A DNA stretch of 63,834 nt, the filler included, from Lama guanicoe (lineage: Eukaryota): assembly GCA_013239625.1 (NCBI GenBank). It is 80 parts of 78 records of this genome, joined end to end, with 100 filler letters (N's around TTAATTAATTAA, not from the genome) between each part and the next. Parts side by side here need not be neighbours in the genome. Positions count along the whole stretch, not along the records: positions 22,900 to 24,024 come from MU056786.1; 79 more parts are not named here. The stretch is one strand, 5' to 3'. This document shows, piece by piece, positions 1-63,834 of the stretch; positions within the stretch are counted from its first letter, which is position 1; every line of letters begins with the position of its first letter. The translations under genes were made by a program, and so were the position numbers. The notes below the pieces were generated by a model. The model was not told the origin of the DNA. It made no database searches and was given only the letters and a program-made list of their open reading frames with translations.

Positions 1-705
1 AGTAACCTTATCAGCTGAGGGACGAGGAGGAAGAAAGAGTTACTGGAGCAATGAGAAGAAGATAAGAAAGAGATTTCCAGGGAGAATGGGACAGTGAAAA
101 GAGCAGGGGGAGACGGAGAAGTGCGCTCCCAGAAAGTTACATTTTCTCTTTGACGTCCCCAAATGTGTGATGTGTGATTGCCCTTCCTGCTGTCTACGAA
201 ATANNNNNNNNNNNNNNNNNNNNNNNNNNNNGGAAATGCTATTTCATTCTAAGAGGCTGCCTGTTTCTCAGGAATGGTCATCTTAAACTGCAAATATTAC
301 AAACAATGTTGAAAAGATGAACCTGTGTACCTAAAATCCCCTATTTTCTATTAATCTGGTTACTATTTAGTACTCCTATCAATAACGCATAACCAATACT
401 GCCATGATGGAGGTACATCGATGCTTAAAAGGAAATGAGATCTGTATCCTTTTCCTAAATTCCATGGCTTTCTTAATATGCAGTTCCCCTTGGAATTTAG
501 GAATGTCTGGTATAAGAAGTGAGAAAGAGTTTGAGAAAATCCCTGCTCAGAATTACACAGCACAACCACATCTCAGAAGTACATACAGCTATAAAGAATT
601 TTAGAAGCAGAAATCTGTAACTACTCTTAAAGACTTTTGCAAACCTGGGCCTGTCCGATGTTTCCAAACTGGAAAGGAACTCCAATTACTTGCCTGGTAC
701 CGGGA

Positions 706-805
706 NNNNNNNNNNNNNNNNNNNNNNNNNNNNNNNNNNNNNNNNNNNNTTAATTAATTAANNNNNNNNNNNNNNNNNNNNNNNNNNNNNNNNNNNNNNN
801 NNNNN
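706..805. other. Artificial scaffold linker N44-TTAATTAATTAA-N44 (first of ~79 copies; core of the last copy at 63655)
   Basis: Identical 100-bp block between every piece. The palindromic 12-mer has TAA at offsets 2, 6 and 10, giving stops in all six frames. Confidence 0.98.
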
Positions 806-1000
806 GGTAGTGATGATGGTGATAATGGTGGTGATGGTGGTGGTAATGGTGGTGATGGCAGTGGTGATGGTGGTAATGGTGGTGATGGCAGTGGTGATGG
901 TGGTGATAATGGTGGTGATGATAGTTATGGTAGTGGTGATGGCAGTGGTAGGGGAGGTGGTGACTGTGGTGGTGGTGATGGCAGTGGTGACAGTGGCACT
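806..1000 (+). repeat. Imperfect (GGT/GAT/GTG)n trinucleotide simple repeat
   Basis: Run of GTG GTG ATG GTA GCA triplets; explains the Val/Met-only ORF 810-1007. Confidence 0.95.
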
Positions 1001-1378
1001 GATTTAGGCACTGGCCCCTGCTAATTGATGAAAGCTCAGGTCCGGGTGAGGAAAGGACTTCTCCAGTGCAGTATCATGCAGAAAGTATGAAGGAATCTTC
1101 CTTTCTAGTCTATGTGTTCATTCCTAGCAGCAGAATCGTGTGAAAGAAGGGAGGGAAAATGCACCATAGGCGTCCCGTGACTCACATGCAACCTTGTGAA
1201 GAGTAAGGGAGAAGAGAGGGGAGATACACTTCACTGCAACGTGGAAGGGAAAACACCCATGTCCTAGAACAATAGATTACACCCAATATACTATTTCTAA
1301 ATTTAGAAATAAAATTCCTAATGACCAAATATGACCAAATTCTCATTATGAACAAGGTCATTTCCTACATCTGCCCAG

Positions 1379-1713
1379 TGCAACGTTGTGATTTTTAGGA
1401 AAAATATATTTGGTCTTTATCCACAGTTCCTGGCCCACAGCTTGCGAAGCCCTTAGACTTTCCTGAGCAGTAAGAACAATGGCATAATACTTGGTCTCTT
1501 GTGCTCAGTTTCTGAAAAAGCTTCAAGGACTTTCGGTTCCCACCCAAGGGTAGGGGCTGGTTGCCAGGGAAACCATGCATGTGATTAGAGGCTTGGAATT
1601 TTCAGTCCCACCCCTTCATATCCTGGTGGGGGGAGAGAGGCTGGAGGTTGAACCACTCGCCATCGTCAATGATTGAGTCAATCATGACTATATAATGAAG
1701 CTTCCATAAAAGC
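1379..1713 (+). mobile_element. LTR fragment, MER21-like
   Basis: Recalled MER21 motifs: aaatatatttggtc...cagttcctggc; gggctggttgccagg; catgtgattagaggcttggaattttcagtcccaccc; aatcatgactatataatgaagcttccataaaa. Confidence 0.75.
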
Positions 1714-1813
1714 NNNNNNNNNNNNNNNNNNNNNNNNNNNNNNNNNNNNNNNNNNNNTTAATTAATTAANNNNNNNNNNNNNNNNNNNNNNNNNNNNNNN
1801 NNNNNNNNNNNNN

Positions 1814-2626
1814 GGTTTAACCTCCACACGCTCAGGATTCCAGAAACATAATCCGTGCGTGGGGGAGCTCGAGAGACAACTTCCTGCAGCTCTCTTCACT
1901 CACAGATATTCCCGGTTCGGGGGAAGTCCGAGAAATACATTCCTTGACCTTGGGGTGGCAGCTGCTGACCCTGGGAATTTCAGCGCAGATCCCTTGCATT
2001 CCCTGGCAGCCAGACATTAGGAAAACACTCAGGGGAGACGAGCTAAGGCAATACGTTAGAACCCACGCGCTGCCGACCGTTGGTGGATCCTCCCGACGCT
2101 CAGGATTCTGGAACCATAATCAGTGCATTGGGGAGCTTGAGGAAAAACCCCACGCAGCTCTGTTCAGTCCCAGGTGTTCCCGGAACGGGGGAAGTCCGTG
2201 AAATACCTTCCCTAAACTTAGGGAGGCAGCCTCTGTCTCTGGGATTTCCTGTAAACCCCCCTAGCGTTCCCTGGCACAGAGACATTAGGAAAACCCTCCG
2301 GGGTGATGAGCTAAGGCATTCCTTTAGAACCCACGCGCTGCCGAAAGGTTGGTGGAACCTCCCCACGCTCAGGATTCCGGAAACATAATCAGTGCGTGGG
2401 GGAGCTCGAGAGACAACTCCATGCAGCTCTCTTCTGTCACAGGTTTTCCCTGTTAGGGGGAAGTCCGAGAAATAACTTCCCTGACTTTGGGGAGGCAGCC
2501 TCTATCACTGGGAATTCATGAAATCCCCGCAAACATTCCCTGGCAAAGAGACATTAGAAAAACTTTCAGGGCAGACTAGCTTAGGCATTCCGTTTGAACC
2601 AACGCGGTACCGACCGTTAGTGGAAC
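1814..2626 (+). repeat. CpG-rich ~267-269-bp satellite, ~3 monomers (family A)
   Basis: GAGCT(C/T)GAG recurs at 1865, 2133, 2402; GACATTAG at 2013, 2281, 2550. Confidence 0.95.
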
Positions 2627-2726
2627 NNNNNNNNNNNNNNNNNNNNNNNNNNNNNNNNNNNNNNNNNNNNTTAATTAATTAANNNNNNNNNNNNNNNNNN
2701 NNNNNNNNNNNNNNNNNNNNNNNNNN

Positions 2727-3555
2727 TCCCTGAGTGTTTCCCTAGGACTGACTCTGAGAGAATCCTGGGGGTTCGTCTTTGAGCGCATATAGTAGCGAGT
2801 GTCTCTGATGGACTGAGGAAGTATTTAGATGAATTCTCCATAAAGGGAAACACCTGAGCACCCATTCATCTGCGTGGAGTGGGGCTTCAAATCTCCCCAC
2901 GACACAAGGTTGAGTTCCAGTATCCTGAGGGTGCGGTAGTTCCTCCAACTGACATCAGCGTCTTGGTTTNNNNNNNNNNNNNNNNNNNNNNNNNNNNNNN
3001 NNNNNNNNNNNNNNNNNNNNNNNNNNNNNNNNNNNNNNNNNNNNNNNNNNNNNNNNNNNNNNNNNNNNNNNNNNNNNNNNNNNNNNNNNNNNNNNNNNNN
3101 NNNNNNNNNNNNNNNNNNNNNNNNNNNNNNNNNNNNNNNNNNNNNNNNNNNNNNNNNNNNNNNNNNNNNNNNNNNNNNNNNNNNNNNNNNNNNNNNNNNN
3201 NNNNNNNNNNNNNNNNNNNNNNNNNNNNNNNNNNNNNNNNNNNGCTTGACTTCCCTAAGTGTTTTCCTAGGCCAGCAGTAAGCGATGGTGGGGGATGGGC
3301 TCTAAAGCCAAGTATTAGCGAGTGCATCTCTGTGGGTAGTGGAGGGTTTTAAACTACTTCCCCAACCTTGGAACAACTGTGCCTCATAAAGATGCGTGGA
3401 ATTTGTTTCCCCACCCCCAGCACACACACGGAGACGTGCTCAGGTATCCTGATTGTGGGGAGGCTCCTCTAAATGTCACCAGCGCCTGGGTTCTAAAAGA
3501 ATACTAAGCATGTCTTCCCTGATGGCATGCCTAGGCTGGAGAGTGGGGGAAAGTG
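2727..3555 (-). repeat. Diverged ~265-bp satellite (family B, related to family A)
   Basis: 3244-3555 is the near-identical reverse complement of ~4670-4985; 2727-2969 aligns with 56170-56430. Confidence 0.88.
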
Positions 3556-3655
3556 NNNNNNNNNNNNNNNNNNNNNNNNNNNNNNNNNNNNNNNNNNNNT
3601 TAATTAATTAANNNNNNNNNNNNNNNNNNNNNNNNNNNNNNNNNNNNNNNNNNNN

Positions 3656-5122
3656 CAGGGATTACAAGCTAAGGGATTCTATTAGAACCCAGCCACTTAT
3701 GTCAAATAAAATTGCCAGCCCACACTCAGGATAGCAGAATACTTCTTCATGTGTGTTCTGGTGGTGGGGATACAGAGTCCATGCTTCTTTCAAGGAGCAC
3801 AGGTATTCCCATGTTGTGGGTTTTTGGTTAATAACCTCCAAATCCCATGGAGAAGCACTCNNNNNNNNNNNNNNNNNNNNNNNNNNNNNNNNNNNNNNNN
3901 NNNNNNNNNNNNNNNNNNNNNNNNNNNNNNNNNNNNNNNNNNNNNNNNNNNNNNNNNNNNNNNNNNNNNNNNNNNNNNNNNNNNNNNNNNNNNNNNNNNN
4001 NNNNNNNNNNNNNNNNNNNNNNNNNNNNNNNNNNNNNNNNNNNNNNNNNNNNNNNNNNNNNNNNNNNNNNNNNNNNNNNNNNNNNNNNNNNNNNNNNNNN
4101 NNNNNNNNNNNNNNNNNNNNNNNNNNNNNNNNNNNNNNNNNNNNNNNNNNNNNNNNNNNNNNNNNNNNNNNNNNNNNNNNNNNNNNNNNNNNNNNNNNNN
4201 NNNNNNNNNNNNNNNNNNNNNNNNNNNNNNNNNNNNNNNNNNNNNNNNNNNNNNNNNNNNNNNNNNNNNNNNNNNNNNNNNNNNNNNNNNNNNNNNNNNN
4301 NNNNNNNNNNNNNNNNNNNNNNNNNNNNNNNNNNNNNNNNNNNNNNNNNNNNNNNNNNNNNNNNNNNNNNNNNNNNNNNGCTATGTGGCCTCCAAGCCCA
4401 ACAACCAGCTGTCCCTCTTGGCCTGGCCAAAAAGAACACTCAGGGAACAGAAGCTAAGGGATACTAATAGAATCCAGGTGCTGCTGTCAGTTTGAGGAAC
4501 TTCCCCACACTCAGAATACAAGAACACATCTTCGTGTGTGTGCTGGATGTAGGGAAACAGTCAAAGCATCTTTCAGGGGGCACATTTATTCCATGGTTGT
4601 GGGTTGTAGGTTAAAAACCCACATCCCATGGATAGGCTCTCGCTAATACTTGGTTTAGAGCCCAACCCCCACTTTCCCCCACTCTCCAGCCTAGGCATGC
4701 CATCAGGGAAGACAAGCTAAGGGATTCTATTAGAACCCAGGCGCTGCTGTCATTTGGAGGAGCCTCCCCACAATCAGGATACCTGAGCACGTCTCCGTGT
4801 GTGTGCTGGAGGTGGGGAAACAGATTCCACGCATCTTTATGGGGCACAGGTGTTCCAAGGTTGGGGAAGTAGTTTAAAACCCTCCACTACCCACCGAGAT
4901 GCACTCGCTAATACTTGGCTTTAGAGCCCATTGCCCACCATCGCTTACTGCTAGGCCAAGGAAAACACTTAGGGAAGTAAAGCTAAGGGATACTCTTAAA
5001 AGCCAGGTGCTGCTGTCTGTTGGAGGAACCTCGCCAAACTCAGAACCCCAGAACACTTCTTCCTGTGTGTGCAGGACGTGGGGAAATAGCACACGCATTT
5101 TTCCGGGGTCACAGTAATTCCA
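3656..5122 (+). repeat. Diverged ~263-266-bp satellite (family B), several monomers
   Basis: AAGCTAAGGGAT recurs at 4451, 4714, 4980 and near 3666. It shares the TTAGAACCCA.GCGCTGC...GGAACCTCCCCAC.CTCAG blocks with family A. Confidence 0.92.
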
Positions 5123-6029
5123 NNNNNNNNNNNNNNNNNNNNNNNNNNNNNNNNNNNNNNNNNNNNTTAATTAATTAANNNNNNNNNNNNNNNNNNNNNN
5201 NNNNNNNNNNNNNNNNNNNNNNCCCTTCACTAAAATCTAAGCTAAAAACGGGAAGCATTCTGTTTTGCACATTGCATATCCTTGACACTAAATATTTGAT
5301 GAACAAACCATTTTAGTCTAATTGTGGAAGCCCATTTTTCATCATGAATACTGTGACATCTTATTCCAAGTGAGAAAGATGCATGTGGGTTATTCTTCTT
5401 GAACTAGGACATACTTGAAGAAAGGCAAAAACCATTATACTAATCCCAAATCACAGTCCTTCTATAAAATAATATAAAAACCCAATGAAGAATGAAATTA
5501 CCCATCCTGTATTCCACGGTCATGCTTCTTCAGCCTCCTTTACAGTTAATGGGTACAGTATGGCTTTACTCTATTTGCATTACCTCCTGGGTGAATTCAT
5601 TTTCTGTTCTGNNNNNNNNNNNNNNNNNNNNNNNNNNNNNNNNNNNNNNNNNNNNTTAATTAATTAANNNNNNNNNNNNNNNNNNNNNNNNNNNNNNNNN
5701 NNNNNNNNNNNATAATAAAGAAAATCAAATTGATGGGAAGGGTCGAAGCAGCCACTGTGCCCCCAGCAGTGTGCCAGACAGCCATGCCAAATGTTAAGCT
5801 GCACAGGTCCTGTCTCTGCCCTGGAACGATCAGAGTGGGGGTGACAAATCTGTTGTGTCTGTGCCCCCACTAAACGGCTGCTGCTCAGCGACAGCACTAA
5901 TGAACCACAAGGTCCTCCAGCCAAGGACCTTACAGGGTGAAGGGTTCCATCAGCACATTATCAGAGAGGGCTCTGGAAAGAGGCAGGAAAGAGGGAGGAA
6001 GGAAGAGGACATTCCAAAACAGGGGAACC

Positions 6030-6217
6030 GCTACATAAAATAGATAAACCACAAGGTCCCACTGTACAGCACTGGGAACTATGCCCAATACTTCGTAATG
6101 GCCTAGAATGACAAAGAATCTGAAAGGGAACATATGTGTAAGTGAATCACCATGCTGTACAGCAGAAATCAACACATTGTAAATCAACTATATCATTAAA
6201 AAGTAAATAAATAAAAA
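6030..6217 (+). mobile_element. LINE-1 3' end with A-rich tail (cetartiodactyl type)
   Basis: aaaatagataaaccacaaggtcccactgtacagcactgggaactat...gctgtacagcagaaatcaacacattgtaaatcaactata followed by an A-rich tail. Confidence 0.85.
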
Positions 6218-6600
6218 CCAAGACAGAACAAAACAGGGGAACCACAGAGCGGAGGCTAAGGCGTGAAGGTGACAGCGCCTCCACCTGGGCACCAGGAGCC
6301 CAGCACTCACCGGCCGGCCTTGAGCCAGCACCTCTCGGGGTGGGGCCTCCCAGCCAGGATGATGCAGGGCAGGCACACAGGCTGCCTCTCCAGCACCCGG
6401 ACGGTGGAGGNNNNNNNNNNNNNNNNNNNNNNNNNNNNNNNNNNNNNNNNNNNNTTAATTAATTAANNNNNNNNNNNNNNNNNNNNNNNNNNNNNNNNNN
6501 NNNNNNNNNNGCCAGCCAGCCTGTGCAGAAAGCCCGCAAGAGCATCCTGCCTCATGGCATCAAGAATCACAGGGTCACCCATTCCACATCTCACACCTAC

Positions 6601-6982
6601 CTTTGACAAAGTTCCTATTTCTTCTGGCCGATGGTTTCTGCCTGGTTCCTTGAGTGACCTCATGGCATATCACTGGCTTGAATTCAGGATGAATTTGCTG
6701 ATCTGGAGTACCGGTTGAGCATAGATCCCCTCCTTCTCCAATACCTTTGTCCATTTCTGCACGTTTACTTGGTTGGCTTCTGTTTCTCTTTGGTTGAACT
6801 TGGTTTTGAGATCTCAGTTGCCTTTAAATGGTTGCATCTCAAAATAGATTTCCATAGGAAACGTCATCTTTTCTATTATGCTTGGCACACTTTTATCTAC
6901 TAGAAGGCTGATGATGTGCACGTTTTGTTTCTGATTTCAGCTCACCACTGCCTTGAATTAGATTTTGTTTCTTTTTTTTAAG
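6601..6982 (-). pseudogene. Candidate decayed coding exon of an unidentified multi-copy gene
   Basis: Minus strand: acceptor cctttcctgtctcctaag, 382 nt, donor AAAG|GTAGGT. One frame reads LKKKKQNLIQG...AEMDKGIGEGGDLCST...RRNRNFVK with 3 in-frame stops. A paralogous copy lies at 49460-49619. Confidence 0.45.
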
Positions 6983-7879
6983 CTTAGGAGACAGGAAAGG
7001 ATTTTGGTCAATAGGCTTTGAATTTATGCATGCGGGTTCATGTCTGCAAAGGCACCCCTTTGTGGTTCCTGTTTATAAGTCTACAGATAGAGGGAGTTTT
7101 TTTTATTCTCCTAAATTACATTCTATATAAAAAATAATTGCTTTTAAAAATATACATNNNNNNNNNNNNNNNNNNNNNNNNNNNNNNNNNNNNNNNNNNN
7201 NTTAATTAATTAANNNNNNNNNNNNNNNNNNNNNNNNNNNNNNNNNNNNNNNNNNNNCCTTTTTCTTACTGAAGCAGCCTTGGCAAGGCCTTTCCTTGGA
7301 CCCACTCCCTTGGCAATTCATTTGAGCCATTGAAATGAATGAGATTGAACATGAAAGAAAACATTCTGATTTAGACTTTCTCTACTTCCCGAGTTCCTGT
7401 ACTGATGTGGAGAAGAGTTCAGTTGTAAATACCTAGGAGATTGGTCTGGCTTTTTCTCCCTTCGAGTGTAATTTCTGCCCTGGACTGTCTTCCCGTTCCT
7501 GTGGATCAGAGCATGTGTTGGCTGGAGGGGTCGCGCCGATGTGACTGACCCTCAGAAGAGCCTGGAACATGGGAGACCGCTCTCAGTTACCGGCGTGACT
7601 CACGGAGCCCAGGGACTTTCTGTGGGGTCCACAGAGCCTGGGGACCCAGGACGGTGCCAAGAGGCTCCAAGCATAAAGCAGATGTCGTGGGTGGCCAGCG
7701 GGCAGGGCTCCTGGCGTGCCCCCCCGACATGCACACTTCATCCAGCATGACCCCCACTTTCCTCTGTTTTCTACGTTGANNNNNNNNNNNNNNNNNNNNN
7801 NNNNNNNNNNNNNNNNNNNNNNNTTAATTAATTAANNNNNNNNNNNNNNNNNNNNNNNNNNNNNNNNNNNNNNNNNNNN

Positions 7880-8281
7880 TAATCAGAGAAGTGAGAAAAT
7901 GCAGAAACAAAGGAAAATAGTCAAGCCAAACAAAAGAAAGCAGTGTAGCCACTAAACAAAGTCAGGGACGTTTAGTTCCTTCTCAAGGGCTATAGGTAAT
8001 ATTCTGAGCCATATCCTTTGAGCTGTTTTGCAGATAATGAAACCCCCACTAGGAGGAAGGAGCTAACTGTATTCTGCCCACAAGCCCTGGACTCCAGACT
8101 GGTTGGAACCAGAAGGTTGATGCTGTTGACTCCGGATTACCTCACCAACAGCACCTCTCACCCTTAAAAACCTTTCCCTAGAAGCCATCAAGGAGTTTGG
8201 GCTTTTTGAGCACTAGCTGCCTAGACTCCTTGCCTGGCACCTGCAATAAACACTGCACTTTCCTTCATCACAACACAAGCC
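7880..8281 (+). mobile_element. ERV1-type LTR, middle/3' part (cetartiodactyl family)
   Basis: aatcagagaagtgagaaaatgcagaaacaaagg...ggttggaaccagaaggttgatg...polyA signal caataaac near 8244. Confidence 0.8.
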
Positions 8282-8639
8282 NNNNNNNNNNNNNNNNNNN
8301 NNNNNNNNNNNNNNNNNNNNNNNNNTTAATTAATTAANNNNNNNNNNNNNNNNNNNNNNNNNNNNNNNNNNNNNNNNNNNNTTTTTTTTTTTTTTTACAA
8401 TAAGGAGACTCTCAAGTATACTTGGGAGTCGAGAATAAGAGAACAAAAGTTCTGCCACATTCAGGAAGTAACTGGTTAGTTAACTAGCAGCGATTATAAG
8501 CCTCTCTCATCCCTCACTCACTGTAGAGTCTGTATGGAGAAAACTTAGACCAGAAGTGAAGTCTTTCCTGGTATATCAGTCTGAGTCTGGGTGCTTAGTT
8601 CATGGGCTAACAGAGACAAGGGACTTGATTCTATAAAGA

Positions 8640-9000
8640 ACTGTACTCTTATCTCCTTCTGTGTTAATGATATTAAATTAGAAATAAGACACTGCCTAGC
8701 CCCTCAAGGAACTATCGCCTACTGCAGAGAGACACGTCAAGTAAACAGCTGTGACTAAATAAGACAATTGCTTTAATGATGTATGTGCCAGGAGCAGTAG
8801 AAGGAGCAGTAGCACCTGTATCAGCCTGGGGCTGTCAAGTTCAATGTCACAGAGAATACAGCAATCGAGCTGAGAGTTTTAAGAGATAAAAGTTGATTAG
8901 ATTCCCAAGAGAAGAGGGGCCTAGGAAGAGGGGACAGTGCCTACAAAGGTATAAAGGAGCAAGGCTGGTTCTGGAATCTACAGGCAATTCAGTATTTTGG
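8640..9000. mobile_element. Old L2-like fragment
   Basis: aaataagacactgcctagcccctcaaggaact...aagaggggacagtgcctacaaaggt motifs typical of L2 3' regions. Confidence 0.5.
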
Positions 9001-9019
9001 GATTAAAAGTAGGAGATAA

Positions 9020-9137
9020 TCTAACTGAGCAGGACCCTATGGGACTTTCCTGGGACAGACCCCTCCGTGTCCTCCACCTGCCTTTTGTTTGTAGAAAAAC
9101 TCCTAGGCCTTCCCCAAGTTCCAAAGAATAAATTTAA
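9020..9137 (+). mobile_element. 5' part of the same LTR family as 7880-8281
   Basis: actgagcaggaccctatggg...cctgggacagaccc...gtagaaaaact...agttccaaagaataaatttaa, recalled as the start of that LTR. Confidence 0.7.
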
Positions 9138-9344
9138 NNNNNNNNNNNNNNNNNNNNNNNNNNNNNNNNNNNNNNNNNNNNTTAATTAATTAANNNNNNN
9201 NNNNNNNNNNNNNNNNNNNNNNNNNNNNNNNNNNNNNGCACAGTATCTATTACCACCGCAGAAACGGACTTACATGGAAGCATAATCACGGCAGACTCGC
9301 TGCCCCTAGGGGCTCGGATGTCTTCCCCTCTTATGACTGTATTC

Positions 9345-9510
9345 AGCGGCTTGGTTCACCAGAAATAGAGCTCCAGTCACACAGGTAACTTTAAATTTAC
9401 TGGGAGCCACGATGAAAAAATAAAAAGAAAATCGTAAAGAGTTTAAAAATACACTCTACCTCATCCAGTATGTCTAAAATATTATGATTCAAACATGTGA
9501 TTGACACAAG
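9345..9510 (+). mobile_element. hAT-Charlie DNA transposon fragment, MER33-like
   Basis: cagc...agaaata...gtcacacaggtaactttaaatttactgggagccac...aaaaagaaa...ccagtatgtctaaaatattatgattcaaacatgt matches the recalled MER33 layout. Confidence 0.65.
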
Positions 9511-9653
9511 AATGCTGGGAAACAAGCCGCACCTACATTCCCACGAGCTTAAAACATCACATTACATTCACACTGCTTAGAACGCACACGCTCGCTTTGT
9601 TTAATCGTTTACGCAGTAGACGACCTATAGCACGCATTACGCTAAAGAAAACG

Positions 9654-10079
9654 TGTGAGGGGCGATCCTGAGATTGACCGTGAGGGCACGGAGGAGGGCA
9701 GGTACTTCCTTAGGGTAAAGCAACGGACGGGCCTGGAAAGCCAGATCGCCCATGAACAGAACTTGGTTCCGGCATGGAAGCAGGTGGTTTAGCCCCGGGG
9801 AAGTACTCGCTATCTCCAGATGTCCCGGGGGCAATCACAGGATAGACTCAGAACGTTGCACACCCCGAGGAGGGTGGCTGTTCCTGGAAGAGATGGGCCT
9901 GAAATTAATCAGCTAGCCAGCAAGCAGAACTGAGTGCTCAGTGCATGGAACGTCTAAAGCCCCACCTCTCTGATCGCATTTTTTCCTGAGCTGTTTACTC
10001 CTAATAAATATGATGTCGACCAGGTTTTCGGGACTCTGGATCCACAAGACCTTGAGTCCCCTGGTCCCATCTTTGCTCT
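9654..10079 (+). mobile_element. Probable young ERV LTR
   Basis: Abrupt TGTGAGGGG start, CpG-retaining sequence, AATAAA at ~10003 followed by a U5-like tract. Confidence 0.55.
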
Positions 10080-10319
10080 NNNNNNNNNNNNNNNNNNNNN
10101 NNNNNNNNNNNNNNNNNNNNNNNTTAATTAATTAANNNNNNNNNNNNNNNNNNNNNNNNNNNNNNNNNNNNNNNNNNNNAAAGCAGAGCAGGAGAAGTTC
10201 AGGTGTGTAGCATGATACATGCCTGTTTGGGGGGGGGGGAGAATGATTGGCCATTTCCAGATATAAAAAAAAGTCTGTGAATTGACTGAAACAGTGAATG
10301 AAGTTCATTGTGATGCGTT

Positions 10320-10374
10320 TTAAGGTCCAAGTGATTCCCACTTCTTCATGTAGTAATTTACCACCCGGCTGATC
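10320..10374 (-). CDS. Candidate terminal coding exon, unidentified (ISRVVNYYMKKWESLGP*)
   Basis: Acceptor-like ctcctaacag followed by an open frame to TAA; no homologue recognised. Confidence 0.25.
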
Positions 10375-11069
10375 CTGTTAGGAGGCCGCAACCCGTGGGT
10401 GTGGAAAGCACCAAACTGTTGCATCACATTTTTTTACTGGAAGCTTATTCTCAAACTATTCCTATTTTGAAAACAGAATTCACTTAGGACCTGATTCTGT
10501 TCAATTAAGACACTTGAACTTTTTCTTAAAGATGTATGAACAATGTCTCATCCATTTTTATGTATTACAATGCAACACAACATTATTCGATTGCAATGAA
10601 AGGGCATGTTGAGAAGGCAACGATTATACTGTGTCTACTTCATCAACACATTTTGACAAATTTTAAAAAGNNNNNNNNNNNNNNNNNNNNNNNNNNNNNN
10701 NNNNNNNNNNNNNNTTAATTAATTAANNNNNNNNNNNNNNNNNNNNNNNNNNNNNNNNNNNNNNNNNNNNAGAGAGAAAATACTGTTTCTATTTTATGTA
10801 CAATTACAGTTTAGGTCAATAAAACATTTTTTTTATTGTCTACCTAGCACTATTTCTGGTTCTGAAGATGCAAAGGTGACTAAATGTAGTTCTTAATGTT
10901 AAAGAATTTACAGTCCAAATGAACTAACTAAACAAATTCTAATACTTTCTTTAGACTTCCTCATGATGTTCCAAGTAAAAGAGAGACTTAAGATAGTGGT
11001 ATTCTTTCTGCAGTCCCGTCTCTGTTAGTAGAATTCCACCAACAATTCTATAACTTAGATTTTTCTTTT

Positions 11070-11500
11070 AATTTTTAAGATAACAATGCTGAATTGTTGA
11101 TTAAAGACACCAAGCTTCAAAGTGGTCAGTCACAAATGTGTATGTGGTCCATGGACTTTCTTTAACACCAAAAGTACTGATAATATTACAACTAGAAAAA
11201 TAAACAGAATATAAAGGAATTTGATTTTAATACACAAATGAAGATGATAGAAAATTCATAGGTGCTTTAAATGAATCCAAAACTCCAAGTCCAAAAGTAT
11301 GCATTAATGCCATAAGAAGAAAATTCAGAGAATTCTGATGAACCAATTTCCAAAATTATGGAATATTTAAAAAATAGAATTTTTGAACTAAGGAACTATT
11401 TTCCTAGCTTTTAACACAGAGAAATAAAGTTGATTGTATGTATTAGAAAATATAGATCTGAAAAATAATGATTTGGGATTTTAGAAAGAGAATCCATGAT
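11070..11500 (+). mobile_element. Old, decayed L1-like fragment
   Basis: A-rich sequence resembling L1 ORF2 tether/RT remnants. Confidence 0.35.
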
Positions 11501-11799
11501 CGCCGACATTTATAGGTAATATATAGGCAGAAAGATTCTTATACTCAGGAATAGGGAAATGCCACTTAGGGTCTATGTCTGAAATCCAAAAAGTTATTAG
11601 TCTCTGAAAATACTTGTCAGGTGAATCAATAATTGACAAAATGATCTTGTATCTAAGAGATATTGGAAATTATTACTTGTAAACTGTGGACATTTCATTN
11701 NNNNNNNNNNNNNNNNNNNNNNNNNNNNNNNNNNNNNNNNNNNTTAATTAATTAANNNNNNNNNNNNNNNNNNNNNNNNNNNNNNNNNNNNNNNNNNNN

Positions 11800-12437
11800 A
11801 ATTTAGAACATGGAATTCAGAACACAGAATTTAGAATACAGAGTACAGTATATTGAATGTACAATATAGAATTTTGAACACGGAATAATGATTATAGAAT
11901 ACAGAATACAGAACCCAGAATTTAGAATATAGAATACATAATACAGAATATAGAATGTAGAATTCAGAATGTAGAACACAATATGGAATATACAATACAG
12001 AATACAGAATATAGAATGTAGAATACAGAATGTAGAACACAGAATATAGAATATAGAATGCAGAATGCAAATCCGAGAATTTAGAACGTGGAATTCAGAA
12101 CACAGAATTTAGAAGATAGAATACAGAATATAGAATGCAGAATACAGAATGTAGAACACAGAATATGGAATATAGAATACAGAATACAGAACCAAGAATT
12201 TAGAACCTGGAATTGAGAAGAGATAATTTAGAATATAGAATTCAGAACATAGAATATTGAATGTAGAGTATAGAAGGTAGAACATGGAATATAGTATATA
12301 GAATACAGAATACAGAACACAGAATTTAAACATGGAATTCAGAACTCAGAATTTAGAATGCAGAATACCGAATATAGAATGTAGAATGTAGAATGTAGAA
12401 CACAGTATATAGAATATAGAATACAGAATACAGAACC
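11800..12437 (+). repeat. AT-rich heptamer satellite (AGAATAT/AGAATAC/AGAACAC/AGAATTT/GGAATTC variants), family C
   Basis: Continuous 7-bp periodicity of nGAAnnn units. Confidence 0.97.
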
Positions 12438-12537
12438 NNNNNNNNNNNNNNNNNNNNNNNNNNNNNNNNNNNNNNNNNNNNTTAATTAATTAANNNNNNN
12501 NNNNNNNNNNNNNNNNNNNNNNNNNNNNNNNNNNNNN

Positions 12538-12925
12538 AGGTCTCACCTGGGATTTCTCATATGCTTATATTCAGTGGTGCCTGGGATTGAAGGCTCCACA
12601 GGGTTCGACGTTCAAGATGATTTACTCACACGGCTGCCAGTTGGCTTGGAACGCAGCGGGGGGTGGGTGACAGGGCACATACGCATGGCCTCTTCTGGTT
12701 TGAGCGTCTCCAGCAGGACAGCTGCTTTCTGAGAGGGATGGTCCCAAGAGTGAGGGTTCCAAGAGACCCAGGCTTCTGAGGACCTAGCCTGGGCCATCCC
12801 AGAATATCATTTCCAACTCGCTCGGTTGGCCAAGCAAGTTACTATAATCAGCCCAGATTCAAGGTCAGGAAAATGAGACTCCATGTTTTGATGTGAGGAA
12901 CCACATGCACACACCAGAGGAGTGG
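12538..12925. mobile_element. MaLR (MLT1-like) LTR fragment
   Basis: ttcaagatgatttactcacacggctgccagttgg...agcccagattcaagg...gactcca motifs. Confidence 0.7.
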
Positions 12926-13300
12926 NNNNNNNNNNNNNNNNNNNNNNNNNNNNNNNNNNNNNNNNNNNNTTAATTAATTAANNNNNNNNNNNNNNNNNNN
13001 NNNNNNNNNNNNNNNNNNNNNNNNNATTGCCAGTCTCCAACTATTACCCCAGCCAGGTTTATGTAGATACAAAACTTACAACATTAATTGGGAATAAAAA
13101 AAAATAAACTCAGTCTGAAAATAACTAACCAGGCCTGATAAAAACATTTTTTGTAATTCTGAACTTATAAAAACAAAATCCCCTTTAGGGGGTACTTGGA
13201 TTTCTCTTCCTGTGTCCTTGAAATGTAAATGTTTTATCTTTCTCTGGGTGTTTTAAGTGTGTGTATGTATGTATATGTATGTTTAGTTTATTTTTTAAAG

Positions 13301-13378
13301 GAAACCTTGGACTCCGCCATACAAAAGTTTCAAGTATTGTGTACATACGGTGGCCACGCAAATAAATTGGGATTCTAA
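13301..13378 (+). CDS. Candidate terminal coding exon, unidentified (ETLDSAIQKFQVLCTYGGHANKLGF*)
   Basis: Acceptor tttattttttaaag at 13287-13300, open frame to TAA, then AT-rich UTR-like sequence with ATTAAA near 13670. Confidence 0.3.
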   Translation, partial: ETLDSAIQKFQVLCTYGGHANKLGF

Positions 13379-14336
13379 GCAATTCTTTGATTGTACCAAT
13401 TTTCAGATATTTTGCCATCTTAAACTTTGCTGCATCAGCCTGGACCACAAAGGCTTTTAGCTTTTGGAGAGTAAACCTTTGAATTTTATTTAGGCAACAC
13501 CCCAACTCTCATGTTGAAGGGCCTCTTCATCTTATTGGTTTAAAATCACTATTTATATATTTGTATATAAATTGATGGCCATATGATGGATTTTTTTGAT
13601 TTGGAAAAACTTTTTAATTGGTGAAAGTTTAAAGAGATTTCATTATAAACAGCTGTTTTATTGGTATCTATTAAAATCAAGTTTAAATGTAGAAAAATAT
13701 ATCTAATGGTTAACCTAAGAACTTAGTNNNNNNNNNNNNNNNNNNNNNNNNNNNNNNNNNNNNNNNNNNNNNNNNNNNNNNNNNNNNNNNNNNNNNNNNN
13801 NNNNNNNNNNNNNNNNNNNNNNNNNNNNNNNNNNNNNNNNNNNNNNNNNNNNNNNNNNNNNNNNNNNNNNNNNNNNNNNNNNNNNNNNNNNNNNNNNNNN
13901 NNNNNNNNNNNNNNNNNNNNNNNNNNNNNNNNNNNNNNNNNNNNNNNNNNNNNNNNNNNNNNNNNNNNNNNNNNNNNNNNNNNNNNNNNNNNNNNNNNNN
14001 NNNNNNNNNNNNNNNNNNNNNNNNNNNNNNNNNNNNNNNNNNNNNNNNNNNNNNNNNNNNNNNNNNNNNNNNNNNNNNNNNNNNNNNNNNNNNNNNNNNN
14101 NNNNNNNNNNNNNNNNNNNNNNNNNNNNNNNNNNNNNNNNNNNNNNNNNNNNNNATTAATGAAAAACTGAGAAGTGCCTTAGCTCTTCGGCTGAAACTTG
14201 GGCATCCTAGAGACTTCTATAAAATTATATACAATGNNNNNNNNNNNNNNNNNNNNNNNNNNNNNNNNNNNNNNNNNNNNTTAATTAATTAANNNNNNNN
14301 NNNNNNNNNNNNNNNNNNNNNNNNNNNNNNNNNNNN

Positions 14337-15158
14337 TAGAATAAGGAATTCAGAACACAGAATTAAGAATATAGTATAAAGAATAATGAATATAGTATTA
14401 AGAATATAGAATGTAGAACACAGAATATAGAATATTGAATACTGAATAAAGAATTTAGATTATAGAACTTAGGACACAGAATAGACAATATAGAATACGG
14501 AATGTAGAATATAGAATGCAGAATATTGAATATAGAACACAGAATATAGAATAGGGAAAAATATAATACAGATCCCAGAATTTAGAACATGGAACGCAGA
14601 ACACAGTAGTCACAATACAGAATACAGAATACTGCATATAGAATTTAGAATATGGATTGTAGGACACAGAATTTAGAATATAGAATACGGAATACTGAAT
14701 AAATTAATTAGAATATTGAATGTGGAACACAGAATATAGAATATAGAAAACGGAACACAGAATATAGAATTTAGTATATAGAAGGTAGAAATCAGAATAT
14801 AGAATATAGTATAAAGAATATTGAACCCAGAATTTAGAACATGGTATGCAGAACACAGAAATTACAATATAGAACACAGAATACTGAATATGGAATTTAG
14901 AATATAGAATGTAGAACACAGTATAAAGAATATAGAATACGGAATGTAGAATATNNNNNNNNNNNNNNNNNNNNNNNNNNNNNNNNNNNNNNNNNNNNNN
15001 NNNNNNNNNNNNNNNNNNNNNNNNNNNNNNNNNNNNNNNNNNGAACACAGAGAATATTGGATACAGTATACTGAATATTTTATTTAGAACATAGACTGTA
15101 GAACACAGAATAAAGCATATACAATACGGAATGCAGAATATATAATGTAGAATATAGG
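14337..15158 (+). repeat. Heptamer satellite, family C
   Basis: AGAATAT-type 7-bp periodicity. Confidence 0.96.
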
Positions 15159-15258
15159 NNNNNNNNNNNNNNNNNNNNNNNNNNNNNNNNNNNNNNNNNN
15201 NNTTAATTAATTAANNNNNNNNNNNNNNNNNNNNNNNNNNNNNNNNNNNNNNNNNNNN

Positions 15259-15760
15259 ATTTTATAGTCTATATTCTGTATTCTGCATACCATGTTCTTA
15301 ATTCTGTCTTGTGTATTCTGTTTCCATATTCTATATTCTGTGTTCTAAATTCTATATTCTGTATACTATATTTTGCATTCCGAATTCTATATTCTATTTT
15401 CAGTGTTCTACATTGTATATTCGAAATTCTATGTTCAGTATTCTGTATTCTATATTCTAAATTCTGTGTCCTGCATTCCATGTTTTAAATTCTGGGTGCT
15501 ATATTCTATACTCTATTCTATATTTTGTGTTTTTCATTCTTTATTCTACATTCTATATTCTGCATCCCGTATTCTCTATTCTGTATTATGTGTTCTNNNN
15601 NNNNNNNNNNNNNNNNNNNNNNNNNNNNNNNNNNNNNNNNNNNNNNNNNNNNNNNNNNNNNNCTAAATCCTGTATATTCTCTATTCTCTATTCTACATTC
15701 TGTGTTCTAATTTCTATATTCTTAATTATTTATTCAGTATACTTTACTCTATATTCTAAA
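15259..15760 (-). repeat. Heptamer satellite, family C (reverse orientation)
   Basis: TATTCTA-type 7-bp periodicity. Confidence 0.96.
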
Positions 15761-17339
15761 NNNNNNNNNNNNNNNNNNNNNNNNNNNNNNNNNNNNNNNN
15801 NNNNTTAATTAATTAANNNNNNNNNNNNNNNNNNNNNNNNNNNNNNNNNNNNNNNNNNNNAAATGATAAAGAGTTTCTGATTTTTGTTTTAATGCTATGA
15901 AATGTAAATAAAATTTCAGCATATGCTACTAAAATAAGACACTGTGGAGGAAAAGCCAGAGATTGTAGAACAGAGACCCAAAGCATCCTCTTCTCCAAGG
16001 CACAGGAGGACAGCCATGACTCTACGTGACAAGGCTGGAGTCACATGGGCTCCCTGTTTTCCTTGNNNNNNNNNNNNNNNNNNNNNNNNNNNNNNNNNNN
16101 NNNNNNNNNNNNNNNNNNNNNNNNNNNNNNNNNNNNNNNNNNNNNNNNNNNNNNNNNNNNNNNNNNNNNNNNNNNNNNNNNNNNNNNNNNNNNNNNNNNN
16201 NNNNNNNNNNNTGCTTTTAGATTAAGAAATAGACATTAAAAAGCATAACTAGGAAATCTTATCTTCCAGAGGTCATTGCACAGATGAAATAGGAGAATAT
16301 CTGTGAATCACTCTGTAAACACTAAGTACAATACAAAAAATAGTAGTACTGATTCTATGTCACATTCATCTAAAAAGGAAAACAGAACAGTTTTCTACCA
16401 GAAGGAGAAGGTGCTGTGCAATTTTCTGTCACTTTAATTCTTCAAAAGTTTCTATAAATTTGATGTCTTTAGAAAAATCAATGCACATTAGGGACTAATT
16501 TTAATTCCTTCATCTCCCCCGGTTTAACTCATATCAAGAATGTTACCATTACTAGACACTTTACTTAGGAAAGCCTTTGATATACATGAGGCACAGAACA
16601 CAGCAAATTGTCAGTATCACTCAGGATAGGAAACCCATGTTTGATACCCGAATTTGAAGACATGAAGAAGATGCCTGACATGTCCCACATTCAAGCTATT
16701 TCAAACACTTGTTTCTTCTTGGTCCAGAACAGACATGTATTTGTTGATGTGAGACTCTTTAAGTGAAAAGGTCAACCCATCATTACCACTTTAGAGACTG
16801 AAATCTTACCCTACTCATCCATGTGGACATAGTATCCTTAACTGATTTCTAACATGAAAAATGACCATCGATGCCATCTCAGGATGCTCCAATGCAGAGG
16901 TTCTCTGCTGCAGTGAGGAGGAAAGATCCGTATACTTCAAGATGCACTTACTGTCTGTAGCTCACTTGGTAAGACACTGCAACNNNNNNNNNNNNNNNNN
17001 NNNNNNNNNNNNNNNNNNNNNNNNNNNTTAATTAATTAANNNNNNNNNNNNNNNNNNNNNNNNNNNNNNNNNNNNNNNNNNNNTCATTTGACAATTCCAT
17101 GTTATTTAAAATGCCAAATGAAACTTACTAGTTTATAATCTCTCTTTGGGATGTTACAGGGGCCTTCTGTAGCATCCCAAAGTTAACCGAAGATTAAAAA
17201 GACTTTAATTAGAATTTTATATTTGGGGAGCTTGTTAAAAGATTTCATAACACTTGGTCAGATAAACATATAGATCACTGTAAAGTAGTACTAATTCATT
17301 AACAAGAAAATACATCAAAGGTAAAGGCAGAACAGCTAA

Positions 17340-17727
17340 AGACTTGGTTTCAGTATTTTTGTTTACTGACATGGTTGCAGTATTCTCATTCACATTGTAG
17401 TATTTTTGTTCACAGACTGATTATGGATAATCTGCAACCTTGGAAAGCAACCGAGATGGAATTACTGCAGGTACCTTCTGCTTTGATAAGCCGTGTGCAA
17501 ACATAAACATGGAGGAAGCATACACTTGGATTTGGAGGTGTAGGGAAGGGATTCTGCACATTACAGGAGAACGCAATGCAGAATTACTTAAGTCCACCTT
17601 TCTTTACTGTAGTGGTTTCTGAGAACTGTTTATGGTAATTAACCAACATTGACAAACGGTGGCACACATTGCATTTAAGACCTGGCTGGTTGCAAACTTG
17701 TGTATTGGACCGGAGGAATTCATAGGC
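17340..17727 (+). repeat. Duplicated segment, paralogous to 26423-26805 in inverted orientation
   Basis: Near-identical sequence; both copies give the ORF MESNRDGITAGTFCF...STFLYCSGF. Confidence 0.92.
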
Positions 17728-17749
17728 AAGGGGTCAGGTGGATGGGAGA

Positions 17750-17910
17750 GAGATGGAGCCAAGGCCTGGGACCAGATTCTGGTTTAAATCGCCATTTCTT
17801 CACCATAGGGCCTTGGAATAGAATGCAACCTCTCTTAACCTGTTGGAGAATCAATGAAATGGGCATGATAATATTCGTTTCTTCCTGGGATTGTTGTAAG
17901 TTCTAAAGAG
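17750..17910. mobile_element. MIR SINE fragment
   Basis: accagattctggtttaaatcgcc...gggccttgg...aacctctcttaacctg...aatgggcatgataata...gggattgttgtaag. Confidence 0.6.
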
Positions 17911-18112
17911 TAACTATACTTCAATCTTATTTTATCTGAAAATGGCATATCTATTTAATAAATTCCTGTCATTTAACTTAATTTAGCACAACTCTAGAAT
18001 TTAAAGATACCANNNNNNNNNNNNNNNNNNNNNNNNNNNNNNNNNNNNNNNNNNNNTTAATTAATTAANNNNNNNNNNNNNNNNNNNNNNNNNNNNNNNN
18101 NNNNNNNNNNNN

Positions 18113-18590
18113 CATCAACAAGAGAAAGGACAAAACCACATGATCATCTCAATAGATGCAGGAAGTCATATGAAAAAATTCAACACCCACTTATGATGAA
18201 AACTCTCCCCAAAGTGGGCATAGAGGGAACATATCTCAGCATCATGAAAGTTATAGATAACAAACCAACAGCTAGCATAATACTCAACGGTGAGAAAGTT
18301 AAAACCTTATCTGGGATACGACAAGGACACACACTATCACCACTCCAACTCAAGATAGTCTTGGATTTCCTAGCCACAGCAATCAAAGAAGAGAGAGAAG
18401 TAAAAGGGATGCAAATTTGAAGGGAAGAGGTAAAAGTCTCACTATATGCAGATAATATGTTACTACATATAGAAAACCCAACAAGATGCAGACAAAAACT
18501 ACTAAAGCTGATCAAAGAATTCAGCAAGGTAGAAGATTACAAATTAAGGTTCAAATACCAGTGACATTTCTTTACGCTAATGATTCAGAT
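18113..18590 (+). mobile_element. LINE-1 ORF2 reverse-transcriptase fragment (inactive)
   Basis: Translates to HMIISIDA...IQHPLMMKTLPKVGIEGTYL...KPTASIILNGEK...SGIRQG..LSPL...VKVSLYADNML. The catalytic ADD motif is mutated to ADN, and there are stops and frameshifts. Confidence 0.95.
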
Positions 18591-18799
18591 AATACTATAG
18601 AGCTACANNNNNNNNNNNNNNNNNNNNNNNNNNNNNNNNNNNNNNNNNNNNTTAATTAATTAANNNNNNNNNNNNNNNNNNNNNNNNNNNNNNNNNNNNN
18701 NNNNNNNCTATGGATACGGCCTTTCTTCGAGCACCTCCTCTGGGACCACTGGTCTCCTGTGTGTCCCCATACTTGGGTCCTGGTCAGAGCATCAGAGAA

Positions 18800-19370
18800 A
18801 TGCAGTCACCATGGCTGCCCTTTGATTCTGGCTTCTTTCACCCAGTGTGATGCACCTGAGATCCATCTGTGTTGTTTTAGGTGCTAATTGTTCACTGCAG
18901 GCCCCTTAATGAGTAAGTTCCACAGCATGGATGCATCACACTTTGTTTATCCTCCACCGGATGTAAAATTAGGNNNNNNNNNNNNNNNNNNNNNNNNNNN
19001 NNNNNNNNNNNNNNNNNNNNNNNNNNNNNNNNNNNNNNNNNNNNNNNNNNNNNNNNNNNNNNNNNNNNNNNNNNNNNNNNNNNNNNNNNNNNNNNNNNNN
19101 NNNNNNNNNNNNNNNNNNNNNNNNNNNNNNNNNNNNNNNNNNNNNNNNNNNNNNNNNNNNNNNNNNNNNNNNNNNNNNNNNNNNNNNNNNNNNNNNNNNN
19201 NNNNNNNNNNNNNNNNNNNNNNNNNNNNNNAGTCATTCTCACACACATCACATGGCATCACATATTTTTAATTTTCTTCAGTGACTTACACTGGTGAACA
19301 TAACTTAAGGGCTTATTTGTCAACTTCATATCTTGCTGGTCAAGTGTTTGGTCAAACCATTGCCCAAAGT
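18800..19370 (-). mobile_element. Old L1M 3' fragments
   Basis: ctggcttctttcacccag...gagatccatctgtgttg...ttccacagcatggatgcatcacactttgtttatcc. Confidence 0.6.
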
Positions 19371-19589
19371 TCAAGCTCAGAGTTCCCCAATATTACGTGT
19401 ACTAATTTGTGAGTGTGTGTGTCTGTGTGTGACTATGTGATGAGTCCTGTGTGATATTATCACGTATGTAGGTTAAAATCTAGCAGAGANNNNNNNNNNN
19501 NNNNNNNNNNNNNNNNNNNNNNNNNNNNNNNNNTTAATTAATTAANNNNNNNNNNNNNNNNNNNNNNNNNNNNNNNNNNNNNNNNNNNN

Positions 19590-20650
19590 CTGTATTCTAT
19601 ATTCAATTTTCTGTGTTATTCATTCTATATCCTTAATTCTATATTTTGAATTCTGTATTCTATATTCTAAGCTCCGTGTTCTATATTCTATATTCTAAAT
19701 TCTGTGTTCTGCATTCCATGTTCTAAATTCTGTGTTCTATATTCTATATTCTATATTCTATATTCTGTGTTCTGCATTCCATGTTCTAAATTCTGTGTTC
19801 TATATTCTATATTCTATATTCTATATTCTGTGTTCTGCATTCCATGTTCTAAATTCTGTGTTCTATATTCTATATTCTATATTCTATATTCTGTGTTCTG
19901 CATTCCATGTTCTAAATTATGGGTTCTGAATTCGTTTTTCCATATTCTATATTCTGTGTTCTAAATTCTATATTCTGAAAAATATATTCTACATTCAGTA
20001 TTCTATATCCTATATTCTGTGTTCTTCAATCTATATTCTAAATTCTATATTCAGTATTCTGCTATTCTATAATCTTTATTCTGAGTTCTGCATTCCATGT
20101 TCTAAATTCTGGTTTCTATATTATCTCTCCTATATTCTATATTTTGTATTCTTTATTCAATATTCTACATTCTATATTNNNNNNNNNNNNNNNNNNNNNN
20201 NNNNNNNNNNNNNNNNNNNNNNNNNNNNNNNNNNNNNNNNNNNNNNNNNNNNNNNNNNNNNNNNNNNNNNNNNNNNNNNNNNNNNNNNNNNNNNNNNNNN
20301 NNNNNNNNNNNNNNNNNNNNNNNNNNNNNNNNNNNNNNNNNNNNNNNNNNNNNNNNNNNNNNNNNNNNNNNNNNNNNNNNNNNNNNNNNNNNNNNNNNNN
20401 NNNNNNNNNNNNNNNNNNNNNNNNNNNNNNNNNNNNNNNNNNNNNNNNNNNNNNNNNNNNNNNNNNNNNNNNNNNNNNNNNNNNNNNNNNNNNNNNNNNN
20501 NNNNNNNNNNNNNNNNNNNNNNNNNNNNNNNNNNNNNNNNNNNNNNNNNNNNNNNNNNNNNNNNNNNNNNNNNNNNNNNNNNNNNNNNNNNCATGCTCTA
20601 TATACTGGATTCTATATTCTATATTCTGTGTTCTACATTCTATATTCTAA
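19590..20650 (-). repeat. Heptamer satellite, family C, containing perfect 63-bp (9x7) tandem copies
   Basis: Three identical 21-aa repeats (CIPCSKFCVLYSIFYILYSVF) in the ORF track at 19704-19920. Confidence 0.97.
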
Positions 20651-21564
20651 NNNNNNNNNNNNNNNNNNNNNNNNNNNNNNNNNNNNNNNNNNNNTTAATT
20701 AATTAANNNNNNNNNNNNNNNNNNNNNNNNNNNNNNNNNNNNNNNNNNNNCTCACATATTTCCCTGTTATTCTCACTTTACTGATAAGGAGACTGAGAAC
20801 TAGGTCTCTCTTTTGGTGGGGGCTCATTATCAATGATAGGAAGTTGTAAGGAAAAAGATATTGATTCATCCTGAGAAAACATTTTTCTGAGTGTCAGCAA
20901 TGAAGAAGATGAACACTGAAGAAGGTGTTCATTGTTCGAGTGAGACAAGCCCTTGGTTGTACGGAGTCAGCATCCCTGTCCTGGACACGGCACGGGTAGA
21001 GCTGCGTGGCGNNNNNNNNNNNNNNNNNNNNNNNNNNNNNNNNNNNNNNNNNNNNNNNNNNNNNNNNNNNNNNNNNNNNNNNNNNNNNNNNNNNNNNNNN
21101 NNNNNNNNNNNNNNNNNNNNNNNNNNNNNNNNNNNNNNNNNNNNNNNNNNNNNNNNNNNNNNNNNNNNNNNNNNNNNNNNNNNNNNNNNNNNNNNNNNNN
21201 NNNNNNNNNNNNNNNNNNNNNNNNNNNNNNNNNNNNNNNNNNNNNNNNNNNNNNNNNNNNNNNNNNNNNNNNNNNNNNNNNNNNNNNNNNNNNNNNNNNN
21301 NNNNNNNNNNNNNNNNNNNNNNNNNNNNNNNNNNNNNNNNNNNNNNNNNNNNNNNNNNNNNNNNNNNNNNNNNNNNNNNNTGTGCACAGTATGCAGCGTG
21401 GTCTCCAGCACAGTATCAGTGCTGAGTGAGTGCCAGTGAGTACCAGGTAGGTCAGGTGAGGGTGNNNNNNNNNNNNNNNNNNNNNNNNNNNNNNNNNNNN
21501 NNNNNNNNTTAATTAATTAANNNNNNNNNNNNNNNNNNNNNNNNNNNNNNNNNNNNNNNNNNNN

Positions 21565-22291
21565 CAGGGACAGAGGCTGACTCCCCAAGGTCAGGGAAGG
21601 TATTTCTCGGACCACCAAAAAACAGGGAACACCTGTGACTGAAGAGAGCTGCGTGGAGTTGTCTCTCGAGCTCCCCTACGCACTGACAATGGTTCCGGAA
21701 TCCTGAGCGTGGGGAGGTTCCACCATCGGTAGGCAGCGCGTATGGTCAGGGAAGGTATTTCTCGGACTTCCCCGAACAGGGAACACCTGTGACTGAAGAG
21801 TGCTGCGTGGAGTTGTCTCTCGAGCTCCCCCACGCACTGACAAAGGTTCCAGAATACTGAGCGTGGGGAGGTTCCACCAACGGTCGGCACCGCGTGGGTT
21901 CTAACGGAATGCCAAAGCTCGTCTCCGCTGAGGGTTTTCCTAATGTCTCTGTGCCAGGGAATGCTAGGGGGGTTTGCAGGAAGTCCCAGTGACAGAGGCT
22001 GCCTCCCCAAGGTCAGGGAAGTTATTTCTCAGACTTCCCCGAGCAGGGAACACCTTTGACTGAAGAGAGCTGCGTGGAGTTGTCTCTCGAGCTCCCCCAC
22101 GCACTGACAATGGTTCCGGAATCCTGAGCGTGGGGAGGTTTCACCAACGGTCGGCAGCGCGTGGGTTCTAAAGGAATTGCAAAGCTCAACCCCCTGAGGG
22201 TTTTCCTAATGTCTCTGTGCCAAGGAATGCTAGGGGTATTTTGAGGAAGTCCCAGTGACAGAGGCTGCCTCCCCAAGGTCAGGGAAGTTAT
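21565..22291 (-). repeat. ~267-bp satellite, family A (reverse orientation), including one truncated monomer
   Basis: GGTCAGGGAAG at 21589, 21744, 22011, 22277 (spacings 155, 267, 266). Confidence 0.95.
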
Positions 22292-22391
22292 NNNNNNNNN
22301 NNNNNNNNNNNNNNNNNNNNNNNNNNNNNNNNNNNTTAATTAATTAANNNNNNNNNNNNNNNNNNNNNNNNNNNNNNNNNNNNNNNNNNNN

Positions 22392-22799
22392 GAATATAGA
22401 ATTTAGAATATACAATGTAGAAAAGAGAATAAAGAATATATAATTCGGAAAGCAGAATATAGAATACAGAATATAGAATGTAGGACACAGAATATAGAAT
22501 ATGGAAAACAGAATATAAAACCCAGAATTGAGAATATGGAATGCAGAAGACAGAATTTAGAATATAGAGAACAGAATACTGAATATAGAATTTCGAATAT
22601 AGAATGTTGAACACAGAATTTAGAATATAGAAAACAGAATACTGAATATAGAATTTAGAATATAGAATTGAGAACACAGAATAGAGAACATAGAATANNN
22701 NNNNNNNNNNAGAATTTAGAACATGAAATTTAGAACACAGAATTTAGAACATAGAATACAGAATACTGAGTATCGAAATTAGAATATAGAATGTAGAAC
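22392..22799 (+). repeat. Heptamer satellite, family C
   Basis: 7-bp periodicity. Confidence 0.96.
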
Positions 22800-22899
22800 N
22801 NNNNNNNNNNNNNNNNNNNNNNNNNNNNNNNNNNNNNNNNNNNTTAATTAATTAANNNNNNNNNNNNNNNNNNNNNNNNNNNNNNNNNNNNNNNNNNNN

Positions 22900-24024
22900 T
22901 TCAGATCTGTATGCACAGTACCAACGGAGGGAAGTGTGTCAATTTTCAGTTGATGATTTCACACGTCTTTAAACTTTCTAACAGTGCACAGTACACAGAG
23001 ACCCACTAAAGGAAACTTATGTTCCTGTAATATCCGTACACCCGGAATACATATCCGTCGGTTGATTTCTGCTGAAACCCCCGCACTNNNNNNNNNNNNN
23101 NNNNNNNNNNNNNNNNNNNNNNNNNNNNNNNNNNNNNNNNNNNNNNNNNNNNNNNNNNNNNNNNNNNNNNNNNNNNNNNNNNNNNNNNNNNNNNNNNNNN
23201 NNNNNNNNNNNNNNNNNNNNNNNNNNNNNNNNNNNNNNNNNNNNNNNNNNNNNNNNNNNNNNNNNNNNNNNNNNNNNNNNNNNNNNNNNNNNNNNNNNNN
23301 NNNNNNNNNNNNNNNNNNNNNNNNNNNNNNNNNNNNNNNNNNNNNNNNNNNNNNNNNNNNNNNNNNNNNNNNNNNNNNNNNNNNNNNNNNNNNNNNNNNN
23401 NNNNNNNNNNNNNNNNNNNNNNNNNNNNNNNNNNNNNNNNNNNNNNNNNNNNNNNNNNNNNNNNNNNNNNNNTTTCTTTTGAATAATCATGGTTCCCTTG
23501 GTATACGTCAGCCAACCGTACCCTTTGGGTGCTTGTTTTTTGGTTTGATTCTTTGTTGGTCTGCTTCTCGTTTGTTTTGCAAACACGTCAGGCCATGCAT
23601 CTCTCCGTTCGCTTCCAACTGAGAGTCATAGAAGCTGATTCACTTAAGATAGTGCTTCCAATCACCTATGATTTCCTGCTTCCCTCTCCCATCTTTAGGG
23701 TTTTGATGTCCTCCTTGCCTTCTTCTTGTTTCTTCTTTGCCACTCATGCTCTACTTGCATTTCCAATAATGGTTCTCTTCTTTGCATTTAATCTTGCTGC
23801 TTTTCTATTCAGGGGAGTATTCTTATGCTTTCCTCTAGGATAAGGTTCGAACTGCTGAAGTCTTTTAAGATTGGCCGGTCTGTGGAATTCTCTAGCTCTG
23901 CCGTTATTAGAATTGGCGGTCATGTGGCCTAGGCTACCCTAGATGACAGAATTTTGCCATTCAGAATATGGTCTCTGTCCTGGCACTCCTCCCTGTTTTC
24001 CAGTATTGCTGCCGAGATATCAGC
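22900..24024 (-). repeat. Multi-copy element derived from highly diverged L1 (endonuclease region to ORF1), copy 1
   Basis: Matches 47440-48193 and 54460-54640 (rc). The minus strand of ~23935-24024 translates ADISAAILENREECQDRDHILNGKILSSR, like L1 ORF1 ADFSAETLQARREW..I...GKNLQPR. Confidence 0.8.
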
Positions 24025-24194
24025 NNNNNNNNNNNNNNNNNNNNNNNNNNNNNNNNNNNNNNNNNNNNTTAATTAATTAANNNNNNNNNNNNNNNNNNNN
24101 NNNNNNNNNNNNNNNNNNNNNNNNGAGAAAACAAACTAACAAGAAATCAAAAAAGTAAAGACTTTTTCATTAAAGATTCCTGGAAAGAGTGGAG

Positions 24195-24349
24195 CATGGT
24201 TGTGAAGAGCTCAGATGCTATGGAAAAACATGAGGGTCTGAATTCCCACAGCACTGGGTAGCTGTGACACTGATATGTCAGTCAAATTCTCTGCATCTCA
24301 GTCTCCGATGCATAGACTGGGGACAACAACAGCACCCGTCTCCTAGAAC
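24195..24349. mobile_element. MIR SINE fragment
   Basis: catggttgtgaagagctcagatgct...gggtctgaattccc...agctgtgacac...ctctgcatctcagtctcc. Confidence 0.6.
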
Positions 24350-24611
24350 NNNNNNNNNNNNNNNNNNNNNNNNNNNNNNNNNNNNNNNNNNNNNNNNNNN
24401 NNNNNNNNNNNNNNNNNNNNNNNNNNNNNNNNNNNNNNNNNNNNNNNNNNNNNNNNNNNNNNNNNNNNNNNNNNNNNNNNNNNNNNNNNNNNNNNNNNNN
24501 NNNNNNNNNNNNNNNNNNNNNNNNNNNNNNNNNNNNNNNNNNNNNNNNNNNNNNNNNNNNNNNNNNNNNNNNNNNNNNNNNNNNNNNNNNNNNNNNNNNN
24601 NNNNNNNNNNN

Positions 24612-25156
24612 ACAGCTCAACAATATAAAGGCAACTCAATTAAAAAATGAATAAAGGATCTGAAAACATATTTTTCAAGGAAAATAAACAAATGGCAAAT
24701 AAGCACAATGAAACAATGTTCAATAACACTAGCTCTAAAGGAAATCAAGTCAAAACCACTAGGAGAAACCGCTTCACACTCACTACAATAGGTTATAATC
24801 AGAAAAAGGGTAACAAGCTCTAATGAGGACACAGAGGAAGCGGAGCACGCAGTCCATGCTGGTGAGGACGTAGCACAATGTGGCCACTTTGGAAAACAGC
24901 CTGGCACGTCGTCAGAGAGTTGAAAATTTGGTTTCTGAATGACCCAGCAATTCTGCTTCCTGGGCACACAAGTAAGAGAACTGAAAACAAATGTTCACAT
25001 AAAAAATCCTACAGGAATATTCACGGTGCCATTAAGATTCAGAGCCAAAAAACAGAAACAACACAAATGTCTATCACGTGATGAATGGGTAAACACAGGG
25101 GCCCAGTCATAGAGTGGAATATTATTCAGCAATAGCAAAGCATAGAGCACTGACCC
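24612..25156 (+). mobile_element. Older L1 (L1MB/MC-like) ORF2 end and 3' UTR
   Basis: aactcaattaaaaaatgaataaaggatctgaaaacatattt...gccactttggaaaacag...gacccagcaattc...gaatgggtaaac. Confidence 0.85.
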
Positions 25157-26422
25157 NNNNNNNNNNNNNNNNNNNNNNNNNNNNNNNNNNNNNNNNNNNN
25201 TTAATTAATTAANNNNNNNNNNNNNNNNNNNNNNNNNNNNNNNNNNNNNNNNNNNNAAAGCTGGAAGTTACTTTCAGTAATTTGTCTAAAGATTTCTTTT
25301 TTATTTCCCCTTTACGACTCATAAAACCTCTCCCAGGTATGGGACCATTATCCAGGGATCAATCAGGAAATGCAGGAGAGGGGTGGGGGTGGGGGAGAGC
25401 GGAGGGTAGATCAGAGCCCACGGAGAGGATATGCCCCTCCCAGGAGCCACACACTGGGCAGTGGCTGCTGGCATCCAGCTCTCCTGTTCTCAGGCCCATT
25501 TCACCTGCGGGGTTTTCCAAAAAAACAATGGTGGAAGGGCCATGGAGGACACCTAGACCTTCCAGAATAGACAGGGGTAGCAGAGTCACCATGCTGGCCC
25601 TGGGCTTGGAGACAGACCTGCAGTGGAGACCACAGGCTTCTGAGAAGCCAGTTTCGAAATAAAATCAGTATGCGCTGGAATACCTGGTTCGAGAGAGTGC
25701 TTCATCATAGACATGTAATTTACNNNNNNNNNNNNNNNNNNNNNNNNNNNNNNNNNNNNNNNNNNNNTTAATTAATTAANNNNNNNNNNNNNNNNNNNNN
25801 NNNNNNNNNNNNNNNNNNNNNNNCAGAGAATATGAACACACAATTCACAAAGAAAAAATAGATGTCACACTCAATTGGTAAATCACTCAGTGCACATCAA
25901 AATGAAATAGTTTTCCACCTCTCAAGTGACACAGCTCTGTTTATGAGGATGAAATGCCAGTGATCACCAATCCCATGCCTAGATCACTGGATATTTTTTG
26001 TGAAGTATGGTTGATTTATAATACTGTGTTAATTTCTGGTGTACTCCTCCAGCCTTCTTAGAAAGCAGTCTGGCAGTTCATATCANNNNNNNNNNNNNNN
26101 NNNNNNNNNNNNNNNNNNNNNNNNNNNNNNNNNNNNNNNNNNNNNNNNNNNNNNNNNNNNNNNNNNNNNNNNNNNNNNNNNNNNNNNNNNNNNNNNNNNN
26201 NNATACTTTTAATATATATATAAAGTCACAGCCAAAATATTCTTCCAACCCTTCACATAGTAGAACATTATGTGGCCATGAAAAAGTGTGTCCATGAAAA
26301 TATTTTATGACATGTCAAAGTGNNNNNNNNNNNNNNNNNNNNNNNNNNNNNNNNNNNNNNNNNNNNTTAATTAATTAANNNNNNNNNNNNNNNNNNNNNN
26401 NNNNNNNNNNNNNNNNNNNNNN

Positions 26423-26805
26423 CCTATGAATTCCACCTGTCCAATACACAAGTTTCAGCCGGCCAGCTCTTGAATGCAATTTGTGCCGTTTGTCAATGTT
26501 GTTTAATTACCATAAAATGTTCTCAGAAACCACTACAGTAAAGAAAGGTGGACTTAAGGAATTCTGCATTGCGTTCTCCTGTAATGTGCAGAATCCCTTC
26601 CCTGCACCACCAAATCCAAGTGCATGCTTCCTCCATGTTTATGTTTGCACACGGCTTATTAAAGCAGAAGGTACCTGCAGTAATTCCATCTCGGTTGCTT
26701 TCCAAGGTTGCAGATTATCCATAATCAGTCTGTGAACAAAAATACTACAATGTGATTGAGAATACTGCAACCATGACAGTAAACAAAGAATACTGAAACC
26801 AAGTC
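26423..26805 (-). repeat. Second copy of duplicated segment 17340-17727
   Basis: Direct reverse-complement alignment. Confidence 0.92.
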
Positions 26806-26994
26806 ATTAAAGGCTGCCNNNNNNNNNNNNNNNNNNNNNNNNNNNNNNNNNNNNNNNNNNNNNNNNNNNNNNNNNNNNNNNNNNNNNNNNNNNNNNNNNN
26901 NNNNNNNNNNNNNNNNNNNNNNNNNNNNNNNNNNNNNNNNNNNNNNNNNNNNNNNNNNNNNNNNNNNNNNNNNNNNNNNNNNNNNNNNNNNNNN

Positions 26995-27214
26995 CTTGAA
27001 CTTGAGATACCTGGCTTTCTTTAGATAACAAGCAATCTTTTATTGTTCCAACAACCTGGTCTTTGTTGTAAAGCTCCTATATATCCTAGCTCTTCCTCAA
27101 CCTCTTGGGAGCAGTCCCTCATAGTGTTCTGTGTGGCTGTCCTCTCAGCTCGAGTCCTCCCGCCAAATAAAACGTAACTCTTAACTTTTAGACTGCACAT
27201 GTATTTCAGTCAAC
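26995..27214 (+). mobile_element. ERV1-type LTR 3' portion
   Basis: TATA-like ctatatatcc, AATAAA near 27166, end ...ttcagtcaac. Confidence 0.7.
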
Positions 27215-28109
27215 NNNNNNNNNNNNNNNNNNNNNNNNNNNNNNNNNNNNNNNNNNNNTTAATTAATTAANNNNNNNNNNNNNNNNNNNNNNNNNNNNNN
27301 NNNNNNNNNNNNNNGTTTGTTTTGAAAAATAAAACAACAAAGCACACCTCCATGTGATTGGTATTTTCTACTTAGCCTGCTGACCCAGGAGGGGATGTTC
27401 ACCATCATTTTGTGGAGGAGGTTGGGGAGGTAAAGTAAGAGAGTGAGATCAAATAAGGTAAAAATGATAACTATCAGTTGGCTTTATTTTCACTAAGACA
27501 TAAAAGTTACTTTAAACCCTATCTCAGCTGTTGTTCTGTTGTATCTGTTGTTTTAAACATTTCTCATAGAATTAAATGGAAGCCCACTAAACCCTGAAAG
27601 GGAAATTGTGTGCTCATTTCCTGAAAAGTGTTTATGTCTATTTCTTGAAATGCACATTTTCCCTGCTGGGTAGAGAAAGTCGAGGCGGGAAAACAGCCGT
27701 GCGCTGTGTGTGTCTGCCTGGCTAACGGGATGCTCACAGTCATTTTCATTTTCTGGTGTTGCACTTTATGAAGNNNNNNNNNNNNNNNNNNNNNNNNNNN
27801 NNNNNNNNNNNNNNNNNTTAATTAATTAANNNNNNNNNNNNNNNNNNNNNNNNNNNNNNNNNNNNNNNNNNNNTATTTACATCATTTAATAACTGACAGC
27901 AGAAATTGTCCAATAAGAGGTGATAAACAGGTTATACAACTGGTAAAATATATGCCTTATGGAATGTTTAACAGACACTTAATATGAGCTTATGAAAGTG
28001 AATTACGTACTATACCAGAAAAGTTTCAGCTATATTTTAAAAAGTGACTTAAATATGATTTGTCAAATTCTCACATATAGAAGTGCAAAGTAGGCAATTT
28101 AGACCTAAA

Positions 28110-28460
28110 ATTGTGGCCCCATGACTCTCAGGTTCCTAGGTCCTTTCTGCCCCACTGTTTTTAGTGTGCTACTTCAGGTCCAAGGTGGCTGCCTATGCAC
28201 CAGTCACCACATTCATACTGCAGTGAGCAGGAACTGACAGGAAGATGTGTTGTCTCTATTCACTGTTAAGAGACTTCCTGGAAAGTCCACATACTGCAAG
28301 ATCTCTCATACACACTTAGTTAGGAATACCTAATATTCCTATAGTTATAAGGCAGTCCAGGAGAGCCTAGCTGTAGAAAAGTTCATTCAGAAAGAAGGGG
28401 AGATGAATGTAGTTTGTGTTTTGGAGGGGAGGAGACAACAGAGGGATAGCAGTCTTTGCA
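28110..28460. mobile_element. Old MaLR (MLT1-like) LTR fragment
   Basis: ggttcctaggtcctttc...ggtccaaggtggctgcc...cacattcatactgcag motifs. Confidence 0.5.
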
Positions 28461-28792
28461 CACATGGCAAGAATTGACATTATAATATTAAACAGAATAA
28501 AACAGTTTGAATAATTTAATTGGCAAGGTATCAAATAAATACTGCTTGGAGAAAAGACTGAGAGTAAATGTCACAAATTTTAAACAACATTTCCTCTAAA
28601 TGGGAGCAGAATAAGTCATTTGATTGGCTTTGTTATAGTTTTTCTGTATTTCCCACATTGCCTTTTTGGTGAGTTTTTATTGCTTCTGTAATNNNNNNNN
28701 NNNNNNNNNNNNNNNNNNNNNNNNNNNNNNNNNNNNTTAATTAATTAANNNNNNNNNNNNNNNNNNNNNNNNNNNNNNNNNNNNNNNNNNNN

Positions 28793-29280
28793 TGACTTCA
28801 TTGTAAGCTTTTGACTTATGGTTACCCTGTTTTGTATGTATGTTGACCCGTTACTATATATGTTTATATTAACTGAAATGAATACAAAGTCAACCGCATC
28901 ATACAGAGAACAGAAACAAGAAGAAAACACTCTGTATTTTCCTGTTTCACGCTCTGACACATAAAAATTTTGATGTCCTGTTTTACAATAACATTTTTAT
29001 TCTGTTGTAATTCATTTTAGCTATTGCCTTTCCAATTATGCCTTTCACCGTTCTATAGCATCCTGCNNNNNNNNNNNNNNNNTTTTTGAGGAGATGTTTC
29101 ATTATTTCTTTTTCTGTTGCTAAATACTTTTAGTATTTGCTTGTGTGGAGATTATTTATCTCTCCTTCTATTCTAATGGAAAGCCTTGCTTGATATATTA
29201 TCTTACATAACAGATTTCTTTCATTCTTGACTCTGAATATGTCTTGCCACTGCCTTCTGCCTGTTGTATTTGTGTGGGAA
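28793..29280 (-). mobile_element. Decayed L1 inter-ORF and ORF1 3' region, antisense
   Basis: tttagtatttgcttg...tttatctctccttctattct...ctctgaatatgtcttgccactgccttctg is typical antisense ORF1. 28793-28965 matches 50593-50763. Confidence 0.8.
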
Positions 29281-29329
29281 ACGTGTTTAAAAATATAATG
29301 TATATAATTATATATATGTAAAGAATACC

Positions 29330-29612
29330 TTCAAATGAAGTTAACAAATAAGGAGAAATTCTATACATTAAAAAATAGAAAATATTGATGAAGGAAAGTA
29401 AAATTGATCCAAAGAAATGAAAAGATCTCTTATGTTAATGATGTGAAATAATGTGGTTGAAACAACCATACAACCCAAAGGTATCTTAATTTAGTGTGAT
29501 TCATGTCAAAATACCCATGAGATTTTTCCATTATATAGAAGAAATAAATTCAAAATTTATATATAACCACAAAGATCTTGAGTTGACAAAATAATCTTGA
29601 AATAGAGTATTA
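29330..29612 (+). mobile_element. Decayed L1 ORF2 (post-RT) fragment, sense
   Basis: aaaatattgatgaaggaaag...aaatgaaaagatctc...ccatacaacccaaag...tcaaaatacccatgagattttt. Confidence 0.75.
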
Positions 29613-32555
29613 NNNNNNNNNNNNNNNNNNNNNNNNNNNNNNNNNNNNNNNNNNNNTTAATTAATTAANNNNNNNNNNNNNNNNNNNNNNNNNNNNNNNN
29701 NNNNNNNNNNNNATCTTCCAAGATTGTATTATTTCAACACTGAGAGTGAATAATATGCTTCTAGATTCCCAAGTTTATTATCAGCAAATAACTATGGTTC
29801 GTTAAAGATTTTTAAGTATGTTATTCCTACTAAGGGTATATACGTGAAAGAAACAGGTTGTAATGAGTCTTCTTCCCAGAGATTTTATATTTGCCTTTTG
29901 TTTGCATTCTTTCACTGTTGAACATTAGTATTACCATGAATGTCTTTTCTCTTTGGGATTTAGTTCACCATTTGCCCCTCTCTCTTTACAGGAGTAAAGG
30001 AATTGATGNNNNNNNNNNNNNNNNNNNNNNNNNNNNNNNNNNNNNNNNNNNNNNNNNNNNNNNNNNNNNNNNNNNNNNNNNNNNNNNNNNNNNNNNNNNN
30101 NNNNNNNNNNNNNNNNNNNNNNNNNNNNNNNNNNNNNNAACAATATATTGGAAATCAGAGTGGGTATGTGGAAACTTGACGACCCAGTATAGACACATGG
30201 TGCCAGAAAAAGCCCAGGACATCGCAGCATGGCAGCCCCCCATGCAAGGAGCAGCAATTCTGGCTGTGGTGGACCAATGTGAGTAAAAAGGCTTCATGGG
30301 GTGAAGACCTTGAAGAGTCCAAAAGTGCATTGGTGTTGCTTCCTAAGGAATCCAGTGTTGGGTATTGTTTAATATGAGAGGGAGATGCTAACATTATCAT
30401 CGTTATAAACAACATAGTTGTTGCAACTGTAATTGTTATTATTTTTCATATATTTTCTTTATAATTATTATTTGTGGATTACAAGAGCTTTTACAGAGGC
30501 AGTTTTTAAGAAGCGTGGCCATTATACTGTTGCTGAAGTNNNNNNNNNNNNNNNNNNNNNNNNNNNNNNNNNNNNNNNNNNNNTTAATTAATTAANNNNN
30601 NNNNNNNNNNNNNNNNNNNNNNNNNNNNNNNNNNNNNNNTACCCCGCAGTACAGTTCTGTAATTTCTCCATGTACAACATGGGCATTGGTTTTGAGTTTA
30701 TTCCAGATTACTGTTGATGTTTTTGTTAATTTTGTATGTGAGAATTTTTTGCTACTATATTTTTTAAATGTTAAAACTGACATCAAGGAAGGCAGATTCA
30801 GTTTGTAAATACTCACTTTGTAACTTGTCATTTAAAATTGTAAGTATTAAGTACTTGTTCCAGAATCCTTTCTTTTCAGTTTTTAAAAATTTGTTTCCAA
30901 GATTCTCAAAATGGTCATAGCTAAGTAGTATAGGTGGGGAGACAGATGGAGAGAGGTAGTGTGGCACATGTGCAAACTGTGAGCACTTTCATGGCTGCCT
31001 TTATGCTGGAAAAGCCGCTGAAGAGCCCAGGTCAGACCAGGGGTGGCTTTGAATGCACTTGAAAGCCAGCTTTCCTGCCTGTATGGTGAAGCCTGGTGGG
31101 CGAGGCTGGTAGATGATCAAGGTCGCATGGAGGTTATTGGCTGCAGAGAGCGCTGGGTCTGAGAACTGAAGACCATCGCCATGGGAAATGCTTGCTGCCG
31201 GGAACAATGCAGTGGAGCTGGGAAGCCTGTGTGTTAAGGATTTTCCAGCTCTGTGAGTGGGAAGATCAGACACTGCATTCAGATCTGAGTTTGAATTCAT
31301 CCTCTATAGTTTACTGGTCCTCAGACTTTTGTCAAGCTATATACCTTCTTTCATTTCCTGTTTTCTTGTCTCTCAAAATAGGAGAATTACGGCCTGCTGC
31401 TTGNNNNNNNNNNNNNNNNNNNNNNNNNNNNNNNNNNNNNNNNNNNNTTAATTAATTAANNNNNNNNNNNNNNNNNNNNNNNNNNNNNNNNNNNNNNNNN
31501 NNNCAGAATTTGCTTCCCTGTTTTGTCCTGGGTTAGGATTGGCCATGAAAGAAACTTCTGCAAGATTTAGAAGGTACTTGTCATGAAGTAGACATATTTT
31601 TCATGTCTTGCTGGCTGGGGCAGGGCCCCAGGCACTGTGGTAGCTCACACGTGTTGCTGCTGGTGGGTTAGCCCAGCTTGTTGACTCACAACTCCTCCAC
31701 CTCCCACCACATCTCCTTCTCATCTTCTCTTTGTCTTGGACCAAGTGTGCGTGTAGCTGATGGCAAATGACACCCACTGCTCCTGAAGGAACCCACTGTT
31801 GTGAGATGGAAGGAGGTGAGACACAGACAGCTTTAGTTTTCCACTTGTCTTCACTGGTCCTAGTGCGTCCTTACAAGTCACAGCTTGTCCACGCATTTGT
31901 CCACATCCAACTTTCCTTCACAAATGTCACTCCAGTTAAGTTACAGTGAATTCGGGCTCAACACCAGATGCAAAGATCACAGCTTTATGTACACTCCTCC
32001 ACCAGCTCTAGCAATTGCCTGAGTTCTTAATTCTTATAGCGAATCCTTCATTCTATGTGCTTCCGCTTCTCTAATTGTGCCCTCACTGACACAAAGCTTA
32101 AGAGGAAAGGAGTAAGCAAGTGATTTTCATGATGATTCTAGTTTACCATACCCAGGGTTGTGATATGAGCATCTTTAAGTGAAGCTCCTGCTTTAAATTA
32201 TTATGGGGCAAGTTTTTTAACTTTAGACAACTTTACACATATTCTGCATGATTGCTTTGAAGTCGAACATTCAAGACTGAGAATGTATTAGTAGAAAGTT
32301 CCTCTGGACAAACCTGTTCTCACATAAAAGGAGATTTATTTAGAATTCAGTCTTCTGATCCAGACCGCAGACCACACACCCACAGGGCTGCCGTGTCTTG
32401 TCTGGAGGCTGCAGGTGTGCATCTCGGCTTGGCTCCTGCAGCAGGGAGCTCTCTCNNNNNNNNNNNNNNNNNNNNNNNNNNNNNNNNNNNNNNNNNNNNT
32501 TAATTAATTAANNNNNNNNNNNNNNNNNNNNNNNNNNNNNNNNNNNNNNNNNNNN

Positions 32556-33387
32556 TGTAGCCAGTCATCTGTTGATGGACATTCACGTTGTTTCTTTGTT
32601 TTGGCTATTGTATATAGTGCTGCTATGAACATTACGGTGCATATAACTTTTCAAATTAGAATTCTCTCTGTTTATATGCTCAGGTGTGAGATTGCTGGGT
32701 CATAGGGTAAGTTTATTTTTAATTTTTTGAGGAATCTTCACACTGTCTCCCATAATGGCTGCACTAAAGTTCATTCCCACCAACAGTGTTGGAGGGTTCC
32801 CTTTTATCCACAGTCTCTCCAGCATTTATTGTTTGTGGATTTTTTAATGATGGCCATTCTGACTGGTGTGAGGCGATACCTCACTGTAGTTTGGATTTGC
32901 ATTTCTCTGATAATTAGCGATGTAGAGCATTTTATCATGTGCCTATTCACCATTTGTATGTCTTCACTGGAGAATTGTTTGTTTAGGTATTCTGCCCACT
33001 TTTGGATTGGGTTGTTTGTTTTTTCTGTTACTAAGTTGTATGAACTATTTAGAGATTCTGGAAATTAAATCTTTGCCAGTCGCATCATTTGCATAGATTT
33101 TCTCCCATTCTGGAGGTTGTCATTTTGTTTTGCTTATGGTTTCCTTTGTGGTGCAGAAGTTTTAAGTTTAATTAAATCCCATTTGTTTAATTTTGCTCTT
33201 ATTTCCATTGCCTGGGTAGACTGCCCTAGAAGAACATCGGTAAGATTTATGTCAGAGAATGTTTTGCCTATGTTTTCTTCTAGAGATTTATAGTGTCTTG
33301 TCTTATATTGAAGTCTTTAAGCCATTTTGAGTTTATTCTTTGTGTATGGAGTGAGGGAGTGTTCTAACTTCACTGATTTACATGCTG
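32556..33387 (-). mobile_element. Relatively young LINE-1, 3' ORF2, antisense
   Basis: cattcccaccaacagtgttggagggttccc...atggccattctgactggtgtgaggcgatacctc; well preserved. Confidence 0.97.
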
Positions 33388-34959
33388 NNNNNNNNNNNNN
33401 NNNNNNNNNNNNNNNNNNNNNNNNNNNNNNNTTAATTAATTAANNNNNNNNNNNNNNNNNNNNNNNNNNNNNNNNNNNNNNNNNNNNTGTGCCGTCTCGC
33501 TGCATTTAAAATGTTAAGAGCAGAACTTGGGACCATGTTTCCCTTTGGTTTTTTGCCAGCAAGAGAATCCACTGCCGGGAGGTCTGTGAGATGCTGAGAC
33601 GGCGTTGCCGTGTGGGCGGGCAGCCTCCCGTGCTTCCCGTTGTGGTAAACAGAGGAAGAAGTCTGTACAACACCCAGAGCGGGAGTGAGGATGGTGCACC
33701 AGTGATGACAACAGTGGCATTTATTGAATGTGTNNNNNNNNNNNNNNNNNNNNNNNNNNNNNNNNNNNNNNNNNNNNNNNCCTTCTTTCCAGGGACAGGG
33801 CGGGGGGTCGGGGGGGCAATCCCAGTGGTACTCCCATTTCCCAGCTCTGGTTCTACACGAGGTCAGCAGATTTCTAGATAAAGACACAGGGTGAGAGATG
33901 GACAGGATGCTGCCTACCTAGCAGGGGCCCTCGCGCATCGCCAGACTAGGTGACCTCTGTGTCAGACACCTTGTGGACGCAGGAAGGCCTTGCAAATAAG
34001 GCAGTGTCCCTNNNNNNNNNNNNNNNNNNNNNNNNNNNNNNNNNNNNNNNNNNNNTTAATTAATTAANNNNNNNNNNNNNNNNNNNNNNNNNNNNNNNNN
34101 NNNNNNNNNNNCGTACACTATCTGTGGGATTCTGGATGGATCACTTTACCTCTGGGTCCTCAATATCTTCATCTCCAAAATTGGGATTGTGTTACTAGAT
34201 CAGTGGTTCTCAATCTCTATTCTGAATCAGAACCCTTGAGGGCAAAGTAGGCTCAGGGGATGGTGGGGTGGGATGGAGGGAAGTGTAGTTAACATGCAGC
34301 AAGTTCCTGAACCCTCTTCCTTGCTTCACCCACATCTTATGTTTGTGTATTGGATCTTTGTTTGAGATTCTTTCACAGCCAAATATATTTTAAAGCACAA
34401 ATCTGAATTCAGAGCTAGCTCATAATTCTCTAAATCTAATTCACAGTATGGTCAGGCTCAAATTAGATAATGGTTGTTAGTATGTTTTGTAAAATGAAAA
34501 ACTAANNNNNNNNNNNNNNNNNNNNNNNNNNNNNNNNNNNNNNNNNNNNTTAATTAATTAANNNNNNNNNNNNNNNNNNNNNNNNNNNNNNNNNNNNNNN
34601 NNNNNAGAATCAGATTTGTATATATGTGAATCCACCACCAGTATATCGCAAAAAGAAGATGGGGAAGGTTAAGTCTATAAAAGGTAAGTGTATATATATA
34701 TATTTTTTTTTCCTACATAAGATAAGGTGATTCTAGAGCTGAATTTGGTTTTGGAGAAAAAGGATAGGGCTGGAAATAATTTTAAAAGCAACTTATTAAA
34801 CCACTATGAGTGAGCAGAAATATTCACATCTTTCAGAACAACCACAAATCTAGATAGGAAAATTNNNNNNNNNNNNNNNNNNNNNNNNNNNNNNNNNNNN
34901 NNNNNNNNNNNNNNNNNNNNNNNCACATAAGAATGAAGGGACACCTTAAAAACAAGAAG

Positions 34960-35115
34960 CTGCTGGTGTTCACTTGAATAATGAGACTGAGTCCTGGCTC
35001 ACTCGCTAACAGTGTAACCTCGTATAAGGCTTTGGTGAAGCTCAGTCCTCGTGTATTAAAATGTGACTTCTTACCTTCAGAGGTTGTGAGGATTCATTAA
35101 AGTAGTCACTTGGTA
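34960..35115. mobile_element. MIR SINE fragment
   Basis: gagactgagtcctggctcactcgctaacagtgtaacct...ctcagtcctc...gaggttgtgaggatt. Confidence 0.55.
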
Positions 35116-36074
35116 ACCTTGAGAAGAAGAGAAGGAAGGGGGCTTGAGGAAAAACTAAGGAATTGTGAGGAAGAGAGAAGTCTTGGGTAAGCCATGCTTG
35201 CTTGGTCTCTGGATCTAGAGTGAGCTCATGGGACAGAATGCTAGGACGCTAGGGAAAGTAGTTTACAGGGCCTCATTAAAAGGAATTGTTAACAAATGTG
35301 TATAATCTAGACATAAAGACACTGGAATAGCAAATACACTAAAATACTCAACTATTAGGAAGGAACGGTAATGCACCAGTATGGGTCTTAGACTGACCTC
35401 CCACTGAGGATAAGAAAATGCCCCAGATAACACATACACTTCTAAGTCATATAATTTGATGAGCTGGTAAGAAAGTAAGGAATTCTCAGGTNNNNNNNNN
35501 NNNNNNNNNNNNNNNNNNNNNNNNNNNNNNNNNNNTTAATTAATTAANNNNNNNNNNNNNNNNNNNNNNNNNNNNNNNNNNNNNNNNNNNNCCAAATCCA
35601 ATCCCTAGAAGTACAAATCAGAATTCAGACACTTACCCCAGGAAGACAGTTTGCATCTGCCTGTAAAGGAGAGAAGGTAGCCATCCAGGAGGTGCTCACG
35701 CTGGGAGGAGTGGGTATCTAGGTCGGCTGCCGGATGGCTCCCAGGTAAAGCTGACCAGGATGCCCTGAGAGGAGAGAAAAGCCGGTTATAGTTTGTTGCC
35801 AGACCCCCTTTTCTTTCCTCGCCAGCACTGACTTAACGCTATTAACCTCCTTTTTCCCACAATAACCACACAATAACCATCACCCTTCATCCTCCTCTTC
35901 CTTAAGGTTAGTTGCATGGTCAGCGCTTCCCACCTGCCCTTTATTCCTCCTGCCAAACCTTGATTCTCCTTCGGAGAAATCTGAGAAAACAAGTCCTCAG
36001 GTTAAAGCCCAATGCGAGCGAAGCCCCAGCAGCTCCCCGGCCACTGGGATTAGACCCTCTCCCTTGCAGCATCA

Positions 36075-36477
36075 CCGCAACTTTCTTCAATATACTAAAA
36101 AGTATCTTCACAGAGCTGTGCAACCATCCCCACAGTCTAATTTTAGAACATTTTCATCATCTCAAAAAGAAATCCTGTACCCATTAGCAGTTATTCTCTT
36201 TCCCTAACCCCACCTCCAGCAACCATTAATCTATTTGCTGTCTATAAAATTGACTATTTTAGACATTTCACAGAAATGGAATCATACATATGATCTCGTA
36301 TGAATGACCTGTCTCGCTAACATGTCTTCAGGTTGTAACACATATCAGAACTCAATTTCTTTTCATTGCCGAGTTATCTTCCATTGCATGGATATACCAT
36401 ATTTTACTTGTCCGTTCACTAGTTTGCAGACTTTTGGGTTATTTCCACTTTTTGGCTATCCTCATGCTGCTACGCAT
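36075..36477 (-). mobile_element. L1MB-like 3' end, antisense
   Basis: ttcacagagctgtgcaaccatc...ttttagaacattttcatcatctcaaaaagaaatcctgtacccattagcag. Confidence 0.88.
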
Positions 36478-36577
36478 NNNNNNNNNNNNNNNNNNNNNNN
36501 NNNNNNNNNNNNNNNNNNNNNTTAATTAATTAANNNNNNNNNNNNNNNNNNNNNNNNNNNNNNNNNNNNNNNNNNNN

Positions 36578-36780
36578 TTCACAGCTAGCCATCTCCTTGC
36601 TGCATCTCTCTTGAAGCAGAAACAGGCAAGAACTCTCTGGGGTCCCTCTGGTGAGGGACTTCAATTCCGTTCATGAGGGCTCCACCCTCCTAAAGGTCCA
36701 TCTCCTAATACCATCACCTTGGGGGCTAGGATTTCAACACATGAATTTTGGAGACACAAAAACACTCAGTCCATCACAAG
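36578..36780. mobile_element. MaLR (MLT1A/B-like) LTR end
   Basis: catgagggctccaccctc...ccatctcctaataccatcaccttggggg..aggatttcaacacatgaattttgg...cagtccatcaca. Confidence 0.85.
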
Positions 36781-37580
36781 TAGGGGGCAGGAGGTGGCAG
36801 GGAGCAGCCTCGTACAAGATGCAGGCGTGATGCCTGCGGAAGGGGAAGGAAGGAGGACTGAACTTATGACAAAGGTTCAAGGAAGGTTCAACCAGGCCAT
36901 CGCAGAGTCCCCGAGCTAAAGTCACCTGCCAGCAAAGTCCCACAACTTGGAGGAGCGTGCCTGCCTTACTAGCCCCTCTGTGCCGCATCACCAGCTAGGC
37001 CGGCGGGAAACAGGACCTCGTGGAGGAGTTGGAAGCAAAGGGGCAGCGCTGGGCTGTGAATTATGCTCCCCAGCAAGAAGCCCAAGGGCACGTTCTCCTG
37101 GTCACCTCAGTAAACCTAACCTGCAATAGCTAACGTTTAGTGAGCATTTACTGTGTACACCAGTGTTTTTATGCCTTAATACTTACAACCCTGTCATAGG
37201 GCAAGGAAGCTGGGGCACAAATAACTGTCCACGAGCAAAAAACTAGTATCAGAACTGGAACTCAAGTATCAGAACTGGAACTCGGATCCAGAATTCTCAC
37301 TCCCTCAGCAATTTGAGTGGAAAAGTGGTATTTTATTTTTTTAATCAAGTCGAGTGACTCACTAAAAAGTCGGAAAATCAGAAGTGTCACGTTATACCTA
37401 ATTGACACAACTGAGAAAGAGGAGCAGAAAAAAATTTGGAAAATCTAGGAGGATTCTCCGCTGTCCAGCCAATGACCACGNNNNNNNNNNNNNNNNNNNN
37501 NNNNNNNNNNNNNNNNNNNNNNNNTTAATTAATTAANNNNNNNNNNNNNNNNNNNNNNNNNNNNNNNNNNNNNNNNNNNN

Positions 37581-38563
37581 TGGATACTTTGGCTGCTTCC
37601 ATATCTTGGCAATTGAAAATAATGATGCTATGAACACCGAGGTGCATATATTTCTTATAATTAATGTTTTCTTTCTTCTTTTTTTACACATAGAAACCAA
37701 GGAGTGGCATTGCTGGGTCATATGGAAGTTTTGTTTTTAATTTTTGAGGAATCTCCATGCTGTTTTCCATGGTAGCTGTACCAATTTACATTCTCATCAA
37801 CAGGACACAAGGTTTCCCTTTTCTCCATATCCTTGCCAACACTTGCTATTTGTTATATTTTTGATAATAGCCATTCTGACAGCTATGAGATGATATCTCA
37901 TTGTGGTTTTGATTTGCATTCCCCTGATGATTGGTGATGTTGAGCAACATTTCATGTCCCTGTTGTATATCCACTTGTATGTCTTCTTTGGAAGAGTGTC
38001 TATTCAGGTAGTCCTCTGTCTTTAATCAGGTTGCTTGTTTTTAATGTAAAGTTGTAAGAATTTTTGTATATTTTGGATATTAATCCCTTATTAGATACAT
38101 CATTTGCGAATATCTTCTCCCATTCAGTAGACTATTCTTTTTGTTTTGTTGATAGTTTCCTTCACTGTGCAAAAATTTTTAAGGTTGATATAATCCCACT
38201 TGTTTATTTTTGCTTTGGGTTTTCTTGCTTAGGAAGTCATATCCAAAACAATATGATGTCAAAAGTATATTGCCTAAGTTTTCTTCTGAGAGTTTTATGG
38301 TTTCAAGTGGGTTTATTTTTGTATATGGTGTTATAAAGTAGTCCTGTTTGATTATTTTGCATGTAGCTTTTCAGTTTTCCCAACACTATTTTTGAAGCAA
38401 CTGACCATATAATTTATCATATTAAATTGGGCTTATTCTGGACTCTATTGTCTTCCATTGATCAGTGTCTCTGCTTTTGTGCCAGTGTCATTATGTTTTG
38501 ATCACTGCAGCTTTGTAGTATAGTTTAAAATCAGACAGCATGAAGCCTCCAGCTTTGTTGTCT
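37581..38563 (-). mobile_element. LINE-1 3' ORF2, antisense
   Basis: Continuous match to antisense L1, e.g. ccaatttacattctcatcaacag...gatatctcattgtggttttgatttgcattccc...cctccagctttgtt. Confidence 0.95.
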
Positions 38564-39894
38564 NNNNNNNNNNNNNNNNNNNNNNNNNNNNNNNNNNNNN
38601 NNNNNNNTTAATTAATTAANNNNNNNNNNNNNNNNNNNNNNNNNNNNNNNNNNNNNNNNNNNNATTTTGGCCATACCCGCGTTCTCAGGTTGCAGAGCTT
38701 TAACTCATCCCTAGTAGTAGAATGGGTCATGGATATTCTGATTCTCACACACGTCTGTCAGGGGGGCTTGTTCCTGTTTTCTCAATTCTGAATTCTTCTT
38801 TCTGTGTTTATTTTCATGTATGCGTGGCCCTAAATTTTTAGATACCTTCATTAGCTATGTAACAATCAGGCAAACTAAATTTCCTCTTTTTCCAGAAATC
38901 TAAGAGTATAAAGCTTGAGCACTACAGTTCAAGACAAACACTGAATGCTGGGTTGGGATCACTGAAGCAATTTGAACAGATAGGAAGCAAAGTTAAAGAA
39001 GTACAGTGAATGATAACGTACTGTATGGATTGAAAGGAAGGATGCAGGAGCTAATGCAAGAAACATCTAGGGTGTACATAAGATACTGATATTAAAGTCA
39101 GGTAAAAGGGAAAGAAAGTGTTTAAGTAATTTAGGGAAATTTTTATATAGGTTTACAAAACCTCACATTAGAAAAATTAAATACACACTTAGATGCAGAG
39201 CCACACCTTCAGAAAATGTAAATACAATTAACAAATGAGAAGATAAACATGTCTCTGTTATATTTCACTTCCTAGCATTTATCATTAACAAATAATTATT
39301 CAGTATCTTCTCAATATCAGGGTAGGGTTCTACCACATATAGACAGTGAAGATATTAAAGATGGAAAATCTGTCCCTACTCTGATAAGGTTTATAATCAA
39401 ATTGAAAAGACAGGGCATAAATACATATACAAACTCAGAAAAACTGAATATATTTTAGGGTAGGCCCATTTATAGCAGAGGAATCAAGTAATTTGGGGAA
39501 CTCTAANNNNNNNNNNNNNNNNNNNNNNNNNNNNNNNNNNNNNNNNNNNNTTAATTAATTAANNNNNNNNNNNNNNNNNNNNNNNNNNNNNNNNNNNNNN
39601 NNNNNNAAGTGGATGGGATGATGTGGATTTTCTGTACTGTACAAATGTTGTTTATAACATTGCTTAGCTTTATGTAATAATTTATGACCTTGGTTGGTTT
39701 ACAATGTTGAAACTGGATTATCTGCTTCGGAGACATTTGCAGGAGGTGGATACTCATTTCTAATGTGCTGTAAATTTTAGGTAAGTAGCAATATACAGGG
39801 AAGTGGAGGATTCAATTTCATAGGCTAGTTGATGTATTTTTGTTACATCTTCATGGGATTTGACCATCATGAGAGTGGTAGGTTGTTACAAGAA

Positions 39895-40322
39895 AAAAGT
39901 ATTAAGGATTAGGATCAGGGTCAAAATTAGGGGTAGGGTATGGGAATGGGTTAGGGTTAGGGTCAGTGTGAGGGTACAGGTGAGAGTTAGGAAAAGGGGG
40001 AGGGTGCGGATTAGGGTAGGAAATCGGGGTAGAGTACAGGTTAGGATAGGAGTTTGGGAATAGGTTAAGTTCAGGGTATGCGTAAGGTATGGACTGGGGT
40101 ACAAGTTAGGTTATGCATTAGGGAACGGCATAGGGTTAGGGCTACGGCTAGAACCACAGCAAGAGTTAGTGTTAGGGCTAGTGCTAGTACCAGAGGAAGG
40201 ACTAGAGTTAGACTCAGGGTTAAGGGTTAGAGGGTGAGGGATAGGACCAAGGTGAGACTGAGGGTTTAGGGAAAGGGTCAGGGTTAGACTCAGGGTTAGA
40301 CTCAGGGTTAGACTCAGGGTTA
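39895..40322 (+). repeat. Degenerate telomeric (TTAGGG-variant) array ending in (GGGTTAGACTCA)n
   Basis: 6-bp periodic TTAGGG/TCAGGG/TGAGGG/GTAGGG variants; ~3.5 copies of a 12-mer at 40281-40322. Confidence 0.9.
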
Positions 40323-40422
40323 NNNNNNNNNNNNNNNNNNNNNNNNNNNNNNNNNNNNNNNNNNNNTTAATTAATTAANNNNNNNNNNNNNNNNNNNNNN
40401 NNNNNNNNNNNNNNNNNNNNNN

Positions 40423-40925
40423 TAGATTACAGAATACTGAATATAGAATTTTGAAAATACAATGTAGAAAATAGAATATATAATATAGAATAGGGAATAT
40501 AGAACACAGAATTTACAACATGGAATGCATAACTCAGAATTTAGAATATGCAATACAGAATAATAGATATAGAATTTCGAATATAGTTTGAAAACACAGA
40601 ATATAGAATATAGAATAGAGAAAATAAAACCCAGAATTTAGAACATGGAATGCAGAACACAGAATTTAGAGTATAGAATAGAGAATACTGTATATTGATT
40701 TAGAATATAGATTGTAGAACACAGAATATAGAATAAAGAATACAGAATATCGAATGTAGAACACAGAATATAGAATACGGAAAACAGAATACAGAACCCA
40801 GAATTTAATATAGAATACACTGAATATAGAATTAAGATTAAAGAATGTAGAACACTGAATATATAATATAGAATATAGAATATAGAACCCAGAATTTAGA
40901 ACATGAAATGCTGAACACAGAATTT
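40423..40925 (+). repeat. Heptamer satellite, family C
   Basis: 7-bp periodicity. Confidence 0.96.
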
Positions 40926-41025
40926 NNNNNNNNNNNNNNNNNNNNNNNNNNNNNNNNNNNNNNNNNNNNTTAATTAATTAANNNNNNNNNNNNNNNNNNN
41001 NNNNNNNNNNNNNNNNNNNNNNNNN

Positions 41026-41958
41026 TTAGGAAAACCCATGGGTGACGAGCTTACGCATTCCATTAGAACCCACGAGCTGACGAACATTGGTGGAACCTTC
41101 CGACACTCAGCTTTCCGAAAAAATATTCAGTGCGTGGGGGAGCTCGAGAGACAACTCCTCGCAGCTCTCCTCAGTCACAGGTGTTCCCTTTTAGGGGGAA
41201 GTCCCAGAAATAGCTTCCCTGAACTTGTGGAGGCAGACTCTCTAACTGGGAATACCTGAAACCCCCGCTAACATTCCCTGGCAGAGAGACATTAGGAAAA
41301 CCCTCAAGGCAGACAAGCTTTGGTATTCCGTTAGAACCCACGCGCTGCCGTCCGTTGGTGGTACCTCCCCACGCTGAGGATTCCGGAACCATAATCAGTG
41401 CGTAGGGGAGCTCGAGAGACAACTCCACGCAGCTCTTTTCAGTCACTGGTGTTCCCTTTTAGGGGGAAGTCGCAGAAATATCTTCCCTGACCTTGGGGAG
41501 GCCGCCTCTCTAACTGGGAATACCTGAAACCCCCACTAAAATTCCCTGGCAGAGAGACATTAGGAAAACGCTCAGGGCAGACGAGCTTTGGCATTCCGTT
41601 CGAACCCACGCGCTGCCGTCCGTTGGTGCTACCTCCCCACGCTGAGGATTCCGGAACCGTAATCAGTGCGTGGGGGAGCTCGAGAGACAACTCCACGCAG
41701 CTCTCTCCAGTCACAGGTGTACCCTGTTAGCGGGAAGTCCAAGAAACATATTCCCAGACCTAGGGGAGGCAGCCCCATTGTGCTTGGGCTCGAGAGACAT
41801 CTCCACGCAGCTCTCTTCAGTCACAGGTGTTCCTTGTTTGTGCGGAGCTCGAGAGACATCTCCACGCAGCTCTCTTCAGTCACAGGTGTTCCTTGTTAGG
41901 GGGAAGTCCGAGAAATAGCTTCCCTGACCTTGGGGAGGCAGCCGCTAACACTGCACTG
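41026..41958 (+). repeat. ~268-bp satellite, family A, with internal rearrangement
   Basis: ORFs 41171-41446 and 41439-41714 are near-identical and offset by 268 bp; 59-bp duplication at 41788/41847. Confidence 0.96.
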
Positions 41959-42058
41959 NNNNNNNNNNNNNNNNNNNNNNNNNNNNNNNNNNNNNNNNNN
42001 NNTTAATTAATTAANNNNNNNNNNNNNNNNNNNNNNNNNNNNNNNNNNNNNNNNNNNN

Positions 42059-42730
42059 GGCATTCCGTTAGAACCCATGCGCTGCCGCCTTTGGTGGAAC
42101 CTCCACATGCTCAGGATTCCGGAACAATAATCAGTGCGTGGGGGAGCTCGAGAGACATCTCCATGCAGCTCTCTTCAGTCACAGGTGTTCCCTGAACGGG
42201 GCAATTCCGAGAAATACCTTCTCAAACCTTGGGCTGGCTGCTGCTGACGCTGGGCCTTCCAGTGCAGTTCCCTAGCATTCACTGGCTGCCAGAACTTAGG
42301 AAAACACTCAGGGGAGACGAGCTTAGGCAATCCTTTAGAACGCACGCGGTGCTGACCTTTGGTGGAACCTCCCCACGCTCAGGATTCCGGAAACATAATC
42401 AGTGCGTGGGGGAGCTCGAGAGACATCTCCACGCAGCTCACTTCAGTCACAGGTCTTCCCGTCCGGGGGAAGTCTGAGAAATACACTACCAGACCTTAGG
42501 GAGGCAGCCTCTGACTCTGGGATTTCCTGTAAACACCCCTAGCGTTCCCTGGCACAGAGCCATTAGGAAAACCCTCAGGGGTGACAAGCATAATCATTCC
42601 CTTAGAACCCAAGCACCGCCGACCGTTGGTGGAAGCTCCCAATGCTCAGGATTCCGGAACCATAATCATTAGGTGGGTGAACTCGAGAGACAACTCCACG
42701 CAGCTCTCTTCAGTCACAGGTCTTCCCAGT
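42059..42730 (+). repeat. ~268-bp satellite, family A
   Basis: GAGCTCGAGAGACA at 42144 and 42412. Confidence 0.96.
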
Positions 42731-42830
42731 NNNNNNNNNNNNNNNNNNNNNNNNNNNNNNNNNNNNNNNNNNNNTTAATTAATTAANNNNNNNNNNNNNN
42801 NNNNNNNNNNNNNNNNNNNNNNNNNNNNNN

Positions 42831-43365
42831 GAAAACTCCACGCAGCTCTCTTCAGTCACAGGTGTTCCCTGTTGGGGAAATTCCGAGAAATACCTTCCCT
42901 GACCTTGGGGAGTCATCCTCTGTCACTGGGACTTCCAGCAATCACCCAAAGCATTCCCTGGCACAGAGACATTAGGAAAACCCTCAGGGGAGACGAGCTT
43001 AGTCATTCCGTTAGGACCCACGCGCTGCCGACCGTTGGTGGAACCTCCCCACTCTCAGTATTCCGGAANNNNNNNNNNNNNNNNNNNNNNNNNNNNNNNN
43101 NNNNNNNNNNNNNNNNNNNNNNNNNNNNNNNNNNNNNNNNNNNNNNNNNNNNNNNNNNNNNNNNNNNNNNNNNNNNNNNNNNNNNNNNNNNNNNNNNNNN
43201 NNNNNNNNNNNNNNNNNNNNNNNNNNNNNNNNNNNNNNNNNNNNNNNNNNNNNNNNNNNNNNNNNNNNNNNNNNNNNNNNNNNNNNNNNNNNNNNNNNCC
43301 GTTGGTGTAACCTCCACACGCTCAGGATTTCGGAACCAATGTCAGTGCGTGGGGGAGCTCGAGAG
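42831..43365 (+). repeat. ~267-bp satellite, family A
   Basis: Same monomer sequence on both sides of an internal gap. Confidence 0.95.
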
Positions 43366-43465
43366 NNNNNNNNNNNNNNNNNNNNNNNNNNNNNNNNNNN
43401 NNNNNNNNNTTAATTAATTAANNNNNNNNNNNNNNNNNNNNNNNNNNNNNNNNNNNNNNNNNNNN

Positions 43466-43697
43466 CATACTGTTTAGGCCACATCAATTTACATTCCCAC
43501 CAACAATGTTGGAGGTTCCCTTTTCTCCACATCCTCTCCAACATTTGTTATTTGTAGATTTTTTGATGATACCCATTTGATAGATGTGAAGTGATAGCTT
43601 ACTGTTTTAATTTCCATTAGCGATGTTGAGCACCTTTTCATGTGCCTATAAACCATCTGTATATCTTCATTTGAAAAATGTCTATTCTTGACTTCTG
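43466..43697 (-). mobile_element. LINE-1 3' fragment, antisense
   Basis: caatttacattcccaccaacaatgttggaggttcccttttctccacatcctctccaaca. Confidence 0.92.
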
Positions 43698-43797
43698 NNN
43701 NNNNNNNNNNNNNNNNNNNNNNNNNNNNNNNNNNNNNNNNNTTAATTAATTAANNNNNNNNNNNNNNNNNNNNNNNNNNNNNNNNNNNNNNNNNNNN

Positions 43798-44793
43798 GTT
43801 TTGTATTCTGTTTCCATATTCTATATTCTGTGTTCTAAATTCTGTAATGTGTATACTATATTCTGCGTTCCGTATTCTATAATCTATATTCTGTGTTCTA
43901 CATTCGATATTCTAAATTCTATATTCAGTGTTTTGTATTCTATATTCTAAATTCTATATTCAGTGTTTTGTATTCTATATTCTAAATTCTATATTCAGTG
44001 TTTTGTATTCTATATTCTAAATTCTATATTCAGTGTTTTGTATTCTATATTCTAAATTCTATATTCAGTGTTTTGTATTCTATATTCTAAATTCTGTGTT
44101 CTATATTCTAATTTCTGTGTTCTGCATTAAATGTTATAAATTTTTGATTCTATATTCTGTATTCTATATTCTGTACTCTGTGTTTTACTTTCAATTTCTA
44201 AATCCTATATTCAGTACTCTGTGGTCTATATTTTAAATTCTGTGTTCTATACTCTATAGTCTAAATCTTATATTTAGCATTTTGTATTCAATATTCTAAA
44301 TTCTGTGTTCTGAATTCTATATTCCAAATTCTATATTCAGTATTCTGTATTCTATATTCTTAATTCTGTGTTCTGCATTCCATGTTCTAAATTCTCTATT
44401 CTAAAATATATAATCTATTTTCTACTTTCTATATACTAAATTCTATATTCAGTATTCTGTATTCTATATTCTAAATTCTGTGTTCTGCTTTCCANNNNNN
44501 NNNNNNNNNNNNNNNNNNNNNNNNNNNNNNNNNNNNNNNNNNNNNNNNNNNNNNNNNNNNNNNNNNNNNNNNNNNNNNNNNNNNNNNNNNNNNNNNNNNN
44601 NNNNNNNNNNNNNNNNNNNNNNNNNNNNNNNNNNNNNNNNNNNNNNNNNNNNNNNNNNNNNNNNNNNNNNNNNNNNNNNNNNNTTCTATATTCTCCATAT
44701 TTTAAATGCTGTGTTCTAAATTCTATTTTCTGTATTCTATATTATGTATTCCGTATTCTACATTATATATTCTATGTTCTACCTTTTATATTC
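43798..44793 (-). repeat. Heptamer satellite, family C, containing ~5 perfect 35-bp (5x7) copies
   Basis: TATTCTAAATTCTATATTCAGTGTTTTGTATTCTA repeated over ~43908-44095. Confidence 0.97.
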
Positions 44794-44893
44794 NNNNNNN
44801 NNNNNNNNNNNNNNNNNNNNNNNNNNNNNNNNNNNNNTTAATTAATTAANNNNNNNNNNNNNNNNNNNNNNNNNNNNNNNNNNNNNNNNNNNN

Positions 44894-45102
44894 CCGTTAG
44901 AACCCACGCGCTGCCGACCAATGGAGGTTCCTCCCCACTGTATGGATTCCGGAACAATTATCATTGCGTGGGGAAGCTCGAGAGACAACTCCACGCAGCT
45001 CTCTTCAGTCACAGGTGTTCCCTGTCCGGGGATGTCCGAGAAATACATTTCCTGACCTTTGGGAGGCAGCCTCTGCTACTGGGACTTCCTTCAAACCCCC
45101 CT
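44894..45102 (+). repeat. ~267-bp satellite, family A, partial monomer
   Basis: ccgttagaacccacgcgctgccgacc...gctcgagagacaactccacgcagctctcttcagtcacagg. Confidence 0.95.
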
Positions 45103-45202
45103 NNNNNNNNNNNNNNNNNNNNNNNNNNNNNNNNNNNNNNNNNNNNTTAATTAATTAANNNNNNNNNNNNNNNNNNNNNNNNNNNNNNNNNNNNNNNNNN
45201 NN

Positions 45203-45381
45203 CACTCTACCGTGACCCACTTGTGTTCTCTTTTGATCTCGGTGACCACGGTGAGGTATATCCGCCTGTCGCGGCGCTGGATCGCCACACAGATACCTAC
45301 TCGCACGTTTCCGAAGTGTGATTTCAATGGCTTCGTGGACGAGAGGCGCGGGGAGACTGGGAAGCTTAACTGGCCGGCCAT
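45203..45381 (-). CDS. KIF2B: Kinesin-like protein KIF2B (kinesin-13), N-terminal 59 codons, truncated by the scaffold end
   Basis: [59 protein letters not shown](W) aligns without gaps to recalled human KIF2B [60 protein letters not shown]. Strong Kozak context atcaccATGG; no intron. Confidence 0.92.
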
Positions 45382-45691
45382 GGTGATTGATGGAGGTGTC
45401 AGGGCTCGCCTCCGGGGTCCCTTGGGGTTGGAGCAGAAGGACCTGAACCCAAGCCAGCCTGAAATCTCTGAGAGTTAGCAGAGTTGGCAGTGGGGTGTAT
45501 GTTCCATGACATTTGTGCTTACGTTTTAGAAACATCTGTTCTCCCTTGCAGTCTTGACCTGCAATCTCAAAGCTAAGTGCTTTAGTTTAGTNNNNNNNNN
45601 NNNNNNNNNNNNNNNNNNNNNNNNNNNNNNNNNNNTTAATTAATTAANNNNNNNNNNNNNNNNNNNNNNNNNNNNNNNNNNNNNNNNNNNN

Positions 45692-46437
45692 GTGTACTTC
45701 ATTCTGTATTCAACATTCTATATTCTATTTACAGAAATCTACTTTCTATCTCTGTGTTTGGAATTCCATGTTCTAATTTCTGGGTTCTGTATTCTGTATT
45801 CTACACTCTATATTCTGTGTTCTACATTCTATTTTCTACATTCTATTTCTGTATTCTGTATTCTATATTCTAAACTCTGTGTTCTCAATTCCATGTTCTA
45901 AATTTTGGGTTCTGCATTCTTTATTATATATACATTATTCTGTGTTCTACGTTCTATAATCTACAATGTTTACTCTGAAATCTATATACTATATTCTGTG
46001 TTGTGAATTCCATGTTCTAAATTCTGGGTTCTGTATTCTGTATTCTATATTCTGTGTTCTACATTCTATATTCTACATTCTATATTCTAATTCTGTATTC
46101 TATCTTTAGTATTCTGTGTTTTACATTCTATATTCTACATTCTAGTTTCTGAATTCTGTATTCTACCTTCTGTGTTCTGCATTCCATGTTCCAAATTCTG
46201 GGTCTGCAATCTGAATTCTATACTCTATATTCTCTGTTCTACATTCTCTATTCTACATTTTATATTCTGTATAATGTAATTTATATTCTAATTTCCGTGT
46301 TCTGAATTCCATGTTCTAAATTCTGGGATCTGTATCCTGTATTATATATTCTATTTACTCTATGTTCTACATTCCATGTTCTAAATTCTAAGTTCTGTAT
46401 TCTTTATTCTATATTCTATATTCTGTGTTCTGCATTC
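45692..46437 (-). repeat. Heptamer satellite, family C
   Basis: 7-bp periodicity. Confidence 0.96.
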
Positions 46438-46537
46438 NNNNNNNNNNNNNNNNNNNNNNNNNNNNNNNNNNNNNNNNNNNNTTAATTAATTAANNNNNNN
46501 NNNNNNNNNNNNNNNNNNNNNNNNNNNNNNNNNNNNN

Positions 46538-46786
46538 TCAGTAACGTGATCTGTTCCAAATTGATAAACCTCAGTGTACTGATTCCATGCTTTTTCTTGT
46601 TTGAGCCTTATTGGCTAATAGCCCCATACATGTAATTAACCCTATAAAACCTCATGTGCAGGTCTTGGTGGTGCTCAGAGCTCCAGAGCAGAAGCCCCTC
46701 TGAGCCCGCAGGCATAATAAATCTCAGTACTCCCACCCTCCGAGTGGTGCTGGTTTCTTGGCTGGCCTTTTGTTTCCCTAACAACA
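46538..46786 (+). mobile_element. ERV LTR 3' half
   Basis: ATTGG box near 46610, TATAAAA near 46643, AATAAA near 46715, U5 ending ...taacaaca. Confidence 0.75.
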
Positions 46787-47378
46787 CAAGCAATAATGCC
46801 CCTGAGATAAATCTGCCATGGCTGCTGTCAGGTCCCCATGTCTCACGTGGGAAAATCTGAAACATCCTTCTCACCACTCAGAGTCCTCCTCAGCCCACCC
46901 CACACCTCCCGCTGTTAAATGCAGGAGCACAGGCAGGGCCAGGCCTTTGCTCTCTCTGTGTCATCACAGTGAGACAGGATGGAAGGGAGCAGAGCACAGC
47001 CATTCTAGGAAGGCCACAGCAATATCATCAAAATGGTGAAGGATTCAACCCCCAATAGTCCTTGAGGCTCATGATGAAGAGATTTAACTTCTAGCATATC
47101 TTGAGCTTCATTAAACACCCATTGTAATAGTAACATGGTGAATAACATGCCCCAGGCACAATGGCAGTAACAAGGCTTTCCACAAAAGGTCACAGTGTGG
47201 GAAATGGCCAACTCCCTTTGAATCCCAGTCCCTTGCCCTAAGGCTAGTCCTTCTACTTATTAGCATATGAAATCACCANNNNNNNNNNNNNNNNNNNNNN
47301 NNNNNNNNNNNNNNNNNNNNNNTTAATTAATTAANNNNNNNNNNNNNNNNNNNNNNNNNNNNNNNNNNNNNNNNNNNN

Positions 47379-48193
47379 TAAGGTAAATGTGATTCTACCC
47401 ACTAGCGTCCCATGGGCCTTTGTTCTAACCTCTTTCCTTTTGCTAAGATCTGTTTGCACTCTAGCAACGGAGGGAAGTGTGTCCATTTTCAGTTGAATGT
47501 TTCACACGTCTTTAAACTTTCTAACAGTTCACAGTACACAGAGACCCACTAAGGGAAACTATTGTTCCTGTAATATGGGCACACCCGCAATACATAGCCG
47601 TCGGTTGATTTCTGCTGAAACACCCGCATTCACGGGACANNNNNNNNNNNNNNNNNNNNNNNNNNNNNNNNNNNNNNNNNNNNNNNNNNNNNNNNNNNNN
47701 NNNNNNNNNNNNNNNNNNNNNNNNNNNNNNNNNNNNNNNNNNNNNNNNNNNNNNNNNNNNNNNNNNNNNNNNNNNNNNNNNNNNNNNNNNNNNNNNNNNN
47801 NNNNNNNNNNNNNNNNNNNNNNNNNNNNNNNNNNNNNNNNNNNNNNNNNNNNNNNNNNNNNNNNNNNNNNNNNNNNNNNNNNNNNNNNNNNNNNNNNNNN
47901 NNNNNNNNNNNNNNNNNNNNNNNNNNNNNNNNNNNNNNNNNNNNNNNNNNNNNNNNNNNNNNNNNNNNNNNNNNNNNNNNNNNNNNNNNNNNNNNNNNNN
48001 NNNNNNNNNNNNNNNNNNNNNNNNNNNNNNNNNNCTACCCTTTTTGTGTTGTTTGTTTGTTTGATTCTTTCTTGGTCTGCTTCTCGTTTGTTTCGCAAAC
48101 ACGTCAGGCCATGCATCTCTCCGTTTGATTCAAACAGAGAGTCATAAAAGCTGACTCCCTTAAGATAGTGCTGCCAATCCCCGATGATTTCCT
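47379..48193 (-). repeat. L1-derived multi-copy element, copy 2
   Basis: Collinear with 22900-23680 on both sides of an internal gap; near-identical to 54458-54694 (rc). Confidence 0.85.
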
Positions 48194-48654
48194 NNNNNNN
48201 NNNNNNNNNNNNNNNNNNNNNNNNNNNNNNNNNNNNNTTAATTAATTAANNNNNNNNNNNNNNNNNNNNNNNNNNNNNNNNNNNNNNNNNNNNTAGTTAT
48301 TATCACCATTCTTATTTGTTCTCCTGGCTTAGCCCAAATCTGCAGGAGGAAAAAAAACAGAAAATTTCCAGAAAACCTATTCTTGACTATCTCCTCCTAA
48401 AGACGTATTTTCTGAGTCTGATAGCACCCCTTTCCAGTTTTCAAGTCGTCCTTTTTCCTCCTCATAACTGGTTAGGTGTTCAGGGCCAGCCTTTACTGCT
48501 AAAGCATACTTGCCTCTAGCAGCTGCAGAACACAGCCCAGTTCTTTTGAANNNNNNNNNNNNNNNNNNNNNNNNNNNNNNNNNNNNNNNNNNNNNNNNNN
48601 NNNNNNNNNNNNNNNNATTTCCTGGGACATTCAGTGAGCTTCTTGTGTCTGCTT

Positions 48655-48683
48655 TTGTTTATTAATTAATTAATTAATTAATT
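48655..48683. repeat. Natural (TTAA)n microsatellite
   Basis: attaattaattaattaattaatt embedded in sequence with no flanking Ns. Confidence 0.8.
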
Positions 48684-48729
48684 TTCCATTTGCAATTCCC
48701 AAGCTCCCCAATTTATTTCTTTTTGTATA

Positions 48730-48864
48730 TATATTTTTTTTTGAAGTATAGTCAGTTAACAATGTTGTGTCAGTTTCTGGTGACAGCACGGTGCTTCAGT
48801 CAGACATGAACATATGTATATTCATCTTCATGTTCTTTTTCACCATCAGTTAGTACAGGATATT
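48730..48864 (-). mobile_element. LINE-1 3' end with poly(A), antisense (camelid-like variant)
   Basis: ttttttttgaagtatagtcagttaacaatgttgtgtcagtttctggtg...cagtcagacat. Confidence 0.85.
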
Positions 48865-48964
48865 NNNNNNNNNNNNNNNNNNNNNNNNNNNNNNNNNNNN
48901 NNNNNNNNTTAATTAATTAANNNNNNNNNNNNNNNNNNNNNNNNNNNNNNNNNNNNNNNNNNNN

Positions 48965-49359
48965 TAGAATATAGAATGTAGAATACAGAATATAGAATAT
49001 AGTATACGAAATGAAGATATTGAATGTAGAATATATAATGAATAACACAAAATATAGAATATAGAATAAAGAATATAGAAGCCAGAATTTAGAATATGGA
49101 ATGCAAAACACAGAATTTAGAATATTGAATACAGAATACTGAATATAGAATTTAGAATTTAGAATGTAGAACACAAAATTTAGAATATATATACAATACA
49201 CAATGCTGAATATAGAATTTAGAACATGGAATTCCGAACACAGAATTTAGAATATAGAATACAGTATACTGAATATAAAGTTTATTAGAATATAGAATGT
49301 AGAACACAGGATACAGAATATGGATAACAGAATACAGAACCCAGAATTTAAAACATGGA
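48965..49359 (+). repeat. Heptamer satellite, family C
   Basis: 7-bp periodicity. Confidence 0.96.
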
Positions 49360-49459
49360 NNNNNNNNNNNNNNNNNNNNNNNNNNNNNNNNNNNNNNNNN
49401 NNNTTAATTAATTAANNNNNNNNNNNNNNNNNNNNNNNNNNNNNNNNNNNNNNNNNNNN

Positions 49460-49619
49460 GCAGAAATGGACAAAGGTATTGGAGAAGGAGGGGATCTGTG
49501 TTCAACCTGTACTCCATATCAGCAAACTCATCCTGAATTCAATCCAGTGATGTGCCATGAGGTCACTCAAGGAACCAGGCAGAAACCATCGGCCAGAAGA
49601 AATAGCAACAATGTCAAAG
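49460..49619 (+). other. Second copy of the candidate exon at 6601-6982 (3' part, open frame)
   Basis: AEMDKGIGEGGDLCSTCTPYQQTHPEFNPVMCHEVTQGTRQKPSARRNSNNVK followed by a perfect donor AG|GTAAGT at 49619/49620; homology continues to ~49700. Confidence 0.5.
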
Positions 49620-50017
49620 GTAAGTGTGAGATGTGGAAGGGATGACCCTGTGAACCTTGCTGCCATGAGGCAGACGGGCTTTCTGCACAGACTGGCTTGC
49701 TCACATGACTGTTTAGAAGGATATCAGCCAACAGCTGTGCCACACGGGCTACAGCCTGAGCTGAGTCACATCTAATAACGGTTCTGAGTTCATCTTTAGA
49801 TCTTAGAAAGATCTGAGAATCAATGGTGGAGACGTACCTGAATATTCATTCCATTTCATGTCTTGGCGGTAAATCTTCAGCTTTGTGCAACATAAATATT
49901 GACAAAGATACACAAAGNNNNNNNNNNNNNNNNNNNNNNNNNNNNNNNNNNNNNNNNNNNNTTAATTAATTAANNNNNNNNNNNNNNNNNNNNNNNNNNN
50001 NNNNNNNNNNNNNNNNN

Positions 50018-50763
50018 TTTCCTGTGTGAAAGATCAGTCCAGTGATGGTAATGTGGTGTTATAATCTCCTACTATGATTGTTTTTCCAGTGAGTAATCTC
50101 TTTTTATCTATTAGTATTTGCTTTATGAATTTAGGTGCTCCTATATTGAGTGCACATATCTTAATGGGTGTAAAACCTTTATTTTGTATTGTTCTTTTAA
50201 TCGTTATACCATGTCCTTGTTTATCTTTCTCTATGGCCTTTCTTGTAAAGTCTATTTTGTGTAAAGTCAGTACTGCTAGTCCTTTTTTCTTGTCATGTGC
50301 ATTTGCATGGAATATAATATGAGTTTGAATTGATGTGTTCTCCTGTTACTAAAGTGGGTCTCTTGTATGCTTCATAATGTAGGGTGTTGTTATATTATCC
50401 CATCTGACAATATATATCTTTTGATTGAACCACAATGTCCATTACGTTTCTGATAATTGTTGATAGACCAGTGTTTATTTAGATTTTAAACTTCATTTTC
50501 CAGTTGATTTGGTATCTCTTTTTTGATCATTTTTTTTTCTTTTTGTGGCTTGATAAGTTTTCTTTTATTATCTTGGTTTCTTTTTGTCTTTGTGACTTCA
50601 TTGTAAACTTTTGAATTATGGTTACCTTGTTTTGTATTTATATTGACCCGTACTATACCTGTTAATTTTACTGATTAGAATACAAATTCAAACCCATCCT
50701 ACAGAGAAGAGAAACAAGAAGAAAACCCTCTGTATTGTCCTGTTTCACTTTCTGACGCTTAAA
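50018..50763 (-). mobile_element. Decayed L1 endonuclease region and inter-ORF, antisense
   Basis: ttagtatttgctttatgaatttaggtgctcctatattgagtgcacatat corresponds to the I(Y/C)A.NIGAPKFIKQIL motif of the L1 endonuclease. Confidence 0.88.
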
Positions 50764-51249
50764 NNNNNNNNNNNNNNNNNNNNNNNNNNNNNNNNNNNNN
50801 NNNNNNNTTAATTAATTAANNNNNNNNNNNNNNNNNNNNNNNNNNNNNNNNNNNNNNNNNNNNTCTGCTATTTGTTTTATGTATGAACACAAATACTGTG
50901 TAAGCTGCATCCATATGTAAAGATGAATGCAGACTAAATAAACTTAGAGCACACACACACATACACACATAATTTAGACACGTTCTAATTCATGTGTCTA
51001 TCGTAACAGACTCTTTGCTAAGTTGGACAGATACCCACAACAGATATATTTCTGCTGGTTCAGAACTAACCCAGTTCCAACTAGAAGAACCAGCTCCCCA
51101 CTTAGATCTCAATCACATATTACCTGTCTGAAGACCTAGGTCTTAGAAGAAAATTTCTAACCTAAAGCTTAAAGTAATGTAAGTGAGGTTGCATTGGGGG
51201 AGAAGGACATTGAATTTTGGGGGGACAATGTGTTTTAATAATAAGAAAT

Positions 51250-51505
51250 CATACCAGTCAGAATGGCCATCATTAAAAAGTCCACAAATGATAAATGCTG
51301 GAGAGGCTGTGGAGAAAAGGGAACCCTCCTACACTGCTGGTGGGAATGTAAACTAGTGCCGCCACTATGGAGGACAGTATAGAGATTCCTTAAAACACTG
51401 AGAATAGACTTACCCTATGATCCAGCAATTGCAGTCTTGGGTGTATATCCAGAGGAAACTCTAATTGGAAAAGACACATGCACCCCAATGTTCATAGCAG
51501 CACCA
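51250..51505 (+). mobile_element. Young LINE-1 3' ORF2 fragment
   Basis: accagtcagaatggccatcattaaaaagtccacaaatgataaatgctggagagg...gacacatgcaccccaatgttcatagcagcac. Confidence 0.95.
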
Positions 51506-51605
51506 NNNNNNNNNNNNNNNNNNNNNNNNNNNNNNNNNNNNNNNNNNNNTTAATTAATTAANNNNNNNNNNNNNNNNNNNNNNNNNNNNNNNNNNNNNNN
51601 NNNNN

Positions 51606-52368
51606 GTTGAACACCTCACTATTCTGATGGCCATATCATCCAGAAAGAATATCTTTAAGGAAACAGAAGTCTTAATGTCAAATTAGATCATTTGAACCTA
51701 AATGAGATATTGGACACTGCATCAGAAAAGGAGAACACATAAGATTCTCATGGGTGCACAGGATGATTTCTAAAGAATTAGCCACATATTATGTCATAAA
51801 AAGAGCCTCAGGAACATTAAGCTAATATAGTTTACAGCAAGTAATTTTCCATACACAAAATTATGAAACTATGCATCAAATCTGGAGAGAAGAACAGGAA
51901 AACCACAAACATGAGATTAAACTACATCCTTTAAAAAAATAAAATAAAACAAGGTCAATGATGAAATCAAAGAGACAATGAAGAAATCAAAGAGGTAATG
52001 AAAACATACCTAGAATCAAATTACAATGAAAAGAGCTTCATAAAACTTATGGGATGCAGCAAAGGCAAATCTAAGGGGGAAGTTTAGAGCAATTCAGGCC
52101 TTCAACAAGGAAAAAGGAAAACCTCACACGAAGGACCAAGCTTGCCAACCAAAATAAAGTGAAATAAGAACAAACAAAACCTAAAGGCAGTAGAAAGAGA
52201 AATCTTTAATGATTAGTTTGAAAATAAATACAATAAAATTAAAAAATAAATTAAAAATCATAAAAAAGACAGCTTTTATTTTCTTAAAAATTTTAACAAG
52301 TTGATAAGAATTTAGCCAGGCTTATCAAGAAATACAGGGAGTGGACCCCCCAAAAATAATAAATGAAA
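51606..52368 (+). mobile_element. Decayed L1 ORF2 (end of endonuclease and linker region), sense
   Basis: aacacctcactattctgatggccatatcatccag...aacttatgggatgcagcaaaggcaaatctaagggggaagtttagagcaatt. Confidence 0.88.
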
Positions 52369-53319
52369 NNNNNNNNNNNNNNNNNNNNNNNNNNNNNNNN
52401 NNNNNNNNNNNNTTAATTAATTAANNNNNNNNNNNNNNNNNNNNNNNNNNNNNNNNNNNNNNNNNNNNGCTTCTCCCAAGCGGCCCAAATGACTGACATT
52501 GATATGCTTAATTCGTATGAAATGTTATGTGAAAATAAGAGAAAAAGGTAGTAAGAAATTGTTTGGAAAACTGGAAAAAAACAATTCTTCCCCAGCTGGG
52601 GGAGTGTAAACTGTGTCTCTCACCCCACTCACTGCCCGTCCCCCTCCTCCCTGCGGACTCATGTCACCTCCTCCCTGCCGACTCCACGACTCCACGTTCA
52701 GAGGCCACTCTGAGCCTTTGAAGAACATTTTGCTTCATGACACTGTTGACTAGGACCTGCGACCTCTCTGTCCCTGGTAAACTCTCTCTTCAAAGCCATT
52801 TAATTTTTTGCAGACTCCTCCGCTAAGATGTAAGAATAGCCTCTTTAAACTTCTTGATGCAGCTCCTGAATGAAGATCATGCGAAGGAAACCTAGCCAAA
52901 ACCTGGGAGGTATGCACATAGTGACTGCAACCACAGCATTTTGTGATGTTCAGAATCAGAGGGGTGGGTGACTCAGGAAAGGCTTTTTTAAGGTAACAAG
53001 GGGAAAGTGCAAGGATGCAGGCTGTGTGAGAAGAAACATCTCGGTCTCAGCCAGCTAGGCACCTGAGTTCAGGATGGTGTTTGGAGAGTGCGGAGTTCTC
53101 GCAGAAAAGAAGTGGTGGCATGGGAGGGGGGACAGTTGGGTATTTAACTGGGGAGGGAAAAAGTGGGCTTAACATTTCCTGGTTGAACAAGAGGATTGTG
53201 ACATGTTATGCTTGTATTTNNNNNNNNNNNNNNNNNNNNNNNNNNNNNNNNNNNNNNNNNNNNTTAATTAATTAANNNNNNNNNNNNNNNNNNNNNNNNN
53301 NNNNNNNNNNNNNNNNNNN

Positions 53320-53826
53320 GTGAATATAGAATTTAGAACATAGAATGAATAACACACAGTATAGAATACAGAAAACGGAATACTGAATATAAAATTTTGA
53401 ATATAGAATGTAGAACACAGAATATAGAGTTTAGAATACGGAATGCAGAGTATAGAATTCAGAACATAGAATATAGAAACAGAATATAGAATATGGAAAA
53501 CAGAATACAAAACACAGAATTGAAAACGTGGAATGCAAAACACAGAATTAAGAATATAGAATACCGAACACTCAATATAGAATTTAGAATAAAGAATGTA
53601 GAACACAGAAACTAGAATATAGAATAAAAATAGAATAAACTGAATAAAGGATTTAGAATATAGAAAGTAGAAAATAGAATATAAATTAGAGGATAGAGAG
53701 TATAGAACCCAGAATTTAGAACATGGAAATTACAAAACAGCATTTAGAATATAGAATATAGAATAAAGAATATCGAGTTTAGAATATAGAATGTAGAACA
53801 CAGAATATGGAATGTAAAATACCGAA
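53320..53826 (+). repeat. Heptamer satellite, family C
   Basis: 7-bp periodicity. Confidence 0.96.
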
Positions 53827-54230
53827 NNNNNNNNNNNNNNNNNNNNNNNNNNNNNNNNNNNNNNNNNNNNTTAATTAATTAANNNNNNNNNNNNNNNNNN
53901 NNNNNNNNNNNNNNNNNNNNNNNNNNTGCTCAGGTGTGTCTCCCACAGCAGGGATGGCGGGCCCCAGGGCACGATTTACATGTCTCTACCTGGCCCCTGC
54001 CTGCCTCAGACCGGGCATGACGGGCTCAGCCTCACTATGAACATATGAGCAGCCTCATTTGCAGGGGGAGACAGCCATACTCCAGAACAATCCCTGCGCA
54101 GGTCTCCGGGGTCACGGGAAGTTAATGCGTNNNNNNNNNNNNNNNNNNNNNNNNNNNNNNNNNNNNNNNNNNNNTTAATTAATTAANNNNNNNNNNNNNN
54201 NNNNNNNNNNNNNNNNNNNNNNNNNNNNNN

Positions 54231-54694
54231 ATTTGGAATCCAATGGATTCCTAGTCCGTGATACAGACTTGCAAGTCTTTCAACAGTATGAATGAATGCC
54301 ATCTTCTACACTACGTAGAGAAGAAATGGCACAAGCCTACAACAAGGAAAAGTAGCTCCGCAAAAGTGTACTAAGATCAAAAGAGACAGGCAGTAAAGTG
54401 GACATTGGGGATTGTATCTTTCCTAGGAATTTCAGCCCCCTTGAAACAAATGGATAGATGTCCCGTGAATGCGGGTGTTTCAGCAGAAATCAACCGACGG
54501 CTATGTATTGCGGGTGTGCCCATATTACAGGAACAATAGTTTCCCTTAGTGGGTCATGAACTGTTAGAAAGTTTAAAGACGTGTGAAACATTCAACTGAA
54601 AATGGACACACTTCCCTCCGTTGCTACAGTGCAAAGTGATATGAGCAACAGGAAAGAGGGAAGAACAAAGGCCCATGGGACGCTAGTGGGTAGA
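54231..54694 (+). repeat. L1-derived multi-copy element, copy 3 (endonuclease-like region)
   Basis: 54458-54694 is the reverse complement of 47394-47639 with an ~11-bp deletion; ggaatttcagcccccttgaaacaaatggatagatgtccc resembles L1 GDFNTPL..MDRSS. Confidence 0.8.
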
Positions 54695-55285
54695 NNNNNN
54701 NNNNNNNNNNNNNNNNNNNNNNNNNNNNNNNNNNNNNNTTAATTAATTAANNNNNNNNNNNNNNNNNNNNNNNNNNNNNNNNNNNNNNNNNNNNACTCCA
54801 TATTTGATCTGTACCTTTGACTTTAACAAAGCCAAGTTAATATCCTCCGGTCCTTTCTTGGGTTATGATGTCACTTAGGAGATGGACAGGTCAACAAGGA
54901 ACCACTCTGCCGTGGTTACAGAGCCGGGGAAAGGGATGGGCTGCAAGATGTATGACGCAGCTGCAACTGTGCCCGTGCTTCTAGGCAGGTATCCAAAATC
55001 GCCTCGACAAGGTGTCAAACACTTGTGCCCACGTCCTCATCAAAAGACATGTATTAAAGACAAATGGAACCATATAAAAGGCCAATACCCTTGCTGGGTA
55101 CACCGTCCAAAGAACAAAGTCACTTGACAACTGCTCGGTTCCCTGGGATTCATTCTTGAAGAACCTTATAAACCACTCCTCTGTCCTCAAGAAGTGCTGC
55201 ATATTTGTCCTATCTTTGGCTCAGGGATGGAGCACGTTCAAGTGAAGTTTAATGTCTGCACAGATTTGACAGTCTTTCTCCTGGT

Positions 55286-55364
55286 TCACTTGTCCATTCC
55301 AAAGAAGCCTGAGCTAAGTCCATCCTCCGTATGACCTATTCCCTCCAGGGACAGCTCATTGAGC
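55286..55364 (-). CDS. Candidate terminal coding exon, unidentified (LNELSLEGIGHTEDGLSSGFFGMDK*)
   Basis: Acceptor-like cttttaattgcag, open frame to TGA, then non-repetitive UTR-like sequence. Confidence 0.3.
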
Positions 55365-55484
55365 CTGCAATTAAAAGCCAAGTGNNNNNNNNNNNNNNNN
55401 NNNNNNNNNNNNNNNNNNNNNNNNNNNNTTAATTAATTAANNNNNNNNNNNNNNNNNNNNNNNNNNNNNNNNNNNNNNNNNNNN

Positions 55485-56069
55485 ACTACATTTTATATGC
55501 TGAATTCTGTATTCTACATTCGAAAGTCTGTGTCCTACATTCTAAAGTCTGCATTCTATATTCTGTATACTGTACTGAATATTCTAATTTCTCTGTTTTG
55601 AATTCCATGTTCTAATTTCTGGGTTCTGTAGTCTGTATTTTATATTCTATATTTTGTGTACTACAAACTGTATTCTACATTCTATATTGTATATTCTGTA
55701 TTCTGCTTATAAATTCTTTGTTCTGAATTCCATGTTCTTAATTCTGTGTTCTCTATTCTGCATTCTATATTCTATATTCTGTGTTCTACATTCTAGATTC
55801 TTCATTCTATATTCTACATTCTATATTCGGTATTCTGTATTCTACTTTCTGTATTCTACATTCTGTATTCCAATTTCTATATTCATATATTCTGTGAATT
55901 CTGTATTGAAAATTCTGGGTTCTGCATTCCATGTTCTAAATTCTGGGTTCTGCTTTCTGTATTCTATATGCTATAATTGTTATTCTACATTCTATATTCT
56001 AAATTGTATTTTCTGTATTCTATTTTATTTTTATAAATTCTCTGTTCTGCATTCCGTGTTCTAAATTCT
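55485..56069 (-). repeat. Heptamer satellite, family C
   Basis: 7-bp periodicity. Confidence 0.96.
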
Positions 56070-56169
56070 NNNNNNNNNNNNNNNNNNNNNNNNNNNNNNN
56101 NNNNNNNNNNNNNTTAATTAATTAANNNNNNNNNNNNNNNNNNNNNNNNNNNNNNNNNNNNNNNNNNNN

Positions 56170-56648
56170 AGAATCCATTAGCTTGTATTCCTTGAGTGTG
56201 TCCCTATGCCGGGCTGAGGGGGAAATATGGGAGTTTGGCTTGGAGGCCAAGTAGCAGCAACTGACACTGATGGAATATGGAATTATTTAGAGGACTTCTC
56301 CCTAATGGGAAACAAGTGTGATCCCATTCATCTACTTGGATTGTGGCTCCACATCTCCCCGCCACACAAGGTTGGCTTCCGGAATTCTGAGAGTGGGAAA
56401 GTTCCTCCAACTGAGAGCAGTGCCAAAGTAGAATCCTTAAGCTTCTGTTCCCTGATGGATTGCATAAGCTGGAGTGCGGTTCAAAGTGGGATTTGGGCTC
56501 TAAATCCAAGTATTAGTGAGTGCCTCTCCATGGGAAGTTGAGGTGTTTAAACATCAACCCCCAACATGGGAATACCTTTGCCCCCTGGAATACGTGTGTA
56601 CACTGTTTCTCCACCAACAGCACACACACGAAGAAATTTTCTGGAATC
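56170..56648 (-). repeat. Diverged ~265-bp satellite, family B
   Basis: First monomer aligns to 2727-2969; second aligns to 3244-3440 (tgggctctaaa.ccaagtattag.gagtgc). Confidence 0.88.
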
Positions 56649-56748
56649 NNNNNNNNNNNNNNNNNNNNNNNNNNNNNNNNNNNNNNNNNNNNTTAATTAA
56701 TTAANNNNNNNNNNNNNNNNNNNNNNNNNNNNNNNNNNNNNNNNNNNN

Positions 56749-57823
56749 TGAACACAGAATATAGAATACAGAGTAGAGGATATAGAACCCAGAATTTGGA
56801 ACATGGAACGCAGAATTCAGTATTTAGAATATAGAATACAGAATACTGAATATAGATTTTAGAACATGGAATGCAGAACACAGAGTTTAGAATATATAAT
56901 ACAGAATACTGAATATAGATTTTAGAACATGGAATGCAGAACACAGAGTTTAGAATATATAATACAGAATACTGAATATAGATTTTAGAACATGGAATGC
57001 AGAACACAGAGTTTAGAATATATAATACAGAATACTGAATATAGAATTTAGATTATAGAATGTAGGACACAGAATATAGAACGTAGAATAAGGAATGCAA
57101 AATAAAGAATGCAGAATATAGAATGTACAACACAGAATGTAGAATATGTAAAACAGAATACAGAACCGAGAATATAGAACATGGAATGCAGAACACAGAG
57201 TTAAGAATATATAATACAGAATACTGAAAATAAAATTTTGAATATAGAATTAGAACACAGAATATGGAATNNNNNNNNNNNNNNNNNNNNNNNNNNNNNN
57301 NNNNNNNNNNNNNNNNNNNNNNNNNNNNNNNNNNNNNNNNNNNNNNNNNNNNNNNNNNNNNNNNNNNNNNNNNNNNNNNNNNNNNNNNNNNNNNNNNNNN
57401 NNNNNNNNNNNNNNNNNNNNNNNNNNNNNNNNNNNNNNNNNNNNNNNNNNNNNNNNNNNNNNNNNNNNNNNNNNNNNNNNNNNNNNNNNNNNNNNNNNNN
57501 NNNNNNNNNNNNNNNNNNNNNNNNNNNNNNNNNNNNNNNNNNNNNNNNNNNNNNNNNNNNNNNNNNNNNNNNNNNNNNNNNNNNNNNNNNNNNNNNNNNN
57601 NNNNNNNNNNNNNNNNNNNNNNNNNNNNNNNNNNNNNNNNNNNNNNNNNNNNNNNNNNNNNNNNNNNNNNNNNNNNNNNNNNNNNNNNNNNNNNNNNNNN
57701 NNNNNNNNNNNNNNNNCAAATATAGAGAATGGAGAATATAGAAGCCAGAATTTAGAAACGGAATGCAGAACAGAGAATTTCGAATATAGAATACAGAATA
57801 CTGAATAAAGATTTTAGAATATT
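56749..57823 (+). repeat. Heptamer satellite, family C, with perfect 63-bp tandem copies
   Basis: AGAACATGGAATGC recurs at 56861, 56924, 56987. Confidence 0.97.
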
Positions 57824-57923
57824 NNNNNNNNNNNNNNNNNNNNNNNNNNNNNNNNNNNNNNNNNNNNTTAATTAATTAANNNNNNNNNNNNNNNNNNNNN
57901 NNNNNNNNNNNNNNNNNNNNNNN

Positions 57924-58903
57924 CTATATTCTGTGTTCTATATTCAATATTCTGTATTCTATATTCTACATTTTGTATTCTATATTCTCTATTCTGTGTC
58001 CTACATTCTTTAATCTAAATTCATTATTCATTATTCTATATTCTATATTCTGTGTTCAACATTCTATTTTCTAAATTCTATATTCAGTATTCTGTATACA
58101 ATATTCTAAATTCTGTGTTCTGCATTCCATATTCTATATTCTGTGTTCTGCATTCTATATTTTAAATTCTGGGTTCAATNNNNNNNNNNNNNNNNNNNNN
58201 NNNNNNNNNNNNNNNNNNNNNNNNNNNNNNNNNNNNNNNNNNNNNNNNNNNNNNNNNNNNNNNNNNNNNNNNNNNNNNNNNNNNNNNNNNNNNNNNNNNN
58301 NNNNNNNNNNNNNNNNNNNNNNNNNNNNNNNNNNNNNNNNNNNNNNNNNNNNNNNNNNNNNNNNNNNNNNNNNNNNNNNNNNNATAATCTATTTTTTCTA
58401 CATTCTGTATACTCTTTTCTATATTCTGAATTCCGTAATCTATATTCTATATACTGTGTTCTACATTCTTATTCTAAATTCTATATTAAGTATTCTGTAT
58501 TCTATATTCTAAATTCTGTGTTCAACATTCCATGTTCCAAATGCTGTGTTCTACATTCTCTTTTCTATATTCTATATTTTGTGTTATTCATTTTATATTC
58601 TAAATTCTATATTCTGCATTCCGTATTCTATGTTCTATTTTCTGTGTTCTACATTCTATATTATAAATTCTATATTCAGTATTCTGTTTTCTATATTCCA
58701 AATACTGTGTTCTTTATTCTCTCTTCCATATTCTATATTCTGTGTTTTACATTCTATATTCTAAATCGTATATTAAGTAGATTCTGTGTTTTACATTCTA
58801 TATTCTAAATCGTATATTAAGTACACTGTGTTCTATATACTAAATTCTGTGTTATACATTCTATATTCTAAATTCTAGATTAAGTATTCTGTTTGCTATA
58901 GTT
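57924..58903 (-). repeat. Heptamer satellite, family C
   Basis: 7-bp periodicity; 44-bp local duplication at 58741/58785. Confidence 0.96.
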
Positions 58904-59194
58904 NNNNNNNNNNNNNNNNNNNNNNNNNNNNNNNNNNNNNNNNNNNNTTAATTAATTAANNNNNNNNNNNNNNNNNNNNNNNNNNNNNNNNNNNNNNNNN
59001 NNNGGCCTGCTGTGGGGATCTGAGATGCAACTGTGGCTCCACCACCTGCTGGTGGTGAGACCCCAGCTGAGTTACCTCATCGTCAGTATTGGGGCCCTCG
59101 TGTCTGTAAGTGGGGTCACAGCACCTGAGTGCTGGCACCGTGTGGAGGGTTTCTGGGCCCCACATGTGAGCAGTGGATGGTGTCCAGCACACAG

Positions 59195-59469
59195 CAATGA
59201 ACCTGGTTCTTTGAAAATATTCATAAAATCAAAATAAATCTCTAGCAAGCGTGACAAAGAAAAGGAGAGAAAGACACTAACAAGTTCAGGAAAGAAATGT
59301 GATTTTACCACCAATCCTGCAGACATGAAGAGGATGATAGACACCACGAACAACAGCACACATGGAAATCTAACAGCTCAGATCAGTGACCTACCCTTGA
59401 AACACACAAACTACCGCAATTCACCCAACAGGACAGATCATTAGAATAGCCCTATAATTGCTAACGAAA
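59195..59469 (+). mobile_element. Older L1 ORF2 fragment
   Basis: ctggttctttgaaaatattcataaaatc...ccttgaaacacacaaactacc...gaatagccctata. Confidence 0.8.
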
Positions 59470-59569
59470 NNNNNNNNNNNNNNNNNNNNNNNNNNNNNNN
59501 NNNNNNNNNNNNNTTAATTAATTAANNNNNNNNNNNNNNNNNNNNNNNNNNNNNNNNNNNNNNNNNNNN

Positions 59570-60394
59570 GCCCCAATCCTGCCATCTCCAGCCCTGCTGC
59601 TGCCACTGCCGCCGCCCCGCCCCCCTGGCCATAGCCGGCCTGCCTCCCAGGGGCAGGCTGACTGGGGGACAGACACTCATTCCAGGAAGCTCTGGCAGCA
59701 GCGGCCAGGCGGCGGGAGAGGTGGGAGCAAGTGGACTGGCTCTCCAAGGGCAGCCGCCCTCCGCCTCCGCCGCCGCCACCACTAGAACTGCTGCCCGCTG
59801 TCCATCCCGGCAACCGAGGGCAGGGCTGCAGCTGCTCCCTCCCTCCCCGCAGCAGCATCAAGCAGCCAAGGCCCACTGGCTAGCGGTGTGCCGCCCAGGA
59901 ACACCCTGACCCATGGGAGGCACCTCAGAGGAGGCAGTGGGCATGGGGGTGGGGCAGGGAAGTGGAATGGCCTCAAGCCCCGCCCACCCTCCCGCCCGCC
60001 CGGGGCCGGGCACCTGGGACCCAGGGCTGTGTGCCTGCCGTGGGCCCCGGGGATCCCTGTCTAGCGGCTGTCGCCGGGGTGATCGGAGCCCAGACCGCCC
60101 CGCTCCCGCGAGGAAAGGGCTGATGGGGTCATCTGGGGTAGGGGTGCACTCCGGGTGTGGGGCGATCTGGCGGTGAGGGCGGACAGGCTGAGGGGGAGGG
60201 GTTGCTGGGAGCAGAAGTGACCCGGCTGAGGGGTGGGGGGGTCATTCCGAGGTGAAGGGTTAGGGGAGTATCTCCGGACGGTGGGGGGACCTGGGGTGAG
60301 GCACGAGGGGTGAGCGCGGTTTACAGGGGCTGTGGCGTAGGACCTAGTGGGGCGCAGACCTGGGGCGGGACTTGGGTGTGAGGAGAAGCAGCTT
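59570..60394. promoter_or_regulatory. GC-rich CpG island, promoter/first-exon-like
   Basis: Very high GC, many CpGs, GC boxes (ccgccc, ggggcggg) and (GCC)n tracts; gene not identified. Confidence 0.7.
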
Positions 60395-60494
60395 NNNNNN
60401 NNNNNNNNNNNNNNNNNNNNNNNNNNNNNNNNNNNNNNTTAATTAATTAANNNNNNNNNNNNNNNNNNNNNNNNNNNNNNNNNNNNNNNNNNNN

Positions 60495-61303
60495 GTAAGA
60501 GCAAAATTTATAAATGGGACCTAATTAAACTTATAAGCTTTTGTACAGCAAATGGGACCATAAACAAAGGAAAATGGCAACCTACAGTATTAAAGGAAAT
60601 ATTTAGAAGTGATACAACTGACAAAGACTAAATTTCCAAAATATAAAGATTTCATACAACCTAGTAATAATAATAAGAAAAAAGAAATTCAATCTGAAAA
60701 TGGGCAGAAGCCCTAAAAAAGCATTTCTCCAATGGAGACGTACAAATGTCACACAGATATATGAAAAATAATTGCTCACTCTCATTATCAGAGAAGTGCA
60801 ATTCAAAACTGTAATGAAGTATCACTTCCCAATATTCATAATGGCCATCATTCAAAAGTTCACACACAATAAATGCTGGGGAAGCTGCGGAGAAAGGGAG
60901 CCCTCCTACACTGTTGTTAGGAATGTAGATTCGAGCAGTCACTTTGGAAAACAGGATGGGGATTCCTTTAAAGTATAAAAATAAACTTAACAAATGATCC
61001 AGCAATCCCACTTCTGGGTATATACCAAAGGGAACCATATTTCAAAAAGACACCTTCACCCCAATGTTCTTAGCAGTGCTATATACAACAGCCATGATAT
61101 GGAAGCAAATTAACTGTCAAACAACAGATGAGAGTATACAGAAGTTATCCTGTATTTACACAATAGAATAATATTCTGCAATAAAAAATGATAAAACAAT
61201 GACATTTGCAGAAAAATGTATGTCCCCAAAAAGTGTCATTCTAATTGAAGATAACCAGAAAGAGAAGGAAAAATAATACATGACATGACATATGTAGAAT
61301 CTT
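60495..61303 (+). mobile_element. Decayed LINE-1 ORF2 end and 3' UTR, sense
   Basis: aaatgggacctaattaaacttataagcttttgtacagcaa...atgatccagcaatcccacttctgggtatata. Confidence 0.93.
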
Positions 61304-61823
61304 NNNNNNNNNNNNNNNNNNNNNNNNNNNNNNNNNNNNNNNNNNNNTTAATTAATTAANNNNNNNNNNNNNNNNNNNNNNNNNNNNNNNNNNNNNNNNN
61401 NNNCCTTTAGAAGCTCCATTTCCACCAGAGGATGTGTCCTGTGCTCTTTCAGGTTTGTGACAGAAGCGTAATCAAAATGAGGTTATCCTAATCGAAATAG
61501 TATGGGGTGTTCATCACAACAAAGGCAACACCAGCAATTGGAGATAGACCAGACAACACACACAGGAACAGGACATGGCATCAATGTCTAGGAAAATTTG
61601 TCCTCACAGAAATCNNNNNNNNNNNNNNNNNNNNNNNNNNNNNNNNNNNNNNNNNNNNNNNNNNNNNNNNNNNNNNNNNNNNNNNNNNNNNNNNNNNNNN
61701 NNNNNNNNNNNNNNNNNNNNNNNNNNNNNNNNNNNNNNNNNNNNNNNNNNNNNNNNNNNNNNNNNNNNNNNNNNNNNNNNNNNNNNNNNNNNNNNNNNNN
61801 NNNNNNNNNNNNNNNNNNNNNNN

Positions 61824-62125
61824 GAGCAAGTATTGAAAATGGAGGTGAGGGAAACACTGAAGAACAACAGTGTCTCAGAATCACAAAAGGCAGAATACCA
61901 GAAAAGGGGAAGAGAAAGCCTAAAGACGAGCCAAACTATATCAGAAAACTCAGTGAATGAGAAAATATCAAGGCTAACATTCCGTCCTAAGCAGACGAGA
62001 TATTGCAGAGGGACGCGTGAATATCTTTGAAGACAGGTGAATACAAATCCCTCGGTCAGAAACACACATAGGAAATTAAGTGCAAACCAATGAAAACATT
62101 GCTGTTGAATCCTGGTTGAAGACAA
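61824..62125 (+). mobile_element. Highly diverged L1 ORF1 coiled-coil region
   Basis: SRRDIAEGRVNIFEDR*IQIPRSE resembles L1 ORF1 SRLD.AEERIS.LEDR..EI.QSE. Confidence 0.5.
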
Positions 62126-62225
62126 NNNNNNNNNNNNNNNNNNNNNNNNNNNNNNNNNNNNNNNNNNNNTTAATTAATTAANNNNNNNNNNNNNNNNNNN
62201 NNNNNNNNNNNNNNNNNNNNNNNNN

Positions 62226-62964
62226 AGCGGTTTACAGGAGAAACACTTACTCTGGGTTCTCAGTCTGTTTCCTGGTGCCAGTTGGATGTTCCTGCAGTTT
62301 TCACTGTAAAACAGAGTTGAAGCTTGTACCTCCTCATATATATTTATGTAGTGGGGTTTGCAACTGAAAAGTAACTTTGTGTTCCCACCATGCTAGTTGA
62401 AGGACGGCATTCACAAACACTTATATCTCAGAACTGAGCATGTGGCGAGATGTTCTTTCATCCAGCACAATGGGAGTGATATAATCACTCTGGTTTCTCA
62501 GACTGTTTCCTAGTGGTAGTCTGTTGTTCCTGCAGTTTTCATTCTGAAACCGAATTGGTGCTTGTACTTCCCCATATATATATATGTAGTGGAGGTTTAA
62601 AATGAAAAGAAACTTTGTGTTCCCTTAAACTGGTTGAAGGAAGGCTTTCTCACACACTTTCCTCTCAGAACTGAGCATGTAGTGAGACGTTCATTCATCT
62701 ATCACAAACGGAACGGTCTGCACGAGAAGGTCTTACTCTGGTTTCTCATTCTGTTTACTACTCCTGGTATGATGTTCCAGTAGTTTTCAATGTAATAACA
62801 GTTTGGAGCTTTTACCTCCCCTTATATATGCATGTAATGGGTTTTGCAACTTAAAAGAACCTTTGTGTTCCATTCAAGCTAGTTGAAGGAAAGCTTACAC
62901 TCTCACATAATTATGAGAACTGAGCATGTGGAGAGACGTTCGTTGATGAAGCCTTAAGGGAGCA
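62226..62964 (+). repeat. ~240-250-bp satellite, 3 diverged monomers (family D)
   Basis: ACTCTGG.TTCTCA at 62249, 62487, 62735; each unit carries TGAAAAG..ACTTTGTGTTCC and AGAACTGAGCATGT. Confidence 0.93.
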
Positions 62965-63349
62965 NNNNNNNNNNNNNNNNNNNNNNNNNNNNNNNNNNNN
63001 NNNNNNNNTTAATTAATTAANNNNNNNNNNNNNNNNNNNNNNNNNNNNNNNNNNNNNNNNNNNNAACAAACTAAGGCTTTATAACTTTCTCAAAAGTCAT
63101 TTCTAATTTAAATGTTCACTTTGTGGTACACTAAGTTACCTATTTGTGATCCAACAACTTTGCAACTACAGGAGGGCCTGTTGGATTAAATCTGAACTTT
63201 CTTGGCTGTTTATGCTTGTTGAATGTACTGTGTTTGAATTCCTAGCTTCCTCCTAAATATCTAGTTAAAATATAAACAATTTGTTTCTGAAGAAAATGTC
63301 ACAACTTCAGGAAATTTTATTCCAAACTGAATGCCTAGTATTCAGAAAG

Positions 63350-63550
63350 AAACCTGAAGATGCTTGAGCATGTTATAAGGTGCTTTACACGTGGAGTTTT
63401 ATTTCATTTTCAACCCCTAACCTATGAGAAGGTATAGTCACCACTAATATGCAAATGAAAAAAACCAAGACTGAAAATAATTGCATAACTTCCCCAAGGG
63501 TACGTACTTATGTCTGACCAACTCTGAAACTCTTCTTTCTATTCCAGCAG
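63350..63550. mobile_element. MIR SINE fragment
   Basis: ggtgctttacac...tttatttcatttt..caacc...ctatgag..ggta...atgaaaaaaaccaagactga...taacttccccaagg. Confidence 0.7.
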
Positions 63551-63834
63551 GATGCCTTCCATAATCAAAGCATGTCGTCATGTCCTCCATTTCAAGAGTT
63601 TAATGTTTCTNNNNNNNNNNNNNNNNNNNNNNNNNNNNNNNNNNNNNNNNNNNNTTAATTAATTAANNNNNNNNNNNNNNNNNNNNNNNNNNNNNNNNNN
63701 NNNNNNNNNNAATTAATTTTTGATATTAAAGCTAGCTTAAGCTGGTTGATATAATCAACACGGACATGTCTTTTATTGTACCTGAGTTTACCGAAGGTCA
63801 GTAGGTTTGTTTCTCTTGCAGAGTTTGTCAGAAA

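Follow-up and report, generated by a model that had tools for sequence, protein, structure and literature searches.

Three short unplaced scaffolds of the Lama guanicoe genome are very probably fragments of the ~5.3-kb VpaSat08/09/11/12 macrosatellite of camelid chromosome short arms, a repeat that would hold an old L1 element and would have been amplified at the DNA level. The satellite itself is already known. VpaSat08-5290, VpaSat09-5280, VpaSat11-5308 and VpaSat12-5280 were published in 2026 as one major alpaca family with ~5.3-kb monomers; tandem arrays were evidenced by dot-plots, PCR was positive in all camelids tested and FISH of the four members gave signals on the short arms, above the centromere, in 16-20 chromosome pairs (PMC13751797, cited here and below from its accessible sections). 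In those sections the abundance of the family is stated as not quantified and no origin of the monomer is given, transposons, cetaceans and macrosatellites being unmentioned (the term L1 itself lay outside this check). What the present analysis adds is a relic of L1 ORF1 and of the adjoining inter-ORF spacer, together with a rough copy number.

Identity of the repeated element

The window, that is, the whole stretch of 63,834 nucleotides that was analysed, is composed of 80 short unplaced scaffolds with fixed spacers between them. A blastn comparison among the 80 recovered one common element in only three of them, 22900-24024, 47379-48193 and 54231-54694 (copies 1, 2 and 3; E 1e-53 to 1e-102), in agreement with a previous sequence-only reading of this DNA. 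Copies 2 and 3 are 96.2% identical (9 differences over 236 aligned bases), which bears out the near-identity proposed for them, and are further separated by a deletion in copy 3 that measures 10 bp and not ~11 bp as initially given. Copy 1 had been described as the more diverged one, and indeed it is 88.8% (188 nt) and 89.3% (159 nt) identical to copy 2 and 87.1% identical to copy 3. Copies 1 and 2 consist each of two pieces placed around a scaffold gap (385 and 395 N, respectively), with identical order, strand and spacing of the pieces (Table 1). The CpG observed/expected ratios of copies 1, 2 and 3 (0.52, 0.66 and 0.51, respectively) are well above those of the ten scaffolds with ordinary L1 in the window (0.05-0.32), so that the element is, as had been remarked, CpG-rich for a dead L1; scaffolds of a 267-bp satellite ranged from 0.23 to 0.64.

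Table 1. Features of the three copies and of a separate L1 piece, with positions along the window
Feature	Position	Strand	Evidence
Copy 1, VpaSat11-matching part	22900..23087	-	Exact 25-mer at 22912-22936; no significant L1 match
Scaffold gap (385 N) inside monomer	23088..23472	.	Partly represented by 54231-54467
Further monomer sequence up to scaffold gap	23473..23518	-	~3,000x reads; 2,270 continue into one common flank
Decayed L1 inter-ORF spacer, long-spacer L1 family	23519..23808	-	Continues ORF1 alignment
Decayed L1 ORF1 3' end (C-terminal domain), 71 codons + ORF1 stop	23809..24024	-	Gap-free, two internal stops
Copy 2, VpaSat11-matching part	47379..47639	-	Exact 17-mer at 47402-47418; 88.8% to copy 1, 96.2% to copy 3
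Copy 2, putative L1 spacer part	48035..48193	-	89.3% to 23519-23677
Copy 3	54231..54694	+	From 54391: matches VpaSat11 printed start; no significant L1 match
Decayed L1 ORF1 coiled-coil piece, separate scaffold	61824..62125	+	39.1 bits vs shuffles 15.8±2.1, 0/200; 56% over 272 nt to reference L008

Assignment to the VpaSat family is based on the VpaSat11-5308 consensus, the first 400 of whose 5,308 letters were compared; in its printed form this consensus appears to carry homopolymer noise. Within these, exact matches were found for the 25-mer of copy 1 and for the 17-mer common to copies 2 and 3. By eye, 54391-54694 is colinear with the printed VpaSat11 start over ~300 nt, the consensus continuing into the end of copy 2, and the majority read flank behind 23087 has 22 exact letters in common with the consensus. 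The element thus shares with the family its sequence over the readable part, a similar GC content (44% vs 45.8% in VpaSat11) and the condition of a multi-copy camelid repeat. Four of the eight published primers of the family gave no matches, at up to three mismatches, in the window, which covers only part of the monomer. The tandem organisation is taken from the accessible sections of PMC13751797; the 1.2-kb target used here for read placement is without a head-to-tail junction and the contig pieces listed measure 117-376 nt.

Copy number, flanks and heterogeneity

Sequences of a raw Hi-C run and of three contig sets were placed on 22856-24068, with 80% likeness as the threshold. The raw run, of 1,938 Mb (~0.8x), contributed 29,080 placed reads, with a depth of 3,329-4,676 over 15 full bins (mean 4,064). 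For an assumed genome of 2.1-2.6 Gb this corresponds to ~4,400-5,500 copies, a value that represents an order of magnitude because it derives from a single Hi-C library, and to ~1.1% of the genome if every copy sits in a 5.3-kb unit. The estimate from read depth that had been proposed as a check of the element thus yields thousands of copies and not 2-3 loci. Reads of ordinary L1 cannot explain this depth, since likeness to the element does not exceed 61% in any L1 fetched. Depth is equal in the L1 and VpaSat11 parts of the element. Between 2,148 and 2,401 reads pass beyond each of the four edges of the sequence into one common flank (agreement 0.90-0.93), and another 497 reads have the flank type of copies 2 and 3.

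The copies had been announced as almost identical, which turned out to be overstated, as most reads are 80-95% like copy 1. Identity to copy 1 was at least 99% for 209 of the 29,080 reads, 95-99% for 3,152, 90-95% for 14,611 and 80-90% for 11,108; with 209 reads in the first class and 25,719 between 80 and 95%, sequence varies among the members of the family, from which copy 1 stands apart at many sites. A local departure of copy 1 from the family was observed at 23823-23835, where 888 reads break off into another sequence. Words of 23473-24024 were present in 19 of 23 listed runs, belonging to eight studies with five organism labels, in small shares (0.34-0.42); reads were placed for three of these 19 runs and for one added raw run, and the others are unused as evidence. 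A conserved 24-mer of the element had no matches in metagenome contigs.

The L1 ORF1 and spacer relic

Pfam searches of six read-through frames retrieved no families, and phmmer searches of PDB with three frames retrieved no L1 match. The Pfam result is uninformative because a true L1 endonuclease used as control also gave none (its PDB match had E 1.3e-20). As both searches are blind to L1 here, dedicated L1 references were fetched, comprising 150 endonuclease relatives and 24 loci, several of them with ORF1 and spacer.

The assignment of ~0.5 kb of copy 1 to the 3' end of an L1 ORF1 followed by the inter-ORF spacer, which is made at the sequence level, is well supported by the comparison with these references. 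In the ORF1 part, tblastn detected the ORF1 of L1 locus L006 with E 3.5e-7 in this small reference set (31% identity over 70 aa), and a frameshift-aware ORF1 profile scored 28.2 bits vs 16.4±2.1 for shuffles (0/200). The same part aligns gap-free over 225 nt to four references at a DNA identity of 50-56%, with a peak at codon position 2, and the stop at codon 72 falls where four of five reference L1s have the ORF1 stop. Without composition correction, nhmmer aligned ORF1 and spacer together over 488 nt (E 9e-21). A DNA profile of the ORF1 end and spacer, built from nine long-spacer L1 pieces of which two are ordinary L1 scraps of this window, reached 68 bits vs 17.6±2.1 for shuffles (z ~24) with a match of ~490 nt. 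In pairwise DNA tests, five of seven references gave z values of 5.9-14.9 and the other two gave 2.5 and -0.4; the spacer was also recognised with L016, a reference without the ORF1 block (z 5.9, 0/150 shuffles). The spacer part of copy 2 exceeded shuffles with L016 (z 4.7, 0/150) and with the DNA profile (1/200), and was not above shuffles with six other references.

Two observations concern sequence that had not been fitted or that varies within the family. The 30-letter read flank beyond 24024, which was unfitted, corresponds by eye and without gaps to the next upstream ORF1 bases of reference L008 at 21 of 30 positions. Of 20 listed sites at which copy 1 and the reads disagree, L008 has the letter of the reads in 13 and that of copy 1 in four (p 0.049), and three other references showed the same trend at a non-significant level. 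Composition-corrected HMMER searches of the L1 part gave weak values (E 0.062 and E 0.012), and none of five pieces was significant in pairwise DNA comparison with the old L1 of the window at 50018-50763.

Altogether, the ORF1 remnant suspected previously is sustained by tblastn, by profile scores above shuffles and by the coinciding stop. The L1 profile match, whose absence had been named as contrary to an L1 derivation, holds for the ORF1 end and spacer of copy 1 and fails for the VpaSat11-matching parts and copy 3. The proposed comparison of copy-to-copy with copy-to-L1 likeness gave 87-96% vs 50-61%. An ordinary ORF1 scrap of the window is 64-71% like references that the satellite relic matches less well, so the relic is either older or faster-changing, two options that these data do not separate. 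The L1 part would lie inside the monomer, as it is joined to the VpaSat11 part in two scaffolds and has equal depth and common flanks, and it should be found at the 3' end of the VpaSat11 consensus, beyond the 400 letters compared. What is demonstrably L1 is ~0.55 kb of the 5.3-kb monomer (~10%). The designation "L1-derived macrosatellite" is in this way appropriate in that an ancient L1 relic is present, and too wide in that L1 origin is demonstrable for that ~0.55 kb only.

The ORF2 side and the extent of the L1

An endonuclease remnant had also been claimed, with a GDFNTPL..MDR-like motif. In unrestricted ORF2 protein and L1 DNA tests no score was above shuffles: 22900-23087, 47379-47639 and 54231-54694 remained at shuffle level with the 150-sequence endonuclease profile, the ORF2 profile, the DNA profile and the seven pairwise references. 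An ordinary endonuclease piece of the window, taken as control, reached 97-157 bits with the protein profiles and 149 bits in the frameshift-aware test. For the endonuclease reading, copy 3 and the left parts can be aligned by eye in at least four ways, the motif-like one included, and none beats shuffles; as several such readings compete, none is trustworthy. Among six position-restricted post-hoc tests, one detected a weak signal of the endonuclease start in copy 1 (7/300 shuffles). ORF2 is expected to start beyond the spacer, but the ~0.5 kb known on that downstream side was without L1 signal, and either the L1 ends near the ORF2 start or its ORF2 part is scrambled beyond detection. The extremities of the element, with any 3' end, poly(A) tail or target-site duplication, lie outside the window. 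A duplication of the ORF1 end and spacer inside copy 3 was considered and discarded, as it appeared in one alignment only (z 1.6). In a word-index protein search the endonuclease control had 84 candidates, none of them scored, and an ORF2 C-terminal piece had only short 3' fragments among those listed.

Compatible with the macrosatellite explanation, and possible although rather improbable, is that a single decayed L1, comprising 5' UTR, ORF1, spacer and a scrambled ORF2, makes up the entire 5.3-kb monomer. The length of a full L1 is close to that of the monomer, the reads continue upstream into ORF1, and a second, equally decayed ORF1 piece was detected on a separate scaffold (61824-62125), which in an intact L1 would lie ~310 nt upstream; the faint endonuclease-start signal, post hoc and in one of six tests, points in the same direction. 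This second piece is, by its sequence, a candidate for the upstream part of the same monomer. However, it is unlinked to the monomer, and the sequence after the spacer is without an ORF2 match even though ORF2 is better conserved than ORF1 and the control gave 149 bits. Two other duplicated scaffold pairs, possible monomer parts, lack an L1 signal as well. These are 6511-6760/49460-49700 (88.8% identity) and 17337-17726/26423-26809 (94.1%), and either pair may belong elsewhere in the 5.3-kb monomer or represent a different repeat. Slightly less probable still is the further proposal that the dominant repeat of camelid short-arm heterochromatin (~1% of the genome) represents one ancient L1 of nearly full length, with its promoter side, that was converted into a 5.3-kb tandem monomer and then diverged faster than dispersed L1.

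Proposed origin of the monomer

The copies are 87-96% alike and 50-61% like any L1, have common flanks, keep their CpG and match a tandem monomer; tandem amplification is thus the simplest history. It can be proposed that one genomic segment with a long-dead L1, of which at least the ORF1 end and the inter-ORF spacer were present, was converted into a tandem monomer that was multiplied to ~5,000 copies by DNA-level processes and not by retrotransposition, the decay of the L1 presumably preceding the amplification. Unequal exchange, gene conversion and exchange between chromosome short arms would be candidate processes according to standard satellite theory. The L1 relic would be non-coding, carried along within a heterochromatic repeat. 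The 5.3-kb tandem unit may have formed before the camelid split, as PCR products were reported for both lineages (PMC13751797, accessible sections). For a camelid macrosatellite amplified at the DNA level, as had been surmised, argue the VpaSat11 match, with the tandem dot-plots and FISH of the same source, the thousands of read copies and the common flanks.

An explanation in which the element is a passenger of a larger segmental duplication block bearing gene fragments would agree with copies that differ by 4-13% and with the blocks of this type noted for camelids (PMC13751797, accessible sections), but it is quite improbable, as those blocks amount to tens of copies and the depth found here to thousands, and as the match is directly to a tandem monomer. 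Even less credit is given to a dispersed, non-autonomous L1-derived subfamily retrotransposed in trans. Full-length dispersed copies would also show common flanks at internal points, and no junction was seen here; nevertheless, L1 retrotransposition usually leaves copies truncated at the 5' end, whereas the ORF1 region, on the 5' side, is present in all of the ~5,000 copies, and CpG is kept, unlike in the ordinary L1 copies of the window. Furthermore, tandem arrays were the source of the matching consensus, whose family has FISH signals clustered on short arms (PMC13751797, accessible sections). Equally implausible is that the L1 likeness is a by-product of an A- and purine-rich composition: the weak composition-corrected E-values (0.062 and 0.012), the lack of Pfam or PDB matches and the non-significant comparison with one old L1 of the window are in its favour, but Pfam also missed the true endonuclease control, dinucleotide-preserving shuffles were far exceeded (z ~24 with the profile, z 12-15 pairwise), and the 225 nt gap-free alignment, the codon-position pattern, the coinciding stop and the unfitted flank match are contrary to it.

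Comparison with other L1-containing satellites

The common cetacean satellite, whose monomer measures ~1.6-1.8 kb, was reportedly described by Kapitonov, Holmquist and Jurka in 1998. It resembles the 3'-terminal part of L1 (PMC9659126; also cited in PMC8909793 and PMC6947457; accessible sections of the three). Like the camelid repeat, it is a cetartiodactyl heterochromatic satellite of long monomer that contains a decayed L1; in contrast to that 3'-terminal part, the camelid monomer of 5.3 kb contains the ORF1 end and spacer. The two would likely be independent. PROsat of the hamster Phodopus roborovskii, also a mammalian satellite with an L1-like part, differs in that it has a small region 88% like L1 ORF2 (PMC9659126, accessible sections), whereas in camelids the part comprises ~0.5 kb that is 50-61% like ORF1 and spacer.

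Alpaca heterochromatin was reported to be extensive and variable, the accessible sections of that report holding nothing on its origin (PMC9547437). In the literature covered, which was mostly without subscription papers and without the VicPac4 genome paper, no L1 origin of a camelid satellite was found, PMC13751797 being the only relevant source in the text accessible. On this literature basis, repeat-database annotation apart, the L1 part of the satellite appears to be unreported. It is an initial indication of how a major heterochromatin satellite of camelids originated, accompanied by an approximate abundance (thousands of copies and ~1% of the genome), and adds a transposon relic in a mammalian macrosatellite, in this case from the ORF1 side of L1; no function is implied for it. 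In repeat landscapes of camelids, satellite copies could be counted as "ancient L1" and raise its numbers. If the monomer were a near-full-length L1, it would join the cetacean satellite as the second case in the same mammalian order, independent, larger and built from the opposite end of L1.

Other repeats in the window and in the references

Ordinary old L1 pieces at 50018-50763 (-) and 28793-29612 (-), each with ORF1 end, spacer and endonuclease, overlap with 85.5% likeness and served as controls. Among the references, L018-L022 (~2350-7349), continued by L011, L017 and L023, constitute one host locus that is 98.7-99.9% identical across several metagenome assemblies, where its coverage is high (8-46x). 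This locus, which is unrelated to the window element, has two successive ORF1-spacer-endonuclease pieces of L1, 3.3-3.6 kb apart and ~80% alike; its low CpG content fits nested old L1s better than a satellite.

A satellite of 266-269 bp with two diverged subfamilies was observed at 4435-5122, 1819-2626, 41026-41774 and 42059-42727. By eye, its 266-bp consensus resembles the printed start of VpaSat16, and the 1,863 bp of the latter (7 x 266) suggest that VpaSat16 is a 7-mer higher-order repeat. An abundant AT-rich 7-bp satellite with higher periods of 35 and 63 bp occupies 11800-12437, 14337-15760, 19590-20650, 22392-22799 and about nine more scaffolds; the matches of the ORF1 coiled-coil profile on it were discarded as low-complexity artefacts. 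A third tandem repeat, with a period of 238 and 2.9 copies, is located at 62246-62941, and 39970-40322 holds telomere-like degenerate G-rich repeats with periods of 12-43.
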